A stretch of 64,000 nucleotides of DNA from Bacteroidales bacterium (GTDB lineage Bacteria; Bacteroidota; Bacteroidia; Bacteroidales; FEN-979). The stretch covers positions 194 through 64,193 of the forward strand of contig DATJQF010000230.1 of the NCBI GenBank assembly GCA_035505995.1, read 5' to 3'. Every line of letters starts with the position of its first letter. The stretch's first letter is position 1. Made by a program: the position numbers and the translations under genes. Of this stretch, positions 1-64,000 are shown piece after piece. The notes below the pieces were generated by a model that saw nothing but the letters and a program-made list of their open reading frames with translations, had not been told where the DNA came from and made no database searches.

Positions 1-172
1 ACTCTCCCTTCCCGCAGCCGAGCTCAACCACGATCGGATGGGAATTCCGGAAAACTTCCGCATTCCATTTCCCCCGGAGATGGAACCCGTTCAGGAGCTC
101 ATGGTAGCGGGGCTGGAACAGGTGGGGAAAGGTGAGGTTCTCACCGAATCGGATCAGTTTTTTCTTAGGCAC
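1..172 (-). CDS. trmB: tRNA (guanine-N7)-methyltransferase, N-terminal fragment (runs off window)
   Basis: Minus-strand translation from GTG at 172 gives (M)PKKKLIRFGENLTFPHLFQPRYHELLNGFHLRGKWNAEVFRNSHPIVVELGCGKGE. This is a TrmB-like N-terminus with the ELGCGKGE SAM-binding motif. Not in the ORF track because it is partial. Confidence 0.55.
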   Translation of the reverse strand, partial: MPKKKLIRFGENLTFPHLFQPRYHELLNGFHLRGKWNAEVFRNSHPIVVELGCGKGE

Positions 173-181
173 GGGGGGGTC

Positions 182-1156
182 CTATTTTTGAAGAAGCCAG
201 GCGCCGGAAAATTCCCGGGAGCGCACGGCTGCCAGCTGCCTGAGGGCCTGGTCTTTTTCGGTAAAAGATTCCAGGCACACCCGGTACAGCCCGCCCCGGG
301 TCACATCCAGGATGAAGGCACCGAAACCTTCGCCCTGCAGCCGGCTTACCAGGTTATCCGCATTCTCCCTGATCCTGAAGGCTCCGACGATGACAGAGAA
401 CGGACGACTTTCTTCCGGTCGGCTGGTCTCTGAAAAGTTCAGGGTAAAGGGCGGCTGGTGAACAATATGCGGAAGGGGGGCAATATAAACCATCTTTTTC
501 TGATGGACCGGCGACGGGGCCATCGTGGAAGCCGTCCGGGAGAACAGCATGCCCGATTCATTCTGCATCACGCTCATGATGCGGTCGAAATTCATGACCC
601 CCAGGGTGGCGGCGATGCCGATGGGCAGGGCCAGGACGGCGGCCCATTTCAGCGCTTTGGGAAGGGTTCTCCGGGGAACCGCCGGTGATTCTATGTACCG
701 GGCGATCCTGCGCTCCATCCTTTTCTGGATCCCGGTCCTCCGGATGGCAGGGGATATAAGGGGCGAGAGGCCGAATGATTCCGGCAGGTAATTGATCTCG
801 CGGTCCTGTTCAAACTGAAGGTTCCCTTCCCGGTCCAGGTAAAACCGCCCCACCCAATCCAGGGTGACGGAATTCCCGTTTTGCAGGGATCTCTTCCACG
901 ATTCCGCCTGGGAAGTGATCATGCGAAGTGCCTCCAGGAAGGAGATGTGCTCGCCATTGGCAATATGATTGGCCAGCAGGCCATCATTCTGCTTCAGGTT
1001 GACGTTGAACAGGAGAGTCTTGGACGGGGGATGGAAGGCATGATGGACCGGGTTGATCTGTGCGGGAGCATAATTGCCGACAAATCCCCCGAAACCGGGG
1101 ATGATCACGCATTCATGATCGTAAAGAAGTTCGGAAATGTATTTCCCTGTATTCAT
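182..1156 (-). CDS. HU-CCDC81-like N-terminal domain / C-terminal SPOR domain protein
   Basis: 324-aa ORF. N-terminus is YISELLYDHECVIIPGFGGFVG. There is a central TM segment. C-terminus FSVIVGAFRIRENADNLVSRLQGEGFGAFIL is SPOR-like. Confidence 0.7.
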   Translation of the reverse strand: MNTGKYISELLYDHECVIIPGFGGFVGNYAPAQINPVHHAFHPPSKTLLFNVNLKQNDGLLANHIANGEHISFLEALRMITSQAESWKRSLQNGNSVTLDWVGRFYLDREGNLQFEQDREINYLPESFGLSPLISPAIRRTGIQKRMERRIARYIESPAVPRRTLPKALKWAAVLALPIGIAATLGVMNFDRIMSVMQNESGMLFSRTASTMAPSPVHQKKMVYIAPLPHIVHQPPFTLNFSETSRPEESRPFSVIVGAFRIRENADNLVSRLQGEGFGAFILDVTRGGLYRVCLESFTEKDQALRQLAAVRSREFSGAWLLQK

Positions 1157-1194
1157 AGCCTTGGTGAGGATCGCTAATTTAGTAAAATCCGCTC

Positions 1195-1941
1195 CTAAAA
1201 TCCGTCCGTGTTAGTAATTTTTAATAAATCGGCCGGCGTATCAATGGACAGGCTGTCCCGGTCGGTCAAAGCCACATGCACCCGGAAGCCGTTCTCGATC
1301 CATCGCAACTGTTCCAAAGATTCGGCCTTTTCCAGCGGCGACGGCTGTAATTTCACCAGCTGCTGAAGGATCCCGGCCCGGTACCCGTAAAGACCAATAT
1401 GCTTGTAATAGGCAGTCGAGCTCAGCCATTGCTCAGGCACTGCTTCCCGGCAATAGGGCAGCGCCTGCCGGCTGAAACAGATGGCCCGGTGCTGGATATC
1501 GAAGGTCGCTTTCACCGTATGGGGACTGAACAGCTCCTCCGGGCTGGCGATCCGCTTGACCAGCGTTCCGATCTCCACCTCCTTGTTCCGGAACAGGCCG
1601 GCAACCTGGGAAACCTGGTCGGGATGAATGAAAGGCTCATCCCCCTGGATGTTGATCACGATATCGCCGGGCCTGGCTTTTATTAACCGGGCGGCTTCCC
1701 CGCAACGCTCGGTGCCGCTGGCGTGGTCCGGAGAGGTCAGGATCACTTTCCCTCCGAATGAAGCAACCTCCTGCCCGATTCGCTCATCGTCGGTAGCTAC
1801 CGCCAGCTCATCCAGATCCCGGCAGGCAAGGCATCGCTCGTACACCCTGCGGATCATGGTCCGGTCCCCGATCCTCGCCAGGGGTTTCCCCGGGAAGCGG
1901 GTCGAGGCATAACGGGCCGGTATGATGCCAAAGATCTTCAT
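1195..1941 (-). CDS. kdsB: 3-deoxy-manno-octulosonate cytidylyltransferase (CMP-KDO synthetase)
   Basis: MKIFGIIPARYASTRFPGKPL... and IVINIQGDEPFI motifs. Start trimmed to the conserved MKIFGIIPAR (the track ORF starts 13 codons upstream). Confidence 0.85.
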   Translation of the reverse strand: MKIFGIIPARYASTRFPGKPLARIGDRTMIRRVYERCLACRDLDELAVATDDERIGQEVASFGGKVILTSPDHASGTERCGEAARLIKARPGDIVINIQGDEPFIHPDQVSQVAGLFRNKEVEIGTLVKRIASPEELFSPHTVKATFDIQHRAICFSRQALPYCREAVPEQWLSSTAYYKHIGLYGYRAGILQQLVKLQPSPLEKAESLEQLRWIENGFRVHVALTDRDSLSIDTPADLLKITNTDGF

Positions 1942-1954
1942 GGAAAGAAAGAGA

Positions 1955-2569
1955 TCAGAAAAGACCGTGAAGGTCTGCATTGACCCGCTCGATCACGCTG
2001 CCCAGGTGCTCCGGGTTTTCGGCAATATTCAGGTTATCTACTTCCACGATCATCAGCTTTCCCAGGTTGTAGCCGCCGATCCATTCCTCGTACCGCTCAT
2101 TCAGTCCTTTCAGGTAATCGAGACGGATGGCGCTTTCATATTCCCTGCCGCGCTTCTGGATCTGGTTAACGAGTGTCGGCACGCTGGCCCGCAGGTAGAT
2201 GAGCAGGTCGGGCGCCTGGATGAAGGAACTCATCAGGTCGAACAGGGCCCGGTAATTATCGTAATCGCGGGTAGTCATCAGGTTCATCGAATGGAGATTC
2301 GGCGCAAAGATGTAAGCATCCTCATATATAGTGCGGTCCTGCACCACCGCTTTCCCCGATTTCCGGATCTCGAGCACCCTGCGGAACCGGCTGTTCAGGA
2401 AATAGATCTGCAGGTTGAACGACCACCGCTGCATATCTTCGTAAAAACTGTTCAGGTAAGGATTGGTTTCCACCTCCTCGTAGTGCGGCTCCCACCCGAA
2501 GTGCTTCGCCAGCAGTCCGGCCAGCGTCGTCTTACCGGAGCCTATGTTCCCTGCGATTGCAACATGCAT
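1955..2569 (-). CDS. deoxynucleoside kinase (dAK/dGK/dCK family)
   Basis: 204 aa with P-loop IAGNIGSGKTTL and the typical NPYLxxFYxDMxRWxFxLQxYFL motif. Confidence 0.8.
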   Translation of the reverse strand: MHVAIAGNIGSGKTTLAGLLAKHFGWEPHYEEVETNPYLNSFYEDMQRWSFNLQIYFLNSRFRRVLEIRKSGKAVVQDRTIYEDAYIFAPNLHSMNLMTTRDYDNYRALFDLMSSFIQAPDLLIYLRASVPTLVNQIQKRGREYESAIRLDYLKGLNERYEEWIGGYNLGKLMIVEVDNLNIAENPEHLGSVIERVNADLHGLF

Positions 2570-2590
2570 ATTCCTTCATGGTTGAATAAT

Positions 2591-2598
2591 CAAACTTA
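2591..2598 (-). promoter_or_regulatory. -7 box TAAGTTTG (minus strand), deoxynucleoside kinase-kdsB
   Basis: Plus-strand CAAACTTA; 21 nt upstream of ATG 2569. Confidence 0.45.
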
Positions 2599-2609
2599 CA
2601 TAAAAAACT

Positions 2610-4193
2610 CTATCCTCTCTCCTCCTTCTGCTCCAAACATAATATTTCCTCCACGATCTTCCGGTCGTTGGATAACCGGGGGACCTTGTACTGTGCTCCG
2701 AGCTTCCCTTTCGATTTAAGCCATTTGTAAAAAGTTTCCGTCGGCATGCTCCGGATCAGCGGCTCGCGGAGGATCAAATCGTGGTACCGCTTGGCTTCGT
2801 AATCGGAATTGACCGATTTCAGGGCCTGGTCCAGGAGCAGGGTGAACTGCGCCAGGTCCTGCGGCGGGGTGACGAACTCGATCAGCCATTCATGGGTGCC
2901 CTTTCGTTCCCCCTCCAGGTAAACCGGGGCCACGGTGTATTCCGAGACCACCGATTTCGTTTGTCCGCACGCGATCGCCAGCGCTTTTTCCGCATTATCG
3001 ATGATCAGTTCTTCCCCGAAGGCATTGATAAAATTCTTGGTCCGCCCGGTGATCTTGATCCGGTAAGGGTTTAGGGAAGTGAACTGGATCGTATCGCCGA
3101 TCATATACCGCCAGAGTCCCGCGTTGGTGGAGATGACGATCGCATAATTCTGGTTGAGCTCCACTTCATGCAGGAGCTTCGTCTTCGGATCCGCCGCTCC
3201 TACCTGGTCGAGCGGAAGGAACTCATAAAAGATCCCGTAATCGAGCATCAGCAGCATTTCTTCCTTCCCGTCCTGGTCCTGGATGCTGAAGAATCCCTCG
3301 GAAGCATTATAGGTTTCGAGGTAATGCACCTCCGGGGAAGGAAGGATCGCATGGAATTGCCTGCGGTAGGGATGAAAGCTCACCCCTCCGTGCATGAACA
3401 GTTCAAATTCCGGCCACACTTCCATGATATTGCTCTTGCCGGTGATCTCCAGGACTTTCTTGAACAAAAGCAGGGTCCAGGAAGGAACCCCGGATGCGCT
3501 GGTCACCCGGTGCCGGCTGGTCACCTCCGCCATCCTGCCGATCTTGCTTTCCCATTCCGACATCAGTGCTACCGACAGCCCGGGGGTTCTCCGCAATTCC
3601 ACCCATAAAGGCACATGGCGGATGATGATGGCGGAAAGGTCTCCCTCGTAAACGAAGGAGGCGGGACCGGTTTTCCGGACGATATAGCTGCCTCCCATGG
3701 AGATCCCCCTGCCGTCGAACAGGCGGCTGTCCGGGCGATTATGACAGTATATGGCAAGCAGGTCCCTGCCGCCTCTGTAATGGCAATCATTCAATGCTTC
3801 AACTGTGACCGGGATATACTTGCTCCGGTCGCCGGTAGTACCCGAGGATTTGGCAAACCATTTCACGGTCCCGGGCCACAGGATATTCCGTTCCCCTTTT
3901 CTCAGCCGGTCCACGAACGGCATGATGGATTCGTAATCGTTGATGGGCACCCGTTCCCGGAACGTGTCGGGACGATCGATGGAATTATATTCGAACCTTT
4001 TCCCCCACTCGGTATAGCGAGCCGTATGGATCAGCCGCCGGAACCAATCCAGCTGTACCTCATGGGGATACCGGAGGAACATTCCGATCTCCCTCATCCG
4101 CTGTTTCACCATCCAGGTGAGGAACGAGTTGACGACTGCCATAAATTCGAAGGATAATCCCTGAAATCTTTCGTAAAAATAATAATCTTCCAT
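2610..4193 (-). CDS. GH3 auxin-responsive-promoter family adenylating enzyme
   Basis: 527 aa with FAKSSGTTGDRSKYIPVT and the C-terminal QYKVPRL motif, typical of bacterial GH3 family proteins. Confidence 0.8.
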   Translation of the reverse strand: MEDYYFYERFQGLSFEFMAVVNSFLTWMVKQRMREIGMFLRYPHEVQLDWFRRLIHTARYTEWGKRFEYNSIDRPDTFRERVPINDYESIMPFVDRLRKGERNILWPGTVKWFAKSSGTTGDRSKYIPVTVEALNDCHYRGGRDLLAIYCHNRPDSRLFDGRGISMGGSYIVRKTGPASFVYEGDLSAIIIRHVPLWVELRRTPGLSVALMSEWESKIGRMAEVTSRHRVTSASGVPSWTLLLFKKVLEITGKSNIMEVWPEFELFMHGGVSFHPYRRQFHAILPSPEVHYLETYNASEGFFSIQDQDGKEEMLLMLDYGIFYEFLPLDQVGAADPKTKLLHEVELNQNYAIVISTNAGLWRYMIGDTIQFTSLNPYRIKITGRTKNFINAFGEELIIDNAEKALAIACGQTKSVVSEYTVAPVYLEGERKGTHEWLIEFVTPPQDLAQFTLLLDQALKSVNSDYEAKRYHDLILREPLIRSMPTETFYKWLKSKGKLGAQYKVPRLSNDRKIVEEILCLEQKEERG

Positions 4194-4200
4194 AAATTTG
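4193..4200 (+). promoter_or_regulatory. Bacteroidota -7 box TAnnTTTG (TAAATTTG), ackA
   Basis: Exact motif 55 nt upstream of ATG 4256. Confidence 0.45.
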
Positions 4201-4255
4201 CCTTGATTTTACAGCGATTCTAAACATCTCCGTTTCATCCTATCCTCATCGTTTT

Positions 4256-5464
4256 ATGAAAATTCTTGTTTTGAACTGCGGCAGCTCCTCGATCAAATAC
4301 CAGCTGATCAACATGAACCAGGAACCTGAATTACTGGCTAAAGGGCTGCTGGACCGCATCGGACTGGAAGGAAGCTTATTGACCCACCAGGTGACCGGAA
4401 GGGAAAAATTCAAGATCTCGCGCGACGTGCCGGATCACCAGTTCGGGATCAACCTGATCCTGAAAACCCTGAAAAATCCGGAGTGCGGGGTGATCGAAAG
4501 CGAAACGGAGATCGCTGCCGTGGGGCATCGGGTCGCACACGGCGGGGAGAATTTCAAAGGCAGCATCCTGATCGATGCTTACGTAAAAAAAGAGATTGAA
4601 CGGCTGATCGAGCTGGCCCCGCTGCATAACCCGGCCAACCTGAAAGGGATCATGTCGATCGAATCTATCCTCCCCAAAGTCCCGCAGGTAGCGGTATTCG
4701 ATACCTCGTTTCACCAGACCATGCCGCCGCATTCCTACCTTTATGCCCTGCCGTATGATCTGTACGAAAAATACAAGATCCGCCGGTACGGTTTCCACGG
4801 GACTTCCCACAAGTTTGTCGCGCAAAAGGCCTGCCGTTTCCTGGGGAAAGAAATGAACGATCTCAACATCATCACGTGTCACCTGGGAAACGGATCTTCC
4901 ATAGCGGCGATCCGGAAGGGAAAATCGATGGACACCTCCATGGGGTTCACCCCGGTGGAGGGATTGATGATGGGTACGCGCAGCGGCGATGTGGATGTGG
5001 GCGTGCTGCTTTTCCTTTCAGAGAAAGAGAACCTGAGCAACAAGGAAACCAACAACCTGTTCAACCGGAAAAGCGGGGTGCTGGGGATCTCCGGGATTTC
5101 CTACGATATGCGCGACGTGGAGGAAGCGGCCGGAAAAGGGCACGAGCGGGCCGAGCTCGCCCTCGATATGTATGCTTACCGCGTGAAGAAATACATCGGG
5201 GCCTATACCGCCGCCATGGGGGGAGTGGATCTGATCGTTTTCACCGGGGGCATCGGGGAGAATGATTTTGATACCCGCCGCCGTTCCATGGAAGGGATGG
5301 AGTTCATGGGCATCGATTTTGATTTCGACCGCAATAAAGGACTGCGATCCCAGGAAGTGGTGCTGACGCGTCCGGGATCAAAGGTGACGGTGATGGTCAT
5401 GCCCACCAATGAGGAACTCGTCATCGCCATGGATACCCACCACATCGTGACGGGTCAGAAATAA
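4256..5464 (+). CDS. ackA: acetate kinase
   Basis: 402 aa with MKILVLNCGSSSIKYQL, AVGHRVAHGG and FHGTSH motifs. Confidence 0.95.
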   Translation: MKILVLNCGSSSIKYQLINMNQEPELLAKGLLDRIGLEGSLLTHQVTGREKFKISRDVPDHQFGINLILKTLKNPECGVIESETEIAAVGHRVAHGGENFKGSILIDAYVKKEIERLIELAPLHNPANLKGIMSIESILPKVPQVAVFDTSFHQTMPPHSYLYALPYDLYEKYKIRRYGFHGTSHKFVAQKACRFLGKEMNDLNIITCHLGNGSSIAAIRKGKSMDTSMGFTPVEGLMMGTRSGDVDVGVLLFLSEKENLSNKETNNLFNRKSGVLGISGISYDMRDVEEAAGKGHERAELALDMYAYRVKKYIGAYTAAMGGVDLIVFTGGIGENDFDTRRRSMEGMEFMGIDFDFDRNKGLRSQEVVLTRPGSKVTVMVMPTNEELVIAMDTHHIVTGQK

Positions 5465-5478
5465 GCAAGGGGGAAAAT

Positions 5479-6222
5479 TCAATCCAGCTTTTCTATCAGC
5501 TCTTCGGTGAGCGTGAGGTTGTGGTAAACATTCTGCACATCCTCGTCTTCCTCGATCAGTTCGATCAGCTTTAAAACTTTTTTGGCAGCATCCACGTCGA
5601 GGGTTTCGGTGTTCTTCGGGATCCGCTGGAGGGAGGCGCTTTCGGGCTCGATTTTCAGCTGCTCCAGCTTTTTCATCATGTTCCCGAAATCCTCCATGGC
5701 CGTGGTGATGGTGAACACGTCGTCATCCAGCACGATATCTTCGGCGCCGGCATCGATGACCTCCATCTCGAACTCATCCTGGTTCAGGTTCCCTTTCGGG
5801 ACTACGAAGACCCCTTTCCGGTCGAACAGGTAATTCAGCGATCCGTTCTTGCCGAGCTCTCCGCCATGCTTGCTGAAGTAGGCGCGGATGTTGCTGACGG
5901 TGCGCTGGATGTTATCGGTGGTGGCTTCCACAAAGATGGCGATCCCCTGGGGTCCTTTTCCTTCATAAGTGGTTTCCGTGAGCGAAGCGGCATCCTTTTC
6001 AGAACCTTTGTTAATGGCCCGCTGGAGTGTCTCCTTCGGCATACTGGCGCCTTTTGCATTGGCGATGGCGAGCCTCAGGCGGGGATTGTGTTCCGGGTCG
6101 GGACCGCTTTCCTTCACTGCAATCGTGATGTCCTTGATGATCTTGGAAAAGATCTTTGACCTCTTGGCATCCAGTGCCCCTTTCTTCCGTTTAATGGTCG
6201 ACCATTTATTGTGTCCTGACAT
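5479..6222 (-). CDS. YebC/PmpR family DNA-binding transcriptional regulator
   Basis: 247 aa starting MSGHNKWSTIKRKKGALDAKRSKIFSK, the canonical YebC N-terminus. Confidence 0.9.
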   Translation of the reverse strand: MSGHNKWSTIKRKKGALDAKRSKIFSKIIKDITIAVKESGPDPEHNPRLRLAIANAKGASMPKETLQRAINKGSEKDAASLTETTYEGKGPQGIAIFVEATTDNIQRTVSNIRAYFSKHGGELGKNGSLNYLFDRKGVFVVPKGNLNQDEFEMEVIDAGAEDIVLDDDVFTITTAMEDFGNMMKKLEQLKIEPESASLQRIPKNTETLDVDAAKKVLKLIELIEEDEDVQNVYHNLTLTEELIEKLD

Positions 6223-6323
6223 AAAATCTACCGGATCGGCTCCTTTTATTAATGTAACTGATTGACAATGTATTTCCCCGTAAAATTAAAAAAAAATTGA
6301 TTTCGTTATACAAAAACGATTGG

Positions 6324-6331
6324 TAAATTTG
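6324..6331 (+). promoter_or_regulatory. -7 box TAAATTTG, Ig-like lipoprotein gene
   Basis: Exact motif 32 nt upstream of ATG 6364. Confidence 0.5.
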
Positions 6332-6363
6332 GCAATCCAAAGCCATCCGCAACTTCCGTGAAC

Positions 6364-8109
6364 ATGCTGCGAAAAATCCCGGGACTCCTTTCTTTCCTTC
6401 TTCCGGCCGTGTTGATCCTGAGCCGGTGCGCCAACCCGGTGACCCCCCAGGGAGGGCCCAAGGACGTTTCGCCGCCCAAAGTCGTAAAAGCCACTCCCCC
6501 GAATCATTCCATACATTTCAACAGCCACGATATCGAGCTCCGTTTCGGGGAATTCATCCAGTTGAAGGAGCCCCAGAACAAGATCACGGTGTCCCCGCCT
6601 TACCTGTCGGATATCGATTACCGGCTCCAGGGAAAGACCCTCCTCATCAAGCTGCGTGATTCACTCCGGCAGAACATGACCTACTCCATCTATTTTGGAG
6701 ATGCTATTTCCGATATCACGGAAAGCAATATCCTGAAGAACTTTTCCTATGTCTTCTCCACCGGTTCCTATATCGATTCCTTAAGCCTGGAGGGCGATCT
6801 GGTGGATGCTTTCACCCTGCAAACGGAACCCGACGTGTGGGCCACGCTCTACGCCAATGAAAACGATACGCTGCCGCTCGATTCCCTGCCGATGCACGTT
6901 CCGCCTTTATACCGCACCCGCTCCGATGACCACGGGCATTTCGTGCTGCATAACCTTAAGGAAGGAAAATTTCTCCTCTTTGCCGTAAAGGACCTGAATG
7001 GCAACACGTATTTCGATCAGCCGACCGAGGCCATCGCCTTTTGCGATTCCCTGGTGAACCCGGTTTACATCCCACCCTCCGCGGAGGATACGTTGAAGCA
7101 TGACACGGTGGCCCGGAAAGACAGCCTGATCCGGCAGGACAGCCTTCCGGCCCTCATACCCTCCTTCCCCGTTTACAAGCTCCGGATGTTCCTCCAGGAA
7201 GATTCGATCCAGCGAATCCTCAGGAAAACCCTGGTCAGCGACCGGCAGGTCATGCTGGTTTTCAAATATCCGCTGGTTAATCCACAGTTCGAGGCCCTGC
7301 ATTTTATCCCCGGGGAAAGCTGGATGAAACCTGAGTTCAGCAAAAGGATGGATACGGCCACGCTCTGGCTGACCTCTTACCCGTATGATTCCCTGATCCT
7401 GAAGATCAGCGACAAAGGGAAAGCATTTGATACGGCGTCGTTTGATCTTACCCTGAAACGGGAAAAGAAAAAAGTCTCCAGATCCGGGACGGAAAATCAA
7501 CCGCATCTTGTAGTGACCATCAACCCGCCAGACGGCAGACTGAACCCTTTCCGGAGCAACCCGGTCCTGGTCTCTTCCATGCCCTTGGAAAAATACGATC
7601 TGACCTGTGCAAAGCTCGTTGCCGACAAGGACACGGTCCCGGTTCCCCTGGTATTAGCCGACTCCATCAAAAGGAAAATGATGGTCCCCTACAAGTGGAA
7701 AGAGGGAAAGTCGTATGTACTGATCGTTCCGGACTCCGCCTTTACCGCCATAAACGGACGGTCGAACGATTCTCTCCGGTTCAGCTTTAAAACCTACGAG
7801 GCAAGGGATTTCGGCACCATCCTGATCCGGCTTAAAGGGACCCTCCGCAAAGGAGACCTGCTCCTGCAGCTCCTCGGGAATAATGATGCGGTGGTGATAC
7901 AGAAAACCGTGACCGCTCCCGGGGATGTTTTGTTCGATTACCTGCTGCCGGCCACGTACCGGCTCCGCCTCATCTTCGATGAGAACAGCAATGGCAGATG
8001 GGATAGCGGGAATTTTCCCCGGAAGCTCCAACCGGAGGAAGTGCAATACTTCCCGAAGTCAATCGAGGTCAGGGGAAATTGGGATATAGATGAAACCTGG
8101 GAGTTCTGA
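6364..8109 (+). CDS. Ig-like (SbsA/Big_5-type) domain lipoprotein, function unknown
   Basis: Signal peptide with Cys (LILSRC), then the DVSPPKVVKATPPN segment typical of the Ig-like fold N-terminus. ATG 6364 preferred over the track's GTG 6358. Confidence 0.6.
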   Translation: MLRKIPGLLSFLLPAVLILSRCANPVTPQGGPKDVSPPKVVKATPPNHSIHFNSHDIELRFGEFIQLKEPQNKITVSPPYLSDIDYRLQGKTLLIKLRDSLRQNMTYSIYFGDAISDITESNILKNFSYVFSTGSYIDSLSLEGDLVDAFTLQTEPDVWATLYANENDTLPLDSLPMHVPPLYRTRSDDHGHFVLHNLKEGKFLLFAVKDLNGNTYFDQPTEAIAFCDSLVNPVYIPPSAEDTLKHDTVARKDSLIRQDSLPALIPSFPVYKLRMFLQEDSIQRILRKTLVSDRQVMLVFKYPLVNPQFEALHFIPGESWMKPEFSKRMDTATLWLTSYPYDSLILKISDKGKAFDTASFDLTLKREKKKVSRSGTENQPHLVVTINPPDGRLNPFRSNPVLVSSMPLEKYDLTCAKLVADKDTVPVPLVLADSIKRKMMVPYKWKEGKSYVLIVPDSAFTAINGRSNDSLRFSFKTYEARDFGTILIRLKGTLRKGDLLLQLLGNNDAVVIQKTVTAPGDVLFDYLLPATYRLRLIFDENSNGRWDSGNFPRKLQPEEVQYFPKSIEVRGNWDIDETWEF

Positions 8110-8409
8110 TCAGGCCATGCTGCAGCGGTTGATGCAGTCCACCACTTCAACCAGATGGTCATATTTCAGGGAATAAAGGATCATCTTCCCATCACGTTTG
8201 GATTCCAGCAATCCTTTGTTCTTCAGAATATTCAGATGATGGGAGGCAGAGGCCTGCTCGATATCCAGACGCTCATAGATTTCAGTGACGGTAAGCCTTT
8301 TGTTGCGGGTTAACAGGTCGATGATGGCGATCCGCATCGGGTGGGCGATAGCTCTTAAGCGGCTGGCTGCCATTTCCAATTTTTCAATGTCCAGTTTAAC
8401 GGTTTTCAT
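8110..8409 (-). CDS. ArsR/SmtB family transcriptional regulator
   Basis: LRAIAHPMRIAIIDLL...LTVTEIYERLDIEQASASHHLNILKNKGLL is a winged HTH. Start trimmed to MKTVKLD, 33 nt downstream of a -7 box. Confidence 0.8.
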   Translation of the reverse strand: MKTVKLDIEKLEMAASRLRAIAHPMRIAIIDLLTRNKRLTVTEIYERLDIEQASASHHLNILKNKGLLESKRDGKMILYSLKYDHLVEVVDCINRCSMA

Positions 8410-8442
8410 AAAATATAATCTAATTATTGAAATAGGTGTCTG

Positions 8443-8450
8443 CAAATATA
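8443..8450 (-). promoter_or_regulatory. -7 box TATATTTG (minus strand), arsR-family gene
   Basis: Plus-strand CAAATATA; 33 nt upstream of ATG 8409. Confidence 0.5.
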
Positions 8451-8487
8451 GAAAAAAATATTATAGTCAAGTAAATATATAAATATT

Positions 8488-10137
8488 TTAGCTTCCTTTT
8501 GCGAAAATCCCGGTTAATTTGAAGTTTTTTCCGTCGAACAACCCCCGGTCGCTCATTTTCAGTTCCGGGATGACGAGCAACGCCATAAAGGAAAGGGTCA
8601 TGAACGGGGCCCGCAGCGGGCTGCCCAGTTCCCGGGCTTTCCGGTCCAGGGAATCATAGGCTTCCGCCACTTTCAGGCCGTTTTCTCCCGACATGATCCC
8701 GGCAAAAGGCAACGGCAGGATCAGGTCCTCCCGGTCGCCGACCACCGAGATGCCTCCCCGCGTAGCGATGATAAGGTTGATCGCCCGGATCAGCGATACA
8801 TCCTCCGCCCCCACGGCGATGATATTATGGCTGTCGTGTGCAACCGAAGAGGCAATCGCTCCCTTTTTCAGTCCAAAGCCATGGATGAATCCCACGGCAG
8901 GCGGTGCATCCGTGTAACGATCCTTCACCACGATCTTCAGGATATCCTGCTCCGGTGATCCGCTGAGCTGTCCCTGCACTGAGGGCAGGACCGCCTCCGA
9001 TTCCCCGGTGACCAGCTGTCCGTCGAATGCACGGATCACCCTAACTGGTTTGCCTTTATCGGGAATGGCTATTTGCTCCGCAGTTACCGGGGAGGCATGA
9101 AAGATGTTTTTCGGCTCCTCCTTCACCTCTTCCAGCAAGGATTTTCCATTTTCAGCGACCTTAATTCCATTTATAAATACCGATTGAATATTGAACCCGG
9201 CCAGGTCATCCACCTGTATGAGATCGGCCGGATCCCCGGGTTGGAGCAGTCCTGCGCCCAGGGAATAATGTCGGACCGGATTCAGGGTGCAGGCACGGAG
9301 GACGTTCATGGTATCAAGTCCTCTGCCGATCGCCCGTTTCACGAGTTCGTTGATATGTCCGGTCCGGAGATCGTTCGGGTGCTTGTCGTCGGAACAAAGC
9401 ATGACGCTGTCCGGATATTCATCGATCAGGTCTGCCAGCGCCTCGAAATTCCTGGCGGCGCTCCCTTCCCGGATGAGGATCTTCATCCCGGCCCGGATCT
9501 TATCCAGGGCTTCCTCCCGGGTGAAGCATTCGTGGTCGGTGGTGATCCCCGCGGCGGCATACCGGGCGGCATCCTCTCCCCTCAATCCGGGTGCGTGCCC
9601 GTCGACCGGCTTTCCATATTTTCTCGCCAGGGCCAGCTTTCTCAACACGATCTCATCCTGGAAAAGCACCCCGGGAAAATTCATCATCTCCGACAAATAA
9701 TGGACCTCCTCCAGGCGCAGCAATTCCTCGACTTCTTCCGGTCCGATCACCGCGCCGGCTGTTTCGAAAGGAGTGGCCGGGACACATGACGGGGCCCCGA
9801 AATAGAACCGGAAAGGCACCTTTTTCCCGTTGGCGATCATGAACCGGACCCCATCGATCCCAAGGACATTCGCGATCTCATGCGGATCCGAAACGGTCGC
9901 CACCGTACCGTGCACCACCGCCATCCGGGCAAACCCGGAAGGGATCAGCATGGAGCTTTCGATGTGAATGTGCGCATCGATCAGGCCGGGAAGGATATAG
10001 CCGCTTTCCCGGGTCTCCTCTTCCCGGATCCCTGCGATCTTCCCCTGCTCAACCCGTACGGTCCCCCGGAAGATCCTCTTCCCGACCACATCCACGATAT
10101 GCCCGGATAGTTCGAAGGGGGCTGGATTATTGGTCAT
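8488..10137 (-). CDS. ade: adenine deaminase
   Basis: 549 aa with the PGLIDAHIHIESSM metal-binding motif and Ade-type architecture. The start ATG is the last unit of a heptamer array. Confidence 0.9.
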   Translation of the reverse strand: MTNNPAPFELSGHIVDVVGKRIFRGTVRVEQGKIAGIREEETRESGYILPGLIDAHIHIESSMLIPSGFARMAVVHGTVATVSDPHEIANVLGIDGVRFMIANGKKVPFRFYFGAPSCVPATPFETAGAVIGPEEVEELLRLEEVHYLSEMMNFPGVLFQDEIVLRKLALARKYGKPVDGHAPGLRGEDAARYAAAGITTDHECFTREEALDKIRAGMKILIREGSAARNFEALADLIDEYPDSVMLCSDDKHPNDLRTGHINELVKRAIGRGLDTMNVLRACTLNPVRHYSLGAGLLQPGDPADLIQVDDLAGFNIQSVFINGIKVAENGKSLLEEVKEEPKNIFHASPVTAEQIAIPDKGKPVRVIRAFDGQLVTGESEAVLPSVQGQLSGSPEQDILKIVVKDRYTDAPPAVGFIHGFGLKKGAIASSVAHDSHNIIAVGAEDVSLIRAINLIIATRGGISVVGDREDLILPLPFAGIMSGENGLKVAEAYDSLDRKARELGSPLRAPFMTLSFMALLVIPELKMSDRGLFDGKNFKLTGIFAKGS

Positions 10138-10179
10138 GGGTCATTGGTCATTAGTCATTGGTCATTGGTCATTGGTCAT
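10131..10179. repeat. heptanucleotide tandem array (TGGTCAT)x7; minus strand (ATGACCA)x7
   Basis: Units at 10131, 10138 (GGGTCAT), 10145, 10152 (TAGTCAT), 10159, 10166 and 10173. Contains the rlmN stop codon and the ade start codon. Confidence 0.95.
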
Positions 10180-11280
10180 TCTTAATCCGTAATCCGTAAT
10201 CCGTAATCCGTAATCCGTAATTACTTTCCCCGCCAGCTGTCCGCAGGCTGCATCAATATCCCCGCCCCTGCTTTTTCTCAAATTTACGACGAGATTCCTT
10301 CTTTCCAGCTCCCGCCGGAAAGCTTCAACCCTCAGGGGATCGGGCTTGCGGTACCCGGACCCTTCCACCGGGTTATATCCGATCAGGTTGATCTTGACCG
10401 GGAAGCTGCGGCAGAATGCTGCCAGTTCTTTCGCATCTTCAACGGAATCGTTGAATTCACGGAACAGGATGAATTCGATGGTGAATCGCTTCCCGGTAAC
10501 TTTATGATAATACTTCATGGCCTCCGAAAGGGACTCTACCGGGTATTTCCGGTTTACGGGCACGATCCGGTTCCTCTTTTCATTGTTGGCGGTATGAAGT
10601 GAAAGGGCGAAATGATACCGGGGCCGGTCATCCGCCATTTTACGGATCAGGTCAGGGATGCCGACACTGGAAACCGTGATCCGCTGCGGCGACATACCCA
10701 GCCCCCCGGGCGAAGTGATCTTCTCGATCGCCAGCTTCACCTGCTCATAGTTCAGCAGGGGTTCTCCCATTCCCATGAAGACGAGGTTGGACAAGGGGTT
10801 CGCTTCCGGCATGCGGGGACGGGCTTTCCCGGTCAGCCCTTCTTCCCCTGCCGAAAGACAGGACACCTGGTCGAAGATCTCTCCCGCGGTCAGGTTCCTC
10901 CGGAACCCTAACCGGCCCGTAGCGCAAAAGACGCATCCCAGCGGGCAGCCCGATTGCGACGAGATGCAGGCAGTATGCCGGGAGCCGGAAGGAATAAGCA
11001 CGCTTTCGGTCAGGTTCCCGTCGTCTGTCCGGAAAGCCACTTTTAAGGTGCCATCCCGGCTTTTCTGAATGTGTTCAGGATGTAAGGCAGGAAAACTAAA
11101 ATGATCGCCGAGCTCCCGGCGGATCTCTTTCGGCAGGTTGGTCATTTCGGAGAACGACCGCGCGGATTTTTTCCACAGCCATTCGGAAACCTGCCGGGCA
11201 TGAAAGCGGGGCTTATTCCTCGCGGAGAAAAAATCCCCGATCTCTTCAACGGTAACCTGCCGGATATCGGGCTTTACCAT
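10162..11280 (-). CDS. rlmN: 23S rRNA (adenine2503-C2)-methyltransferase, radical SAM
   Basis: CISSQSGCPLGCVFCATG radical-SAM cluster and DIDAACGQLAGKV near the C-terminus. The last ~20 codons (ITDYGLRITDYGLRMTNDQ) are encoded by tandem heptamers. Confidence 0.9.
   Translation of the reverse strand: MVKPDIRQVTVEEIGDFFSARNKPRFHARQVSEWLWKKSARSFSEMTNLPKEIRRELGDHFSFPALHPEHIQKSRDGTLKVAFRTDDGNLTESVLIPSGSRHTACISSQSGCPLGCVFCATGRLGFRRNLTAGEIFDQVSCLSAGEEGLTGKARPRMPEANPLSNLVFMGMGEPLLNYEQVKLAIEKITSPGGLGMSPQRITVSSVGIPDLIRKMADDRPRYHFALSLHTANNEKRNRIVPVNRKYPVESLSEAMKYYHKVTGKRFTIEFILFREFNDSVEDAKELAAFCRSFPVKINLIGYNPVEGSGYRKPDPLRVEAFRRELERRNLVVNLRKSRGGDIDAACGQLAGKVITDYGLRITDYGLRMTNDQ
10184..10218. repeat. heptanucleotide tandem array (AATCCGT)x5; minus strand (ACGGATT)x5
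   Basis: Five perfect units, translated as ITDYGLR ITDYGLR at the rlmN C-terminus. Separated by 4 nt from the first array. Confidence 0.95.
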
Positions 11281-11834
11281 TCATCCTTCTTTATCACTTT
11301 CGGTTTCATTCCCTCTTTCAGGCTGTGGATCAGGGCCTGCATGGTCGTGTCGGTCTGGTAAAGATAGGAAGCCCAGTTGGGGTTAAAGGCAGGATCGTTG
11401 ACGTTCATCCATTTCTCGATCGGGTACCGGCTGGCCGACTTCAGGTTGAAATCCGTCAGGGTGTACCGGTATTTGTTCTCCTTGAACTCCACGCGGATAT
11501 CATACATGATCACGCCTGCATCCCGGGTAAGCCCGTCATCGTCCTTGTAATAGATCTTGAATCTGCCCTCTCCTTCCAGCTTTCCGTTCACCTTATCCTG
11601 GACCCTGAACACACTGGTCGGGCTCAGGTAATATTGCCGGAACCATTCCGCCCCGCGGTCATACAGGACATCCTTGGTCCCTTGCTGGTCCACGACTTCC
11701 CGGTACTGGATCAGCTTGGTATCCGGATCCACCGGAAGCTTGGGCATCGACTCGGCCCCCGGGATCTGCTCCTGTGCACAGGCCACCCGGAACAGGAACA
11801 AGGCCGGAAATATCAGTAAAAAGCTGCGCATCAT
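11274..11834 (-). CDS. secreted protein, DUF4468-like (TBP-like fold), function unknown
   Basis: 186 aa with an N-terminal signal peptide. The pattern resembles DUF4468 family proteins, recognised from memory only. Confidence 0.45.
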   Translation of the reverse strand: MMRSFLLIFPALFLFRVACAQEQIPGAESMPKLPVDPDTKLIQYREVVDQQGTKDVLYDRGAEWFRQYYLSPTSVFRVQDKVNGKLEGEGRFKIYYKDDDGLTRDAGVIMYDIRVEFKENKYRYTLTDFNLKSASRYPIEKWMNVNDPAFNPNWASYLYQTDTTMQALIHSLKEGMKPKVIKKDEW

Positions 11835-11958
11835 GACTCAGGTGTATTGATCTCTGCAATTTTACAATATATCGGGACAGCTTATTCAGGGGTTCCCTAA
11901 ATTTTTTTCCACACAAATAATAACACCCCAACCCCGGAAAAAGTATAGCGCCCGGGCA

Positions 11959-11983
11959 TAAAAAAACCCCGGATGATCCGGGG
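11959..11983 (-). terminator. rho-independent terminator downstream of groEL
   Basis: Stem CCCCGGA/TCCGGGG (11967-11983, 3-nt loop) followed on the minus strand by a U-run (A8 at 11959-11966 on plus). Lies 23 nt after the groEL stop. Confidence 0.8.
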
Positions 11984-12005
11984 TTTATAAAGTTTGCGGG
12001 AAGGT

Positions 12006-13652
12006 TTAGTACATATCTCCCATTCCGCCGCCGTACCCGCCGGGTCCGCCCATCGGCATCTTGGGTTCCTTTTCTTCCTTGTGGGTCACGATCACGCATT
12101 CGGTCGTAAGGATCATGCCGGCAATAGACGCGGCATTTTCCAGGGCGATGCGGGCCACCTTGGTCGGATCAATGACACCGGTTTTCAGCAGGTTCTCATA
12201 CTGCTCGGTGCGTGCATTGAAGCCGAAATCATCCTTTCCTTCCTTCACTTTCTGAGCTACCACGGAACCATCCAGTCCCGCGTTTTCCACGATCTGGCGC
12301 AGGGGTTCTTCGAGCGCCCTCTTCACGATGGAAATGCCGGTGTTCTCGTCGTCATTGTCGCCTTTCATCTTTTCGATGACCGGGATGGCGCGGATGAAAG
12401 CCACGCCTCCGCCCGGGATGATCCCTTCTTCAATGGCGGCGCGGGTTGCATGCAGGGCATCGTCGAACCGGTCCTTCTTTTCCTTCATTTCCACTTCGCT
12501 GGCAGCGCCGACGTAGATCACGGCCACTCCGCCGGCCAGTTTTGCCAGCCGTTCCTGGAGCTTTTCACGGTCGTAATCGGAAGTGGTCGTGCCGATCTGT
12601 GCCTTGATCTGGTTCACCCGTGCCTCGATGTCGGATTTCTTTCCCTTGCCGCTGACGATCGTCGTGTTATCCTTGTCGATGGTCACCTTTTCCGCTTCAC
12701 CCAGGTACTGGAGCGTGGTGTCTTCCAGCTTGTATCCTTTTTCTTCGGAGATCACCATGCCTCCGGTCAGGACTGCAATGTCCTCCAGCATTTCCTTTCT
12801 CCGGTCGCCGAACCCGGGAGCCTTTACGGCCGCCACCTTCAGCGATCCGCGGATCTTGTTGACTACCAAAGTAGCCAGCGCTTCCCCTTCCACGTCCTCG
12901 GAGATGATGATCAGGGGACGGCCCGTCTGCACGACTTTCTCCAGCAGCGGAAGCAGATCCTTCATCACGGAGATCTTCTTGTCGTGGATCAGGATATAGG
13001 GAGTTTCGTACACGGCCTCCATTTTCTCGGTATCGGTAATGAAATACGGAGAAATATATCCGCGGTCAAACTGCATCCCTTCCACAACTTTTACCGTGGT
13101 CTCAATACCTTTTGCTTCCTCGATGGTGATCACGCCTTCCTTCTTCACCTTGCCCATGGCCTCGGCGATCATCTTCCCGATGAACGTATCGTTGTTCGCC
13201 GAAACGGAAGCTACCTGTTCGATCTTCTCTACGCTGTCGCCGATCTTTTTGGTTTGCTTTTTCAGGGTCTCTATGACTTCTGCAACGGCTTTGTCGATCC
13301 CTCTTTTCAGATCCATCGGGTTGGCGCCTGCCGTTACGTTCTTCAGCCCGGTCGTAAAGATCGACTGGGCCAGTACAGTTGCCGTGGTGGTTCCGTCGCC
13401 GGCGAGCTCGCTGGTCTTGGAAGCCACTTCCTTCACCAGCTGGGCGCCCATGTTCTCGATCGGGTCTTTCACTTCCACTTCCTTGGCTACGGTGACGCCG
13501 TCCTTCGTGATGACGGGTGCTCCGTATGATTTTTCAATGATCACATTGCGTCCGCTCGGACCCAGGGTCACCTTCACTGCATTGGAAAGCTCATCCACAC
13601 CTTTTTTCAGAGCTTCTCTTGCCTTTATGCTAAACAGAATGTCTTTTGCCAT
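12006..13652 (-). CDS. groL: chaperonin GroEL
   Basis: [15 protein letters not shown]...[12 protein letters not shown]... with a GGM-type tail [14 protein letters not shown]. The alternative ATG two codons upstream (13658) is possible. Confidence 0.95.
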
Positions 13653-13701
13653 TTTCATTAAGTATTTAAGTTAGACTTTCATTTTTCCTGGTACTTGCGG
13701 A

Positions 13702-13989
13702 TCAGATAATGGCTACGATATCCGATTCACGCATGATAAGGTAGTTGTTCCCGTCGATCGTGATCTCCGACCCGGAATATTTTCCGTATAATACCACGTC
13801 GCCTACCTTTACCGTCATGGGTTCGTCTTTTTTGCCGGTGCCTACCGCTACGACCGTGCCTTTCTGCGGTTTCTCTTTCGCAGTATCCGGTATGATGATG
13901 CCCGCAGCTGTTTTTTCCTCGGCCGGTGCCGGTTCGACTAATACCCTGTCGGCCAATGGTTTAATCTTCAATTTTGCCATAGTATTCAT
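13702..13989 (-). CDS. groS: co-chaperonin GroES
   Basis: [13 protein letters not shown]...GTVVAVG...[11 protein letters not shown]. The start could instead be ATG 13980 (MAKLKIKPL). Confidence 0.9.
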
Positions 13990-14107
13990 GAATTTGGTTA
14001 AACAAATAATATTTTTCAGTGGAATGGTGGGGGTATGTCATATATTGTGCCACAGAAAAAAAAGTTAACGACCTGGACATTTTTACAGTAATACGAAAAT
14101 TTAAGGG

Positions 14108-14150
14108 AAAAAAAATGTCAGAATATTCTGACATTCTGACATTCTGCCTG
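14108..14150 (-). terminator. rho-independent terminator downstream of secG, built from ATTCTGAC octamer repeats
   Basis: Perfect 18-bp palindrome TGTCAGAATATTCTGACA (14116-14133) followed on the minus strand by T8 (14108-14115). Two more direct ATTCTGAC-like copies (to 14150) allow alternative hairpins. Confidence 0.6.
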
Positions 14151-14159
14151 TATCGTATC

Positions 14160-14498
14160 TTACTTGTGCGGTTGTGCCGGAGGTGCCTGGAAATCCTTCA
14201 CAGGTTGAGTCTTCGCATTATCGACCTGTTTCTTGATCTCGCTTTCCTGAACCGCGGTAGTTCCCTGGTTCTTCGGGATCACGAAAATGGAAAGGAGGCT
14301 TAAGCAGAGCAGGACAACGGCCAGGGTCCAGGTAGATTTTTCAAGGAAATCAGCGGTTTTCCTCACCCCCATGAACTGGTTCGAAGAGGAGAAGTTGGAG
14401 GCAAGGCCTCCTCCTTTGGAATTCTGGACCAGCACCACCAGGACCAGCAGCACGCAGGTGATAAGGATCAGGATCGAAATTAAAATGTAAATTCCCAT
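14160..14498 (-). CDS. secG: preprotein translocase subunit SecG
   Basis: MGIYILISILILITCVLLVLVVLVQNSKGGGLASNF is a canonical SecG N-terminus. The track ORF starts 9 codons upstream, inside a G-rich spacer. Confidence 0.8.
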   Translation of the reverse strand: MGIYILISILILITCVLLVLVVLVQNSKGGGLASNFSSSNQFMGVRKTADFLEKSTWTLAVVLLCLSLLSIFVIPKNQGTTAVQESEIKKQVDNAKTQPVKDFQAPPAQPHK

Positions 14499-14514
14499 AA
14501 CGTTAGTTGTTTTA

Positions 14515-14534
14515 CCCCCACCCAACCCTCCCCC
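14515..14534 (-). other. G-quadruplex-type motif GGGGGAGGGTTGGGTGGGGG on the mRNA-sense strand
   Basis: Four G-tracts of >=3 with loops of 1-2 nt, in the spacer between the upstream ORF stop (14559) and the secG ATG (14498). Confidence 0.6.
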
Positions 14535-14558
14535 AAATGGGGTATGGCCGGGAGCGGG

Positions 14559-15257
14559 TTATCTCAGTTTTTCAATTTGGCCTGCAAAGTAACGGCTTTT
14601 TTCCGGATAAAGCAAGCTCAGCTTCTCATAAATCTTGATGGCTTTCAATTTGTTCCCCTGTTCACTGTAAAGGCGGGCCAGGGTTTCGCTGATGATCTCT
14701 TCCTCATCCTCATTGCTCCGGATGGCATTTTCGGACGGATTAAAGAAGGTAGCCCTGGGGGCGGAGATCCGGGGCTCTTCCCGGATGAATTTCTCGATGA
14801 TCTCCGCTTTGGTCGGTCCCGACCCAACGGACTCTTCCCGATATGGAGAAAGCAATTCCTCCGGGAAATCTCCGGTCAGCGCCGGCCAGTCGGCGGTCAC
14901 TTCGGCAGGTTCCGGGGAAGGCTCATCGGGGATCACCGTAACCGGAGTGCCCGTTTCCATGACCGGAAGCTGTTCTTCCGGTTCCGGTGCTGCCACTGGC
15001 TCCGCCGGATGCACCAGGTTCTGCTGGAACCGGTCGAACAGGAGCTTCAGTTTTTTACGGCTCGGGGCATACGCTGCCGCTTTCCGGAACTGTGCGGGGA
15101 AATCCAGGTCGTCCTCACGGAAAAGTCCCAGCGCCAGCAGCACCTGGGCCGAGGAGCAGTAGGGGAACCGCTCCACCATCCCGCGAATCATATCCAGCCC
15201 GGTCTTTTCCATCCGGTCCGGCTGATTTAATATGCGGATATATTCCTGGCGGTTCAT
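14559..15257 (-). CDS. hypothetical protein (acidic/proline-rich linker, TPR-like C-terminus)
   Basis: 232-aa ORF in an operon-like array between lptE-like and secG. I recognise no family with confidence. Confidence 0.5.
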   Translation of the reverse strand: MNRQEYIRILNQPDRMEKTGLDMIRGMVERFPYCSSAQVLLALGLFREDDLDFPAQFRKAAAYAPSRKKLKLLFDRFQQNLVHPAEPVAAPEPEEQLPVMETGTPVTVIPDEPSPEPAEVTADWPALTGDFPEELLSPYREESVGSGPTKAEIIEKFIREEPRISAPRATFFNPSENAIRSNEDEEEIISETLARLYSEQGNKLKAIKIYEKLSLLYPEKSRYFAGQIEKLR

Positions 15258-15262
15258 GGATA

Positions 15263-15790
15263 TTACCAGTTTACCATCGTGCGGTTGAAAATATCCTGGA
15301 CCAGCTCATCGGTGATCTCTTTGATCAACCCGTCCTGGACCGCCGACAGGTTCTGGGAGCTGGGATAGTCGGAATACCTTGAAAAAGCAACCGATTCAAA
15401 ATCCTGCTTGGGATTCTTCCGGTTGGTGAATTTAACCGTTACCGTGATGGTCAGACGGTTCAGGGCAGCGGTTTCGTTGCCCTGGATCGCCGTCGGTTTC
15501 ACGTCGTAGCCGGTAATGGTCCCTTCGATCGTCAGGTCCCCGTTATGGTCCACCAGCATCAGGTTGGTCTGGGAGGTGAAATAGTCACGCAGCGCCTCTG
15601 TAAAGCTCCGGCTCAGGGTGGTGACCACCAGCGGGGCATTGTTCGGGAAATAAGGGATAGCGACCGTTTTAACATCGGGGGAAACGGACGCCCCGGTGAA
15701 GGAATAGTTCACTTTGCAGGAACCGAGGAACAGCATCATCGTCGCCAGCAAAAGGATTCCGTAGGCTGCCGGCCGGTTATTCGATATGAT
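15263..15790 (-). CDS. lptE: LptE-like LPS-assembly lipoprotein (start codon uncertain)
   Basis: Lipobox LFLGSC followed by an LptE-like mature region (~150 aa). The 5' part of the track ORF (to 15982) overlaps the upstream bEBP gene and is Arg-rich junk. Candidate starts are ATG 15847, ATC 15790 / ATA 15787, TTG 15751 and ATG 15739. Confidence 0.55.
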   Translation of the reverse strand: MISNNRPAAYGILLLATMMLFLGSCKVNYSFTGASVSPDVKTVAIPYFPNNAPLVVTTLSRSFTEALRDYFTSQTNLMLVDHNGDLTIEGTITGYDVKPTAIQGNETAALNRLTITVTVKFTNRKNPKQDFESVAFSRYSDYPSSQNLSAVQDGLIKEITDELVQDIFNRTMVNW

Positions 15791-16997
15791 ATTCCTTGAT
15801 CTTGCGGTAAAGCGTTCTTTCTGATATGCCCAGTTCTTTGGCCGCATCTTTTCTTTTTCCGTCGTATTTCTGAAGGGCTTTCCGGATAAAATCGATCTCC
15901 TTTTTCTCCAGGGAGAGGGATTCCTCCACTTCCTCATGTTCCGCGATCGGCTCCGGCGCCACTTTGTCGGAAGGAGCGACAATGACCGGGGCTTCCCGTT
16001 CGTTATCTTCTCCCATCCCTTTGTACAGGCGCTGGATCAGGTGGGTGTTTTCCGCCACCTTCGATTGGGAGATCTCGCTTTGCATCAGGTTCCCGACCAG
16101 TTGCTTCAGGTCGTTCACATCCTTCTTCATATCGAAAAGCACCTTGAAGAGCAGTTCCCTTTCCGTAAAATGACCCGGTTCACTTCCTTTGTACAGGACC
16201 GGGAGATCGGTCATGGGCCCCTGGGGCAGGTATTTCATCAGGGTATCGGCCGTGATGATCCGGTTCTTTTCGATGATGGAGATCTGTTCGGTAATGTTTT
16301 TCAGTTGCCGTACATTCCCGGGCCACCGGTAGGCGGTCAGGGTCTTTACGGCATCCTCATCCAGCTGGATCGGGGGCATCCGGTATTTTTCGGCCGCATC
16401 CGATGCAAATTTCCGGAACAGGAGATGGATATCTTCTTTCCGGTCGCGCAGGGGCGGGACGAAGATGGGAACGGTATTCAGCCGGTAGAACAGGTCCTGC
16501 CTGAATTTCCCCGCCGAGATGGCATCGGGGATGTTCAGGTTGGTGGCCCCTACGATCCTGACATTGGTCTTCAGCACTTTGGAAGAACCGACGCGGATGA
16601 ATTCCCCGCTCTCGAGTACCCGCAACAGCCTGACCTGCGTGGCAGCCGGCAATTCCGCCACCTCATCGAGGAAGATCGTACCCCCGTTCGCGACCTCGAA
16701 ATATCCTTTCCGGGCTTCGTGAGCGCCGGTGAAGGATCCCTTCTCATGTCCGAACAGCTCCGAGTCGATCGTCCCTTCGGGGATGGCGCCGCAGTTAACG
16801 GCGATGTAAGGGCCGTGCTTGCGGGAACTGAGCTGGTGAATGATCTTGGGAAAAAATTCCTTCCCCGTTCCGCTCTCCCCCGAAATCAGCACCGTGATGT
16901 CCGTGGCGGATACCTGCCGGGCAATATCGATCGCCCGGTCGAGCAGGGCGGAGGTACCGATAATTCCGAACCGTTGTTTGATCGCAAGGATATCCAT
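15777..16997 (-). CDS. sigma-54-dependent transcriptional activator (AAA+ plus Fis-type HTH, no sensor domain)
   Basis: ISGESGTGKE Walker A, GAFTGA-like ...EKGSFTGA..., the GTIFLDEV Walker B region and a C-terminal HTH ISERTLYRKIKEY. Only ~25 residues precede the AAA+ core. Confidence 0.85.
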   Translation of the reverse strand: MDILAIKQRFGIIGTSALLDRAIDIARQVSATDITVLISGESGTGKEFFPKIIHQLSSRKHGPYIAVNCGAIPEGTIDSELFGHEKGSFTGAHEARKGYFEVANGGTIFLDEVAELPAATQVRLLRVLESGEFIRVGSSKVLKTNVRIVGATNLNIPDAISAGKFRQDLFYRLNTVPIFVPPLRDRKEDIHLLFRKFASDAAEKYRMPPIQLDEDAVKTLTAYRWPGNVRQLKNITEQISIIEKNRIITADTLMKYLPQGPMTDLPVLYKGSEPGHFTERELLFKVLFDMKKDVNDLKQLVGNLMQSEISQSKVAENTHLIQRLYKGMGEDNEREAPVIVAPSDKVAPEPIAEHEEVEESLSLEKKEIDFIRKALQKYDGKRKDAAKELGISERTLYRKIKEYHIE

Positions 16998-17024
16998 CTG
17001 GCTCCGGCTTTCTTACTATACAGG

Positions 17025-18686
17025 TTATTTTTTACCTTCTTTCACTTCTCTTTTCAGCCTGGCCAGGTGACCTCTGCCCAGCGCTTTCACTTCGCAGCCC
17101 AGCTTGAAATATCTTCGGATCTGGGCATCGTTCAGGATGCCGAAAGCGTCGATCACGGCGATCGGGCCGCCGGCCCATTTCACGATCTCATCCGGATCCA
17201 GGTTCAGGTAAGGGGTATGGGGCACGGCAAGGATCAGGGCCTCCACCCCTTTCATCGCTTTTTTCAGGTCCTTCTGGACCACGATGCTTTTCAGCTGTTC
17301 CTGGTTCCTGAAGAAGCGTTTCCAGGAATGGCCCGGGGCGGGATATTCGTCCTGGTCCTCCAGTTCATACCAGTGATCCACATACGGGTCATGCACACTC
17401 ACCTCGGCGTTCATCTCCGTCAGTTTGCGGACGACCATTTCGCTTCCGCTGTACCGGGTATCCCCCACATCCTGGCGGTAGCTGGCCCCGCAAAGGAGCA
17501 CGCGCGCACCGGCAATATACCGGCCCATATTGCGCAGGGCATCACGGGTCAGTTCCGATACATGCAGTCCGCGGGTGTCATTGATATCGATGGCCGTTGG
17601 AGTAAGCTGGAAGATCTTGTCGCCATCCTCAAAACCCAGGATATGCTTGTAGGCCCAGTACCCGAGCCCGCCGTCCTTCGGCAGGCAATACCCTCCGATG
17701 CCCGGTCCCGGGAAGATCATGTTGCTGTGTGTCGGCCGCATCCGGATCGCCTGGATTACCTTGATCAGGTCCACCCCGTTGCGTTCGGCAAACAGGCTCC
17801 ATTCGTTAAGAAATGCCAGGATGGTGGCACGATATGAATTTTCCACGATCTTGGTGGTTTCCGATTCGATGGGACGGTCCATGACAGTCAACGGGTAATC
17901 GCGGGTGTTCAGTACTTCGTGAAGGAATTTTTCCACCCGCTTGCGGGCTATCTCTTCGCATCCTGAACAAACCCTCCAGAAATCGCGGATGCTGGCCACG
18001 TATTGCTTTCCGGGCATCACGCGCTCGAAGCTGTGTGCCAGCAACGGGGTCTTCCGGAGGCCGCGCTTCTGGAACTCCTTTTTCAGGATCGGCCAGGCGA
18101 CAAATTCCGTGGTGCCCGGCGCCACGGTGGTCTCGATCAGGACCAGGCACGACGGGTTGATCTTTTCCCCGATGGTCCGCATCGTTTCTTCCAGGGCTAC
18201 AATATCGGCGGATCCGGTCCGCATGTTCCCGAGGTCCTTCTTGGCAAAATCACACTGGACATCCACCACCACGCAATCGGCAAATTTCAGGCAATCGCTG
18301 TTGAAGGTGGCCACCAGGGTTTTTTCTTTCTTCACGCAACGGTCGATCAGGATGTCCACTTCAGGGTCTTCCGCTTTCACCGGTGATTCTCCGCGGTTCA
18401 CCATCGGGATCTTCCAGTAACTCCGCGGGCTGGGGCGCTGGCAGCCGATGACCAGCTTGGAATAATTTCCTTTTTTATCCCGGGTATCCGCCACGATCGC
18501 CGCCATGACTGCGCCAACGAATCCCAGTCCCATCACCACCACGATCTCTTTCTTTTCGCGGCGGGCTTTGGTGACGAGCAATTCAAGCCTTTTCATTTCT
18601 TTTTCATAATCCGCCTTTTGCGGAAGCGGAAACTTCTCCCCGAAAGGATTTACCGAGTAATTTACCGGATCGTTCTTCGCCATCAT
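17025..18686 (-). CDS. nucleotide-sugar dehydrogenase family protein (UDP-glucose/GDP-mannose dehydrogenase fold), unusually long
   Basis: 553 aa with a Rossmann motif VVVMGLGFVGAVMA after a ~45-aa N-terminal extension, and a C-terminal domain LLCGASYRQDVGDTRYS. Confidence 0.75.
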   Translation of the reverse strand: MMAKNDPVNYSVNPFGEKFPLPQKADYEKEMKRLELLVTKARREKKEIVVVMGLGFVGAVMAAIVADTRDKKGNYSKLVIGCQRPSPRSYWKIPMVNRGESPVKAEDPEVDILIDRCVKKEKTLVATFNSDCLKFADCVVVDVQCDFAKKDLGNMRTGSADIVALEETMRTIGEKINPSCLVLIETTVAPGTTEFVAWPILKKEFQKRGLRKTPLLAHSFERVMPGKQYVASIRDFWRVCSGCEEIARKRVEKFLHEVLNTRDYPLTVMDRPIESETTKIVENSYRATILAFLNEWSLFAERNGVDLIKVIQAIRMRPTHSNMIFPGPGIGGYCLPKDGGLGYWAYKHILGFEDGDKIFQLTPTAIDINDTRGLHVSELTRDALRNMGRYIAGARVLLCGASYRQDVGDTRYSGSEMVVRKLTEMNAEVSVHDPYVDHWYELEDQDEYPAPGHSWKRFFRNQEQLKSIVVQKDLKKAMKGVEALILAVPHTPYLNLDPDEIVKWAGGPIAVIDAFGILNDAQIRRYFKLGCEVKALGRGHLARLKREVKEGKK

Positions 18687-18721
18687 CGTTATATCAGGTT
18701 GTTTTTAATGTCAGATATTCT

Positions 18722-21196
18722 TTATCGGATCTGCGCTCCGAGCTGATCGGTGAATGCTTTTGCCAGCTTCTCCATGACGGATTCAATGTCCGCCTCCGTC
18801 AGGGTCCGCGTTTCGTCCTGCAGGATAAAACTTACGGCATAAGACTTCTTCCCCTTGCCGATCCCCTCTCCTTCATAGACATCGAAAAGCCCCACCTTTT
18901 TGAGCAGTTTCTTCTCCCTGGAAAAAGCCAGCGACTCCACCGCGGAAAAGGGTACCTCCCGGTCCAGCAGCAGCGCAAGATCACGTCTCACTTCGGGAAA
19001 CTTCGGAAGTTCCCTGATTTCCGGCACCGCCTTCGGAATTCCTTGCAGAATTCTTTCCCACCAAAGGTCGGCATAAAGCACTTCCTGCCTGCAATCGAAT
19101 CTCTTCAGCCAGGCGGGAGACACACTCCCGAGGTAAGCCAGGGGTTCCTGCCCTGCCAGCAACGCCAGCCCTTCCCGGATCTCTTCCGATTGATACGGGA
19201 CTTCGGTGATCCTGCCGGCAGGGAAACCGGCTTTTTGAAGCAGGGACAGCACCGTCCCCTTCAGATCGAAGAAGCTGACGCTCCGGACCGGGGAGTTCCA
19301 CGACTCCGGGGCCGCTCTGCCGGTCATGAAAAGCGCCAGGTGTTTTTCCTCCTGGTATTTTTCCAGGGGATCCTTCACCGGTCTTCCGGAATGGTCTTTC
19401 CGGTAGGTTCTCCCGAACTCATAGAACCGGATATCCTGGATCCTGCGGTTCTGGTTATAGGCGATCGATTCCAGCCCTCCGTACAGCAGGGTCCGGCGCA
19501 TGACTCCCAGGTCCCGGCTCAGGGGATTACAGACGGGAACGACCGTATCCATGCCGTAGGAGGCGTTCCCCTCATAATAGGAAGTCCGGGTGAGCGAATT
19601 ATTATACATCTCGCAGAACCCGTTTGCGCTGAGCCATTCGGAGACATTGTTCCGGACCTTCTCCGGATCCGGCTTCTTTACGTAGGAAAGCGAGGAACGG
19701 ATCTCTTCGCTGTAGTCAATGTTATTAAACCCGTAGATCCGGAGGATCTCTTCAATGACATCGGCTTCGCGGGTCACATCCACTTTGTAAGACGGGATTT
19801 CCAGCTCGAACCCGGATTCATTTTCCCTCCGGATGCCTATTCCCAGGTCCTGCAGGATCCCCCGTACCAGATCCCGGTCGATCTTCTGGCCGGCCAGCCG
19901 GTCGAAATTCTTAAAGGTGAATGCTACCACCCGCGCATCCGCTTTGCCGGGATAAACATCCACGATATCGGAGGATATTTCACCGCCGGCAATTTCCCCG
20001 ATCATCAGGGCCGCCCTCATCAGGGCAAATACGGTTATGCCGATATCCGCTCCCCGCTCAAACCGGAAAGAAGCATCGGTCTGGAGATTATGATGCCGGG
20101 CCGTCCTGCGGATCGACGTCGGATTGAAGCAGGCGCTTTCCAGAAAGATGTTTTTGGTCTCGAACGTCACTCCTGACCGTATCCCGCCGAAAACGCCGGC
20201 AATACACATCGGTTCCCGGGTATTGCAGATCATCAGGTCGTTCCCGGTCAGGGTCCGCTCCAGTTCATCCAGCGTGACGAACTTCTCTCCCTCTTTCGCT
20301 TTCTTTATGATGACCGTCTCCCCTTCGATCCGGTCTGCATCAAATGCATGAAGCGGTTGACCCGTTTCGTGCAGGATGAAGTTCGTGAGATCCACGATAT
20401 TGTTGATCGGCCTGAGGCCAATGGAATTCAGCCTGTTCTTCAGCCATTCGGGAGATTCGGCCACCCGGACATGGGTCATCGTCAGCCCCGAATACCGGGG
20501 GCAGGCTTGAGGATCTTCGATGATCACCCCGATCTTCCTTCCGTCGGGACCGGCGCGGAATGCCGTAACATCCGGCATCCGGAGTCCTTCGGGGAGGGAT
20601 CCCCCGGTACGTCCCGCTTCGCAGCGCATCGCTGCCGCCAGGTCGCGGGCCGCTCCGATATGGGAGGCGGCATCCGGCCGGTTCGGAGTTAAGCCGACCT
20701 CAAAGATCATATCCGTTACGATCCGGAAATATTCCTTTGCGGGAGTACCCGGGACTGCACCCGGATCCAGCACCATGATCCCCTCATGCGAATCGCCCAG
20801 TCCGAGCTCATCCTCCGCACAGATCATTCCCTCCGACACCTGTCCGCGGATCTTTGATTTCTTTATGACAAGCTCTTTCCCTTTGAAATGCAGCGTTGTT
20901 CCGACCGTCGCCACAGCCACTTTTTGTCCCGCAGCCACATTCGGAGCTCCGCAAACGACAGGAAGAGGATCTCCCCTGCCGATATTCACGGTGGTCAAAG
21001 TCAGGTGATCCGAATCGGGGTGCTTTTCGCAGGTAAGCACCTCCCCGATCACGACCCCTTCAAGACCGCCTTCCACCGAGCTCCAGGGTTCCATGGATTC
21101 GACTTCCAGCCCGCAGCCCGTCAGAATGGCAGCCACACCGGCCGGATCCAGGTCGGTACTGACATATTGTTTCAACCAGTTATAGGAGATCTTCAT
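18722..21196 (-). CDS. pheT: phenylalanine--tRNA ligase beta subunit
   Basis: 824 aa starting MKISYNWLKQY. tRNA-binding, B3/4, B5 and FDX-ACB regions are recognisable. Confidence 0.95.
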   Translation of the reverse strand: MKISYNWLKQYVSTDLDPAGVAAILTGCGLEVESMEPWSSVEGGLEGVVIGEVLTCEKHPDSDHLTLTTVNIGRGDPLPVVCGAPNVAAGQKVAVATVGTTLHFKGKELVIKKSKIRGQVSEGMICAEDELGLGDSHEGIMVLDPGAVPGTPAKEYFRIVTDMIFEVGLTPNRPDAASHIGAARDLAAAMRCEAGRTGGSLPEGLRMPDVTAFRAGPDGRKIGVIIEDPQACPRYSGLTMTHVRVAESPEWLKNRLNSIGLRPINNIVDLTNFILHETGQPLHAFDADRIEGETVIIKKAKEGEKFVTLDELERTLTGNDLMICNTREPMCIAGVFGGIRSGVTFETKNIFLESACFNPTSIRRTARHHNLQTDASFRFERGADIGITVFALMRAALMIGEIAGGEISSDIVDVYPGKADARVVAFTFKNFDRLAGQKIDRDLVRGILQDLGIGIRRENESGFELEIPSYKVDVTREADVIEEILRIYGFNNIDYSEEIRSSLSYVKKPDPEKVRNNVSEWLSANGFCEMYNNSLTRTSYYEGNASYGMDTVVPVCNPLSRDLGVMRRTLLYGGLESIAYNQNRRIQDIRFYEFGRTYRKDHSGRPVKDPLEKYQEEKHLALFMTGRAAPESWNSPVRSVSFFDLKGTVLSLLQKAGFPAGRITEVPYQSEEIREGLALLAGQEPLAYLGSVSPAWLKRFDCRQEVLYADLWWERILQGIPKAVPEIRELPKFPEVRRDLALLLDREVPFSAVESLAFSREKKLLKKVGLFDVYEGEGIGKGKKSYAVSFILQDETRTLTEADIESVMEKLAKAFTDQLGAQIR

Positions 21197-21218
21197 TCCG
21201 GGGTCCCGTTATATGATG

Positions 21219-21226
21219 CAAAAGTA
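21219..21226 (-). promoter_or_regulatory. -7 box TACTTTTG (minus strand), pheT
   Basis: Plus-strand CAAAAGTA; 22 nt upstream of ATG 21196. Confidence 0.5.
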
Positions 21227-21324
21227 TTGAGAATTTCCTAATTCTGAGTCATTACCGGCAGGAAAAACGGACGGATGCGTCCGGGCCGCCGTCATGGATA
21301 TGGCGCAGGGGGTGTTATTGATGC

Positions 21325-21332
21325 TATCTTTG
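21325..21332 (+). promoter_or_regulatory. -7 box TATCTTTG, CoiA-like gene
   Basis: Exact motif 18 nt upstream of ATG 21351. It lies inside the track ORF's N-terminal extension, which argues for the shorter start. Confidence 0.45.
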
Positions 21333-21350
21333 AGGATTCATATCCCGGCG

Positions 21351-22238
21351 ATGCTTCAGGTTTTGAAATACGGTCTTCTGAATGGGGAAGCGGTCCATAT
21401 CTCAAAGGTGGACAGGGGATTAAAGTGCAATTGTACCTGTCCCGCATGCGGGCAACCGCTGGTGGCTAAAAAAGGAGCATCCGGAAAGCGGCAGGAGCAT
21501 TTTGCCCATTACCATACGGAACCTTGCCTGCATGCGTATGAGACCTCCCTTCACTTCAGTGCGAAGCAGTTGCTGGAGAAGGAGAAATCCATCGCACTGC
21601 CCTACCGGAAAAAAAGTTTCAATTCGCTTATTCCCGGAAAGCTATTCCAGGAGCTTCCGTTGGGGGAGCATCCCGGTGTGACAGAAACCAGGCTGTATTC
21701 CCTGGATAACATCCGTTCCGAAAAGAAGCTCCATGAGATTGTCCCGGATATCCGGGCTACGGTGGACGGCAGGGAGGTTCTGATCGAGATCGCGGTGACG
21801 CACAAGGTCAGGCAGCAAAAAGCGGAACAGATCCTGAAGATAGGCATCCCGCTGCTCGAGGTGGATCTGTCGTACCTGGATCATGATGTGGAAGAAGAAG
21901 AAATCCGGGAAGCGCTTCTCGGCACGTCGGCTAATAAAAAATGGATCTTCAACCCGAGGGAGGATCACACGGTTGCGGTGATGAACGGGCACCGTACCGA
22001 GCTTCAGCAATCCGTGCGGGAGCTGGCAACTCCCGTACGTAAGCAGGGAAAGCAGAATAATCCCACCATAAATTGTCCCGACCCCTTGCGATACAGCCAC
22101 AAATTGGATCTTTTCACTTGCCGGCAGTGCATTTACCACCTGACGGAAAATCCGTACCATGTATTCTGCGGGGTGTTGAAATACCCGGAGATCCGGCAAC
22201 TGATCGACCGGAAGAACCGGGAGATCCTAAACGGATAG
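21351..22238 (+). CDS. CoiA-like zinc-ribbon / PD-(D/E)xK-type nuclease family protein
   Basis: CNCTCPACGQPLVAKKGASGKRQEHFAHYHTEPC matches the CoiA N-terminal CPxCG...K.G...HFAH signature. VPDIRATVDGREVLIEIAVTHK looks like a nuclease core. Start placed at MLQVLKYG, 18 nt after a -7 box. Confidence 0.6.
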   Translation: MLQVLKYGLLNGEAVHISKVDRGLKCNCTCPACGQPLVAKKGASGKRQEHFAHYHTEPCLHAYETSLHFSAKQLLEKEKSIALPYRKKSFNSLIPGKLFQELPLGEHPGVTETRLYSLDNIRSEKKLHEIVPDIRATVDGREVLIEIAVTHKVRQQKAEQILKIGIPLLEVDLSYLDHDVEEEEIREALLGTSANKKWIFNPREDHTVAVMNGHRTELQQSVRELATPVRKQGKQNNPTINCPDPLRYSHKLDLFTCRQCIYHLTENPYHVFCGVLKYPEIRQLIDRKNREILNG

Positions 22239-22274
22239 GGCCGCGGGGCCGGGAGGTAAGTGTATGTACCCGGT

Positions 22275-22295
22275 ATCCGCCTGACGGATTTTTTT
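22275..22295 (+). terminator. weak rho-independent terminator after the CoiA-like gene
   Basis: 5-bp stem ATCCG/CGGAT with a 5-nt loop followed by T7. Lies 37 nt after the stop codon. Confidence 0.4.
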
Positions 22296-22327
22296 CAATA
22301 ATCTGATCCCATGTACCTCCAATATGA

Positions 22328-22335
22328 TATTTTTG
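22328..22335 (+). promoter_or_regulatory. -7 box TATTTTTG, TIGR03118-like gene
   Basis: Exact motif 36 nt upstream of ATG 22372. Confidence 0.5.
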
Positions 22336-22371
22336 TATTTTTATTTAGTCTATATAAAAACGGAGGTTAAC

Positions 22372-23463
22372 ATGAAAAAACTGGGCACAAAATATACAGG
22401 CATTACTTCCATGGCTGTATTTACAGTCCTGCTCGCAGCAGCGCTGGCCGGATCCGGTTGTAAAAAAAGCAAGACCACCACTCCCATGATCACCACCTAT
22501 GGTCCATCGATGCAGATCGTTTACCTGGTGTCGAATGTGAGTGGTTTCGGTGCCGCCAATATCGACCCCAACCTGGTGGATGCATGGGGCATCGCCATCA
22601 GCCCGAACGGCAGATTATGGGTTTCATCGGCTCAGAAAGGCCTGACCACGATTTATGATGGAACGGGAGCCACGGTGCTGAACCCGGTGACCGTATCTTC
22701 TGCGACAAGAGGCGCTGCCGGCGCGCCGACCGGGGTGGTATATAACGGCACGACGGACTTTATGATCCCCTCGGCCGGAGCGGCCGCCAAGTTCATCTAT
22801 GCAGGAGGCGACGGATCCGTTTCCGGGTGGAGTTCCGGGGATTCCACCGTGGTGGTAGCCACGAAGTCCGGAGCAGTTTATACCGGGATCGCAATGGCCA
22901 ATGACGGCACGGGGAATTTTCTCTATCTTGCCAATTATGGGGCAGGCACCATCGATGTCCTCGATTCAAAATTCAATTTCGTCAGCGGGAAGTCATTTTC
23001 AGATCCTTCTATTCCGACAGGTTTTAATCCGTATAATGTCGTGAATATCGGCGGAATGCTCTATGTCGCTTATGCGGCGGTACCCAATGGGCCGTTTGAA
23101 ATCGGAGGTGTGAATGGCTATGTGAATATTTTCAATCCGAACGGGACCCTGGTCAAAAGATTTGCCGGCGGTACCAATCTGTTCTCTCCCTGGGGAATAA
23201 CACCGGCGCCTGACGCTATGGGTCTTGGTTCGAACATGATCCTCGTGGGCAATTTCCTGGACGGCCATATCAGCGTATACGATGCGGACGGAAATTACAA
23301 GGGGCAGCTGCAGTCGGGGGGTACCATCATTACAATTGACGGTTTATGGGCCTTGACGGAAGCGCCCTCCGGTGCCTCTTCCCTCGACCAAACGGCCATA
23401 TACTTCGCGGCCGGGCCGCAATTTGAAACGGAAGGGGCTGTAGGGTATTTTAAGAAACAATAG
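22372..23463 (+). CDS. TIGR03118-like beta-propeller lipoprotein, function unknown
   Basis: Signal peptide plus lipobox (LAGSGC). NLVDAWGIAISPNGRLWVSS and repeated G-rich strands resemble the TIGR03118 family (recognised from memory). Start trimmed to MKKLG, 36 nt after a -7 box. Confidence 0.5.
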   Translation: MKKLGTKYTGITSMAVFTVLLAAALAGSGCKKSKTTTPMITTYGPSMQIVYLVSNVSGFGAANIDPNLVDAWGIAISPNGRLWVSSAQKGLTTIYDGTGATVLNPVTVSSATRGAAGAPTGVVYNGTTDFMIPSAGAAAKFIYAGGDGSVSGWSSGDSTVVVATKSGAVYTGIAMANDGTGNFLYLANYGAGTIDVLDSKFNFVSGKSFSDPSIPTGFNPYNVVNIGGMLYVAYAAVPNGPFEIGGVNGYVNIFNPNGTLVKRFAGGTNLFSPWGITPAPDAMGLGSNMILVGNFLDGHISVYDADGNYKGQLQSGGTIITIDGLWALTEAPSGASSLDQTAIYFAAGPQFETEGAVGYFKKQ

Positions 23464-23502
23464 CCGGGGATCAGGAAAAGCTGACCGGAAAATATTCAAC
23501 CG

Positions 23503-25608
23503 TCAACTGATCAATCCCCAGTTCTGAGCATATCGGGTCATCAGGCGCAGATGATCCGAGAGAACTTTATTTTTATCGTCCTCCAGTTCCGGGTCGTCGC
23601 GGATGATGTCTGCGGCCACATTCCGGGCATATTTCAATAATTTTTCATCCCGGACAATATCCGCGATTTTCAGGTTCAGCAACCCCGATTGCTGGGTCCC
23701 TTCCAGGTCGCCCGGTCCGCGGAGGCGAAGATCCGTTTCGGCAATCTCAAACCCGTCGGTCGTCCGGACCATGGTCTCCAGGCGTTTTTTAGCATCGTCC
23801 GACAGCTTATGGCCCGACATCAGGATGCAATAGGACTGATCGGAACCTCTGCCCACCCTCCCCCTCAGCTGATGGAGCTGCGAAAGCCCGAACCGCTCTG
23901 CATTTTCAATGACCATCACCGATGCATTCGGGATATCCACGCCAACCTCGATCACCGTCGTCGCCACCAGGATATCGGTTTCCCCGGACTGGAACCGCTG
24001 CATTTCCCCGTCTTTCTCCTGCGGCTTCATTTGTCCGTGGACCATGCTGACCCTGAACTCCGGGGCAGGGAAAACGGACCGGATCATCTCGTAGCCTTCC
24101 GCCAGGTTCTTCAGATCCAGCGTCTCGGATTCCTGGATCAGGGGATAGACCATATAAACCTGCTTCCCTTTCCGGATCTGCTTTCGCAGGAAGCCGAACA
24201 CTTCCGGCCGTTTCGATTCGAAGACATGCCGGGTGATGATGGATTTCCTGCCGGGCGGCAGCTCATCGATCACGGAGGTATCCAGGTCGCCGTAAAGGGT
24301 CATTGCCAGGGTCCGCGGGATCGGCGTGGCGGTCATCACCAGCACATGCGGCGGGATCTCGTTCTTTTCCCAGAGCCGGGCCCGCTGGGCCACCCCGAAG
24401 CGGTGCTGCTCGTCGATCACCACCAGTCCCAGGTTCCGGAACTTTACTCTCTCTTCGAGCAGGGCATGGGTTCCGATCAGGATGGGGATCACCCCTTCTT
24501 CCAGGCCTTCCAGGATCTCTTTACGGGCAGCAGGACGGGTGGAACCGGTAAGCAGGGAGCACCTTAGCCCGAGGCCCGAGATCATGCCGGATATCGTCTG
24601 GAAATGCTGGGCGGCCAGTATTTCGGTGGGGGCCATCAGGCAGGACTGGTATCCGTTATCCAGTGCGATCAGCATGGTCATCAGGGCGACCAGGGTCTTG
24701 CCGCTTCCCACATCCCCCTGGAGCAGCCGGTTCATCTGTTTCCCCGACCGCAGGTCACCGCGGATCTCCCGGATCACTTTCTTCTGTGCCCCCGTCAGCT
24801 CGAAGGTAAGGTAACGGCTGTAAAAATCATTCAGGTTCTTCCCGACGACCGGGAAAGGATGTCCGGACTGCTTGTGCGTCCGGAAGAATTTCTGCTTCAG
24901 CAGCCGGAGCTGGATGTAAAAGAGCTCTTCAAATTTCAGGCGGTTTTCCGCTTTTTTCAGGATCTCATGGCCGGCAGGAAAATGGATATTCCGGAAAGCG
25001 GTATTCCGGTCGATCAGCTTAAGCCCGCTGAGGATCTCCTTCGTGAGGTTTTCCGGGACAAAGAATCTTTCCGAAGAGATCAGGGTCTTCATCAGCTTGG
25101 AGATGCCCCGGCTGTCGAGCCCTTTGGATTTCAGTTTCTCCGTCGAGCCATAATACGGCCGGATCGAGTCGGCCACCGCCCCCGGAAGCGCCGAAGGGAT
25201 CTCCAGTTCCGGGTGGGGCAGATTCAGCCGTCCGTTGAACCAGGAGGGTTTCCCGAAGACCAGGTATTCGATTCCCGGCGTCAGCTTATCCAGGATCCAT
25301 TGTTGCCCCCGGAACCAAACCAGGTCGATCTCCCCCGATTCGTCGGCCACGGTGGCAATGATCCTCCTGGCACGGGGAGGGCCGGCAGTCTGCACCCTGG
25401 TGATCTTTCCCCTGATCTGGACATAGGCCGTATCATCCCTGACCTCCCCGATGCTGAAGATCCGGGTCCGGTCGATGTAGCGAAAGGGGAAAAAGGAAAG
25501 AAACTCCCCGAAGGTGAATACCTGCAATTCCTTCCTGAGCATCTCCGCCCGGGCGGGACCGACGCCTTTAAGGTATTCGATAGGAGTTTCCAGGAAGGTT
25601 CCCTGCAT
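23503..25608 (-). CDS. recG: ATP-dependent DNA helicase RecG
   Basis: Wedge domain plus LLQGDVGSGKT, DEQHRFGV and QLHQLRGRVGRG helicase motifs. The track start is a TTG at 25632; ATG 25608 lies 21 nt downstream of a -7 box. Confidence 0.9.
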   Translation of the reverse strand: MQGTFLETPIEYLKGVGPARAEMLRKELQVFTFGEFLSFFPFRYIDRTRIFSIGEVRDDTAYVQIRGKITRVQTAGPPRARRIIATVADESGEIDLVWFRGQQWILDKLTPGIEYLVFGKPSWFNGRLNLPHPELEIPSALPGAVADSIRPYYGSTEKLKSKGLDSRGISKLMKTLISSERFFVPENLTKEILSGLKLIDRNTAFRNIHFPAGHEILKKAENRLKFEELFYIQLRLLKQKFFRTHKQSGHPFPVVGKNLNDFYSRYLTFELTGAQKKVIREIRGDLRSGKQMNRLLQGDVGSGKTLVALMTMLIALDNGYQSCLMAPTEILAAQHFQTISGMISGLGLRCSLLTGSTRPAARKEILEGLEEGVIPILIGTHALLEERVKFRNLGLVVIDEQHRFGVAQRARLWEKNEIPPHVLVMTATPIPRTLAMTLYGDLDTSVIDELPPGRKSIITRHVFESKRPEVFGFLRKQIRKGKQVYMVYPLIQESETLDLKNLAEGYEMIRSVFPAPEFRVSMVHGQMKPQEKDGEMQRFQSGETDILVATTVIEVGVDIPNASVMVIENAERFGLSQLHQLRGRVGRGSDQSYCILMSGHKLSDDAKKRLETMVRTTDGFEIAETDLRLRGPGDLEGTQQSGLLNLKIADIVRDEKLLKYARNVAADIIRDDPELEDDKNKVLSDHLRLMTRYAQNWGLIS

Positions 25609-25629
25609 GCCGTTGTATGCTGGTATGGA

Positions 25630-25637
25630 CAAATTTA
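25630..25637 (-). promoter_or_regulatory. -7 box TAAATTTG (minus strand), recG
   Basis: Plus-strand CAAATTTA; 21 nt upstream of ATG 25608 and just downstream of the gldN terminator. Confidence 0.5.
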
Positions 25638-25661
25638 TGGATTTTTGCCTGTCCCGGATTC

Positions 25662-25692
25662 AAAAAAAAACTCTCCGCGGGGGAGAGTTTTT
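25662..25692 (-). terminator. strong rho-independent terminator after gldN (end of the gldKLMN operon)
   Basis: CTCTCC/GGAGAG stem, extendable to 11 bp with the flanking A/T runs, and loop GCGGG. On the minus strand it is followed by T9 (A9 at 25662-25670 on plus). Confidence 0.8.
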
Positions 25693-25715
25693 CAAGCTTT
25701 TATAAAGAGCGCAGC

Positions 25716-26567
25716 TTAGTATTCCCAGAGATTCTGCTCGAAGGAGTGCAGGCTTTCCTTGGCCCGTTCCGATTCCAGCATGGCATCCACGCCCAGGGCA
25801 TATTCATTGATCTGCCGGTCGTAGACGTTCTCTTCTTTATAGATATAGCTGTTGAACATCCTTTTCATAAAGACATCGTCATACGACAACCTGCCGGCCG
25901 ATCCGTTCTTGAGGTTGAACTGCTCGCATTTCGCCAGGATGGGCCTGCATTCGGGGAAATAAACCCAGAAGAGAGGCTCGGTTGCACGGAATTCTCCTTT
26001 TTCGTCAAAATTATCCTTAACAGGACAGATGCCTAAAATTCGGACCTCGACAACTGAACGTTGTTTATCGAATACCCAATCTTCCTTTAGACGAAGATAT
26101 TTCACATCTGAGGCATAAAAAGGTTTGGTAATGACCGTATCAAATTCTTCATCCGAATCAGGACGTTTCAGTGTTACTTTCTGAGGCGTTTCAAGCTTAT
26201 CCATCAATTCCTTATAGGTAATCGGGTAAAGGAATTGATCAGAAGTCGGAGAATACGCCGTAATAGTCCCTTCTTTCATGGCATCGAGAATAATCTGCAC
26301 GAAGCTTTTCCATCCATTCTGCGGCTGCACCGGGTAATAGAACGGCTGGTTGATCTTTTCCCGCATATCAATGGTTCTCCAGATTCTCCTGGACCAGACG
26401 ATATCCGCTTCCCGGAGAGGGACGTAAGGGATCGGCTCCATCTGCACGATGGCTTGCTTATCATAAATGCCGTCCCTCGGAGGGCCTTCAAGAACCTGCG
26501 CTGAGGTGTTCAGTTTTACCCCCGTGATGAGCAGGGAGACTAAAACCAGAAAAAGAGCTTTTTTCAT
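25716..26567 (-). CDS. gldN: type IX secretion/gliding motility protein GldN (PorN)
   Basis: 283 aa with a signal peptide, last gene of the gldKLMN array. Sequence is GldN-like and the synteny fits. Confidence 0.85.
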   Translation of the reverse strand: MKKALFLVLVSLLITGVKLNTSAQVLEGPPRDGIYDKQAIVQMEPIPYVPLREADIVWSRRIWRTIDMREKINQPFYYPVQPQNGWKSFVQIILDAMKEGTITAYSPTSDQFLYPITYKELMDKLETPQKVTLKRPDSDEEFDTVITKPFYASDVKYLRLKEDWVFDKQRSVVEVRILGICPVKDNFDEKGEFRATEPLFWVYFPECRPILAKCEQFNLKNGSAGRLSYDDVFMKRMFNSYIYKEENVYDRQINEYALGVDAMLESERAKESLHSFEQNLWEY

Positions 26568-26591
26568 ATTACCTCCTGATAGCTATGATGC

Positions 26592-28190
26592 TTAATTGAT
26601 TTTTAATCCGATGCCGGCGATGGTCCGTTCCCCGTCCGGTCCTTTCACATTGATATCTTCAAACCAGATACGCTTGTTCTTTTTTGCATCCTGGATGATC
26701 TTGAGGATCTCGGGAGTCAATCGGTTTCCGGTTACCTTCATCGGAATGACATCACCCGAGATTTCGGTCACGAATGTGAATGAAGTACATACATAACGCA
26801 GATCGAAGTCAAATCCCACCGGCATTTCCGGGACCAGGTACGGGCTGGCGAGCAGCAGGCTCTTGGAAATGAATCCCTCGCTCTTGCCGCCCACCTTCGC
26901 GATCGGGTCGGGCACTCTTTTCAGGCGGAAGGTCATGCTGCCCATGTTTTTGGATTTTCCTGCAAATACTGCCGAAACGCCGACCACGGCTTCTTTGGTT
27001 CCTTTCGGAAGATCATATACGATCCAGGCTTTCCCTTCCGGACGGATCTTCCCGGCCGAGATGGTCGGGGTGACCCTTTCCGGTCCGCCGGGAACGGAAA
27101 TATCCACCGGGTTCTCCACCCCTATATAAAAGACGTTCATCTTGGTGGGAGAGATCGTCAACCCGGGTTTGGCCACGATGAATTCATCTTTGAAATGAAA
27201 GGTCATGGTATCGCCCATCGGGCTAACAACGCGGATGATCCCCGCGAATTTCTTCAGTCCTTCCGCACCGGATGCAAGTTTCAGCGTGACGACCCCGCCG
27301 GAGCCCTGGATCGGGGTAGCCGACTTGAAATTGGCGGGAAGCAGCGTATCGGACCCGAGCACATAGCGCACATCGGGATTCTGTTTGGTGTCGTAAGCGG
27401 CCACCAGGATCTCCGCCTGGTATTCTTCGCCCATGAACACATAGCTGCTTTTCGGAATCACCTTGGCCTGGATCTCGTCGAATTTCCAGTCTTCCGCGGT
27501 AACGGACGAATAAAGATTGTTCACCACGTCGAATTCCGCATTATAGATCTCCGCCTTGACCTTATTCAGGAGGGTGACATCGGCGGCAAGGATGGTCCGG
27601 TAAAAATTATGCATTTCCCAGTTTTGCTTCCGGCCGTCCGCATCATAGAAGGGACCTTTGGTGTCCAGCCCCATTTTTATCACGCTCCGGTATTGGGGAT
27701 CCACCAGGTCGAGCATCTGCTTGCGGTAATTTTCGATACGTTCCCTCAGCTTTCTGGACTCCCCGGCCGATCCGTCGTGGGAGCTGCCGATCATGTAATT
27801 AGTGGGAAGATCGTAGTTATCTTTTCTTTTCGCATTCCTGAGTATCAGGGTTTTGGCTTCCTCATAAGGAATTCTTTCGGTTTTTTTGATCGCCATGAAT
27901 TTAACGCTGTCCACATAATACGCCATATCTTCCGACAGCTTCTGCGCGATTTTCGCTTTCTCCCAGTAGGGTCCCACTTTATTCGGGTTCAACTGATATT
28001 GCTGCTTGAATCTTGCAAACGTGTTATCGAGTTTCTTGGAGAAGTTCTCATTGGTAGTTTCCATGCTTTCATTCACCACAAGGAACGCATCGAGGATCTG
28101 TTTCGAGACATTCAGTGCAAGTAAGGCCGTAAGCACAAGATACATCATACCGATCATCTTTTGCCTCGGGGTCTCCTTATATCCAGCCAT
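26592..28190 (-). CDS. gldM: type IX secretion/gliding motility protein GldM (PorM)
   Basis: The N-terminus ETPRQKMIGMMYLVLTALLALNVS is the canonical GldM TM helix. 532 aa. Confidence 0.9.
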   Translation of the reverse strand: MAGYKETPRQKMIGMMYLVLTALLALNVSKQILDAFLVVNESMETTNENFSKKLDNTFARFKQQYQLNPNKVGPYWEKAKIAQKLSEDMAYYVDSVKFMAIKKTERIPYEEAKTLILRNAKRKDNYDLPTNYMIGSSHDGSAGESRKLRERIENYRKQMLDLVDPQYRSVIKMGLDTKGPFYDADGRKQNWEMHNFYRTILAADVTLLNKVKAEIYNAEFDVVNNLYSSVTAEDWKFDEIQAKVIPKSSYVFMGEEYQAEILVAAYDTKQNPDVRYVLGSDTLLPANFKSATPIQGSGGVVTLKLASGAEGLKKFAGIIRVVSPMGDTMTFHFKDEFIVAKPGLTISPTKMNVFYIGVENPVDISVPGGPERVTPTISAGKIRPEGKAWIVYDLPKGTKEAVVGVSAVFAGKSKNMGSMTFRLKRVPDPIAKVGGKSEGFISKSLLLASPYLVPEMPVGFDFDLRYVCTSFTFVTEISGDVIPMKVTGNRLTPEILKIIQDAKKNKRIWFEDINVKGPDGERTIAGIGLKIN

Positions 28191-28242
28191 TTAGTATTAG
28201 AATTATAATTGGTTTAACCTGGGATTGATTTGTTCTTATAGT

Positions 28243-29427
28243 TTATTTGAGGTTGACATTCATGGCGGAAAGCATGTTCCCATACACCCGGTTCAGAGCG
28301 GAAATATTCTTTGCCAGTGCGTCCACTTCCTCTTTGAATTTCGCGGTCTTTTCCACAGAGTCATGCAGATTGGAGAGGAAATCATTGATGGTTTCATGCA
28401 TTTTGATGGTCGCTTCCGCCTGTTTTTCGGAACCTTCGATCTGCTGCTCGAACACTTTGTTGAGGATCTCCACGCTGTCCTTGTACCGGGCCGTATTGAC
28501 CACGGAATCCTGCAGGTTGTGGACCAGCTTGTTCATGGCCTCATTTACCTTGTTGGTGGATTCCATCTGGTGGTTTGAGCTTTGCAGGTGCAGTTCATAC
28601 AGGGCGTTCAGGGCCGCCAGGTTCTTGGACACATTCTGCAGGTTCTTATTATAGTTGTTCCCTTCCAGCGCAGAGGAGCTCAGTGTTTCGGAGGTCTTGG
28701 AAAGCAGCTCTGCCGATTCATTATATTTTTCAACGAATTTTTTGGCAGAGGTGGTGGCATTTGCAATGGAGCTGTTAAATTCCTTATTGAGGGAGATTTC
28801 GTCCTTGATGGAATTGGAAGCCTGGAAATAAGCGTCCGAAAGCACGGAAGCATTCTTGGAGATGGATTGCAGGTGTTGCAGGTGTTCCTCGGAAACTGCT
28901 ACATTATGATCCATCGCTTTCGAGGTCTTCTTATAGGATTCATTCAGTACGGAAGCGGATTCGGTGGCCGATTTCATGGTGTTGATGTACTGGTCGTTGG
29001 CCAGGGCTGCATTGCTCACATCCGAAAGCTTGGAGGTGGTTTCGGACAGGTTTCGCAGTCCTTGTCCCAGGTTTTCGATCAGCTCCGGCCCGATCTTGGC
29101 TTCCTCCAGCATTTTATCCAGTTCCTTGGTCACGCTTTCTCCTTCGGTGAGACTGGCCACATCCACGCTTTCGCCATGGTAGATCCCGGCCAGCTGGGGG
29201 TAAACGAGGCTCCAGTCCGGTTCCACATGGGGGGGTTCAAAGGCCGAAAAGAAAAAGATGACGGACTCCGTACCGAGGCCTACGATCAGCATGATATCCG
29301 CACCCCAGTAATGATTGATCTTGAAAAGTGCGCCAATGATCACAACGGAGGCTCCCCATCCGTAAAGTTTGGCCATGAAGTTGCGGTATTTCCTGGACCG
29401 CGCCAATGCAAATAGACCCGTACCCAT
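28243..29427 (-). CDS. gldL: type IX secretion/gliding motility protein GldL (PorL), enlarged
   Basis: Two N-terminal TM helices (FMAKLYGWGASVVIIGALFKI, MLIVGLGTESVIFFFSAFEP) and the conserved C-terminus ALNRVYGNMLSAMN. 394 aa with a long repeat-containing coiled-coil tail. Confidence 0.85.
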   Translation of the reverse strand: MGTGLFALARSRKYRNFMAKLYGWGASVVIIGALFKINHYWGADIMLIVGLGTESVIFFFSAFEPPHVEPDWSLVYPQLAGIYHGESVDVASLTEGESVTKELDKMLEEAKIGPELIENLGQGLRNLSETTSKLSDVSNAALANDQYINTMKSATESASVLNESYKKTSKAMDHNVAVSEEHLQHLQSISKNASVLSDAYFQASNSIKDEISLNKEFNSSIANATTSAKKFVEKYNESAELLSKTSETLSSSALEGNNYNKNLQNVSKNLAALNALYELHLQSSNHQMESTNKVNEAMNKLVHNLQDSVVNTARYKDSVEILNKVFEQQIEGSEKQAEATIKMHETINDFLSNLHDSVEKTAKFKEEVDALAKNISALNRVYGNMLSAMNVNLK

Positions 29428-29500
29428 AGTTTTGAATGATTAAGTATTTGGTTGTTTTAATAAATGAATTATCTGGCTCACGAGAGAGACTGTAACCGTT

Positions 29501-30868
29501 TTATTTGTACACATGAGATGCCCGGGAGGGATTGTCGTCCTTCTGCCGTCCCAGGAAGGTTTGTACACAACGGAACCCGACGTAGCATTTTGCAGAATCC
29601 TGGTATTCGTACGAGCGGCTCGACACGCGAAGGTAGTAGGCGACGTCTTTCCAGGAACCGCCTCGTGTCACTTTACGTTTCATGGCCGGTGGATCCGAAT
29701 CCTTGGCATTGTATTTATAATCGGGATTCAGGTCCCAGGTGAAATTATAGGAAGAGGGATTGAAAGCGGAACTGGTCCATTCCGCCACGTTTCCGGCCAT
29801 ATCATACAGACCGAAATCATTGGCCGGGTAATGCGCCACGATCACCGGCACCGCGCCGCCGTCGTCGATATAATCACCCCGCATCGGCTTGAAGTTCGCC
29901 AGGAAGCAGCCTTTATCATTACGGGTGTACGGACCTCCCCACGGGTAGGGGTTGCCGTCGTTGCCACCCCGGGCTGCCCACTCCCATTCGGCTTCGGTGG
30001 GGAGCCGGTAATCGCTGATGTTCGACTCGCCTTTCTTGCCATACAGGAAGCTGTTCTTCAGCTGGGTCCGCCAGATGCAGAAGGCATTTGCCTGCTTCCA
30101 GGTGATGCCGACTACCGGGTAATTGTCATACGCCGGGTGCCAGAAATATTTTTCCGTCATCGGGTCGTTGAAAGAATATACGTAATCGTGGATCCAGCAG
30201 AGGGTATCGGGATATACGTTGATGACCTCTTTTCTCACATAGACCGAGCGGTCTTTCAGTCCCTGGGGACGGTTCATGAGGCCGGCCTCCTTCGGATCGC
30301 CGGGCTGCGTGAAATCCTTACGGGCGGCTGCTTTCAGATCCACATAGTAATATTCAAAATAAAGCTTGCGGGTATCAATCTCTTTTCTGCGGAAATAGCG
30401 TTCGCTTTCCGGCAGGTACATCTGGGCCAGGGCCGTCTGCGCATCCTGGTTCTGGGAGTTCCAGTCCAGCTTGGCGTTCCAGTTCAGGAACGGGGGATCA
30501 AAGGTTTCCCCGGTTTTCTTGTTTTCCGAAATAAGGTAGGTTGCTTCATCCACTTCGCCCAGCAGTCGGCGGGCAATGGAATCCCTCACCCAGTAAACGA
30601 ATTGCCGGTATTCGTTATTGGTGATCTCCGTCTGGTCCATGTAAAAGGCCTGGATGGTGACTGTCTTGGGGTTGTTCAGCTGGGCATAGGGGACATCCTC
30701 GTCTCCCACCCCCATCGTGAAACTACCCATGGGGATATACACCATCCCGAAGGGTTCCGGTGCATAATATCGCTTCCTGTTTTTTACTCCGGTAAGCTCC
30801 CCGTTTCCTGAGTTTCCGCAGCTTCCCAGGATCAGGAGCAGAGCAAAATAGATGAGCAGTTTTTTCAT
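29501..30868 (-). CDS. gldK: type IX secretion/gliding motility lipoprotein GldK (PorK), SUMF1/FGE-fold
   Basis: MKKLLIYFALLLILGSCG lipobox. The FGE-sulfatase-like core includes RLPTEAEWEWAARGG and RGGSWKD. Track start trimmed by 14 codons. Confidence 0.9.
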   Translation of the reverse strand: MKKLLIYFALLLILGSCGNSGNGELTGVKNRKRYYAPEPFGMVYIPMGSFTMGVGDEDVPYAQLNNPKTVTIQAFYMDQTEITNNEYRQFVYWVRDSIARRLLGEVDEATYLISENKKTGETFDPPFLNWNAKLDWNSQNQDAQTALAQMYLPESERYFRRKEIDTRKLYFEYYYVDLKAAARKDFTQPGDPKEAGLMNRPQGLKDRSVYVRKEVINVYPDTLCWIHDYVYSFNDPMTEKYFWHPAYDNYPVVGITWKQANAFCIWRTQLKNSFLYGKKGESNISDYRLPTEAEWEWAARGGNDGNPYPWGGPYTRNDKGCFLANFKPMRGDYIDDGGAVPVIVAHYPANDFGLYDMAGNVAEWTSSAFNPSSYNFTWDLNPDYKYNAKDSDPPAMKRKVTRGGSWKDVAYYLRVSSRSYEYQDSAKCYVGFRCVQTFLGRQKDDNPSRASHVYK

Positions 30869-30953
30869 TTTCAGGCTGGTTAATGTTAAAAAAATAACGC
30901 TGTTTAACATTTTTTAGTATTCAACCATTTTAATTATTGCGGCGTCAAACTCG

Positions 30954-30961
30954 CAAAGGTA
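30954..30961 (-). promoter_or_regulatory. -7 box TACCTTTG (minus strand), gldKLMN
   Basis: Plus-strand CAAAGGTA; 9 nt after the porP stop and 85 nt upstream of the gldK ATG 30868. Confidence 0.45.
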
Positions 30962-30970
30962 AAAATTTTA

Positions 30971-31954
30971 TTATAAGAACCGTGTGTTACGGTAACTTTT
31001 CCTGAATTTTTCAATTTTAAGCTTGAACAGGTATCCCAGCGTCACTTCCACGCTGCCGTCGTTGTATTTCGACAGGCTGGAAGTGCTGATGTCATAGGAG
31101 ATCCCGACCCGGATGCTCTTGATGTTGATTCCGGCCAGGATCATCACTGCATCCTGGTACCGGTATCCCAATCCGCCCCAGAACTTATTATTATACAGGA
31201 GCAGGGCATCCACGTCGAAGGAAAAGGCGGCCCCGTCATACAGGAACATGGCCGACGGCTGCAATTCGAACAGCGGGTGTCCCGGGATCACCCAGTTATA
31301 TCCGCCGGTCAGGTAATACTGCCTTTTCAGTTTGTAGAAGATCTTTTTCTCCTCGCTCTGCAGGATCTGGTCGGCCGAAAGTCCGACATAAAATTTATCC
31401 GGGATCCTGTAATAGGCGCCCAGGGTCATATCCGCTACCAGCCCGCTGCGCTGGGACTTGTCATCCAGCACGAAATCGCCCGATTCCTGGGCCGGTTTGA
31501 ACTTGGCAAAATCGATTTTGGTATTGATGATATCGGCACCGATCCCGCCCGACAATACTCCCGGACCCACATTCGCCCGGTAGGCATAGCATACCTTGAT
31601 CCCGATATTGCTGAAATAGCCCAGCTTGTCCTGGTAGATGCTCAGGGCGGCACCGCCATGCAGAATCGTGATCGGGGCATCGGCCGTTACCAGGTAGGTT
31701 TGCGGACCGATCTGGTCGCCATCCCCGTCCTTGAACCCGATCCATTGCTGCCTGATCCAGCCGTTCAGGTTGATCCCGTCACTCGATCCCGCATAAGCCG
31801 GGTTGAATTCCATATTATTGAACATGTACTGCGTCATGACAGTATTCTGCTGGGATTTCCCGATGAGCGGCAGCAGTAAAAGAAAAAATCCCCCCCCGAA
31901 AGGAAGCAAATACTTTAACAAGTGGAATTTTCTCTTTTCTTGCAAAAGCATCAA
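30971..31954 (-). CDS. porP: PorP/SprF family type IX secretion system membrane protein
   Basis: 327 aa with YMFNNMEFNPAYAG near the N-terminus, typical of PorP/SprF. Beta-barrel-like and located directly upstream of gldK. Confidence 0.8.
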   Translation of the reverse strand: MMLLQEKRKFHLLKYLLPFGGGFFLLLLPLIGKSQQNTVMTQYMFNNMEFNPAYAGSSDGINLNGWIRQQWIGFKDGDGDQIGPQTYLVTADAPITILHGGAALSIYQDKLGYFSNIGIKVCYAYRANVGPGVLSGGIGADIINTKIDFAKFKPAQESGDFVLDDKSQRSGLVADMTLGAYYRIPDKFYVGLSADQILQSEEKKIFYKLKRQYYLTGGYNWVIPGHPLFELQPSAMFLYDGAAFSFDVDALLLYNNKFWGGLGYRYQDAVMILAGINIKSIRVGISYDISTSSLSKYNDGSVEVTLGYLFKLKIEKFRKSYRNTRFL

Positions 31955-32022
31955 GGTTTGGGTGAGGCAGGTCTAAACAGCGTGCTAAAAGTACTATTTT
32001 TTTAACAACTGCCTTCAAAACG

Positions 32023-32030
32023 CAAAGCTA
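32023..32030 (-). promoter_or_regulatory. -7 box TAGCTTTG (minus strand), porP
   Basis: Plus-strand CAAAGCTA; 68 nt upstream of ATG 31954. Confidence 0.4.
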
Positions 32031-32176
32031 TTCATTAAAATTACTTTCCCCCCAAAGCACCTGATTATTTTTTATCCCGACACCGGGAATTTTTATATCT
32101 CCCGATTATACTTTTTTTCCAGAAAAAAGTTTCAGGGGGAACCCTTGCAAATCCTGTGATAAATCTGACAAAGCAC

Positions 32177-32184
32177 TATATTTG
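32177..32184 (+). promoter_or_regulatory. -7 box TATATTTG, yitT-family gene
   Basis: Exact motif 42 nt upstream of ATG 32227. Confidence 0.5.
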
Positions 32185-32226
32185 CAGCTATCGGAAAAAT
32201 CGTCAAACCCAATTAAAACAGGCTAT

Positions 32227-33123
32227 ATGTCATTTTTTCTCATCAAGGAAAAACCGTTTACCCGCAAATGGTTCCTTTCCTACAGTCTCATCGTGGCAGG
32301 GTCATTTATTCTTGCCGCCGGATTCGTGTTGTTCATCACCCCCTATAAAATAGTGCCCGGAGGGGTTTACGGGATTTCCATCATCCTGCATTATCTTTTC
32401 GGGACGCCGGTCGGCATGGTCGCCCTGGCTTTCGACATCCCCCTCACCCTAATCGGGATCCGCATCCTGGGCCCCCGGTTCGGGTTCAAAACGGTCCTGG
32501 GGTTCTCCCTGACCGCCGTCTTTACCGATGTGCTTACCTATTTCTGGGGCTTTGAGCCGCTGGTGAAAGGGGATGCCTTGCTGTCGTCCGTTTTCGGGGG
32601 AGTGCTGGTCGGCGTTGGTCTCGGACTGATCTTTCGCTCGAAAGCCACATCCGGCGGTTCCGACATTGTCGCGATGATCATCGGGAAATACACCAAGCTC
32701 CCCCTTGGGCTCCTGATGATCTATATCGACTCGGCCATCGTGTTGCTGGGCCTGGTCTTTTTCCACGACTGGAAGATCCCCCTGTATTCCTGGATCGAGA
32801 TCTTCATTGCCGGGAAAGTGATCGATGTGGTGCTGGAAGGGGTCAGCTACGACAAATGCCTTTTTATCATCTCAGAGAAATACGAGGAGATCCGGGAAAA
32901 GATCATCACCAATCTCAACCGGGGAGGCACGTATATCGACGGGAAAGGGATGTACAACCAGGCAGACCGGAAGATCATTTACACGGTGGTGAGCCGGCGC
33001 GAGCTCTTCATCCTCGAGGAATACATCCACCGGATCGATCCCGACGCCTTTCTCACCGTCATGGATGCCACGGAGATCCTCGGGGAAGGATTCAAATCTT
33101 TGAAGGAAAAGCTTTCAGATTAG
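32227..33123 (+). CDS. YitT family membrane protein (DUF2179 C-terminal domain)
   Basis: ITPYKIVPGGVYGISIILHYL and GGSDIVAMII motifs. Start trimmed to MSFFLIKEK, 42 nt after a -7 box. Confidence 0.8.
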   Translation: MSFFLIKEKPFTRKWFLSYSLIVAGSFILAAGFVLFITPYKIVPGGVYGISIILHYLFGTPVGMVALAFDIPLTLIGIRILGPRFGFKTVLGFSLTAVFTDVLTYFWGFEPLVKGDALLSSVFGGVLVGVGLGLIFRSKATSGGSDIVAMIIGKYTKLPLGLLMIYIDSAIVLLGLVFFHDWKIPLYSWIEIFIAGKVIDVVLEGVSYDKCLFIISEKYEEIREKIITNLNRGGTYIDGKGMYNQADRKIIYTVVSRRELFILEEYIHRIDPDAFLTVMDATEILGEGFKSLKEKLSD

Positions 33124-33172
33124 CGGCTCGCAGAACGGATGATCCGACTCGTCGCCCGTTCCGCCGGGGCAG

Positions 33173-34492
33173 CTATTTAAAGAGCCGGATAATATCGTTC
33201 ATATTCGCGAAGATCAGCAACCCGAAAAGGATCACCATCCCCGCGATCTGCGCGTATTCCAGGAACTTTTCTCCCGGCTTCCTCCGGAAGATGATCTCAT
33301 ACAGGAGGAAGATCACATGCCCGCCGTCCAGGGCCGGGATCGGAAGGACATTCAGGATCGCCAGGATGATGGACAGAAAAGCCGTCAGGGACCAGAAGGA
33401 CTGCCAATCCCAGGAGGACGGGAAGATGCTCCCGATCGTGATAAACCCGCCCACCGACTCATATGCTTTTTCCTGGGAAAAGATCAGCTTGATCGACTTC
33501 AGGTAGGAGCCTGCTTCCGCGAAGGCCTTGCTGAATCCGGCGGGGATCGCGGTCAGGACATTAAAGGTATGTTCCTTCAGGACGAAATAATTGTCCAGGC
33601 TCTTGGGATACACGCCGATCTTTCCGTCCCCGGTGACCAGGACCGGTACCCGGAGGGTATCCTTCCCGCGCAGCGCCATGACCTGAATGGTCCGGTTCTT
33701 ATATTTCGGGGTGACCGCCCGGAACTGGTCATAGAACGGCAGCAGGGTATCATTGATCCCGATCAGCCGGTCGTTGACCCTGAGCCCGGCCTTTTCCGCC
33801 GGGGATCCCGTGCTGAATTTCGATACCTCGAACGGGAACCGGATCGCGATGAAATCCGGGGTCCGGGACTTGATCAGCTTGCTGATGTATCCTTTGGGAA
33901 TCACCACCTCTGTGGGAACCCCGTCGCGGATCACCTGGACCGTTTTGGCTTCTTCCAGGATGATCGTTTTCGGGATGGCATAAAAATCCTCTACGGTCTT
34001 ATGGTCCACCGTCACGATCCGGTCGCCGTTGCGCAGCCCCATCTGATAGCCCAGGGAATCGACGGAGATCCCGTATTTCAGTTCCGAGACCGGCACGTAC
34101 TTTTCCCCCCAGACGGACAGCAGGACAATATAGATCACGATGGCCAGGAGCACGTTTACGGTGACGCCCCCCAGCATGATGATCAGCCGCTGCCAGGCCG
34201 GCTTGGAGCGAAACTCCCAGGGTTGCGGAGGCTGCTTCATCTGTTCCCGGTCGAGGGATTCGTCGATCATTCCGGCGATCTTCACGTACCCGCCCATGGG
34301 AAGCCATCCGATGCCATATTCCGTATCCCCTTTCTTGAATTTGAACAGCGAAAACCAGGGATTGAAGAACAGGTAGAACTTTTCCACGCGGGTCTTGAAG
34401 ATCCGGGCGGCAATAAAATGACCGGATTCATGAAAGATGATGAGGATGGATAAGCTCAGCAGCAGCTGTGCGACCTTAATGAGAATCTCCAT
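33173..34492 (-). CDS. rseP: RIP metalloprotease RseP (site-2 protease)
   Basis: HESGHF (HExxH) in TM1, PDZ region and the NxxPxxxLDGG motif (NVLPIPALDGGH). Confidence 0.9.
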   Translation of the reverse strand: MEILIKVAQLLLSLSILIIFHESGHFIAARIFKTRVEKFYLFFNPWFSLFKFKKGDTEYGIGWLPMGGYVKIAGMIDESLDREQMKQPPQPWEFRSKPAWQRLIIMLGGVTVNVLLAIVIYIVLLSVWGEKYVPVSELKYGISVDSLGYQMGLRNGDRIVTVDHKTVEDFYAIPKTIILEEAKTVQVIRDGVPTEVVIPKGYISKLIKSRTPDFIAIRFPFEVSKFSTGSPAEKAGLRVNDRLIGINDTLLPFYDQFRAVTPKYKNRTIQVMALRGKDTLRVPVLVTGDGKIGVYPKSLDNYFVLKEHTFNVLTAIPAGFSKAFAEAGSYLKSIKLIFSQEKAYESVGGFITIGSIFPSSWDWQSFWSLTAFLSIILAILNVLPIPALDGGHVIFLLYEIIFRRKPGEKFLEYAQIAGMVILFGLLIFANMNDIIRLFK

Positions 34493-34517
34493 GCAGCAGT
34501 TTTTAAATGAAAGCTTT

Positions 34518-35687
34518 TCAGCCTGTGGGGTTTGATTTTATAAATTCCCTGGCCCGGATCCGGGCTTCGGAATCGGAAGCGATGTAATCCTCATAGCCCG
34601 GATGCGCGACAAAGGTAACAGAATGCATGCATTTCTCCACCAGCTCCGGCATACCGAGGAAGGTGATGCGGTCCTCCAGGAAGGCCTGCACCGCAATTTC
34701 ATTGGCCGCATTAAGAATACAGGGCATATTGCCATTCTGCTCCAGCGCCTCGTAAGCCAGTCCGAGGTTCCGGAAGACCTGGTGATCGGGCACTTCGAAT
34801 GTCAGCCCGGGAGAGTCCCGGAAGCTGAACCGGGGAAAGCCGGAAGCCAGCCGCCCGGGGTAACCCAGCGCATACTGGATGGGCAGCCTCATATCGGGCA
34901 ACCCCATCTGGGCTTTCATGGAGCCGTCGATGAACTGGACGATGGAATGGATGACGGACTGCGGATGGATCACGACCTCGATCTTCCTCGAATCCAGTCC
35001 GAACAGCCAGTGGGCTTCGATCACCTCCAGCCCTTTGTTCATCAGCGATGCGGAATCGATCGTGACCTTGTTCCCCATTTTCCAGCGGGGATGGTTCAGC
35101 GCCGCTTCTTTCGTCGCTTCCCGGAGATGCTCTATCTTTTTTCCCCGGAAGGGTCCGCCGGATGCCGTGAGGATCAGTTTTTCCACCGACGAGGGATCCT
35201 CTCCTTCCAGGCACTGGAAAATGGCGGAATGCTCTGAATCGACCGGCAGGATCCGCACCCCTTTCGACGCGGCCTCCTTCATCACCAGCTCCCCGGCCAC
35301 CACCAGGGTCTCCTTGTTGGCCAGTGCAATATCCTTCCCGCTGCGGATCGCCCGCAGGGTGGGCTCGAGTCCCGCGAATCCAACCAGCGCATTCAGCACC
35401 AGGTCGATTTCTTCCGATTCCACGATCTGGGCGATCGAGGCCTGGCCGGCAAATACTTTCACCGGAAGCGGATGCAGCGCCTCCCTCACCTTTTCGTAAT
35501 AGCAGTCCTCCCCGATCACCACGGCATTGGGAAGGAATTCCCTGGCCTGGTCGATCAGCAGGTCGCAGCGGGTCTGGGCGGTGAGCACCTCTACGGCAAA
35601 AAGGCTGCTGTGGCTGCGAATAACGTCCAGCGCCTGTGACCCGATGGAGCCGGTGGATCCGAGCAAGGCTATCCGCTTTTTCTGCAT
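34518..35687 (-). CDS. dxr: 1-deoxy-D-xylulose-5-phosphate reductoisomerase
   Basis: LLGSTGSIGSQALDV, LANKETLV, PVDSEHSAIFQCL and NHPRWKMG motifs. Confidence 0.95.
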   Translation of the reverse strand: MQKKRIALLGSTGSIGSQALDVIRSHSSLFAVEVLTAQTRCDLLIDQAREFLPNAVVIGEDCYYEKVREALHPLPVKVFAGQASIAQIVESEEIDLVLNALVGFAGLEPTLRAIRSGKDIALANKETLVVAGELVMKEAASKGVRILPVDSEHSAIFQCLEGEDPSSVEKLILTASGGPFRGKKIEHLREATKEAALNHPRWKMGNKVTIDSASLMNKGLEVIEAHWLFGLDSRKIEVVIHPQSVIHSIVQFIDGSMKAQMGLPDMRLPIQYALGYPGRLASGFPRFSFRDSPGLTFEVPDHQVFRNLGLAYEALEQNGNMPCILNAANEIAVQAFLEDRITFLGMPELVEKCMHSVTFVAHPGYEDYIASDSEARIRAREFIKSNPTG

Positions 35688-35697
35688 GTCCCGCCTG

Positions 35698-36588
35698 TTA
35701 AAATGAAATATAATCCTTGGGATTCACCGGGTTGCCATCACTCCAGATCTCCAGGTGCAGGTGCGGGCCGGTTGCCAGCTCGCCGCTCTCGCCGATAATG
35801 GCAATGGGATCCCCGGCCCTGACTATATCGCCGGCATGCTTCAGCAGGGCGGAATTATGCTTATAGATCGAGATGATGTTTCCCGGGTGCTGGATCGCGA
35901 TAACATATCCGGTTTGGAGCGTCCACTCACTGAACAGGACGGTTCCGTCGAGGACCGACTTGATCGCTTCATTCTGTTTCGCCACGATATCAACCCCGAA
36001 ATGTCGTTCCGACGGATTAAATTCGGAGGTGATGACCCCCTTCAGCGGGGTGAAAAAAAGGACGCCTCCGAGGGAGAGCTTCTGCGGAAAAGAAGTTTCG
36101 CGGTCTTCCTGCCGGAAAAGGTTATACTTTCCCTGGGTTTCCACCTCCAACCGGAGGAGCGAATCATCCTCGGATTTCTTCAGGCGGATGTTCCCGTACT
36201 TTTTCGTGGTATCCGGCAGGACCGGGCGGTCCTCCTGGAGGTCTTTTCCGTTTATGACATCCTGCAGGTTCTTCAGGAACAGATCTTTCTTCACGAGGGC
36301 TTTCTGAACCGAATCGGTTTTGATCTGGAGCTCGTAGAGCTGCTTCTGCAGGCCCACGTTGGTATACCCCGGGATATATTCCTTGAGCGGCGTGAAGGCA
36401 ATAAGGATCGTGGTCAGGAAGATCAGGATGATCGTCAGCGTACCCAGCGCGATAAAGACATTCAGACGGGACAGCCTGAAAGTCAGCCTTTCTTCCAGGG
36501 TACTGTCGTTCATCAGCACCAGCCGGTATTTATTGCGCAGCTTTTTATACCAGCGGGTCTTTTTTCTTTCCCCGGTTGCGGATGCCAT
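35698..36588 (-). CDS. M23 family metallopeptidase (membrane-anchored)
   Basis: N-terminal TM segment. C-terminal HFGVDI...HPGNIISIYKHNS...GPHLHLEIW is the LytM/M23 catalytic signature. Confidence 0.8.
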   Translation of the reverse strand: MASATGERKKTRWYKKLRNKYRLVLMNDSTLEERLTFRLSRLNVFIALGTLTIILIFLTTILIAFTPLKEYIPGYTNVGLQKQLYELQIKTDSVQKALVKKDLFLKNLQDVINGKDLQEDRPVLPDTTKKYGNIRLKKSEDDSLLRLEVETQGKYNLFRQEDRETSFPQKLSLGGVLFFTPLKGVITSEFNPSERHFGVDIVAKQNEAIKSVLDGTVLFSEWTLQTGYVIAIQHPGNIISIYKHNSALLKHAGDIVRAGDPIAIIGESGELATGPHLHLEIWSDGNPVNPKDYISF

Positions 36589-36704
36589 TCGTTCCTTTCT
36601 TTAGCGGGTGCAAATTTCGCAAAAAATACGGAACCGGCGTAATGAAAGGTGAACAAGGGCGGAGTTGCCGTAAATAATTGTCCCGCTGAATCAAAAATTT
36701 AAAA

Positions 36705-36712
36705 TATTTTTG
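36705..36712 (+). promoter_or_regulatory. -7 box TATTTTTG, porW/sprE-like gene
   Basis: Exact motif 39 nt upstream of the TTG start at 36752. Confidence 0.5.
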
Positions 36713-36751
36713 CAGAAATTCTGTTACTTAATATATTAATCCTGTTCCGAT

Positions 36752-39433
36752 TTGATCCGTACGAGAACATACCCAGTTTTAACGGGCATCACGTTTCTCC
36801 TGGTTTTCCTTTTCCTGGCCTCCTGCTCTACCAAAAAGAATACGTTCACCCGGCGGGTGTACCATAATCTTACCGCGCATTATAATGTTTACTGGAACGG
36901 GATGGACAATTTCCGGACCGCGGTCAAGGATTATACGCTCAATGCCAAGGATAATTATGCGATGGTGCTCCCGGTCTTTAATTTCGCTGATAAATCGGCA
37001 GCCACCAAGATGGGTCAGTACGCGGATATCACCATCAAGAAATCCTCCAAGACGATCCAGAAGCATTCGATGATGTTCAGCGGGAAGGAATATGTCCGTT
37101 GGATCGACGACGCCTATATGCTGATCGGCAAATCCTATTTCTATAAGATGGATTACCCGATGGCGCGGAGGACCTTCGAATTCATCATCAAAACTTACAA
37201 TAAGAACGATATCAAGTACGAAGCGATGGTCTGGCAGGCTCTTTCCAATATCCAGCTGGGAGATTTCAACCGGGCGGAGCCGATGCTGGACATGGTGATG
37301 AGCAAGATCAAGAAAGGGGAAGCCCCCGACAAATACGAGATCCTGACCAACCTTGCCTACGCCCAGTTCTTCATCGCCCAGAAACAATACCCGGCATCGG
37401 TGGAATTCATCAACCGGGCCCTGGAACTCAACCCGAAGCGGGACATCAAGACCCGCTGCTATTTCATCCTGGCCCAGATCCACCAGATGAACGGGGAATC
37501 CGCGCAGGCAGCCACCCTGTACAAGCTGGTCATCAAGCGGACTCCTTCCTTCGATATGGAGTTCAATGCCAAGATCAACCTTGCCGAATGTTATGATTCC
37601 TCGGCAGGCGACCGGGAATATATCGTCAAGAAGCTTCAGAAAATGCTGAAGGATGATAAGAACAAGGATCACCTGGATCAGGTCTATTACGCCCTTGCAC
37701 AGATCTATATCAAGGACCGCGATACGGTCACTACCTCAGGCTACCTGCAGAAATCCGTCGCCACGAGCAAAGTGAACAAATACCAGAAAGCGATCTCCTC
37801 GCTGCAGCTGGCCGATATCTTTTTCGCCCAGAAGAACTACAAGCTTGCCCAGGCCTATTACGACAGCACCATGCAGTTCCTGCCGCCGGACTATCCCGAT
37901 TTCCAGCAGCTCAAGAAAAAGACGCAGACCCTGACCGACCTGGTGACCAACCTGCAGGTGATCGAGCGCGAGGACAGCCTGCAGCACCTGGCCTCCTTAC
38001 CGGAGAATATGCGGAACCAGGTGGTCGATAAGATCATCGCCGATCTGCTCGCCCAGGATATGAAGAAGCAGCAGGAAGAGCAGCAGTTGCAGGACAATCG
38101 AAATTTCTTCGGACCGGGGAGCCAGAATAATACGAATCTCACTCCTTCCGGCGGACCCGGGGTGGGGTCCTGGTATTTCTATAATCCTGCCGCCCTGTCG
38201 AACGGGTTCAGTAATTTCGTCCGCCAGTGGGGCCGGAGGAAAAACGAGGACCTCTGGTTCCTTTCCGACAAGAATGTGGTCACCTTCGCGAACGAAACTC
38301 CGCCGGAGGACACGACAACCGTTTCCACCGATACCACGCACGGCAAAAAGGTCATTTCGAGAAGCACCAACCCGAAGGACCGGAAATATTACCTGCAGGA
38401 TATTCCCTCCACACCGGAAATGATCACGGCGTCCAATAACAAGATGATTCAGGCCTATTATAACCTGGGATTTATTTATGTGGAAGGCCTGGGCGACTAT
38501 CAGCGCTCGATTGAATCCTTTGAAAAGCTGCTGGAACGGTTCCCCGACAACAAATACCGCATCGCCTGCTGCTACAAGCTGCATGATCTTTACCATACCC
38601 TCGGCAATGACGAGAAGAGCGACTATTACAAGAATCTTCTGCTGTCGAAATATCCGGAATCCGATTTTGCCAGGCTGCTGGTGAACCCCGATTACTATAA
38701 GGATATCCAGGCCCGTCAGAAGGAGGCCGGCTCGCTGTATACCGATACCTATACCGCCTTCCTGAACCAGCAGTATTATATGGTGATCAACAACTGCGAG
38801 CTTGCCGTGAAAAAATACCGTTCGGATTCGGTGCTGATGCCGAAATTCGAGTACCTGAAGGCCCTGTCGACCGGTAAAATTGATGTGGAGGATTCCATGG
38901 TAGCCTCCCTGAAAAGGATCATTTCGAAGTACCCGAAAAGTGACGTCGTGCCGCTGGCCCAGAATATCCTGGATTATGTGAAGCGTCAGAAATCCGGAGC
39001 CGGCACCGGCGGGGGTGTCGCCGATACCACCGGGGGGATCGAGGAACCGGTGAACCTTCCCTACACCTATAACCCGAACTCGGTTCATTTCTATGTCCTG
39101 ATCGTGAATAACAGCAGCACCGACGTCAATGCACAGAAGGTCAAGATCGCCGATTTCGACGACCGGTTTTACGACCTCGAAAACCTGGAGGTGAGCAGCA
39201 TTTTGCTGGAAGGGAACCAGGAAATGATCACCGTCAACAGCTTCCCGAACGGCGAGAAAGCCATGTCGTATTTCGAGAATATCAGGGAGAATAAATATGT
39301 ATTCACGAAGCTGGAGGGCATCGGCGGCTATTCCGATTTCGTGATCTCCGCCGAGAACTATCCCATTTTCTACCGGAGCAAGGATATAGGCCAATACCAG
39401 CGGTTCTTCAAAAAGAATTACCAGCATCAATAA
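36752..39433 (+). CDS. porW: TPR-repeat lipoprotein, PorW/SprE-like type IX secretion component
   Basis: 893 aa with a TTG start. Lipobox LASCSTKKNTFTRRVYHNLTAHYNVYWNG resembles the SprE/PorW N-terminus (from memory). Multiple TPR-like repeats. Confidence 0.6.
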   Translation: MIRTRTYPVLTGITFLLVFLFLASCSTKKNTFTRRVYHNLTAHYNVYWNGMDNFRTAVKDYTLNAKDNYAMVLPVFNFADKSAATKMGQYADITIKKSSKTIQKHSMMFSGKEYVRWIDDAYMLIGKSYFYKMDYPMARRTFEFIIKTYNKNDIKYEAMVWQALSNIQLGDFNRAEPMLDMVMSKIKKGEAPDKYEILTNLAYAQFFIAQKQYPASVEFINRALELNPKRDIKTRCYFILAQIHQMNGESAQAATLYKLVIKRTPSFDMEFNAKINLAECYDSSAGDREYIVKKLQKMLKDDKNKDHLDQVYYALAQIYIKDRDTVTTSGYLQKSVATSKVNKYQKAISSLQLADIFFAQKNYKLAQAYYDSTMQFLPPDYPDFQQLKKKTQTLTDLVTNLQVIEREDSLQHLASLPENMRNQVVDKIIADLLAQDMKKQQEEQQLQDNRNFFGPGSQNNTNLTPSGGPGVGSWYFYNPAALSNGFSNFVRQWGRRKNEDLWFLSDKNVVTFANETPPEDTTTVSTDTTHGKKVISRSTNPKDRKYYLQDIPSTPEMITASNNKMIQAYYNLGFIYVEGLGDYQRSIESFEKLLERFPDNKYRIACCYKLHDLYHTLGNDEKSDYYKNLLLSKYPESDFARLLVNPDYYKDIQARQKEAGSLYTDTYTAFLNQQYYMVINNCELAVKKYRSDSVLMPKFEYLKALSTGKIDVEDSMVASLKRIISKYPKSDVVPLAQNILDYVKRQKSGAGTGGGVADTTGGIEEPVNLPYTYNPNSVHFYVLIVNNSSTDVNAQKVKIADFDDRFYDLENLEVSSILLEGNQEMITVNSFPNGEKAMSYFENIRENKYVFTKLEGIGGYSDFVISAENYPIFYRSKDIGQYQRFFKKNYQHQ

Positions 39434-39448
39434 TCCGGGTTTTTATCT

Positions 39449-39456
39449 TACATTTG
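39449..39456 (+). promoter_or_regulatory. -7 box TACATTTG, bactofilin gene
   Basis: Exact motif 21 nt upstream of ATG 39478. Confidence 0.5.
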
Positions 39457-39477
39457 ATACCCTTATAGTTACATCCC

Positions 39478-39885
39478 ATGATCAAAGGAAAAGAAAACGA
39501 AGTTCCCTCCATCAACCTGCTGGGCGCAGGCACCGTCGTTAAAGGCGAGATCAAGCTGAACGGCGATTTCCGGATCGACGGAACATTCATCGGAACCATC
39601 CACTGCAAAGGAAAGGTCGTTGTCGGAACGACGGGGGTCATCGAGGGGGAGATCAACTGCCAGAACGCGGATTTCTCCGGGGAAGTAAAAGCCACCGTGA
39701 AAGTCAGCGAACTGTTAACCCTCAAGGAAACAGCTAAATTCACAGGGGATATCACCACGAACAAGCTGTCGATCGAGCCCGGGGCAAAGTTCTCCGGAAA
39801 CTGCATTATGGAGGGCTCCCTGACAAAACCTGCAATGCCGCCTCTCCGACCCGATGAACCCCGATCCAAAGAAACGGTGGCCTGA
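39478..39885 (+). CDS. bactofilin family polymer-forming cytoskeletal protein
   Basis: Repeating beta-helix pattern VVKGEIKLNGDFRIDGTFIGTI...VVVGTTGVIEGEI...GDITTNKLSIEPGAKFSG. Confidence 0.8.
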   Translation: MIKGKENEVPSINLLGAGTVVKGEIKLNGDFRIDGTFIGTIHCKGKVVVGTTGVIEGEINCQNADFSGEVKATVKVSELLTLKETAKFTGDITTNKLSIEPGAKFSGNCIMEGSLTKPAMPPLRPDEPRSKETVA

Positions 39886-40069
39886 GGAATATGCCCGGTA
39901 TTCCAGCATTGCCTTTCAGATGCTGGCCATTATCCTGCTCGGCGTCTTTGCAGGATATAAGTTGGATCATTGGCTGCATACCCGGCCCCTGCTGATCATT
40001 ATCTTTTCTTTCGGCTCCGTGATCCTGGCGATCTATTTCGTCACCCGGGATCTGCTGAGGAAAAAGTGA
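39854..40069 (+). CDS. AtpZ/AtpI-like small membrane protein
   Basis: 71 aa. YSSIAFQMLAIILLGVFAGYKLDHWLHTRP matches the ATPase_gene1 (AtpZ) pattern. Overlaps the bactofilin 3' end by 32 nt. Confidence 0.6.
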   Translation: MNPDPKKRWPEEYARYSSIAFQMLAIILLGVFAGYKLDHWLHTRPLLIIIFSFGSVILAIYFVTRDLLRKK

Positions 40070-40091
40070 ATCCCGCCGTGCAATTTTCCTT

Positions 40092-40099
40092 TACTTTTG
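40092..40099 (+). promoter_or_regulatory. -7 box TACTTTTG, 129-aa membrane protein gene (leaderless-type spacing)
   Basis: Exact motif ending 4 nt before ATG 40104. Confidence 0.4.
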
Positions 40100-40103
40100 C
40101 GAC

Positions 40104-40493
40104 ATGAAACCCATCCTGCTTTCTTTCACGCGGAACCTGGCCATTCTCGCCCTGGTCCTGGGAGTTGTCATTACGGTCCTGTACTTCCTCTTGCCCCATT
40201 CTTATTTCACCCCGGCACTGCCCTGGCTTTTTATCTTTTTCCTTACCGTCACGTTCGCCGGATTCTGGGTGCTGATCTATGCCACACGGGGGAAATTCAT
40301 CCGGTTCCTGAACCTTTACCTGCTCACTACGATCGTAAAGCTGGTCTTCTTTATCGGCATCCTGGTGGCTTACCTGTTCGTTTACCGGAAAGATGCCGTA
40401 CCGTTCGGGCTCTGGTTTTTCATCCTGTACCTGGTATTTACCTTCTTCGAGGCGGTCGCCCTGATCTCCTATTCGAAAAAACTGCAGACCTGA
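40104..40493 (+). CDS. hypothetical 4-TM membrane protein
   Basis: 129-aa hydrophobic ORF. A -7 box ends 4 nt before the ATG. No family assignment. Confidence 0.5.
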   Translation: MKPILLSFTRNLAILALVLGVVITVLYFLLPHSYFTPALPWLFIFFLTVTFAGFWVLIYATRGKFIRFLNLYLLTTIVKLVFFIGILVAYLFVYRKDAVPFGLWFFILYLVFTFFEAVALISYSKKLQT

Positions 40494-40496
40494 ACC

Positions 40497-41537
40497 GTGA
40501 GAACCTCTGGCAAAAAATATCTCAGGATCCCGGGGATTCTGCTCCTGCTTTTTGCTTTTTTGCCGGCTCGTCCACAGCCTTCCGTTGCCACCGATAGCGT
40601 GGTCCCCCGCATCGACAGCAATTATATTGCCGACTACACGAATCTTCTTACGGCAAGGTTATACCTGCTGGACGAGAATTCCTCCTTCGTTTTCATAAAA
40701 GAGGCCAATCACCAGATCGTCTATAAGCCCAATGTCAATTTCAGGATTGGGATTGCAGGATTCTACAAATGGTTCGGATTGGGGGTCTCCGTCAAGAGTC
40801 CTTTGCTGGAAAGGAACACCTCGAAGTACGGCACTACCAGCTCCCTCGACCTCAGGATCAACGCGTATGGCAACCAGTTCGCCGGGGAGCTGTTCTTTCA
40901 GAGCTATAAGGGATTTTATATCAGTACCCCGGTGGCGGAAGACGGCTCCTTCTATAAAGTTCCTTCCATGATGCTTTGGTCGGCCGGGGCGACCGGGTAC
41001 TGGATCCTGAATTACCACCGGTTCTCGATCCGCGCCGCCTTCATTCAGAACGAAAGGCAGAAGAAAAGCGCCGGCAGCCTGATCATCAGTCCTTTCTTCT
41101 ATTACTACAGCATTCAATCCCCGGGCGGCATCCTCCCCCAGGAGCTGATCAATGATTACCAGATCCGCAATTATGAGATCCTCACCAGCGGGGATTTTTA
41201 TGCGTTCGGACTGGCACCGGGGTACACGTATTCCTTCATCTTCCTGAAGTATTTCTATATCAATGCGGCGCTTTCCCCCGGGGTTTACTGGCAGCACGCT
41301 TCCTATAACACCCTGGCGGCGCCGAATACCACCCTGGACATCTCCTTCTTCCTGAACGGAAGGCTGGCTGCGGGCTACAATAACGGGAAATGGTTCATCG
41401 GCCTTTCCGTGATCACGGGTTTCAGCGATATTCCCTCTTTGTACGCCGGCTCCAAATTTTATTATAATGTCACGCAGATGCGGCTGTGGGGGGGCACGCG
41501 CTTCGACTGGTTCCGGAAAAAATCAAAAAAATTATAG
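40497..41537 (+). CDS. predicted outer-membrane beta-barrel protein (DUF4421-like)
   Basis: GTG start, signal peptide, alternating aromatic/hydrophobic strands and a terminal aromatic-rich segment. Family name recalled from memory. Confidence 0.45.
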   Translation: MRTSGKKYLRIPGILLLLFAFLPARPQPSVATDSVVPRIDSNYIADYTNLLTARLYLLDENSSFVFIKEANHQIVYKPNVNFRIGIAGFYKWFGLGVSVKSPLLERNTSKYGTTSSLDLRINAYGNQFAGELFFQSYKGFYISTPVAEDGSFYKVPSMMLWSAGATGYWILNYHRFSIRAAFIQNERQKKSAGSLIISPFFYYYSIQSPGGILPQELINDYQIRNYEILTSGDFYAFGLAPGYTYSFIFLKYFYINAALSPGVYWQHASYNTLAAPNTTLDISFFLNGRLAAGYNNGKWFIGLSVITGFSDIPSLYAGSKFYYNVTQMRLWGGTRFDWFRKKSKKL

Positions 41538-41545
41538 TACCTTTG
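41538..41545 (+). promoter_or_regulatory. -7 box TACCTTTG, PTPS-folE pair
   Basis: Exact motif 16 nt upstream of ATG 41562. Confidence 0.5.
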
Positions 41546-41561
41546 CAGGCTTTTTAAACGG

Positions 41562-41975
41562 ATGGTTTACCTGACCCGCAAAGAACGGTTCAATGCAGCG
41601 CACCGGCTGTTCCGGGAGGAATATTCCGACGAGGAAAATTTCCGCATTTTCGGAAAATGCTCCAACCCGCTCTGGCATGGTCATAATTATACGCTGTACA
41701 TCACCGTGAAAGGCCCGGTGAACCCCCGTACGGGTTTTGTGATGGACCTGCGGATCCTGAGCCGGCTGATCCAGGAACGGGTGATCGAAAAAGTAGATCA
41801 CCGGAACCTGAACCTGGAAGTGGATTTCATGAAAGGCAGGCTGGCCTCCACCGAGAACCTGGCCATGGCGATCTGGCAGGAGCTGGACGGGGAGATCCGA
41901 AAGGAAGGAGCACAGCTGCATTCGGTAAAGATCGAAGAAACGGAGAATAATTCTTTTGAATATTTCGGAGACTGA
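41562..41975 (+). CDS. 6-pyruvoyl-tetrahydropterin synthase family protein, Cx5HGH (PTPS-II-like) type
   Basis: COG0720 fold: [19 protein letters not shown] (Cys-x5-HGH) and VDHRNLN. Directly upstream of folE. Confidence 0.8.
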
Positions 41976-41997
41976 GAGAAACAGCCTGAAACCAACT

Positions 41998-42609
41998 ATG
42001 ACAGAAAAAAAATTAAGCTACGAGAAATCCGAGGAGTTCGATCCCCAGAAGCTGGCCGACTTAAGTATGCATTACCGGGAGATCCTCCGGTTGATCGGCG
42101 AGAACCCCGACCGGGAAGGATTGCTGAAGACCCCGGAGCGGGTGGCCAAGGCCATCCAGTTCCTGACGCAGGGCTATGACCTCGATCCGGTGGATATCCT
42201 CTCCTCCGCCAAGTTCCGGGAAGACTACCGCGAAATGGTGATCGTCAAGGATATCGAGATCTATTCGCTCTGCGAGCATCATATGATCCCGTTCATCGGC
42301 AAAGCGCATGTGGCGTATATCCCTGACAAGTATATCACCGGGCTGAGCAAGATCGCCCGGGTGGTGGAGATCTATGCCCGGCGGCTCCAGGTGCAGGAGC
42401 GCCTCACCACGCAGATCAAGTCGGCCATTCATGAAACCCTGAAGCCCCTCGGCGTGGCAGTGGTCATCGAGGCCCAGCATCTGTGCATGTCGATGCGGGG
42501 GATCCAGAAACAGAATTCGGTCACTACCACTTCCGATTTTGTGGGAGCGTTCGAGCGGGAGACCACCCGGAGCGAATTCCTCCGGCTGATCTCAACGAAA
42601 CTTCACTGA
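41998..42609 (+). CDS. folE: GTP cyclohydrolase I
   Basis: [29 protein letters not shown] and QVQERLT motifs. Start trimmed to MTEKKLSY to avoid overlap with the upstream gene. Confidence 0.9.
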
Positions 42610-42656
42610 CAGTAAATGTTCAACAACAAATCTTAAGGTAAAAAGGAGATATTCGT

Positions 42657-43394
42657 ATGGCAGATATTCAAAATCAGGGCACTTATTACCCCAGATCTTC
42701 CGAAGAGACCGGGGTGATCGCCAGGTCCTTCATGTCGCAGGTGTTTACCTGGATGACCGTGGCCATGTTGCTGACAGCGGTAACGGCTTACCTGTTCGCC
42801 TCCTCCCCGTCCCTGATCGCAAGCCTGGTCAACTTCCAGACCGGCCGGATGACCGGATTGGGCTGGATCGTTACCCTGGCGCCGATCGGATTTGTCCTGC
42901 TGATGTCATTCGGTTTCCAGCGCCTCTCGCCTTCCGCGATGGTGCTGCTGTTCCTGGCATTTTCCGTCCTGATGGGGATGAGCCTGAGCTTCATCCTGCT
43001 CGTGTATACGGCAGCTTCGGTTTTCAAGACCTTTGCAGTCACGGCAGGGATGTTCGGGGTAATGGCTGTTATAGGATATACCACCAAGACCGACCTGACC
43101 CGGTTCGGCTCGATCATGATCATGGGTCTGTGGGGAATCATCCTGGCCATGATCGTGAATTTCTTCCTGAAGAGCCCCACGCTGGATTATATCGTAAGCA
43201 TCATCGGGGTGCTGGTATTCACGGGCCTCACCGCCTACGATGTGCAGAAGCTGAAGAAGATCGGGGCCGGCATCGGGGTCGAAATGCAGGATCCTTCCGT
43301 CCGCAAGCTCAGCATCATGGGAGCGCTCACGCTCTACCTCGATTTCATCAACCTCTTCCTGTTCCTGCTGAGGTTCCTGGGGAATCGCAAGTAA
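42657..43394 (+). CDS. Bax inhibitor-1/YccA family membrane protein
   Basis: 245 aa with 7 TM segments and FMSQVFTWMTVAMLLTAV. The C-terminal pattern LYLDFINLFLFLLRFLG is typical of the BI-1 family. Confidence 0.85.
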   Translation: MADIQNQGTYYPRSSEETGVIARSFMSQVFTWMTVAMLLTAVTAYLFASSPSLIASLVNFQTGRMTGLGWIVTLAPIGFVLLMSFGFQRLSPSAMVLLFLAFSVLMGMSLSFILLVYTAASVFKTFAVTAGMFGVMAVIGYTTKTDLTRFGSIMIMGLWGIILAMIVNFFLKSPTLDYIVSIIGVLVFTGLTAYDVQKLKKIGAGIGVEMQDPSVRKLSIMGALTLYLDFINLFLFLLRFLGNRK

Positions 43395-43402
43395 TAGAAA
43401 GG

Positions 43403-43458
43403 AACCCTAAACCCTAAACCCTAAACTCTAAACCCTAAACCCCAAACCACCAACCACC
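43403..43458. repeat. heptanucleotide tandem array (AACCCTA)x8 with degenerate 3' units; telomere-like
   Basis: AACCCTA x3, AACTCTA, AACCCTA, AACCCCA, AACCACC x2. Ends 4 nt before the fabD ATG. The plus strand has no G from 43403 to 43464. Confidence 0.95.
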
Positions 43459-43462
43459 TCCC

Positions 43463-44338
43463 ATGAAAGCATACGTCTTCCCCGGGCAGGGCGCCCAGTT
43501 TCCCGGTATGGGAAAAGACCTTTATGAGAAATTTCCGCAGGCGAAGGATCTTTTTGAGAAAGCCAACGTGATCCTCGGGTTCCGGATCACCGACCTGATG
43601 TTCGGCGGCACTGAGGAAGATCTCCGCCAGACCAAGGTCACCCAGCCCGCCATTTTCCTTCATTCGGTGATCCTGGCTTCCACGCTGGGCGACAGCTTTA
43701 AACCCGATATGGTGGCCGGTCATTCGCTTGGAGAATTTTCCTCGCTGGTCGCCAACCAGGCGCTTTCATTTGAAGACGGGTTGAAACTGGTCGCCGCACG
43801 CGCCCATGCCATGCAGAAAGCCTGCGAAGCACAGCCTTCCACGATGGCGGCCATCCTTGGACTGGAGGATGCCAAAGTAGAGGAGATCTGCAAAAGCATT
43901 GACGATGTGGTGGTCCCGGCCAATTATAACAGTCCCGGACAACTGGTGATTTCAGGCTCGGAAAGAGGCATTGCCCTCGCTTGTGAACAATTAAAGGCAG
44001 CCGGCGCCCGCAGAGCCCTACCGCTTAAAGTTGGCGGTGCCTTTCATTCCCCGTTCATGGAGCCCGCAAGGGTGGAGCTTGCAGCCGCCATCGAGGCGAC
44101 ACATTTCAATCAGCCGGTTTGTCCCGTTTATCAGAATGCGACCGCACAAAGGGTCACCGATCCTGCCGTCATCAGGCAAAACCTGGTTGCTCAACTTACC
44201 GCACCGGTCCTCTGGACACAGATCGTTCAGAACATGATCGCCGACGGGGCAACGGAATTTATCGAAGTCGGACCCGGAAATGTGCTGCAGGGATTGATCT
44301 CAAAGATCGGGAAAGGGGTTCAGGTCTCCGGGGCCTGA
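43463..44338 (+). CDS. fabD: ACP S-malonyltransferase
   Basis: VFPGQGAQFPGMG, AGHSLGEFS and GAFHSPFM motifs. Confidence 0.95.
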   Translation: MKAYVFPGQGAQFPGMGKDLYEKFPQAKDLFEKANVILGFRITDLMFGGTEEDLRQTKVTQPAIFLHSVILASTLGDSFKPDMVAGHSLGEFSSLVANQALSFEDGLKLVAARAHAMQKACEAQPSTMAAILGLEDAKVEEICKSIDDVVVPANYNSPGQLVISGSERGIALACEQLKAAGARRALPLKVGGAFHSPFMEPARVELAAAIEATHFNQPVCPVYQNATAQRVTDPAVIRQNLVAQLTAPVLWTQIVQNMIADGATEFIEVGPGNVLQGLISKIGKGVQVSGA

Positions 44339-44353
44339 GATTTCTGCGGAAAA

Positions 44354-45406
44354 TTACCTTTTGTTATACTGCTGCTCATAGTACTTCTGGTAATCCCCGG
44401 AAGTGACATTCTTCATCCACTCTTCGTTCGCCAGGTACCAGTCGACCGTTTTCTCAAATCCTTCCTCGAACTGTAATGAAGGTTTCCAGCCCAGTTCATT
44501 TCTGAATTTGGAGGAATCGATCGCATACCGCAGGTCGTGCCCGGCACGGTCTTTAACGAAGGTGATGAGCTTTTCGGAGGTCCCGGCCGGTCTGTTTAAC
44601 TTCCGGTCCATGATCCTGCACAGGACCCGGATCAGGTCGATGTTCTTCCACTCGTTATTGCCCCCTATATTATAAGTTTCGCCGGGCTTCCCCTTATGGA
44701 AGATCAGGTCGATGGCCTCTGCATGGTCTTCCACATACAGCCAGTCGCGGATGTTCTCACCCTTCCCATATACGGGGATCGGCCGGTTATGCCGGATATT
44801 GTTGATGGCCAACGGGATCAGTTTTTCCGGGAACTGGTAAGGGCCATAATTGTTGGAGCAGTTGGAGATCACCACCGGAAGTCCGTAAGTATGATAAAAA
44901 GCCATGACGAGATGGTCGGAGCTGGCTTTGGAAGCGGAATAAGGACTTCTCGGATCATAGGCTGTCTTCTCGGTAAAATAACCGGTCTCCCCAAGCGATC
45001 CGTAAACCTCATCCGTCGAAATATGATAGAACAGCTTTCCTTCCGTCTTCCCGGCCCATAAGGCACGGAAGGCATTCAGCAGGTTTACGGTGCCGATAAT
45101 GTTGGTATAAATGAACTGGTTCGGGTTGCTGATGGACCGGTCGACATGCGATTCGGCAGCCAGGTGGATCACCCCGTCGCAGCGGTAATGGGCAAAGATC
45201 TCTTCCATCCGCTCTTCCTCCACGATATCGGCTTTGACGAACTCGTAGTTCGGTTCCTTTTCAATATCCCTCAGGTTGGCGAGGTTCCCGGCATAGGTGA
45301 GATTATCGAGGTTGATGATCTTATATTCGGGGTATTTCCTCACAAACCTTCTGACGACATGGGACCCGATGAAACCGGCTCCCCCCGTGATCAGGATGGT
45401 CTTCAT
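44354..45406 (-). CDS. rfbB: dTDP-glucose 4,6-dehydratase
   Basis: MKTILITGGAGFIGSH, STDEVYG and YSASKASSD motifs. The start overlaps the galE stop by 4 nt. Confidence 0.9.
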   Translation of the reverse strand: MKTILITGGAGFIGSHVVRRFVRKYPEYKIINLDNLTYAGNLANLRDIEKEPNYEFVKADIVEEERMEEIFAHYRCDGVIHLAAESHVDRSISNPNQFIYTNIIGTVNLLNAFRALWAGKTEGKLFYHISTDEVYGSLGETGYFTEKTAYDPRSPYSASKASSDHLVMAFYHTYGLPVVISNCSNNYGPYQFPEKLIPLAINNIRHNRPIPVYGKGENIRDWLYVEDHAEAIDLIFHKGKPGETYNIGGNNEWKNIDLIRVLCRIMDRKLNRPAGTSEKLITFVKDRAGHDLRYAIDSSKFRNELGWKPSLQFEEGFEKTVDWYLANEEWMKNVTSGDYQKYYEQQYNKR

Positions 45407-46440
45407 AACTTGCTTTTTAACCCGTGTTCTATCCCTTGTTCCCAACGCCAGGCTGAAAGGGTCATATCATCCAGCCCTTTTTCCGCTTTCCATCCCAGCT
45501 CCCGGTTCGCCAGGGTGGTATCCGCCCACACCTGTTCCACATCCCCCGGTCTCCGGTCCCGGATCTTGTAATTGAGCTTCAGTCCCGAGACCTTCTCAAA
45601 GGACCGGATCACTTCCATCACGGAATACCCGGTGCCTGTTCCCAGGTTGAACACCTCGGTTTTTGTCTTGTTTTTCCTGCTCATTAGCCTTTCCAGGGCG
45701 ATGATATGGGCTTTGGCCAGGTCCACCACATGGATGTAGTCCCGGATGGCCGTGCCGTCGGGGGTATGGTAATTGTTCCCCCAGACATTCAGGTATTCCC
45801 TTTTCCCGATGGCCGTTTGCGTGATGAAGGGCATCAGGTTGTTGGGCACTCCCAGCGGAAGCTCGCCGATCAGGGCCGATTCATGGGCCCCGATGGGATT
45901 GAAATAGCGCAGGTGGATCGCGTTTGCCATATAGACCTGGCAGGTGTCGTTAATGATCTCCTCGCAGATCCGCTTGGTATTCCCGTACGGGGAGGCATAT
46001 TTCTTGACGGGGGCCGTTTCCGAAACAGGAAGCTGGTCGGGCTGGCCGTAAACCGTGCACGAAGAGGAGAAGACCAGGTAAGGGATCTGCAGGCGGGTCA
46101 TGTTCTCCAGCAGGTTGATCGTGGAACCGACGTTATTCCGGTAATACAGGATCGGGTGAGCCACCGAATCGTGGACCGCCTTCAGGGCTGCAAAATGAAT
46201 GATCGCACCGATCCCCTGATTCCGCTGGAAAAAATCCCTCACTGCTTCCCGTTCCGAGAGATCGATCTTCTCAAACCCGGGTCTCACCCCGGTGATCTGC
46301 CGGATGCGGTCGGGGATCTCTTCCGTGGAATTGGAGAGGTTGTCGGCAATGAGTACCTCGTAGCCCTGCTTCTGGAGCTCCACCACGGTATGGGAACCGA
46401 TGTAGCCGCTGCCTCCGGTGACCAGGATCTTCTGCTTCAT
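45403..46440 (-). CDS. galE: UDP-glucose 4-epimerase
   Basis: KILVTGGSGYIGSH, SSSCTVYG and YGNTKRICE motifs. Confidence 0.9.
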   Translation of the reverse strand: MKQKILVTGGSGYIGSHTVVELQKQGYEVLIADNLSNSTEEIPDRIRQITGVRPGFEKIDLSEREAVRDFFQRNQGIGAIIHFAALKAVHDSVAHPILYYRNNVGSTINLLENMTRLQIPYLVFSSSCTVYGQPDQLPVSETAPVKKYASPYGNTKRICEEIINDTCQVYMANAIHLRYFNPIGAHESALIGELPLGVPNNLMPFITQTAIGKREYLNVWGNNYHTPDGTAIRDYIHVVDLAKAHIIALERLMSRKNKTKTEVFNLGTGTGYSVMEVIRSFEKVSGLKLNYKIRDRRPGDVEQVWADTTLANRELGWKAEKGLDDMTLSAWRWEQGIEHGLKSKL

Positions 46441-47459
46441 TCTTTGGTCGAGGTGTGGGTGGATTTAGCCCGTGGCTGAAGAAAAGGATGATAATCACCC
46501 GTCAGTCCGACCGGGATGGCTTTCCGGATCCGGTAAACGATATCGATGCTCGGGTGAGCATCCTCGAGCCCGAATCCCCTGCCGGCCAGGATCTCACGGT
46601 AAACGGACGTATGCAGATCGGTGAACCCTTCGCTGAATTCCACCTCCTTCCCGTCCACGGTCAGTGAACGGTGGGTCCGGATTTCCTTTTTTCGGAGCGC
46701 GGCCGGGACATCGGAATAGTTGAGGCTCAGGAACCATCTGACCCTGGCATTTTCGAGTTGGAGGAATCCTGCCGCCCGGTCGGTTTCCAGCATGTGCACC
46801 CTGCTTTCTTTCACCTTTCCGAAGATCCAGATCAGCAGATCAAAGAAATGAACGCCGATATTGGTCGCAATGCCTCCCGATTTTGACGTGTCTCCTTTCC
46901 AGGAGAATTGATACCACTTCCCCCGGGAGGTGATATAAGTAAGATCCACGTCGTACATTTTCCCGCGGTCCTTCTGATTCAGGATCTCTTCCCGCAGCTT
47001 TATAATGGCAGGGTGGAGCCTGACCTGCAGCACGGTGAATACCTTCTTTCCCGTTTCCTGCTCGATCACCTTCAGGGCATCGAGGTTCCAGGGGTTCAGG
47101 ACGATCGGCTTTTCGCAGATGGCATGGGCATTATTCCGCAGGGCCAGCCGGATATGGGAATCGTGCATGTAGTTGGGCGAGCAGATCGTAACATAGTCGA
47201 CTTTAGCGGATTCGGCTTCTTTCCGGGCCAGGGCCATGCGCCGCAGCTTATCCAGATGGCGGTCGAACCTTTCGGGCTCGATGAAAAAATCCGCATTCGG
47301 GAAGTAGCTGTCGATGATGCCTACCCCGTCATAGGGATCCAACGCTGCCACCAGCCGGTTGCCCGTATCCCGGATGGCTTTCATATGCCGGGGAGCGATA
47401 TATCCCGCGGCCCCGATCAGGGCAAAATTCATCGGTCTGGAGTGCGTTTTTGTGTTCAT
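46437..47459 (-). CDS. wbpB: Gfo/Idh/MocA oxidoreductase, WbpB-like (UDP-GlcNAcA 3-dehydrogenase type)
   Basis: [24 protein letters not shown]...[12 protein letters not shown]...CEKP closely resembles Pseudomonas WbpB (from memory). ATG 47459 overlaps the upstream stop as ATGA. The alternative start is ATG 47432. Confidence 0.75.
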
Positions 47460-48037
47460 TTCCCGATTTTTGAAACTTTCCCGTCCCGTAACTGGTACTT
47501 TTCCTTGCTTTCCGGGCAGATCGCCAACCCTTCCCTGCTGAATTCCAGCCGGTGCCCGTATTCACTCATCCATCCGACATGCCGCGACGGGTTGCCGACC
47601 ACCAGTGCGTAAGGAGGTACCTCCTTGGTCACCACGGCGCCCGCTCCCACGAAGGCAAATTCGCCGATCTCATGCCCGCAAACGATCGTTGCGTTCGCCC
47701 CGATGGTGGCTCCTTTCCGCACCAGGGTCCGTACATACTGATCGCGCCGGATCACCGCGCTGCGCGGGTTGAGGATATTCGTAAACACCATCGAAGGTCC
47801 GAGGAAGACGTCATCTTCACAGATCACCCCGGTATAGATCGAAACGTTGTTCTGGACTTTCACGTTCTTCCCCAGGATGACGCCGGGGGATACCACCACA
47901 TTCTGCCCCAGGTTGCAGTTCTCCCCCACTTCACAGCCTTTCATCAGGTGGGTGAAATGCCAGATCCGGGTTCCCCTGCCGATCTTGCATCCTTCGTCAA
48001 TGACAGCGGTTTCGTGGGCAAAGTATTCCTTTTCCAT
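47456..48037 (-). CDS. wbpD: hexapeptide-repeat N-acetyltransferase, WbpD-like
   Basis: The left-handed beta-helix repeats, [13 protein letters not shown] and [19 protein letters not shown] resemble WbpD. Start is [14 protein letters not shown]; the track start 48061 would overlap wbpE by 20 nt. Confidence 0.75.
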
Positions 48038-48041
48038 GTTA

Positions 48042-49172
48042 TTACCGGTTAACAAATTCAAGCACCGATCCCGTGATGAACCCGAGTTGTTCCCGGTCCA
48101 GTTCCGTATGCATGGGCAGTGAGAAAACCGATGCAGCCAGGGCTTCGGTTACGGGAAAATCCCCCGGCTTGTATCGCGGGTCCAGGTAAGCTTTCTGCAG
48201 ATGAAGCGGCACCGGGTAATAGATCATGGCCGGGATTCCTTTTGAACCGAGATGCTCGATCAGGCCCTTTCGGTCCACATTTCGTGTGACCAGCGTATAT
48301 TGGTGAAATACATGGCTCGATCTCGGGTATCGTGCCGGTATTTTCAGCTTCGGATGATTGGCAAAAGCATGGTCGTAAAAGTCGGCTGCCTCTGCCCGCT
48401 TCTTGGCATATTCGTCGAGATGCCCCAGTTTGATATCCAGGATTGCGGCCTGGAGACTGTCGAGCCGGGAATTCACCCCGATATAGTCGTGGTAATACCG
48501 GACGGTCATGCCGTGGTTCACCACCACCCTTAGTTGTTTCGCCAGTTCATCGTCGTTGGTGAAGATCGCCCCGCCGTCGCCGTAGCAGCCCAGGTTCTTG
48601 GATGGGAAGAACGAGGTGCATCCCACTTCGCCCAGGGTGCCTGCTTTCTTCTTCGATCCGTCCTTCAGAATATAGTCTGCCCCGATTGCCTGGCAGGCAT
48701 CCTCGATCACAAACAGGCGATGCTTCCGGGCTATCTCCAGGATCTCGTCCATGGGTGCGCATTGTCCGAAAAGGTGGACCGGCACGATGGCTTTCGTCCT
48801 CGGGGTGATGGCTTTTTCAACGGCCGCCGGATCTATGTTGAAGGTATCCGGGTCTACATCCACCACCACCGGGGTCAGCCGGAGCAGGGCGATCACTTCC
48901 GCCGTCGCGATGAACGTAAAGGAAGCGGTGATCACTTCGTCCCCGGGTTTAAGTCCCAGCGCCATCATCGATACCTGGAGGGCATCGGTGCCGTTCGCAC
49001 AGGGGATCACGTGTTTTACGCCGAGATATTTTTCAAGATGTTCCTGGAAATTTTTGACGGCAGGTCCGTTGATAAAGGCGCAGGAATCGATCACCTCGCC
49101 GATGGCCCGGTCAATTTCCGGTTTTATATGCTGGTACTGACCGTGCAGGTCTACCATCTGAATCTTCCGCAT
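48042..49172 (-). CDS. wbpE: DegT/DnrJ/EryC1/StrS aminotransferase, WbpE-like
   Basis: [34 protein letters not shown] and [14 protein letters not shown] motifs. Confidence 0.8.
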
Positions 49173-49212
49173 CGTAAGCTTACCGTATGTTTTGTTATGT
49201 TGATGGAACCGC

Positions 49213-49220
49213 CAAATTTA
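49213..49220 (-). promoter_or_regulatory. -7 box TAAATTTG (minus strand), wbpE-wbpD-wbpB-galE-rfbB operon
   Basis: Plus-strand CAAATTTA; 40 nt upstream of ATG 49172. Confidence 0.5.
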
Positions 49221-49301
49221 CAATTATTGGCCAGGATGGACTAATTTTTTTAATTTTAAATGCGAATTGGAACAGGCTCTAAAAAGCATAATTTGATGCG
49301 T

Positions 49302-49952
49302 ATGAAAAAGTTTGCAGTCGTTTTGGCCGGTTGCGGGGTATATGACGGGGCTGAGATCCAGGAAGCGGTCCTGACCCTGCTGGCCATCTCAAAACAGGGA
49401 GCGGAATACACCATTTTCGCCCCCGATATGGAGCAGCATGATGTGGTCAACCACCTGTCAGGAGAGGAAATGAAAGAATCGAGGAATGTCCTGGTGGAGG
49501 CGGCCCGCATCGCCAGGGGAAACATCCTGCCCCTCGACGCCTTTCGCGCAGAAGCCTTCGACGCCCTGATCTTTCCCGGCGGATTCGGGGTGGCAAAGAA
49601 CCTCTCTACGTTTGCCTTCGACAGCGCGGAGATGAAGGTCCACCCGGAGGTGGAGAAAGCCGTGCAGGCAATGCACCGGGCCGGCAAGCCGGTAGGGGCC
49701 CTCTGCATCTCCCCCGTGATCTTTGCCCGTCTTTTCAAGGGAGCCATCCTTACCCTCGGGAATGACCCTGAATCGGCAGGAGCCGTGAAGAGAATGGGGG
49801 CCGAGCACCGGATGACGACGCATGGGGAAGTGGTCGCCGATCCGAAGTTCAATATTTTTTCAACGCCCTGCTATATGCTGGATGCGTCGATCAGGGATAT
49901 TGAAAAGGGTGCGGAAAATATCGTCAGGAAAATGATGGCGGCAATGGAATAG
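49302..49952 (+). CDS. elbB: DJ-1/PfpI-fold glyoxalase ElbB-like protein
   Basis: MKKFAVVLAGCGVYDGAEIQEAV...ALIFPGGFGVAKNL...GALCISP. The start could be two codons upstream (49296). Confidence 0.8.
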   Translation: MKKFAVVLAGCGVYDGAEIQEAVLTLLAISKQGAEYTIFAPDMEQHDVVNHLSGEEMKESRNVLVEAARIARGNILPLDAFRAEAFDALIFPGGFGVAKNLSTFAFDSAEMKVHPEVEKAVQAMHRAGKPVGALCISPVIFARLFKGAILTLGNDPESAGAVKRMGAEHRMTTHGEVVADPKFNIFSTPCYMLDASIRDIEKGAENIVRKMMAAME

Positions 49953-49968
49953 ATCGTTCCGGACCCGC

Positions 49969-51042
49969 TCAGTAAACCATTGCTTTCAGCTCGCCGGTGA
50001 TCACCATCAGCCCGTTCATGGCCAGGGCGCGCATCTCATCCTCCCCCGGGAATACATGGATGGGCGCCAGTTTGTACACCCTTTCCTGGATCAGCTCCAC
50101 AAAAGCCTTGTCATAGGCAATGCCCCCGGTGATCAGGATGGCATCCACTTCGCCTTTCAGGACCGTGTACATTTCTCCGATCGTTTTTGAGACCTGGTAC
50201 GCCATTGCCTCATAAATAAGCTTCGCTTTCATTTCGCCGGCTTCAATGCGCTTCACGACTTCCAGAACATTGTTGGTCCCCAGGTATGCCACCATGCCTC
50301 CTTCACCCTTGATCATTTTCATGACCTCCTTTTCCGAATACTTTCCGCTGAAGCAAAGCCGGACCATCTGACCCATCGGAAGGGTCATGCTCCGTTCCGG
50401 GCTGAAAGGCCCGTCTCCGTCGAGCCCCTGGTTCGTATCGATGACCCGGCCCTTGCGGTGCGCTCCCACGGTGATGCCGCCGCCCAGGTGGACTACGATC
50501 AGGTTCAGGTCTTCATATTTCCGGTGGATCCCTTTGGCATAATCGCGGGCAATTGCTTTCTGATTGAGGGCATGAAAGATGGAAATCCTCTCGAACAGGG
50601 GATGGCCGGCAATTCTCGCCAGCTCCTCAAATTCATCCACCACGATGGGGTCCGCGATATAGGCCCGGGCATTGGGGAGCGATTTTACGAGATCGTACGC
50701 AATCAGTCCCCCGAGATTGCTGGCATGTTCTCCCAGCGGACTGTTGCGAAGATCGGCCAGCATCTTCTCATTCACTTCGTAAACTCCCGACTGAACCGGT
50801 TTAAGCAGTCCTCCCCTCCCTACCACCGCCTGCACTTTGTCAATATTGATCTGGGCATCGCACAGCTGCTGAAGGATGATTTTCTTCCTGAGCTCAAACT
50901 GGTCGGTGATCTTCTGGAATGGGGCCAGCTCTTCGGTCGAATGGGAAATATTCTTGAGGAAGATCGGTTCCGTATTCTGGAACACGGCGATCTTGGTTGA
51001 AGTAGAGCCGGGGTTGATGGCCAGTATGCGGATATCTTTCAT
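49969..51042 (-). CDS. buk: butyrate kinase
   Basis: ILAINPGSTSTKIAVF...HASNLGG...VVHLGGGITVGAH. Start trimmed to MKDIRIL; this ATG overlaps the permease stop (ATGA). Confidence 0.9.
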   Translation of the reverse strand: MKDIRILAINPGSTSTKIAVFQNTEPIFLKNISHSTEELAPFQKITDQFELRKKIILQQLCDAQINIDKVQAVVGRGGLLKPVQSGVYEVNEKMLADLRNSPLGEHASNLGGLIAYDLVKSLPNARAYIADPIVVDEFEELARIAGHPLFERISIFHALNQKAIARDYAKGIHRKYEDLNLIVVHLGGGITVGAHRKGRVIDTNQGLDGDGPFSPERSMTLPMGQMVRLCFSGKYSEKEVMKMIKGEGGMVAYLGTNNVLEVVKRIEAGEMKAKLIYEAMAYQVSKTIGEMYTVLKGEVDAILITGGIAYDKAFVELIQERVYKLAPIHVFPGEDEMRALAMNGLMVITGELKAMVY

Positions 51043-52589
51043 TCCTTCGGCGGAGTTAACGGTTCGACCGGCTTCCTGAGCCTGCTGTTCCGGATCCCGT
51101 AAGTGAAGTAGATCACGAATCCGATGACCATCCACACCACCAGCCGCGCCCAGGTCTGCCAGGGAAGGGAGGCCATCTGGAGAAAGCAGATCAGCGCCCC
51201 GAGCACAGGAACGACCGGCACAAACGGCGTGCGGAACGGCCGCGGGATCTCCGGTCTTGATTTACGGAGCACGATGATGCTGCAGCAAACGATCACGAAG
51301 GCCAGCAGGGTGCCGATGGAAACCAGCTCCCCGAGTACATGGATGGGCAGGATCCCGGCCAGGATAAGCGCCACAAAGCCGGTCATCAGGGTACTGACAT
51401 ACGGGGTCTTGAATTTCGGGTGCACCCGGGAGAATACCGGGGGAAGCAGCCCGTCCTTGGCCATGGAATGGAAGATCCTCGGCTGGCCCAGCAGCATCAC
51501 CAGGATGACGGAGCTCAATCCCGCGATCGCGGCGATCTTCACAATCGGCCGCAGCCAGAACATCTTTTGCCCCATCGCATCCACACCCACAGCCACCGGG
51601 TCGGGTACATTCAGGGTGGTGTAGCTCACGATCCCGGTCAGCACGAGGGCGACCAGGATATACAATACCGTGGAGATGCCCAGCGAACCCATAATCCCTA
51701 TCGGCATATGCTTCTGCGGGTTTTTGGCTTCCTGGGCGGCTGTCGAGACTGCATCGAATCCTATATAGGCAAAGAAGATCACTCCGGCCCCCCGCAGGAT
51801 CCCGCTCCATCCGAACTGGCCCCACTTTCCCGTATTGGGCGGAATGAAGGGATGCCAGTGGCCTGCCGTGACAAAAGAGACCCCGACGACGATGAACAGG
51901 ATGATCACGGAAACTTTGGTGATCACCATCAGGTTGTTGAAATTGGCGGATTCCTTGATCCCGATGACCAGCAGCAGGGTTACCAGGGCAATGATGAACA
52001 TGGCCGGGATATTCATGATAGCCGTAACATGAGGCAGAGCGCTCACAGGAATCCCCTGCGCAGTCAGGCTGTTGGCCAGGTTCGGCGTAAGCTCCTCCCA
52101 GCCGGTCTTCGGAAGCTGTATCATCACCGTGCCGGAAGCGGACGTGAGCGAGACCGGCAGGTTGATCCCGAAATCTTTCAGGAAGCTCACGACATACCCC
52201 GACCAGCCGACTGAAACGGTGGCGGCTGCAAAAAGATATTCCAGGATCAGGTCCCAGCCGATCACCCAGGCGAAAAATTCTCCCAGCGTGGCATAAGCGT
52301 AGGTATAGGCGCTGCCGGCGATGGGGATCATGGATGCAAACTCCGCATAGCACAGCCCTGCAAATGCGCAGGCGATACCCGATATGATGAAGGAAAGGAC
52401 GATGGCAGGACCCGCATACTGTGCGGCGGCCTGACCGGTCAGTACGAAAATGCCGGCGCCGATGATCGCACCGATCCCCAGGGTGGTGAGATTGGTGGCG
52501 GTGAGGGCTCTCCTGAACCCATGCTTCGTATCGGATGCCTGGGAAATAAGCTCATGGATCGATTTAGTCTGAAACAGTTTGTTGGTCAT
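51039..52589 (-). CDS. APC-superfamily amino acid permease (cationic amino acid transporter-like)
   Basis: About 516 aa from MTNKLFQTKSIHELI. LTTLGIGAIIGAGIFVLTG, with 12+ TM segments. The first 90 codons of the track ORF are Pro/Arg/Trp-rich junk overlapping the ptb 3' end. Confidence 0.85.
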   Translation of the reverse strand: MTNKLFQTKSIHELISQASDTKHGFRRALTATNLTTLGIGAIIGAGIFVLTGQAAAQYAGPAIVLSFIISGIACAFAGLCYAEFASMIPIAGSAYTYAYATLGEFFAWVIGWDLILEYLFAAATVSVGWSGYVVSFLKDFGINLPVSLTSASGTVMIQLPKTGWEELTPNLANSLTAQGIPVSALPHVTAIMNIPAMFIIALVTLLLVIGIKESANFNNLMVITKVSVIILFIVVGVSFVTAGHWHPFIPPNTGKWGQFGWSGILRGAGVIFFAYIGFDAVSTAAQEAKNPQKHMPIGIMGSLGISTVLYILVALVLTGIVSYTTLNVPDPVAVGVDAMGQKMFWLRPIVKIAAIAGLSSVILVMLLGQPRIFHSMAKDGLLPPVFSRVHPKFKTPYVSTLMTGFVALILAGILPIHVLGELVSIGTLLAFVIVCCSIIVLRKSRPEIPRPFRTPFVPVVPVLGALICFLQMASLPWQTWARLVVWMVIGFVIYFTYGIRNSRLRKPVEPLTPPKE

Positions 52590-52659
52590 AGTTGGGTTTT
52601 TAGTCTTCCGGAGGTCACTGCCGGTTTCCGGATGAAAGCCCGCGGGCACTGGGTATCGA

Positions 52660-53589
52660 TCAGTTGCCTGCAGCGGCCATGACAATGCTCGCCTGCTTGG
52701 ATTCCTCGGTATCGGAGCGGGAGGTGAGTACGATCGGGGCTGCAGCTCCCAGGACGACTGCCGCCAGGCTGGCGCCGGCCGAGAATCCAAAGGCCTTGTA
52801 CAGCACGTTCCCTGCTTCAATATCCGGGACCACCAGCATGTCGGCATCGCCTGCCACATCGCTCACGATCCCCTTATGGCGGGCGCTTTCGATGCTGACG
52901 GCGTTATCGTAGGCCAGCGGACCGTCCAGGATGCAATTCTTGATCTGTCCCCGCTGGTTCATTTTCGACAGGATGGCGGCTTCCATGGTCGCCGGCATTT
53001 GTTCGTTGACCATTTCCACGGCACACAACAGGGCAACTTTGGGCTTGGGAACTCCCAGCCGGTTCATGAATTCCACGGCGTTGTTGATGATCGCGATCTT
53101 GGTCTTCAGGTCGGGAGCGATCACCATGGCCGCATCGGTCAGACCGATCAGCTTATGATAGGTTGGCACTTCGAACAATGCAAAATGGGAAAGCACTTCG
53201 GACTTCCGCAAGCCGGCTTCCTTGTCCAGCACCCCCCTCAGGAAGGTCGCACTGGGGACATTGCCTTTCATCAATATATCAGCTTCCTTGTTGCGGACAA
53301 CGGATACCGCTCGACGGACCGCCTGGGCATCCACCTCTTCATTGATCACCGGCATTCCGGAAATATCGAGTTTCAGCTTGGCAGCCAGTTCTTTGATCTT
53401 TTGTTCCGACCCTACCAGGATGGCATCCACCAGCCCGGATTTAACGACTGCACACACCGCCTCCAGGGAATGTTCATCCTGGGCAACGGCTACGGCAATT
53501 TTCTTTTTACGGGCACTTTTGGCCAGTTCATACAGGTCACTCAGTTTGGTAAGGCCGGTCTTGGTCCCGGCATTTTTTGCAGTACTCAT
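52660..53589 (-). CDS. ptb: phosphate butyryltransferase (phosphate acyltransferase family)
   Basis: 309 aa with KKKIAVAVAQDEHSLEAV, ILMKG and the C-terminal region VVLTSRSD. Confidence 0.85.
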   Translation of the reverse strand: MSTAKNAGTKTGLTKLSDLYELAKSARKKKIAVAVAQDEHSLEAVCAVVKSGLVDAILVGSEQKIKELAAKLKLDISGMPVINEEVDAQAVRRAVSVVRNKEADILMKGNVPSATFLRGVLDKEAGLRKSEVLSHFALFEVPTYHKLIGLTDAAMVIAPDLKTKIAIINNAVEFMNRLGVPKPKVALLCAVEMVNEQMPATMEAAILSKMNQRGQIKNCILDGPLAYDNAVSIESARHKGIVSDVAGDADMLVVPDIEAGNVLYKAFGFSAGASLAAVVLGAAAPIVLTSRSDTEESKQASIVMAAAGN

Positions 53590-53653
53590 GCTACAGGTTC
53601 CTCCTTGATATATTGATATTTATGATAATTCCGGAACAGGCATTCCGGTTCCA

Positions 53654-53661
53654 CAAACCTA
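53654..53661 (-). promoter_or_regulatory. -7 box TAGGTTTG (minus strand), ptb-permease-buk operon
   Basis: Plus-strand CAAACCTA; 64 nt upstream of ATG 53589. Confidence 0.4.
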
Positions 53662-53720
53662 CGTGAATTTTGGCAAATACACAAACCGGCTGGAAATTAT
53701 TTTGTCAGTCGAAATATTCC

Positions 53721-53728
53721 TACCTTTG
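53721..53728 (+). promoter_or_regulatory. -7 box TACCTTTG, tnaA
   Basis: Exact motif 22 nt upstream of ATG 53751. Confidence 0.5.
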
Positions 53729-53750
53729 AGCGGAAAAGTAATTCGTCCCT

Positions 53751-55124
53751 ATGGAGCTACCTTTTGCAGAATCCTTCCGGATCAAAATGGTGGAGAATAT
53801 CCGGAAAAGCACCCGCCAGGAACGTGAAGTATGGATCAGGGATGCCCGGTATAACGTCTTTCAACTCAGGAGCGACCAGGTGTTTATCGACCTGCTGACC
53901 GATTCGGGCACCGGTGCCATGAGCGATGTGCAATGGTCGGAACTGATGAGAGGGGATGAAAGCTATGCCGGCGCTTCCTCCTATTTTAAGCTGAAGGAAG
54001 CCTTTCAGGAGATCACGGGATTTGAGTTCTTTCTGCCGGTACACCAGGGGAGAGCGGCTGAAAACGTGCTGTTTTCCGTCCTGGTGAGGGAAGGGAATAT
54101 AGTTCCGGGAAATTCACATTTCGATACCACCAAGGGCCATATCGAATACCGGAAAGCGCATGCGGTGGATTGTACCATCCGGGAAGCCTTCGACACAACG
54201 ATCGACCATCCCTTCAAGGGCAATGTGGACCTGGCCAAATTGGAAAAAGTGCTGGAGAAATCAGCCGATAAAGTCCCTTTTATCATCCTTACGGTCACGT
54301 GCAACACACCGGGCGGTCAACCGGTTTCCATGGAGAACCTGAAGCAGGTCAGGGAGATCGCCGACCGGTATGGCAAACTGGTGCTGTTTGATTCCGCCCG
54401 GTTTGCCGAGAATGCCTATTTCATCAAAATTCGGGAAAAGGGATACGGTAATAAAACCATCCGGGAGATCGCCCGGGAGATGTTCTCTTATGCCGACCTG
54501 ATCACCATGAGCAGCAAGAAGGATGCGATTGTGAATATCGGCGGGCTGATCGGGATGAGAGACGAAGCGATCTTCCATAAAGCCAGCATGTATAATATCA
54601 TGTTCGAGGGCTATATCACTTACGGGGGATTGGCCGGCCGCGACCTGAATGCCATGGCCCGGGGACTTTATGAAGGGACCGAATTCGACTACCTGGAAAC
54701 CCGGGTGCATCAGGTACATTACCTCGGCAAGAAGCTGATGGAATACGGCATCCCCATACAACGCCCGATCGGCGGTCATGCCGTTTTTGTGGATGCCGTC
54801 CGCTTCCTTCCCCATATTCCCCGGGAGCAGTTCCCGGCCCAGTTACTGGCAGTGGAACTTTACCTTGAATCAGGCGTCCGGGGAGTGGAGATCGGAACAC
54901 TGCTGGCCGACCGCGATCCCGATTCCAGGGAAAACCGGTTTCCCGCGCTGGAAATGCTGCGGCTCGCCATCCCCCGCCGCGTATACACCAATAACCATAT
55001 GGATGTGGTCGCCACGTCCCTGAAAAATATTTACGACCGCCGCGATCAGATCCGGTCAGGATTCAGGATCCTTTACGAAGCCCCGATGATGAGGCACTTT
55101 ACCGTTCAGCTGGAAAAGATCTGA
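53751..55124 (+). CDS. tnaA: tryptophanase-type beta-eliminating lyase (PLP-dependent)
   Basis: DLLTDSGTGAMS, HQGRAAEN, the SSKKD PLP-lysine region and C-terminal MRHFTVQLE (an RHFT tail as in TnaA rather than the RFFTA of tyrosine phenol-lyase). Confidence 0.8.
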   Translation: MELPFAESFRIKMVENIRKSTRQEREVWIRDARYNVFQLRSDQVFIDLLTDSGTGAMSDVQWSELMRGDESYAGASSYFKLKEAFQEITGFEFFLPVHQGRAAENVLFSVLVREGNIVPGNSHFDTTKGHIEYRKAHAVDCTIREAFDTTIDHPFKGNVDLAKLEKVLEKSADKVPFIILTVTCNTPGGQPVSMENLKQVREIADRYGKLVLFDSARFAENAYFIKIREKGYGNKTIREIAREMFSYADLITMSSKKDAIVNIGGLIGMRDEAIFHKASMYNIMFEGYITYGGLAGRDLNAMARGLYEGTEFDYLETRVHQVHYLGKKLMEYGIPIQRPIGGHAVFVDAVRFLPHIPREQFPAQLLAVELYLESGVRGVEIGTLLADRDPDSRENRFPALEMLRLAIPRRVYTNNHMDVVATSLKNIYDRRDQIRSGFRILYEAPMMRHFTVQLEKI

Positions 55125-55130
55125 AACGGG

Positions 55131-55592
55131 ATGGAGGCAAACAGGAAGAAAGGACGCTACCGGAGAATCCTGAAACAGCTGGAAGAACTGCTGGGAAGCA
55201 CCGGGGATGCGGATGCGCGCATGGCCACCATTGCGGCCCTCCTCCACCATAAAATGGAATATTTCTTCTGGACGGGATTTTATTGCCTGCAGGGAGGTGA
55301 GCTGATCGTCAGGACCTACCAGGGACCGCTGGCCTGCCAGGTGCTGGAAAAGAATAAAGGCGTTTGCTGGGCGGGGATCAACCGGCAGAAAACAATCCTC
55401 GTCCCCGACGTGCATGCCTTTCCGGGCCATATCGCCTGCGATCCCCGGTCGAAATCGGAAATTGTCGTCCCGATACGAGACCGTAGCCGGAAGATCATCG
55501 GAGTGCTGGACGTTGACAGTGATCTCCTGAATGCCTTTGACGAAATTGATGCCGAATATCTCGGGAAAATCGTCGAAATGATCCCCGCATGA
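55131..55592 (+). CDS. msrC: GAF-domain protein, free methionine-(R)-sulfoxide reductase-like
   Basis: WTGFY...GPLACQVL...GVCWAG...DVHAFPGHIACDPRSKSEIVVPI...IGVLDVDS parallels E. coli YebR/MsrC. Confidence 0.75.
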   Translation: MEANRKKGRYRRILKQLEELLGSTGDADARMATIAALLHHKMEYFFWTGFYCLQGGELIVRTYQGPLACQVLEKNKGVCWAGINRQKTILVPDVHAFPGHIACDPRSKSEIVVPIRDRSRKIIGVLDVDSDLLNAFDEIDAEYLGKIVEMIPA

Positions 55593-56149
55593 ACCTGGTT
55601 GAAATTATCCTGATTGCCCTGGGACTTTCCATGGATTGCTTTGCCGTAGCCGTTGGCTTCGGAATTACCCGCACCCTGACCCGGAAGGATATCCTGAAAA
55701 TGGCTTTTTTCTTCGGGATATTCCAGGGATTGATGCCTTTGCTGGGATGGCTGATCGGGCATTTTTTCCAGGACCTGATCCGGCAGGTGGATCACTGGAT
55801 CGCCTTCGGAATCCTGGCATTTATCGGGATCAAAATGATCCTGCAATCTTTCCGGATCGGAAAACGCAGGAAAAAGCTTGATATCAAGGATTTTTCGCTG
55901 CTGCTGACGCTTTCTGTAGCCACCAGCATCGATGCCCTTGCCACGGGGATCGGATTGGAATTTCTGGGGGTCAGGATCCTGCTGGCGGTGTCGATCATCG
56001 CACTGATCACTTTTTTCGTGTCCATTGCCGGCGCCCGGATCGGGGAAACCTCTTCCTTTATCCCTGCCCGCCGGGCCGAGCTGTTGGGCGGGCTTATCCT
56101 GATCGCGATCGGGCTGAAGATCCTCTTCCAGCACCTGGGGATATTGTAG
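55589..56149 (+). CDS. mntP: manganese efflux pump MntP
   Basis: 186 aa with LGLSMDCFAVAV and ATSIDALATGI motifs. The start overlaps the upstream stop (ATGA). Confidence 0.85.
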   Translation: MNLVEIILIALGLSMDCFAVAVGFGITRTLTRKDILKMAFFFGIFQGLMPLLGWLIGHFFQDLIRQVDHWIAFGILAFIGIKMILQSFRIGKRRKKLDIKDFSLLLTLSVATSIDALATGIGLEFLGVRILLAVSIIALITFFVSIAGARIGETSSFIPARRAELLGGLILIAIGLKILFQHLGIL

Positions 56150-56157
56150 TACATTTG
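56150..56157 (+). promoter_or_regulatory. -7 box TACATTTG, queD
   Basis: Exact motif 15 nt upstream of ATG 56173, immediately after the mntP stop. Confidence 0.45.
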
Positions 56158-56172
56158 TAAAAATCAGGATAC

Positions 56173-56613
56173 ATGCCGACGATCCGCATTACCAAGCTGT
56201 TCCGTTTTGAAGCCGCCCATGCGCTGAAGGATTATGATGGTCCCTGCCGGAATATTCACGGTCACTCCTACGAGCTATCCGTGACCATTGAAGGCAGTCC
56301 GGTGAGCGATCCCCATTCACCCAAAAAAGGGATGGTGATGGATTTCAGCGACCTCAAGTCGATCGTCAAAAAGAACGTGATCGATGTTTTCGACCATGCC
56401 CTGATCCTGAGCTCGGATTACCCGGCCGGGGAGTTTGAAAAGCTGCAGGGATCCTTCTCCGGGATGCTGATCGTAGCGTATCAGCCCACCACCGAAAACA
56501 TGCTGACCGATTTCGCCGGCAGGATCGGGAACGCACTGCCCGCGGGGATAAAACTTTACTCGCTCAAATTAAGGGAAACGCCGAACTCTTTCGCAGAATG
56601 GTTTGCGGAATGA
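56173..56613 (+). CDS. queD: 6-carboxy-5,6,7,8-tetrahydropterin synthase, Cx3HGH (QueD) type
   Basis: FRFEAAHAL, CRNIHGHSY (Cys-x3-HGH) and VFDHALIL. Second COG0720 paralog in the window. Confidence 0.85.
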   Translation: MPTIRITKLFRFEAAHALKDYDGPCRNIHGHSYELSVTIEGSPVSDPHSPKKGMVMDFSDLKSIVKKNVIDVFDHALILSSDYPAGEFEKLQGSFSGMLIVAYQPTTENMLTDFAGRIGNALPAGIKLYSLKLRETPNSFAEWFAE

Positions 56614-56643
56614 CACCGCCCGGATGAAAAGGTATAAGTTCTC

Positions 56644-57975
56644 CTATTTATCCTTGTAATTATATCCGAAACTGTACCGGAATCCTACGTTAATACCGAC
56701 CGACTGGGAATGATTGGCCGGCAACTCGCCGCTGGTGGTCACCGGGGTTAATGAATATTTATACCCGGGTTCGATGCAAATGCTTAAATTCCTGTTGAAC
56801 AGGTACTCCAGGCTGAACCCGGCCCAGAGCTGCCAGTAGGACAACATCCTTTCGGGGGTCTGCCTGACCAATTTGGTTACGGTTCCGCCCGGATAGCTCG
56901 GGTTCGGGAGAGGCTCATCCTTTTGCAGCAGAAATGAAACGGCAGGACCGGCCTGGAAGGAGAACCTGAAATGATTGGATTCAAATGCCTTGAAGCCCAG
57001 TAGCATGGGAACCTGCAAATAAAGGTAATGATCGGTAGTTACCGCAGTGGTCGAATGCACTACGCTATCGGCAGGCTTCAACGTTGCGACCGAATCGGGG
57101 GTGGTGTACTCCGACAGGTATTGTCCCTGGTCGGCGAAATAGCCCAGACTGGCTCCCGTACGGAAGAAGAACCTTCCGAAATGGAACTGGAGATTCAATC
57201 CTCCCGAATAGCTTCCATAGGAATAGGAATGGTTCGATTTATAGAAGGTGATGTCGGGTTCCGCATCAATTCCGACAGCAAAATGGATCGGGAACGGCGT
57301 GAGGCTTTTAGCGGTCAGGATCTGCTCCTGGGGAGGCACATTGCTGACATGCCGGATCACGAAAGGAGGGGTCTCATTCTTGGCCTCCGGGGAATTGCTC
57401 ATATTGACCGTAAAGGCGGAATAGCCCGGCAGGGCTGAGATCGGGGGTGCCAGCTGGCCGCTGTTCCGGGTCAGCAAAGGAGCCGGTGTGAGGATATTCT
57501 CTTCCGGAACTTCTTCCTTTTTCGTTACGGATTCATTGGCTGCTGTTTGTCCGGGCAGAACCGTTCTTTCCGGAATGACCCGCTTTGAAGTGGAAGCATA
57601 TACCTGGTGTGCAGCACTCACTGCAGCATTCCTGTGAGCGGTCAGAGTATGGGTTACGGCCGGAACGACCGGGGAACCTGTCTTTGGATTTTCAGCATTG
57701 ATTTCCTTCTTCGCAACGGGGACCTGCAAAGAAGAGGCAGGTGAGAGAAGGAACCAGATAACAGCCAGCAACACTACTGCAGAGGCAGCAGTAATCCAGG
57801 CGATCCCGGGAACATTCCTGAAATTCAGCCTCAGGATCTCTCCCCACAATAGCTTCCGGTTAATGCTTCCCCAGGCCCTTTCCGGCGGTTCCTCCCGGTA
57901 GTCCTGCAAGCCTTTCCGGAAAATCTCATCAATTGGATGAGGGCATTCGTTACCGTTTTTACCTGTTTTATCCAT
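56644..57975 (-). CDS. putative anti-sigma factor-like membrane protein with C-terminal beta-barrel-like domain
   Basis: 443 aa. Its start overlaps the ECF sigma stop by 8 nt. It has a short N-terminal cytoplasmic segment (IDEIFRKGLQDYREEPPERAWGSI) and one TM helix. A Pro/Thr/Ser-rich linker follows, then about 200 aa of alternating strands ending ...GFRYSFGYNYKDK. Confidence 0.5.
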   Translation of the reverse strand: MDKTGKNGNECPHPIDEIFRKGLQDYREEPPERAWGSINRKLLWGEILRLNFRNVPGIAWITAASAVVLLAVIWFLLSPASSLQVPVAKKEINAENPKTGSPVVPAVTHTLTAHRNAAVSAAHQVYASTSKRVIPERTVLPGQTAANESVTKKEEVPEENILTPAPLLTRNSGQLAPPISALPGYSAFTVNMSNSPEAKNETPPFVIRHVSNVPPQEQILTAKSLTPFPIHFAVGIDAEPDITFYKSNHSYSYGSYSGGLNLQFHFGRFFFRTGASLGYFADQGQYLSEYTTPDSVATLKPADSVVHSTTAVTTDHYLYLQVPMLLGFKAFESNHFRFSFQAGPAVSFLLQKDEPLPNPSYPGGTVTKLVRQTPERMLSYWQLWAGFSLEYLFNRNLSICIEPGYKYSLTPVTTSGELPANHSQSVGINVGFRYSFGYNYKDK

Positions 57976-58576
57976 CGACAGGAACAGTTTTTATAGTAGG
58001 TCTTAATTCCGCCAGGCGCTTCCGGAGAAACCGCCGGGCTTTCAGTAATTGTGTTTTAGACGTGTTTTCCGATATATTCAATGATTCGGCAATATCTTTA
58101 TGACTGTATTCTTCAAAAACATACATATTAAACACTACCCGATACCCCGGGGGCAGCTTCTGGATCAGTGAAAGCAGGGTATCCGATGAAATCTGGAAAT
58201 CCACTTCCTTCGCCTCTTCCGCACTCAATATCTCAATTTCATTGATTTCTTCAATATCCTTATGAAACGGTAACCTTTTATTCTTCCTGAACTGGTTCAG
58301 GGCATTATTGATCATGATCCTTTTAATCCACCCCTCAAACGATCCTTCCTTCCTGTAGGACGAGATATTCTGGAAAACCTTCAGGAATCCTTCCTGCAAC
58401 AGGTCTTCCGCTTCGCTCCGGTCCCTGGCATACCGCATGCACAATGCCATCATCGTCGACGCATATTTCCGGTAAAGCATATTTTGAGCCTTACGCCCTC
58501 CGGCCAAACAATCATCGAGCAGGGATTCATCGCTAATCATCCGGATCGGTCTGATTTTAAGACGTTCAACGGGCAA
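57968..58576 (-). CDS. RNA polymerase ECF-type sigma-70 family factor
   Basis: Region 2 (EDLLQEGFLKVF...FEGWIKRIMIN) and region 4 (YRVVFNMYVFEEYSHKDIAESLNISENTSKTQLLKAR). The alternative start is ATG 58540. Confidence 0.85.
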   Translation of the reverse strand: MPVERLKIRPIRMISDESLLDDCLAGGRKAQNMLYRKYASTMMALCMRYARDRSEAEDLLQEGFLKVFQNISSYRKEGSFEGWIKRIMINNALNQFRKNKRLPFHKDIEEINEIEILSAEEAKEVDFQISSDTLLSLIQKLPPGYRVVFNMYVFEEYSHKDIAESLNISENTSKTQLLKARRFLRKRLAELRPTIKTVPVDG

Positions 58577-58595
58577 ATTGGTTGCCTGACCCTCT

Positions 58596-58603
58596 CAAAG
58601 TTA
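58596..58603 (-). promoter_or_regulatory. -7 box TAACTTTG (minus strand), ECF sigma/anti-sigma pair
   Basis: Plus-strand CAAAGTTA; 19 nt upstream of ATG 58576. Confidence 0.45.
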
Positions 58604-58642
58604 CTAAAAAACAAGGGGATCCATGAGGGGAATCACCTGCTT

Positions 58643-59278
58643 TCAGGTATCGGCAATTACCATATTTGCCTTGTATTTTTCAAAATTCTTGCTAAAAAAC
58701 ACCCTCCCCTTATCATTCAGGATCCCGAAGATATGATAGAGGAAGATTTCGTGAAAAACTTTGACCGAAGTCAGTTCATCATTAGTAAATACATCATTTT
58801 CTGACAGATACTCAAACCTGGCCACATGAAGCCGGGAAATGATATCGGCATTCATCTCTTTCCGGTATAATCCTTCCTTTTGCCCCTTGATCAGGTTCCG
58901 GTAGGTTGATTCATAGAGACCTTCCCTCCGGAGGTTCCGCAATTTCATGAAAAGAGAGGGGTAGTATTTTCTGACATCATATTCGATCGACGGGTGATAA
59001 TCCCGGAGCACGCGGTTGATGATCCGGTAAACTTCCATCAGCTCCTCAATGGCATTCAGCTTTTTTTTCCGGATCTCATCAAAGTACCGCCGCTGCCTGT
59101 CGTGCTCCAGGAAAATAACAGATCCCACCAGGTCTTCCTTATTCCGGAAATGCTCATACAGGGTTTTTTTGGAAATCCCCAGGTGATGAGCCACCTCATC
59201 CATCGTCACACTTTTTATACCATAGCGGTGATACAACCCGGTGGCCTGGTGCAGGAAGGTAAGCGTCTTTTTCTCCAT
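58643..59278 (-). CDS. TetR/AcrR family transcriptional regulator
   Basis: N-terminal HTH YGIKSVTMDEVAHHLGISKKTLYEHF. Divergent from the RND efflux operon. Confidence 0.85.
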   Translation of the reverse strand: MEKKTLTFLHQATGLYHRYGIKSVTMDEVAHHLGISKKTLYEHFRNKEDLVGSVIFLEHDRQRRYFDEIRKKKLNAIEELMEVYRIINRVLRDYHPSIEYDVRKYYPSLFMKLRNLRREGLYESTYRNLIKGQKEGLYRKEMNADIISRLHVARFEYLSENDVFTNDELTSVKVFHEIFLYHIFGILNDKGRVFFSKNFEKYKANMVIADT

Positions 59279-59283
59279 CGACG

Positions 59284-59291
59284 CAAAGATA
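59284..59291 (-). promoter_or_regulatory. -7 box TATCTTTG (minus strand), tetR (leaderless-type spacing)
   Basis: Plus-strand CAAAGATA; ends 5 nt before ATG 59278. Confidence 0.4.
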
Positions 59292-59353
59292 ACGGTTTTC
59301 CGGGAGGCCGGAAACTTTCTTCCGTCAATAGTTTCTCCTTCCCGGAAATTCTT

Positions 59354-59361
59354 TATATTTG
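59354..59361 (+). promoter_or_regulatory. -7 box TATATTTG, RND efflux operon
   Basis: Exact motif 29 nt upstream of ATG 59391. Confidence 0.5.
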
Positions 59362-59390
59362 CGCCTCATTTTTTAATCAATCCCGGTTCT

Positions 59391-60497
59391 ATGAAAAAAT
59401 TGCTGTTCCTCGCCGGTTTGGCACTTCTACTGACCGCCGGATGCGGCCCCCAGGATAAAAAAGCCAGGCTGGAGAAGCTGAAGAAACAACGCGATCAGAT
59501 CACCAATGAAATCCAGCAACTCGAAAAGGGTTTGTATCCTGCCGGCACCACGCCCGCGTTACCGGTGTCCGTACAGCCGGTATCCATCCGGGAATTCGGG
59601 CATTATATCGAAGTGCAGGGCCGGGTGGACGGGAATGAGAATATCGGAGTAAGCCCGCAGACCGTCGGCGTGGTGACGAAGATCCTGGTGAACGAAGGGG
59701 ATCATGTGCTCAAGGGGCAGCTCCTGGCCGAGCTGGATGCGGAAGTACTCAAGCAATCCCTCAACGAGCTTCAAACCCAGCTGAATTTTGCCACCGATCT
59801 ATATCACAAGCAAAAGAATCTCTGGGACCAGAATATCGGATCGGAAGTTCAGTACCTGACCGCCAAGAACAATATGGAATCCATCCAGAACAAGATCGCC
59901 ACGGTCCAGGACCAGATCAATCTTTCCAATATTACTTCCCCGATCGACGGCACCGTGGAAGATATTCCCATCAAGGTCGGCCAAACGGCGTCCCTGGGGG
60001 TGCCGGCGTTCCGGGTCATCAATTTCTCCAAGGCAAAAGCCGTGGCCGAGGTAGGGGAAGCCTACTCGGCGAAGATAAACACCGGTGACCAGGTCCGGAT
60101 CTTCCTGCCCGACCTGAATGAGGAATTCACCCAGAAAGTCACCTTTGCCAGTAAATACATCAACCCGACCAATCGCACCTTTACCGTGGAAGCGGAGCTT
60201 CCCTCCAACCAGGAAGTTTACCGCGCCAATATGATCGCCGTGGTCCGGATCAAGGATTATTACAACCCCACGGCGATCGCGATCCCACAGACTTATATCC
60301 AGTCCTCCCAGGCGGAAGGTGCGTATGTCTTCGTGGCGCGCGAGGAAGGCGGCAGGAAGGTCGCGAAAAAGGCCTTCGTCAAAACGGGCGTAACTTATAA
60401 CGGACTGACGGAGATTGATTCCGGTCTTAAGAACGGAGACCTGATCATCACCGCAGGGTATAAGGATCTCTACGACGGCCAGCTCATCCAATTCTAA
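59391..60497 (+). CDS. efflux RND transporter periplasmic adaptor (membrane fusion) subunit
   Basis: Lipobox LLTAGCG, a coiled-coil hairpin, and lipoyl/beta-barrel regions (ITSPIDGTV). Track start trimmed by 50 codons that overlap tetR. Confidence 0.85.
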   Translation: MKKLLFLAGLALLLTAGCGPQDKKARLEKLKKQRDQITNEIQQLEKGLYPAGTTPALPVSVQPVSIREFGHYIEVQGRVDGNENIGVSPQTVGVVTKILVNEGDHVLKGQLLAELDAEVLKQSLNELQTQLNFATDLYHKQKNLWDQNIGSEVQYLTAKNNMESIQNKIATVQDQINLSNITSPIDGTVEDIPIKVGQTASLGVPAFRVINFSKAKAVAEVGEAYSAKINTGDQVRIFLPDLNEEFTQKVTFASKYINPTNRTFTVEAELPSNQEVYRANMIAVVRIKDYYNPTAIAIPQTYIQSSQAEGAYVFVAREEGGRKVAKKAFVKTGVTYNGLTEIDSGLKNGDLIITAGYKDLYDGQLIQF

Positions 60498-60508
60498 CGG
60501 TCACTCCC

Positions 60509-63500
60509 ATGAAACAGGAAAAAAACAGGATCCGTGAGTTTTTCGCGACCAGCTGGGCCATCGACAACCGGACCAGCATCTATGTCCTTACCGTCTTCAT
60601 CACGCTGCTCGGGATCATGTCCTACATCAATATCCCGAAGGAGCAGTTCCCGGAAATTGTCATCCCGACCATCATCGTAACTACCGCCTATCCGGGCACC
60701 TCCCCCCAGGATATCGAGAACCTCATCACCCGTCCGATCGAGAAGGAAGCCAAATCGCTGGCCAACGTAAAAAAGATCACCAGCAATTCGGTGCAGGATT
60801 TTTCGAGCATCGTCGTGGAATTCAACCCGGGAATCGCGGTGTCGGAAGCCAAGCAGCGGGTGCGGGACGCCGTCGACAAAGCCCGGTCGAGCCTCCCGAA
60901 CAACCTGCCGAAAGAGCCGGATATCATGGAGATCGATATCTCTGAAGTGCCGATCATGTTCATTAATATTTCAGGCGATTATGATCTTCAGCGGCTTAAA
61001 AAATATGCCGAAGTGGCCCGGGACAAGATCGAAACCCTCAAGGAGATCACCCGGGTGGATATCGTGGGCGCCCTGGAGCGTGAGATCCAGATCGACGTCG
61101 ATATGTATAAGATGCAGGCGGCCAGTGTCAGCTTCGCCGATATCCAGCGGGCCGTATCCAGCGAGAATGTGACGATCTCGGCCGGAACGATCACCACTTA
61201 CGGGGCCAAGCGTACGATCCGGATCGCAGGGCAGTTCAAGTCGCCGGACCAGATCAAAGGCATTATGCTGAAATCCTCCAGCGGGGCCATCGTTTATATC
61301 GGGGACATTGCCGATGTGAAGGATTCCTTCAAGGAGCAGGAAAGCTTCTCCCGGTTCAATGGAAAAAATGTCATCACGCTCAATGTGATCAAGAAGAGCG
61401 GGGAGAACCTGATCAATGCCTCGGACGAGATCAAGGCCATGGTCGCCGACCTGAAAAAGAACACCTATCCCCCCGACCTGCAGGTGGAGATCACCGGGGA
61501 TATGTCGCGCTATACCCGCAGCACCCTGGAAGAGCTGAACAATACGGAAGCGATCGGGTTTATCCTGGTGACGCTGGTGCTGATGTTTTTCATGGGATTC
61601 AACAACGCTTTCTTTGTGGGATTGTCCGTTCCCCTTTCCATATTCGTAGCCTACCTGGTCATGCCGGGGCTGGGATTCACCATGAACATGATCGTCATGT
61701 TCGCCTTCATTTTCGCCCTCGGGATCATCGTCGATGACGCCATCGTGGTGATCGAGAACACTCACCGGATACACCGGACGGAGAAGAACATCGTCAAGGC
61801 AGCCAAAATGGCGGCCGGGGAAGTATTCCTGCCGATCCTTTCGGGAACCCTGACCACCCTGGCCCCATTCTTCCCGCTGGCTTTCTGGCCGGGGATCACG
61901 GGAAAGTTCATGTATTATATGCCGGTCACCCTGATCCTGACGCTCTTCGCCTCGCTTTTCGTGGCCTACATCATCAATCCCGTTTTCGCGGTGTCCTTCA
62001 TGAAGCACGAATTCGAAAAAACCGGGTACAAGACCAACTATAAAAAGCTATTGATATCCAGCGGGATCCTTCTCGGGCTGGCGCTCCTGTTCTATCTCGC
62101 CCGCGTGCCCGGAATGGGAAATGTACTGGTGTTATGCCTGATCCTGAATGCAGCCTACCGGCTCTGGATCAAGAATTCAACGTTCCAGTTCCAGACGAGG
62201 GCCTGGCCCTGGCTGATGAAGCTTTATGAAGCGACCCTGAAATTCTTCCTGAAGAAGAGAAGGCCGTATTACCTGCTGTACACCATTACCGGCATGCTGA
62301 TCCTGACCTTCGTGATCACCGGCATGGTGAAGCCCAAGGTGTTGTTCTTCCCGGTGAACATGCCCAATAATGTCTATGTATATTTAAAAATGCCGGAAGG
62401 GACCGACCAGAAGGTCACGGACTCCGTGACCCGTCTCATCGAGAAAAGGGTCAATGATGTCCTTGGGCCGAATAACCCGCTGGTGGAATCGATCGTGACC
62501 AATGTCGGGTTCGGGGCCGGAGACGGGATGTTCGATCGCACCGTCGCCGCGAATAAGGGGAAGGTCACCATCAATTTTACAGAGAGCAAGTACCGGCACG
62601 GCGCTTCCACGCTGGACATCATGGACCGAATCCGCGAACACGTGAAGAATATCCCGGGCGCCCAGGTCTCCGTTGAAAAGAACCGGGCAGGACCTCCGAC
62701 CGGAAAGCCTGTTAACATTGAAATAGCGGGGGAAAACCTCGATGAACTGATCAGCACGGCTACCCGTTTCAAGAATTATCTGGATTCCTTGCAGATCCCG
62801 GGCATTGAGAACCTCAAATCCGATTTTGAGAACGACCGTCCGGAGATCATTGTGGACATTGACCGCGAAAGGGCCAACCGGGAAGGGATCTCCCTCGGAC
62901 AGGTGGGCATGGAGCTCCGTACCGCTATCTTCGGCACCGAGATCTCAAAGTACAAAGAAGACGAGGATGAATATCCGATCCAGCTGAGATATTCCGAACA
63001 GGAGCGCAAGAACATCAACAACATCCTGAACTCCAAGGTCACCTACCGGGACATGAACAACGGCCAGCTCCGGCAGATCCCGATCTCCTCGGTGGCGACG
63101 ATCCATTATTCCGACACCTACGGGGGGATCAAGCGGAAGAACCTCAAAAGGGTGATCACCCTCTCCTCCGAGGTTCTTTCCGGGTACACCCCCAACGAAG
63201 TGGTGGCCTCGATCACCCAGGTAGTGCAGAATTTCGACTGCCCCCGAACCATCAACATCTCCCTCACCGGGGAACGGGAGGATCAGACCGAGACGATGAT
63301 CTTCCTGTTCAAATCGATGCTCATCGCCATTGGCCTGATCTTCTTTATCCTGATCACACAGTTCCAGTCGCTCAGCAAATCCCTGATCATCCTGAGTGAA
63401 GTGATCTTCAGCATCATCGGGGTGCTTCTTGGATTGATCCTATTCGGTATGCCGATCATCATTGCCATGACCGGAGTCGGGATCATCGCACTGGGCGGGA

Positions 63501-63898
63501 TCGCCGTCAGGAACGGGATCCTGATCGTCGAATTCACGGATGTGCTGAAAGCCCGCGGGTTGAAAACCCGGGATGCCATTGTGCAGGCAGGAAAGACGCG
63601 TATCACGCCCGTCGTGTTAACGGCAACCGCTACCATGATGGGACTGGTGCCCCTGGCTGTCGGGCTGAACATCAACTTTGTGACGCTATTCACGGAGCTT
63701 AACCCGCATATCTATTTCGGGGGCGATAATGTGGCCTTCTGGGGACCGCTATCCTGGACCATCATTTTCGGGCTGAGCTTCGCCACCTTCCTGACGCTGG
63801 TTTTTGTGCCGGCAATGTATCTCATCGACGTGGAGATGAAATCGATCCTTCGCCGGAGGAAGTCGAACAGGATCTATCGCAGGCAGCTGAAGGGCTAA
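60509..63898 (+). CDS. efflux RND transporter permease subunit (AcrB/HAE family)
   Basis: 1129 aa with a FFATSWAIDNRTS N-terminus and the GIIVDDAIVVIEN motif. 12 canonical TM segments plus an extra hydrophobic insertion after TM6. Confidence 0.9.
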   Translation: MKQEKNRIREFFATSWAIDNRTSIYVLTVFITLLGIMSYINIPKEQFPEIVIPTIIVTTAYPGTSPQDIENLITRPIEKEAKSLANVKKITSNSVQDFSSIVVEFNPGIAVSEAKQRVRDAVDKARSSLPNNLPKEPDIMEIDISEVPIMFINISGDYDLQRLKKYAEVARDKIETLKEITRVDIVGALEREIQIDVDMYKMQAASVSFADIQRAVSSENVTISAGTITTYGAKRTIRIAGQFKSPDQIKGIMLKSSSGAIVYIGDIADVKDSFKEQESFSRFNGKNVITLNVIKKSGENLINASDEIKAMVADLKKNTYPPDLQVEITGDMSRYTRSTLEELNNTEAIGFILVTLVLMFFMGFNNAFFVGLSVPLSIFVAYLVMPGLGFTMNMIVMFAFIFALGIIVDDAIVVIENTHRIHRTEKNIVKAAKMAAGEVFLPILSGTLTTLAPFFPLAFWPGITGKFMYYMPVTLILTLFASLFVAYIINPVFAVSFMKHEFEKTGYKTNYKKLLISSGILLGLALLFYLARVPGMGNVLVLCLILNAAYRLWIKNSTFQFQTRAWPWLMKLYEATLKFFLKKRRPYYLLYTITGMLILTFVITGMVKPKVLFFPVNMPNNVYVYLKMPEGTDQKVTDSVTRLIEKRVNDVLGPNNPLVESIVTNVGFGAGDGMFDRTVAANKGKVTINFTESKYRHGASTLDIMDRIREHVKNIPGAQVSVEKNRAGPPTGKPVNIEIAGENLDELISTATRFKNYLDSLQIPGIENLKSDFENDRPEIIVDIDRERANREGISLGQVGMELRTAIFGTEISKYKEDEDEYPIQLRYSEQERKNINNILNSKVTYRDMNNGQLRQIPISSVATIHYSDTYGGIKRKNLKRVITLSSEVLSGYTPNEVVASITQVVQNFDCPRTINISLTGEREDQTETMIFLFKSMLIAIGLIFFILITQFQSLSKSLIILSEVIFSIIGVLLGLILFGMPIIIAMTGVGIIALGGIAVRNGILIVEFTDVLKARGLKTRDAIVQAGKTRITPVVLTATATMMGLVPLAVGLNINFVTLFTELNPHIYFGGDNVAFWGPLSWTIIFGLSFATFLTLVFVPAMYLIDVEMKSILRRRKSNRIYRRQLKG

Positions 63899-64000
63899 AC
63901 CTTTTCGAGAAGCTTGTAAAGCTTGATCCTGGATTTCAGCAGGACGTACATCGACTGGATGTAGTCGCTTTCCGATGCCAGGAACTGGTTATACCGCTGG
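63895..64000 (-). CDS. 3' end of a convergent gene; tail weakly resembles a TolC-family outer membrane efflux protein C-terminus
   Basis: Minus-strand translation gives ...QRYNQFLASESDYIQSMYVLLKSRIKLYKLLEKV* with stop at 63897-63895, overlapping the RND stop codon. Only 35 codons are visible, so the family call is tentative. Confidence 0.3.
   Translation of the reverse strand, partial: QRYNQFLASESDYIQSMYVLLKSRIKLYKLLEKV

Follow-up and report, generated by a model that had tools for sequence, protein, structure and literature searches.

Abutting heptanucleotide arrays at the rlmN-ade junction of a Bacteroidales genome, probable slippage products that end one gene and start the next

We identified, in a 64,000-nucleotide stretch of Bacteroidales DNA (hereafter the window, meaning the whole stretch analyzed), a junction between the genes rlmN and ade that is made up entirely of two heptanucleotide arrays (10131-10218; Table 1). 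One of them (array B) is translated as the C-terminal tail of RlmN, and the other (array A) ends rlmN and supplies the ade start codon from its last unit. We consider it probable that these are STRR-type or "long SSR" arrays, generated by slippage, expanded in situ at an ancestrally overlapping rlmN-stop/ade-start junction and tolerated there. The first-pass annotation of this DNA had proposed a phase-variable coupler that passes ribosomes from rlmN to ade. There is no evidence for a dedicated switch at the junction, and the locus alone reveals no new kind of element.

Unit parsing and Tandem Repeats Finder reproduced the array coordinates, variant units and spacer of the first-pass annotation, as well as its description of the arrays as the whole junction, encoding the RlmN tail and the ade start. 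On the forward strand, array A reads TGGTCAT, GGGTCAT (10138), TGGTCAT, TAGTCAT (10152) and three more TGGTCAT units, followed by the spacer TCTT (10180-10183) and five AATCCGT units at 10184-10218. Tandem Repeats Finder reported a period of 7 for both: the stretch 10129-10180 scored 90, with 7.4 copies and 91% matches, and 10183-10221 scored 78, with 5.6 copies and 100% matches; the chance expectation for exact period-7 runs this long is about 0.1 per shuffled window. Two variants on the coding strand, ATGACTA (unit 4) and ATGACCC (unit 7, which bears the ade ATG), interrupt array A and leave a longest perfect run of 27 nt. Each of its units has one ATG and one TGA. Array B is free of stop codons in all its sense frames and is therefore read through as (ITDYGLR)n, and its last T forms a TAA with the spacer AAGA in one frame. 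The source is a metagenome-assembled genome, yet we give a negligible probability to an artifact of assembly or sequencing. An independent ENA contig from the same species (L001; 99.64% identity over 2786 nt, 10 SNPs, no gaps) carries the same junction arrays with both variant units; at 88 nt, the repeat block would fit within a k-mer of 141, the size to which the contig names (k141_...) point; and both flanking ORFs are intact.

Table 1. Features of the rlmN-ade junction, and the sister array at fabD, in coordinates of the window.
Feature	Coordinates	Strand	Basis
rlmN (23S rRNA A2503 methyltransferase), 372 aa	11280..10162	-	Radical_SAM + RlmN_N domains
Candidate TAnnTTTG promoter match, TAAATTTG	10279..10286	-	Motif scan
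Repeat-encoded RlmN C-terminal extension, ITDYGLRITDYGLRMTNDQ + stop	10162..10221	-	Translation and homolog comparison
Array B, (ACGGATT)x5	10184..10218	-	Unit parsing; Tandem Repeats Finder extends to 10183-10221
Spacer AAGA, 4 nt	10180..10183	-	Unit parsing
Array A, (ATGACCA)x7 on the coding strand	10131..10179	-	Unit parsing and Tandem Repeats Finder
Six upstream ATGs with 4-5-codon mini-ORFs in two interleaved chains	10127..10179	-	ORF tracing
ade (adenine deaminase), 549 aa	10137..8488	-	Amidohydro_1 + Adenine_deam_C domains
Sister array, (AACCCTA)x6.6	43403..43448	+	Tandem Repeats Finder and strain comparison

The rlmN product, identical to NCBI HTX89272.1, ends in AGKVITDYGLRITDYGLRMTNDQ, and the arrays encode its last 19 codons and the stop. 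Across 121 RlmN homologs the conserved part ends at CGQLAGK, near where the first-pass annotation had placed it, and the tail after CGQL has a median length of 9 aa (range 3-37). A period-7 tail was found in this protein only, and none of the 119 other RlmN homologs examined had a repeat-encoded C-terminal extension.

Comparison with relatives places the origin of the arrays at this very site. In one (L003, RlmN 72% identical), rlmN and ade share an ATGA stop/start overlap (-4), with an AATGACC-like proto-repeat, (TTAATGACC)x2.9, at the corresponding spot; in another (L002, RlmN 73% identical) the two genes overlap by 26 nt; and in a third (L209) a 24-nt spacer separates them. None of these three rlmN-ade junctions contains arrays, and the gene order DUF4468-rlmN-ade-arsR is kept in array-bearing and array-free relatives alike. 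Because close relatives without arrays have overlapping rlmN and ade genes, one of them with a proto-repeat, these sequences indicate that the arrays expanded in situ. Furthermore, collapsing the window arrays in silico to no copies of the array B unit (nB = 0) and two of the array A unit (nA = 2) yields a 9-aa tail, the family median, and an ATGA overlap. A -4 overlap is also the commonest spacing of co-directional genes in the window.

Only one plausible start for ade exists, the ATG in the last unit of array A, and it leaves 7 residues before the conserved FE[LI]SG motif, as many as in the orthologs of L002 and L003. With six upstream ATGs at positions -45 to -1, against a mean of 0.40 for the window's other 48 genes, the ade leader is a strong outlier. 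The chain of mini-ORFs opened by units 1, 3 and 5 runs into the ade ATG, and the chain opened by units 2, 4 and 6 runs into a TAA at 10129-10127. As the first-pass annotation had traced, ATG 10165 opens the peptide MTND, which stops at TAA 10153-10151, and ATG 10151 opens MTNDP, which stops at TGA 10136-10134, overlapping the ade ATG (10137-10135). A distance of 24 nt separates the rlmN stop from the ade ATG downstream of it, with no direct stop/start overlap, and the link between the genes in the window runs through the mini-ORFs only.

The annotation had read this chain as a relay that could pass ribosomes from rlmN to ade. In every (ATGACCA)n, 15 nt separate an ATG from a TGA, and stops and starts thus recur in all three frames; the relay is an arithmetic by-product of the unit and no independent design feature. 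With perfect units, it reaches the ade ATG in one third of the (nB, nA) combinations. Also predicted was that a change of one unit would break the register and alter the RlmN tail. Both effects were obtained in silico by adding or removing one unit of array B. The same change in array A left the tail as it was and shifted the final stop to a point 8 nt beyond the A of the ade start codon, and neither change broke either gene. When nB = 1 mod 3, rlmN stops at the spacer TAA. Both ORFs stayed intact at all copy numbers except nA = 1 with nB = 2 mod 3; apart from this exception class, in silico variation of both arrays revealed no on/off switching by frame.

Heptamer arrays also occur elsewhere in this genome. 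The 64-kb window has three, with three different units (47 per Mb on the strength of these 3 arrays; 0.5 Mb of other Bacteroidota loci gave 8 per Mb), and no arrays of at least three perfect units at periods 5, 6, 8 or 9. The 21-kb locus of L209 likewise holds three heptamer arrays with other units. Two of the three window arrays adjoin start codons, that of ade and that of fabD. A Bax1-I-family gene precedes fabD, with a spacer of 68 nt; the fabD array takes up most of this spacer and ends 14 nt before the fabD ATG. Four assemblies of the species (at least 99% identical) contained three alleles of this sister array, differing by -1 or +1 unit, and it was the sole indel in 6.7 kb. Two strains whose fabD arrays differ have the same focal arrays (n = 2), an observation that could hint at constraint and, as such, counts against tolerance. 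Unit-number variation at the junction, anticipated by the first-pass annotation, was not seen in the two assemblies compared (the window and L001).

A scan of other genomes for (ATGACCA)4 returned at least 120 loci, including, among the matches listed, 70 cyanobacterial, 28 from Planctomycetota and 9 from Bacteroidota. Among cyanobacteria, the unit is common in filamentous forms. Its recurrence across phyla could reflect a sequence-specific function rather than tolerance. With crude ORF calls in these foreign loci, 116 of 132 arrays among the matches listed were intergenic. Nearly half of the classifiable ATGACCA arrays (43 of 96 among the matches listed) lay antisense to genes (20) or between convergent genes (23), positions at which a sense-strand relay is impossible. 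Between co-directional genes, sense arrays outnumbered antisense arrays 42:20 (p = 0.007, among the matches listed); this bias, too, could mean a sequence-specific function rather than tolerance. In five Bacteroidota loci, L008, L029 (two arrays), L065, L094 and the window, sense arrays ended no more than about 35 nt from a downstream start; several other Bacteroidota arrays had no nearby sense ORF. In a Chitinophaga MAG, abutting arrays of two different heptamers fill a co-directional gene junction, and a further array is present at a neighboring one. Roughly 200 foreign loci contained no arrays of ACGGATT, which were found only in L001 (same species), and none of AACCCTA. The unit TAACTGA, known from other bacteria, is not among the three window units (ATGACCA, ACGGATT, AACCCTA), and its canonical form differs from theirs. 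Array A, whose unit has the same canonical rotation as GACCAAT and TTGGTCA, tests as an STRR-type heptanucleotide SSR: it is tandem, exceeds chance, sits at a gene junction and has a described unit.

The sense RNA of the arrays is nearly free of structure, with minimum free energies of -1.2 for (AUGACCA)7, -2.7 for (ACGGAUU)5 and 0.0 kcal/mol for (AACCCUA)7, and folding of the junction region gave z = +2.0 against shuffles. The antisense (UGGUCAU)7 folds at -11.1 kcal/mol, which fits the 42:20 sense excess between co-directional genes among the matches listed. Gene leaders here are rich in A and poor in G, a composition that ATGACCA and AACCCTA match, and only 5 of 49 carry a Shine-Dalgarno (SD)-like motif, as expected for the SD-blind Bacteroidia (PMC6847099). 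Since AUG is normally depleted around Bacteroidetes start codons (PMC6847099), a neutral array that gives ade six upstream AUGs might be expected to have been purged. The two genes are probably co-transcribed; a search for an intrinsic terminator from rlmN to ade found none. The sequence TAAATTTG, which lies within the 3' end of rlmN and precedes the ade ATG by about 142 nt, matches TAnnTTTG, the -7 promoter motif of Bacteroidota. The window has 30 such matches against 20 expected, and the corresponding position in L002 and L003 has none; the role of TAAATTTG as an internal promoter is uncertain. Were it one, arrays A and B would sit in the ade 5' UTR.

We propose that replication slippage expanded heptamers in situ at the overlapping rlmN/ade junction. 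Array B (ACGGAUU) is translated as a periodic extension of the unconserved C-terminal tail of RlmN, and array A, with a UGA and an AUG in every unit, ends RlmN within 18 nt in any frame and leaves an AUG before the native ade codons at any copy number. The arrays would be tolerated because B is open, A provides a stop and a restart in every frame and the sense RNA is nearly structure-free. Ade may be made from the last AUG by de novo loading of ribosomes on the unstructured, SD-less leader or by re-initiation, following termination of either rlmN or a mini-ORF. Copy number, drifting by 7-nt steps, may tune ade output, in which case the decoy AUGs would probably lower it, without acting as an on/off switch.

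The coupler of the first-pass annotation, in which rlmN ribosomes reach ade through three termination-reinitiation events and a unit change switches the transfer, is very unlikely in our view. The overlapping chain exists as traced, the ancestral stop/start overlap makes coupling of the two genes plausible, and the fabD array demonstrates that heptamer arrays of this species vary by single units. AUG-rich leaders are otherwise avoided, so that re-initiation might matter, and 5'-UTR heptamer SSRs control hmw1A expression in Haemophilus influenzae (PMC12721329). However, the unit itself forces the chain, which is in register for a third of the copy-number combinations; the off-register stop falls 8 nt away from the first base of ade, which we judge near enough for re-initiation; and the focal arrays do not vary in the two assemblies. 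Array A is, in addition, broken by its two variant units, and ATGACCA arrays often lie where no relay could operate (43 of 96, among the matches listed). Nor is ade, a housekeeping gene of purine salvage, a typical contingency gene; no niche-contingent function (surface, antigenic or restriction-modification) applies to RlmN, adenine deaminase or fabD. A more general proposal, and a long shot, is that ATGACCA arrays are frame-independent "stop-and-restart cassettes" that, with an AUGA in each unit, end whatever reading frame comes in and feed ribosomes in steps to the next gene. If true, this property, and not common ancestry or a slippage bias by itself, would explain the recurrence of ATGACCA across Cyanobacteria, Planctomycetota and Bacteroidota and the 2:1 sense preference, and copy number and parity would tune upstream ribosome flux in SD-blind Bacteroidia and in other lineages.

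A leader element that sets the rate of downstream translation where ribosomes ignore the SD sequence is a doubtful alternative. It could serve as an unstructured, A/C-rich and G-poor standby or landing site for ribosomes, or bind a single-strand RNA-binding protein (S1, a cold-shock protein or a CsrA-like protein), as MacGregor (2015) proposed for the TAACTGA repeats (PMC4679880). Consistent with such a role are the start codons next to two of the three window arrays (ade and, at 14 nt, fabD), the unstructured sense RNA with its 42:20 sense bias among the matches listed, the start-proximal sense arrays of five Bacteroidota loci, the leader-like composition of ATGACCA and AACCCTA, and published proposals for heptamers near starts (PMC4679880; bioRxiv 10.1101/2022.06.06.494920). 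Yet, among the matches listed, convergent genes flank 23 arrays and a further 20 run antisense, several Bacteroidota arrays have no sense ORF nearby, different and unrelated units are used in one genome, relatives have the rlmN-ade pair without arrays, the extra AUGs contradict the AUG depletion of Bacteroidetes leaders, and no binding partner is known. Action at the DNA level, as a protein-binding array or a recombination/rearrangement hot spot with only incidental effects on the mRNA, would accommodate arrays in all orientations, convergent spacers included. Deletion of the Nostoc recO array altered LexA and NtcA regulation (bioRxiv 10.1101/2022.06.06.494920), and long arrays in Gramella and Aequorivita were suggested to serve in rearrangement (MacGregor, 2015; PMC4679880). 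We nevertheless rate this reading as highly improbable: relatives keep the DUF4468-rlmN-ade-arsR synteny whether or not they have arrays, a single binding protein is hard to reconcile with three unrelated units in 64 kb, and a junction that overlaps in relatives needs no promoter.

To our knowledge, bacterial heptamer repeats have no established function, a question standing since 1990. At the rlmN-ade locus nature provides a clean case, where a protein tail is translated from one array and the other is both a stop and the next start; array-free relatives display the ancestral overlap, and a sister array varies between strains. Together, these properties make the locus a convenient test bed for telling neutral slippage products, which we favor, from translation tuners and couplers in organisms that do not use SD sequences.

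Judged by sequence, the junction arrays belong to a class of heptamer repeats that is already described. Each hop of the proposed relay is a stop/start overlap of classical translational coupling (ATGA, TAATG), as found at the rlmN-ade junctions of L003 (ATGA) and L002 (26-nt overlap). Unlike classical coupling, the rlmN stop of the window lies upstream of the ade ATG with mini-ORFs between, and we know of no demonstration of serial re-initiation through repeat-encoded mini-ORFs. The (ATCTTTC)n repeats in the 5' UTR of H. influenzae hmw1A and hmw2A, whose copy number modulates expression, are likewise heptanucleotide SSRs transcribed upstream of a start codon (PMC12721329). They act through a long hairpin in the 5' UTR that RNase III cleaves, need at least 11 units to do so and control a surface adhesin (PMC12721329), whereas the window arrays have 7 and 5 units, an unstructured sense RNA and a housekeeping gene downstream. 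Heptanucleotides are the most abundant class of prokaryotic long SSRs (Mrazek et al., 2007, as summarized in PMC4679880 and PMC4692102). As summarized there, the long SSRs share with our arrays the period-7 excess, a patchy phylogenetic distribution, a preference for intergenic regions and a proposed origin in polymerase slippage, but are a statistical class without functional definition, to which the window adds the anatomy of a gene junction.

The first-pass annotation knew of no described element of this kind, yet heptamers abutting start codons are on record as the TAACTGA repeats of Beggiatoaceae, Cyanobacteria and some Bacteroidetes (MacGregor, 2015; PMC4679880), and the unit of array A is present at Nostoc recO. 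Like our arrays, the TAACTGA repeats mostly sit just ahead of start codons, at a distance of a few nt, have neither an SD sequence nor a predicted RNA structure and form mixed arrays of several heptamers; their strains differ by 7-nt indels (PMC4679880), as do ours at the fabD array. In the forward direction they have stops in all frames and overlap CDS ends by at most 18 nt, the length of the overlap between rlmN and array A. The units differ: TAACTGA lacks an ATG, and its arrays therefore provide no start codons or mini-ORFs. A translated companion such as array B has not been described for them.

Array A is alike in unit to the cyanobacterial STRR and Nostoc repeats, as ATGACCA, GACCAAT and TTGGTCA are one rotation, and differs in its host, here a Bacteroidales MAG. 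STRR2, as defined by Mazel and coworkers in 1990, is reportedly TTGGTCA. PMC4692102 cites Mazel et al. (1990) for three tandem heptanucleotides in Calothrix. In Nostoc PCC 7120, GAC(C/T)AAT is found within 30 nt of at least 13 gene starts, overlapping 4, and eight copies overlap the recO start codon; reporters from which this array was deleted changed in their regulation by LexA and NtcA (bioRxiv 10.1101/2022.06.06.494920). The recO array lies downstream of a promoter, whereas array A lies in a predicted operon junction and, unlike the Nostoc repeats, also ends the upstream gene and adjoins a second, translated array.

The junction between rlmN and ade is built from two abutting heptamer arrays, which in the minus-strand sense read (ACGGATT)x5 (array B) and then (ATGACCA)x7 (array A). 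On the plus strand, the parsed units of array A are TGGTCAT, GGGTCAT, TGGTCAT, TAGTCAT and three more TGGTCAT, followed by a TCTT spacer and five AATCCGT units. Two variant units interrupt array A, whose longest perfect run is 27 nt; exact period-7 runs this long are expected about 0.1 times per shuffle of the window. RlmN has the same sequence as NCBI HTX89272.1 (annotated 'MAG TPA: Bacteroidales bacterium') and ends in ...CGQLAGKV-ITDYGLRITDYGLRMTNDQ*. The ade start lies in the last unit of array A, at an ATG 7 residues ahead of the conserved FE[LI]SG motif. Its position within the repeat is credible because the N-terminal length matches that in two relatives carrying the same gene pair (L002 and L003) and because no alternative start codon was available upstream of the conserved residues. 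Our analysis reproduced the arrays, units, spacer and coordinates described in the first-pass annotation, and every mini-ORF and stop/start overlap proved correct on retracing. The possibility of an assembly error, also raised there, was checked against L001, an independent same-species ENA metagenome contig. Although L001 differs from the window by 10 SNPs (99.64% identity over 2786 nt, no gaps), its arrays A and B are the same, both variant units included. Thus, the probability that the arrays are an assembly or sequencing artefact is negligible.

Coordinates of repeats, genes and candidate motifs (window positions unless a contig is named)
Feature	Position	Strand	Details
Array A	10131-10179	minus (sense)	Tandem Repeats Finder: period 7, 10129-10180, 7.4 copies, score 90
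Array B	10184-10218	minus (sense)	Tandem Repeats Finder: period 7, 10183-10221, 5.6 copies, 100% matches, score 78
rlmN	11280..10162	minus	Radical_SAM + RlmN_N
ade	10137..8488	minus	Amidohydro_1 + Adenine_deam_C
TAnnTTTG match, TAAATTTG	10279-10286	minus	Inside rlmN 3' end, ~142 nt upstream of ade ATG
Similar motif	6324-6331	+	Just upstream of a neighbouring gene
Similar motif	8443-8450	-	Just upstream of a neighbouring gene
Octamer repeat	14125-14146		Perfect (ATTCTGAC)x2.75
(AACCCTA)n, Bax1-I-family gene to fabD	43403-43448	+	x6.6
Same array, L204	3739-3799
Same array, L205	1629-1703
Same array, L206	740-814
L003 micro-repeat	1595-1620		Period 9, x2.9
L029 heptamer arrays	1749-1808, 2963-3020		Both junctions flanking one gene
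L209 heptamer arrays	15918-15942, 16013-16044, 17200-17221		Other units
L209 ade, two ORFs	9167-11645		292+207 aa
L210 ade, two ORFs	10001-11639		299+262 aa

The first-pass annotation had interpreted the overlaps as a phase-variable relay passing ribosomes from rlmN to ade. The chain is, however, the arithmetic of the unit sequence. ATGACCA holds both ATG and TGA and in tandem reads ATG ACC AAT GAC CAA TGA, so that each ATG is followed 15 nt on by an in-frame TGA overlapping the ATG of the second unit after it. Since 7 is not a multiple of 3, the same pattern arises in all three frames. Array B has no stops in any sense frame and is always read as (ITDYGLR)n. We rebuilt the junction in silico from perfect units, varying the unit counts of array B (nB = 0-9) and array A (nA = 1-10). 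One third of the combinations placed the end of the chain precisely on the ade ATG, and another third placed it at a TAA lying 8 nt beyond the A of that ATG; in the rest, rlmN terminated at the spacer TAA, upstream of array A. With a prior of about one third, the observed in-register state is unremarkable, and the relay loses its claim to significance. Both ORFs stayed intact except at nA = 1 with nB = 2 mod 3, which fused rlmN to ade. The predicted consequence of a one-unit change was therefore only partly borne out: such a change in array B alters the RlmN tail, but one in array A leaves it as is, and neither breaks a gene.

Comparison with relatives indicates that the arrays expanded in situ from an ordinary stop/start overlap junction. 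As anticipated, the conserved part of RlmN ends at ...CGQLAGK; the tail after CGQL has a median length of 9 aa (range 3-37) across 121 homologs and a period of 7 in the window protein only. Adjacency of rlmN and ade is confined to a small clade (4 of 80 loci from a metagenome scan with Ade, plus L001-L003). In L003 (RlmN 72% identical), with L002 one of the two closest relatives, the arrays are absent, the TGA of rlmN overlaps an ade ATG to give ATGA, and the junction sequence ...TTAATGTCCTTAATGACCCTAATGACAAATGATAATG is a (TTAATGACC)x2.9 micro-repeat. L002 (RlmN 73% identical) has a 26-nt overlap, also without arrays, and two further relatives, L209 and L210, have spacers of 24 and 142 nt, from which arrays A and B are absent. 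In the alignment, the arrays are an insertion relative to all relatives, directly 5' of a common TAATGAC motif. Further, with the window junction collapsed to nB=0 and nA=2, the tail is 9 aa long (AGKVIKNDQ) and the rlmN stop meets the ade ATG as ATGA. In-situ expansion follows from the array-free relatives, the aligned insertion and this collapsed junction. Among the window's 31 gaps between co-directional genes, the -4 overlap is also the most frequent (5 cases). A mobile-element footprint was rejected: we found no flanking inverted repeats and no transposase, and relatives align across the site. The L003 micro-repeat has an AATGACC core in common with array A, and a repeat of this type may have been the seed from which array A grew. 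The L209 spacer holds a 2.4-copy TTACCTG/TAACCTG micro-repeat. In both L209 and L210, ade is called as two ORFs, and rlmN is truncated in L209; the cause may be frameshift errors in old or long-read assemblies, and not true pseudogenization.

Most of the 68-nt spacer ahead of fabD is taken up by a third heptamer array, (AACCCTA)n, which informs on mutability. AACCCTA is a plant-telomere-type unit (TTTAGGG complement), but a telomere link was discarded because the array sits between bacterial genes. The Bax1-I-family protein encoded upstream of fabD is identical in sequence on ENA, Logan and JGI contigs, all of which match the window at 99% identity or more. Compared with the window array, that of the ENA contig is shorter by one unit and those of the Logan and JGI contigs are longer by one; this 7-nt indel is the sole gap in up to 6.7 kb aligned among the four same-species assemblies. 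From these alignments, heptamer arrays of this species slip on strain-level timescales. The arrays between rlmN and ade are identical in the two assemblies compared, the window and the ENA sample. An exact look-up of RlmN returned the one ENA contig with identical arrays (L001), and an exact look-up of Ade for further strains returned no match. Same-species JGI and Logan contigs found through a DUF4468 neighbour end short of the junction. Neither the C-terminal 143 aa of RlmN nor the N-terminal 200 aa of Ade, used as protein queries, gave a near-identical fragment (best 69% and 75% identity, respectively), and the metagenome scan with Ade (80 loci) gave relatives at no more than 65% identity.

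Within the window, no long arrays of periods other than 7 were found; a perfect octamer repeat is the sole further exact tandem repeat of note. Scanned for (ATGACCA)4, species-representative genomes gave at least 120 loci. Those listed included 70 from cyanobacteria (mostly filamentous), 28 from Planctomycetota, 9 from Bacteroidota and a few from other phyla, and their 8-kb loci contained 148 additional heptamer arrays with other units. The architecture recurs in Bacteroidota, a group in which the first-pass annotation had proposed to search for the arrays. In L029 (a Chitinophaga MAG), three co-directional genes follow one another and heptamer arrays fill both junctions between them; one is an abutting (CCACTGC)5 + (CCAATGA)4, as at rlmN-ade, and the next downstream is (CCAATGA)7. 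In L094 (a Bacteroidales MAG), the array's first ATG overlaps the TAA of the upstream gene and the next gene starts no more than 20 nt from where the array ends, and in L008 a 33-unit array precedes an ATG by 6 nt. Three heptamer arrays with other units lie in 21 kb of L209, a 2.89-Mb contig whose Ade N-terminus is 74% identical, and one of them, (TTTTAAT)3.1, stops 4 nt short of an aminotransferase start codon.

The sense RNAs of the three window arrays are predicted to be essentially unstructured (MFE -1.2, -2.7 and 0.0 kcal/mol), as is the junction RNA (z = +2.0 versus shuffles; centroid fully open). Antisense (UGGUCAU)7 has a predicted MFE of -11.1 kcal/mol versus -1.2 in sense. Among the listed matches, ATGACCA arrays between co-directional genes were sense in 42 cases and antisense in 20 (p = 0.007), and 23 lay between convergent and 11 between divergent genes, all from crude gene calls. 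Arrays were masked for the orientation count because antisense arrays, open in all frames, join spurious ORFs and array ATGs mimic starts. Folding of the antisense RNA, as modeled, is a possible reason for the sense bias. Window leaders are A-rich (33%) and G-poor (19%), with an SD-like motif in 5 of 49, which fits SD-blind Bacteroidia, where mRNA structure and upstream nucleotides tune initiation and AUG is depleted near starts (PMC6847099). Leaders of window genes of at least 150 aa average 0.40 AUGs at -45..-1 (43 positions) against 0.72 expected; the ade leader has six. Scans of 9700-10700 revealed no terminator between rlmN and ade and no sigma-70 promoter between them, in a model that does not cover Bacteroidota promoters. 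Rfam searches of the whole window at gathering thresholds matched no RNA family. TAnnTTTG is the Bacteroidota -7 promoter motif, and a match inside the rlmN 3' end could be an internal ade promoter; we list it as a possibility only, because no TTTG lies near -33 and relatives do not share the match. Similar motifs occur just upstream of neighbouring genes.

Taken together, the arrays are probably a tolerated product of slippage with at most a tuning effect. They may persist because, in their present orientation, they are frame-robust and structure-free. Translation of Ade would begin at the last AUG, with ribosomes that load de novo or re-initiate there. Some initiations are probably lost to the six decoy AUGs, so copy number could tune Ade output, most likely downward and without switching. 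A dedicated leader or protein-binding function is unlikely. It is improbable that ATGACCA arrays have been selected across phyla for acting as frame-independent stop-restart cassettes, a reading that would draw on the wide spread of the unit and its all-frame pattern. The phase-variable relay is similarly doubtful: its anatomy and the slippage-proneness of such arrays (from the fabD array) stand, but the significance of the relay and its novelty do not, and phase variation at this junction, identical in two assemblies, is a conjecture. An action of the arrays at the DNA level is very improbable. The rlmN-ade junction offers a neat natural case in which to test the effects of heptamer arrays on translation in SD-less bacteria.

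By rotation or complementation, ATGACCA is the same unit as GACCAAT and TTGGTCA, the latter reportedly STRR2 of Mazel et al. 1990; a literature search on TTGGTCA and STRR2 gave only unrelated primer or gene-name matches. The arrays between rlmN and ade belong to an already described class of heptamer repeats, contrary to the earlier claim of novelty (PMC4679880; bioRxiv 10.1101/2022.06.06.494920). Heptamers are cited as the most abundant class of long SSRs in prokaryotes (Mrazek 2007, as relayed in PMC4679880 and PMC4692102), and at least 13 Nostoc genes have a GAC(C/T)AAT repeat within 30 nt of their start (bioRxiv 10.1101/2022.06.06.494920). The TAACTGA repeats place stops in all forward frames, which caps CDS overlap at 18 nt, and differ by 7-nt indels between strains; like the arrays described here, they occur alongside other heptamers, have no predicted RNA structure and lack SD sequences (MacGregor 2015, PMC4679880).
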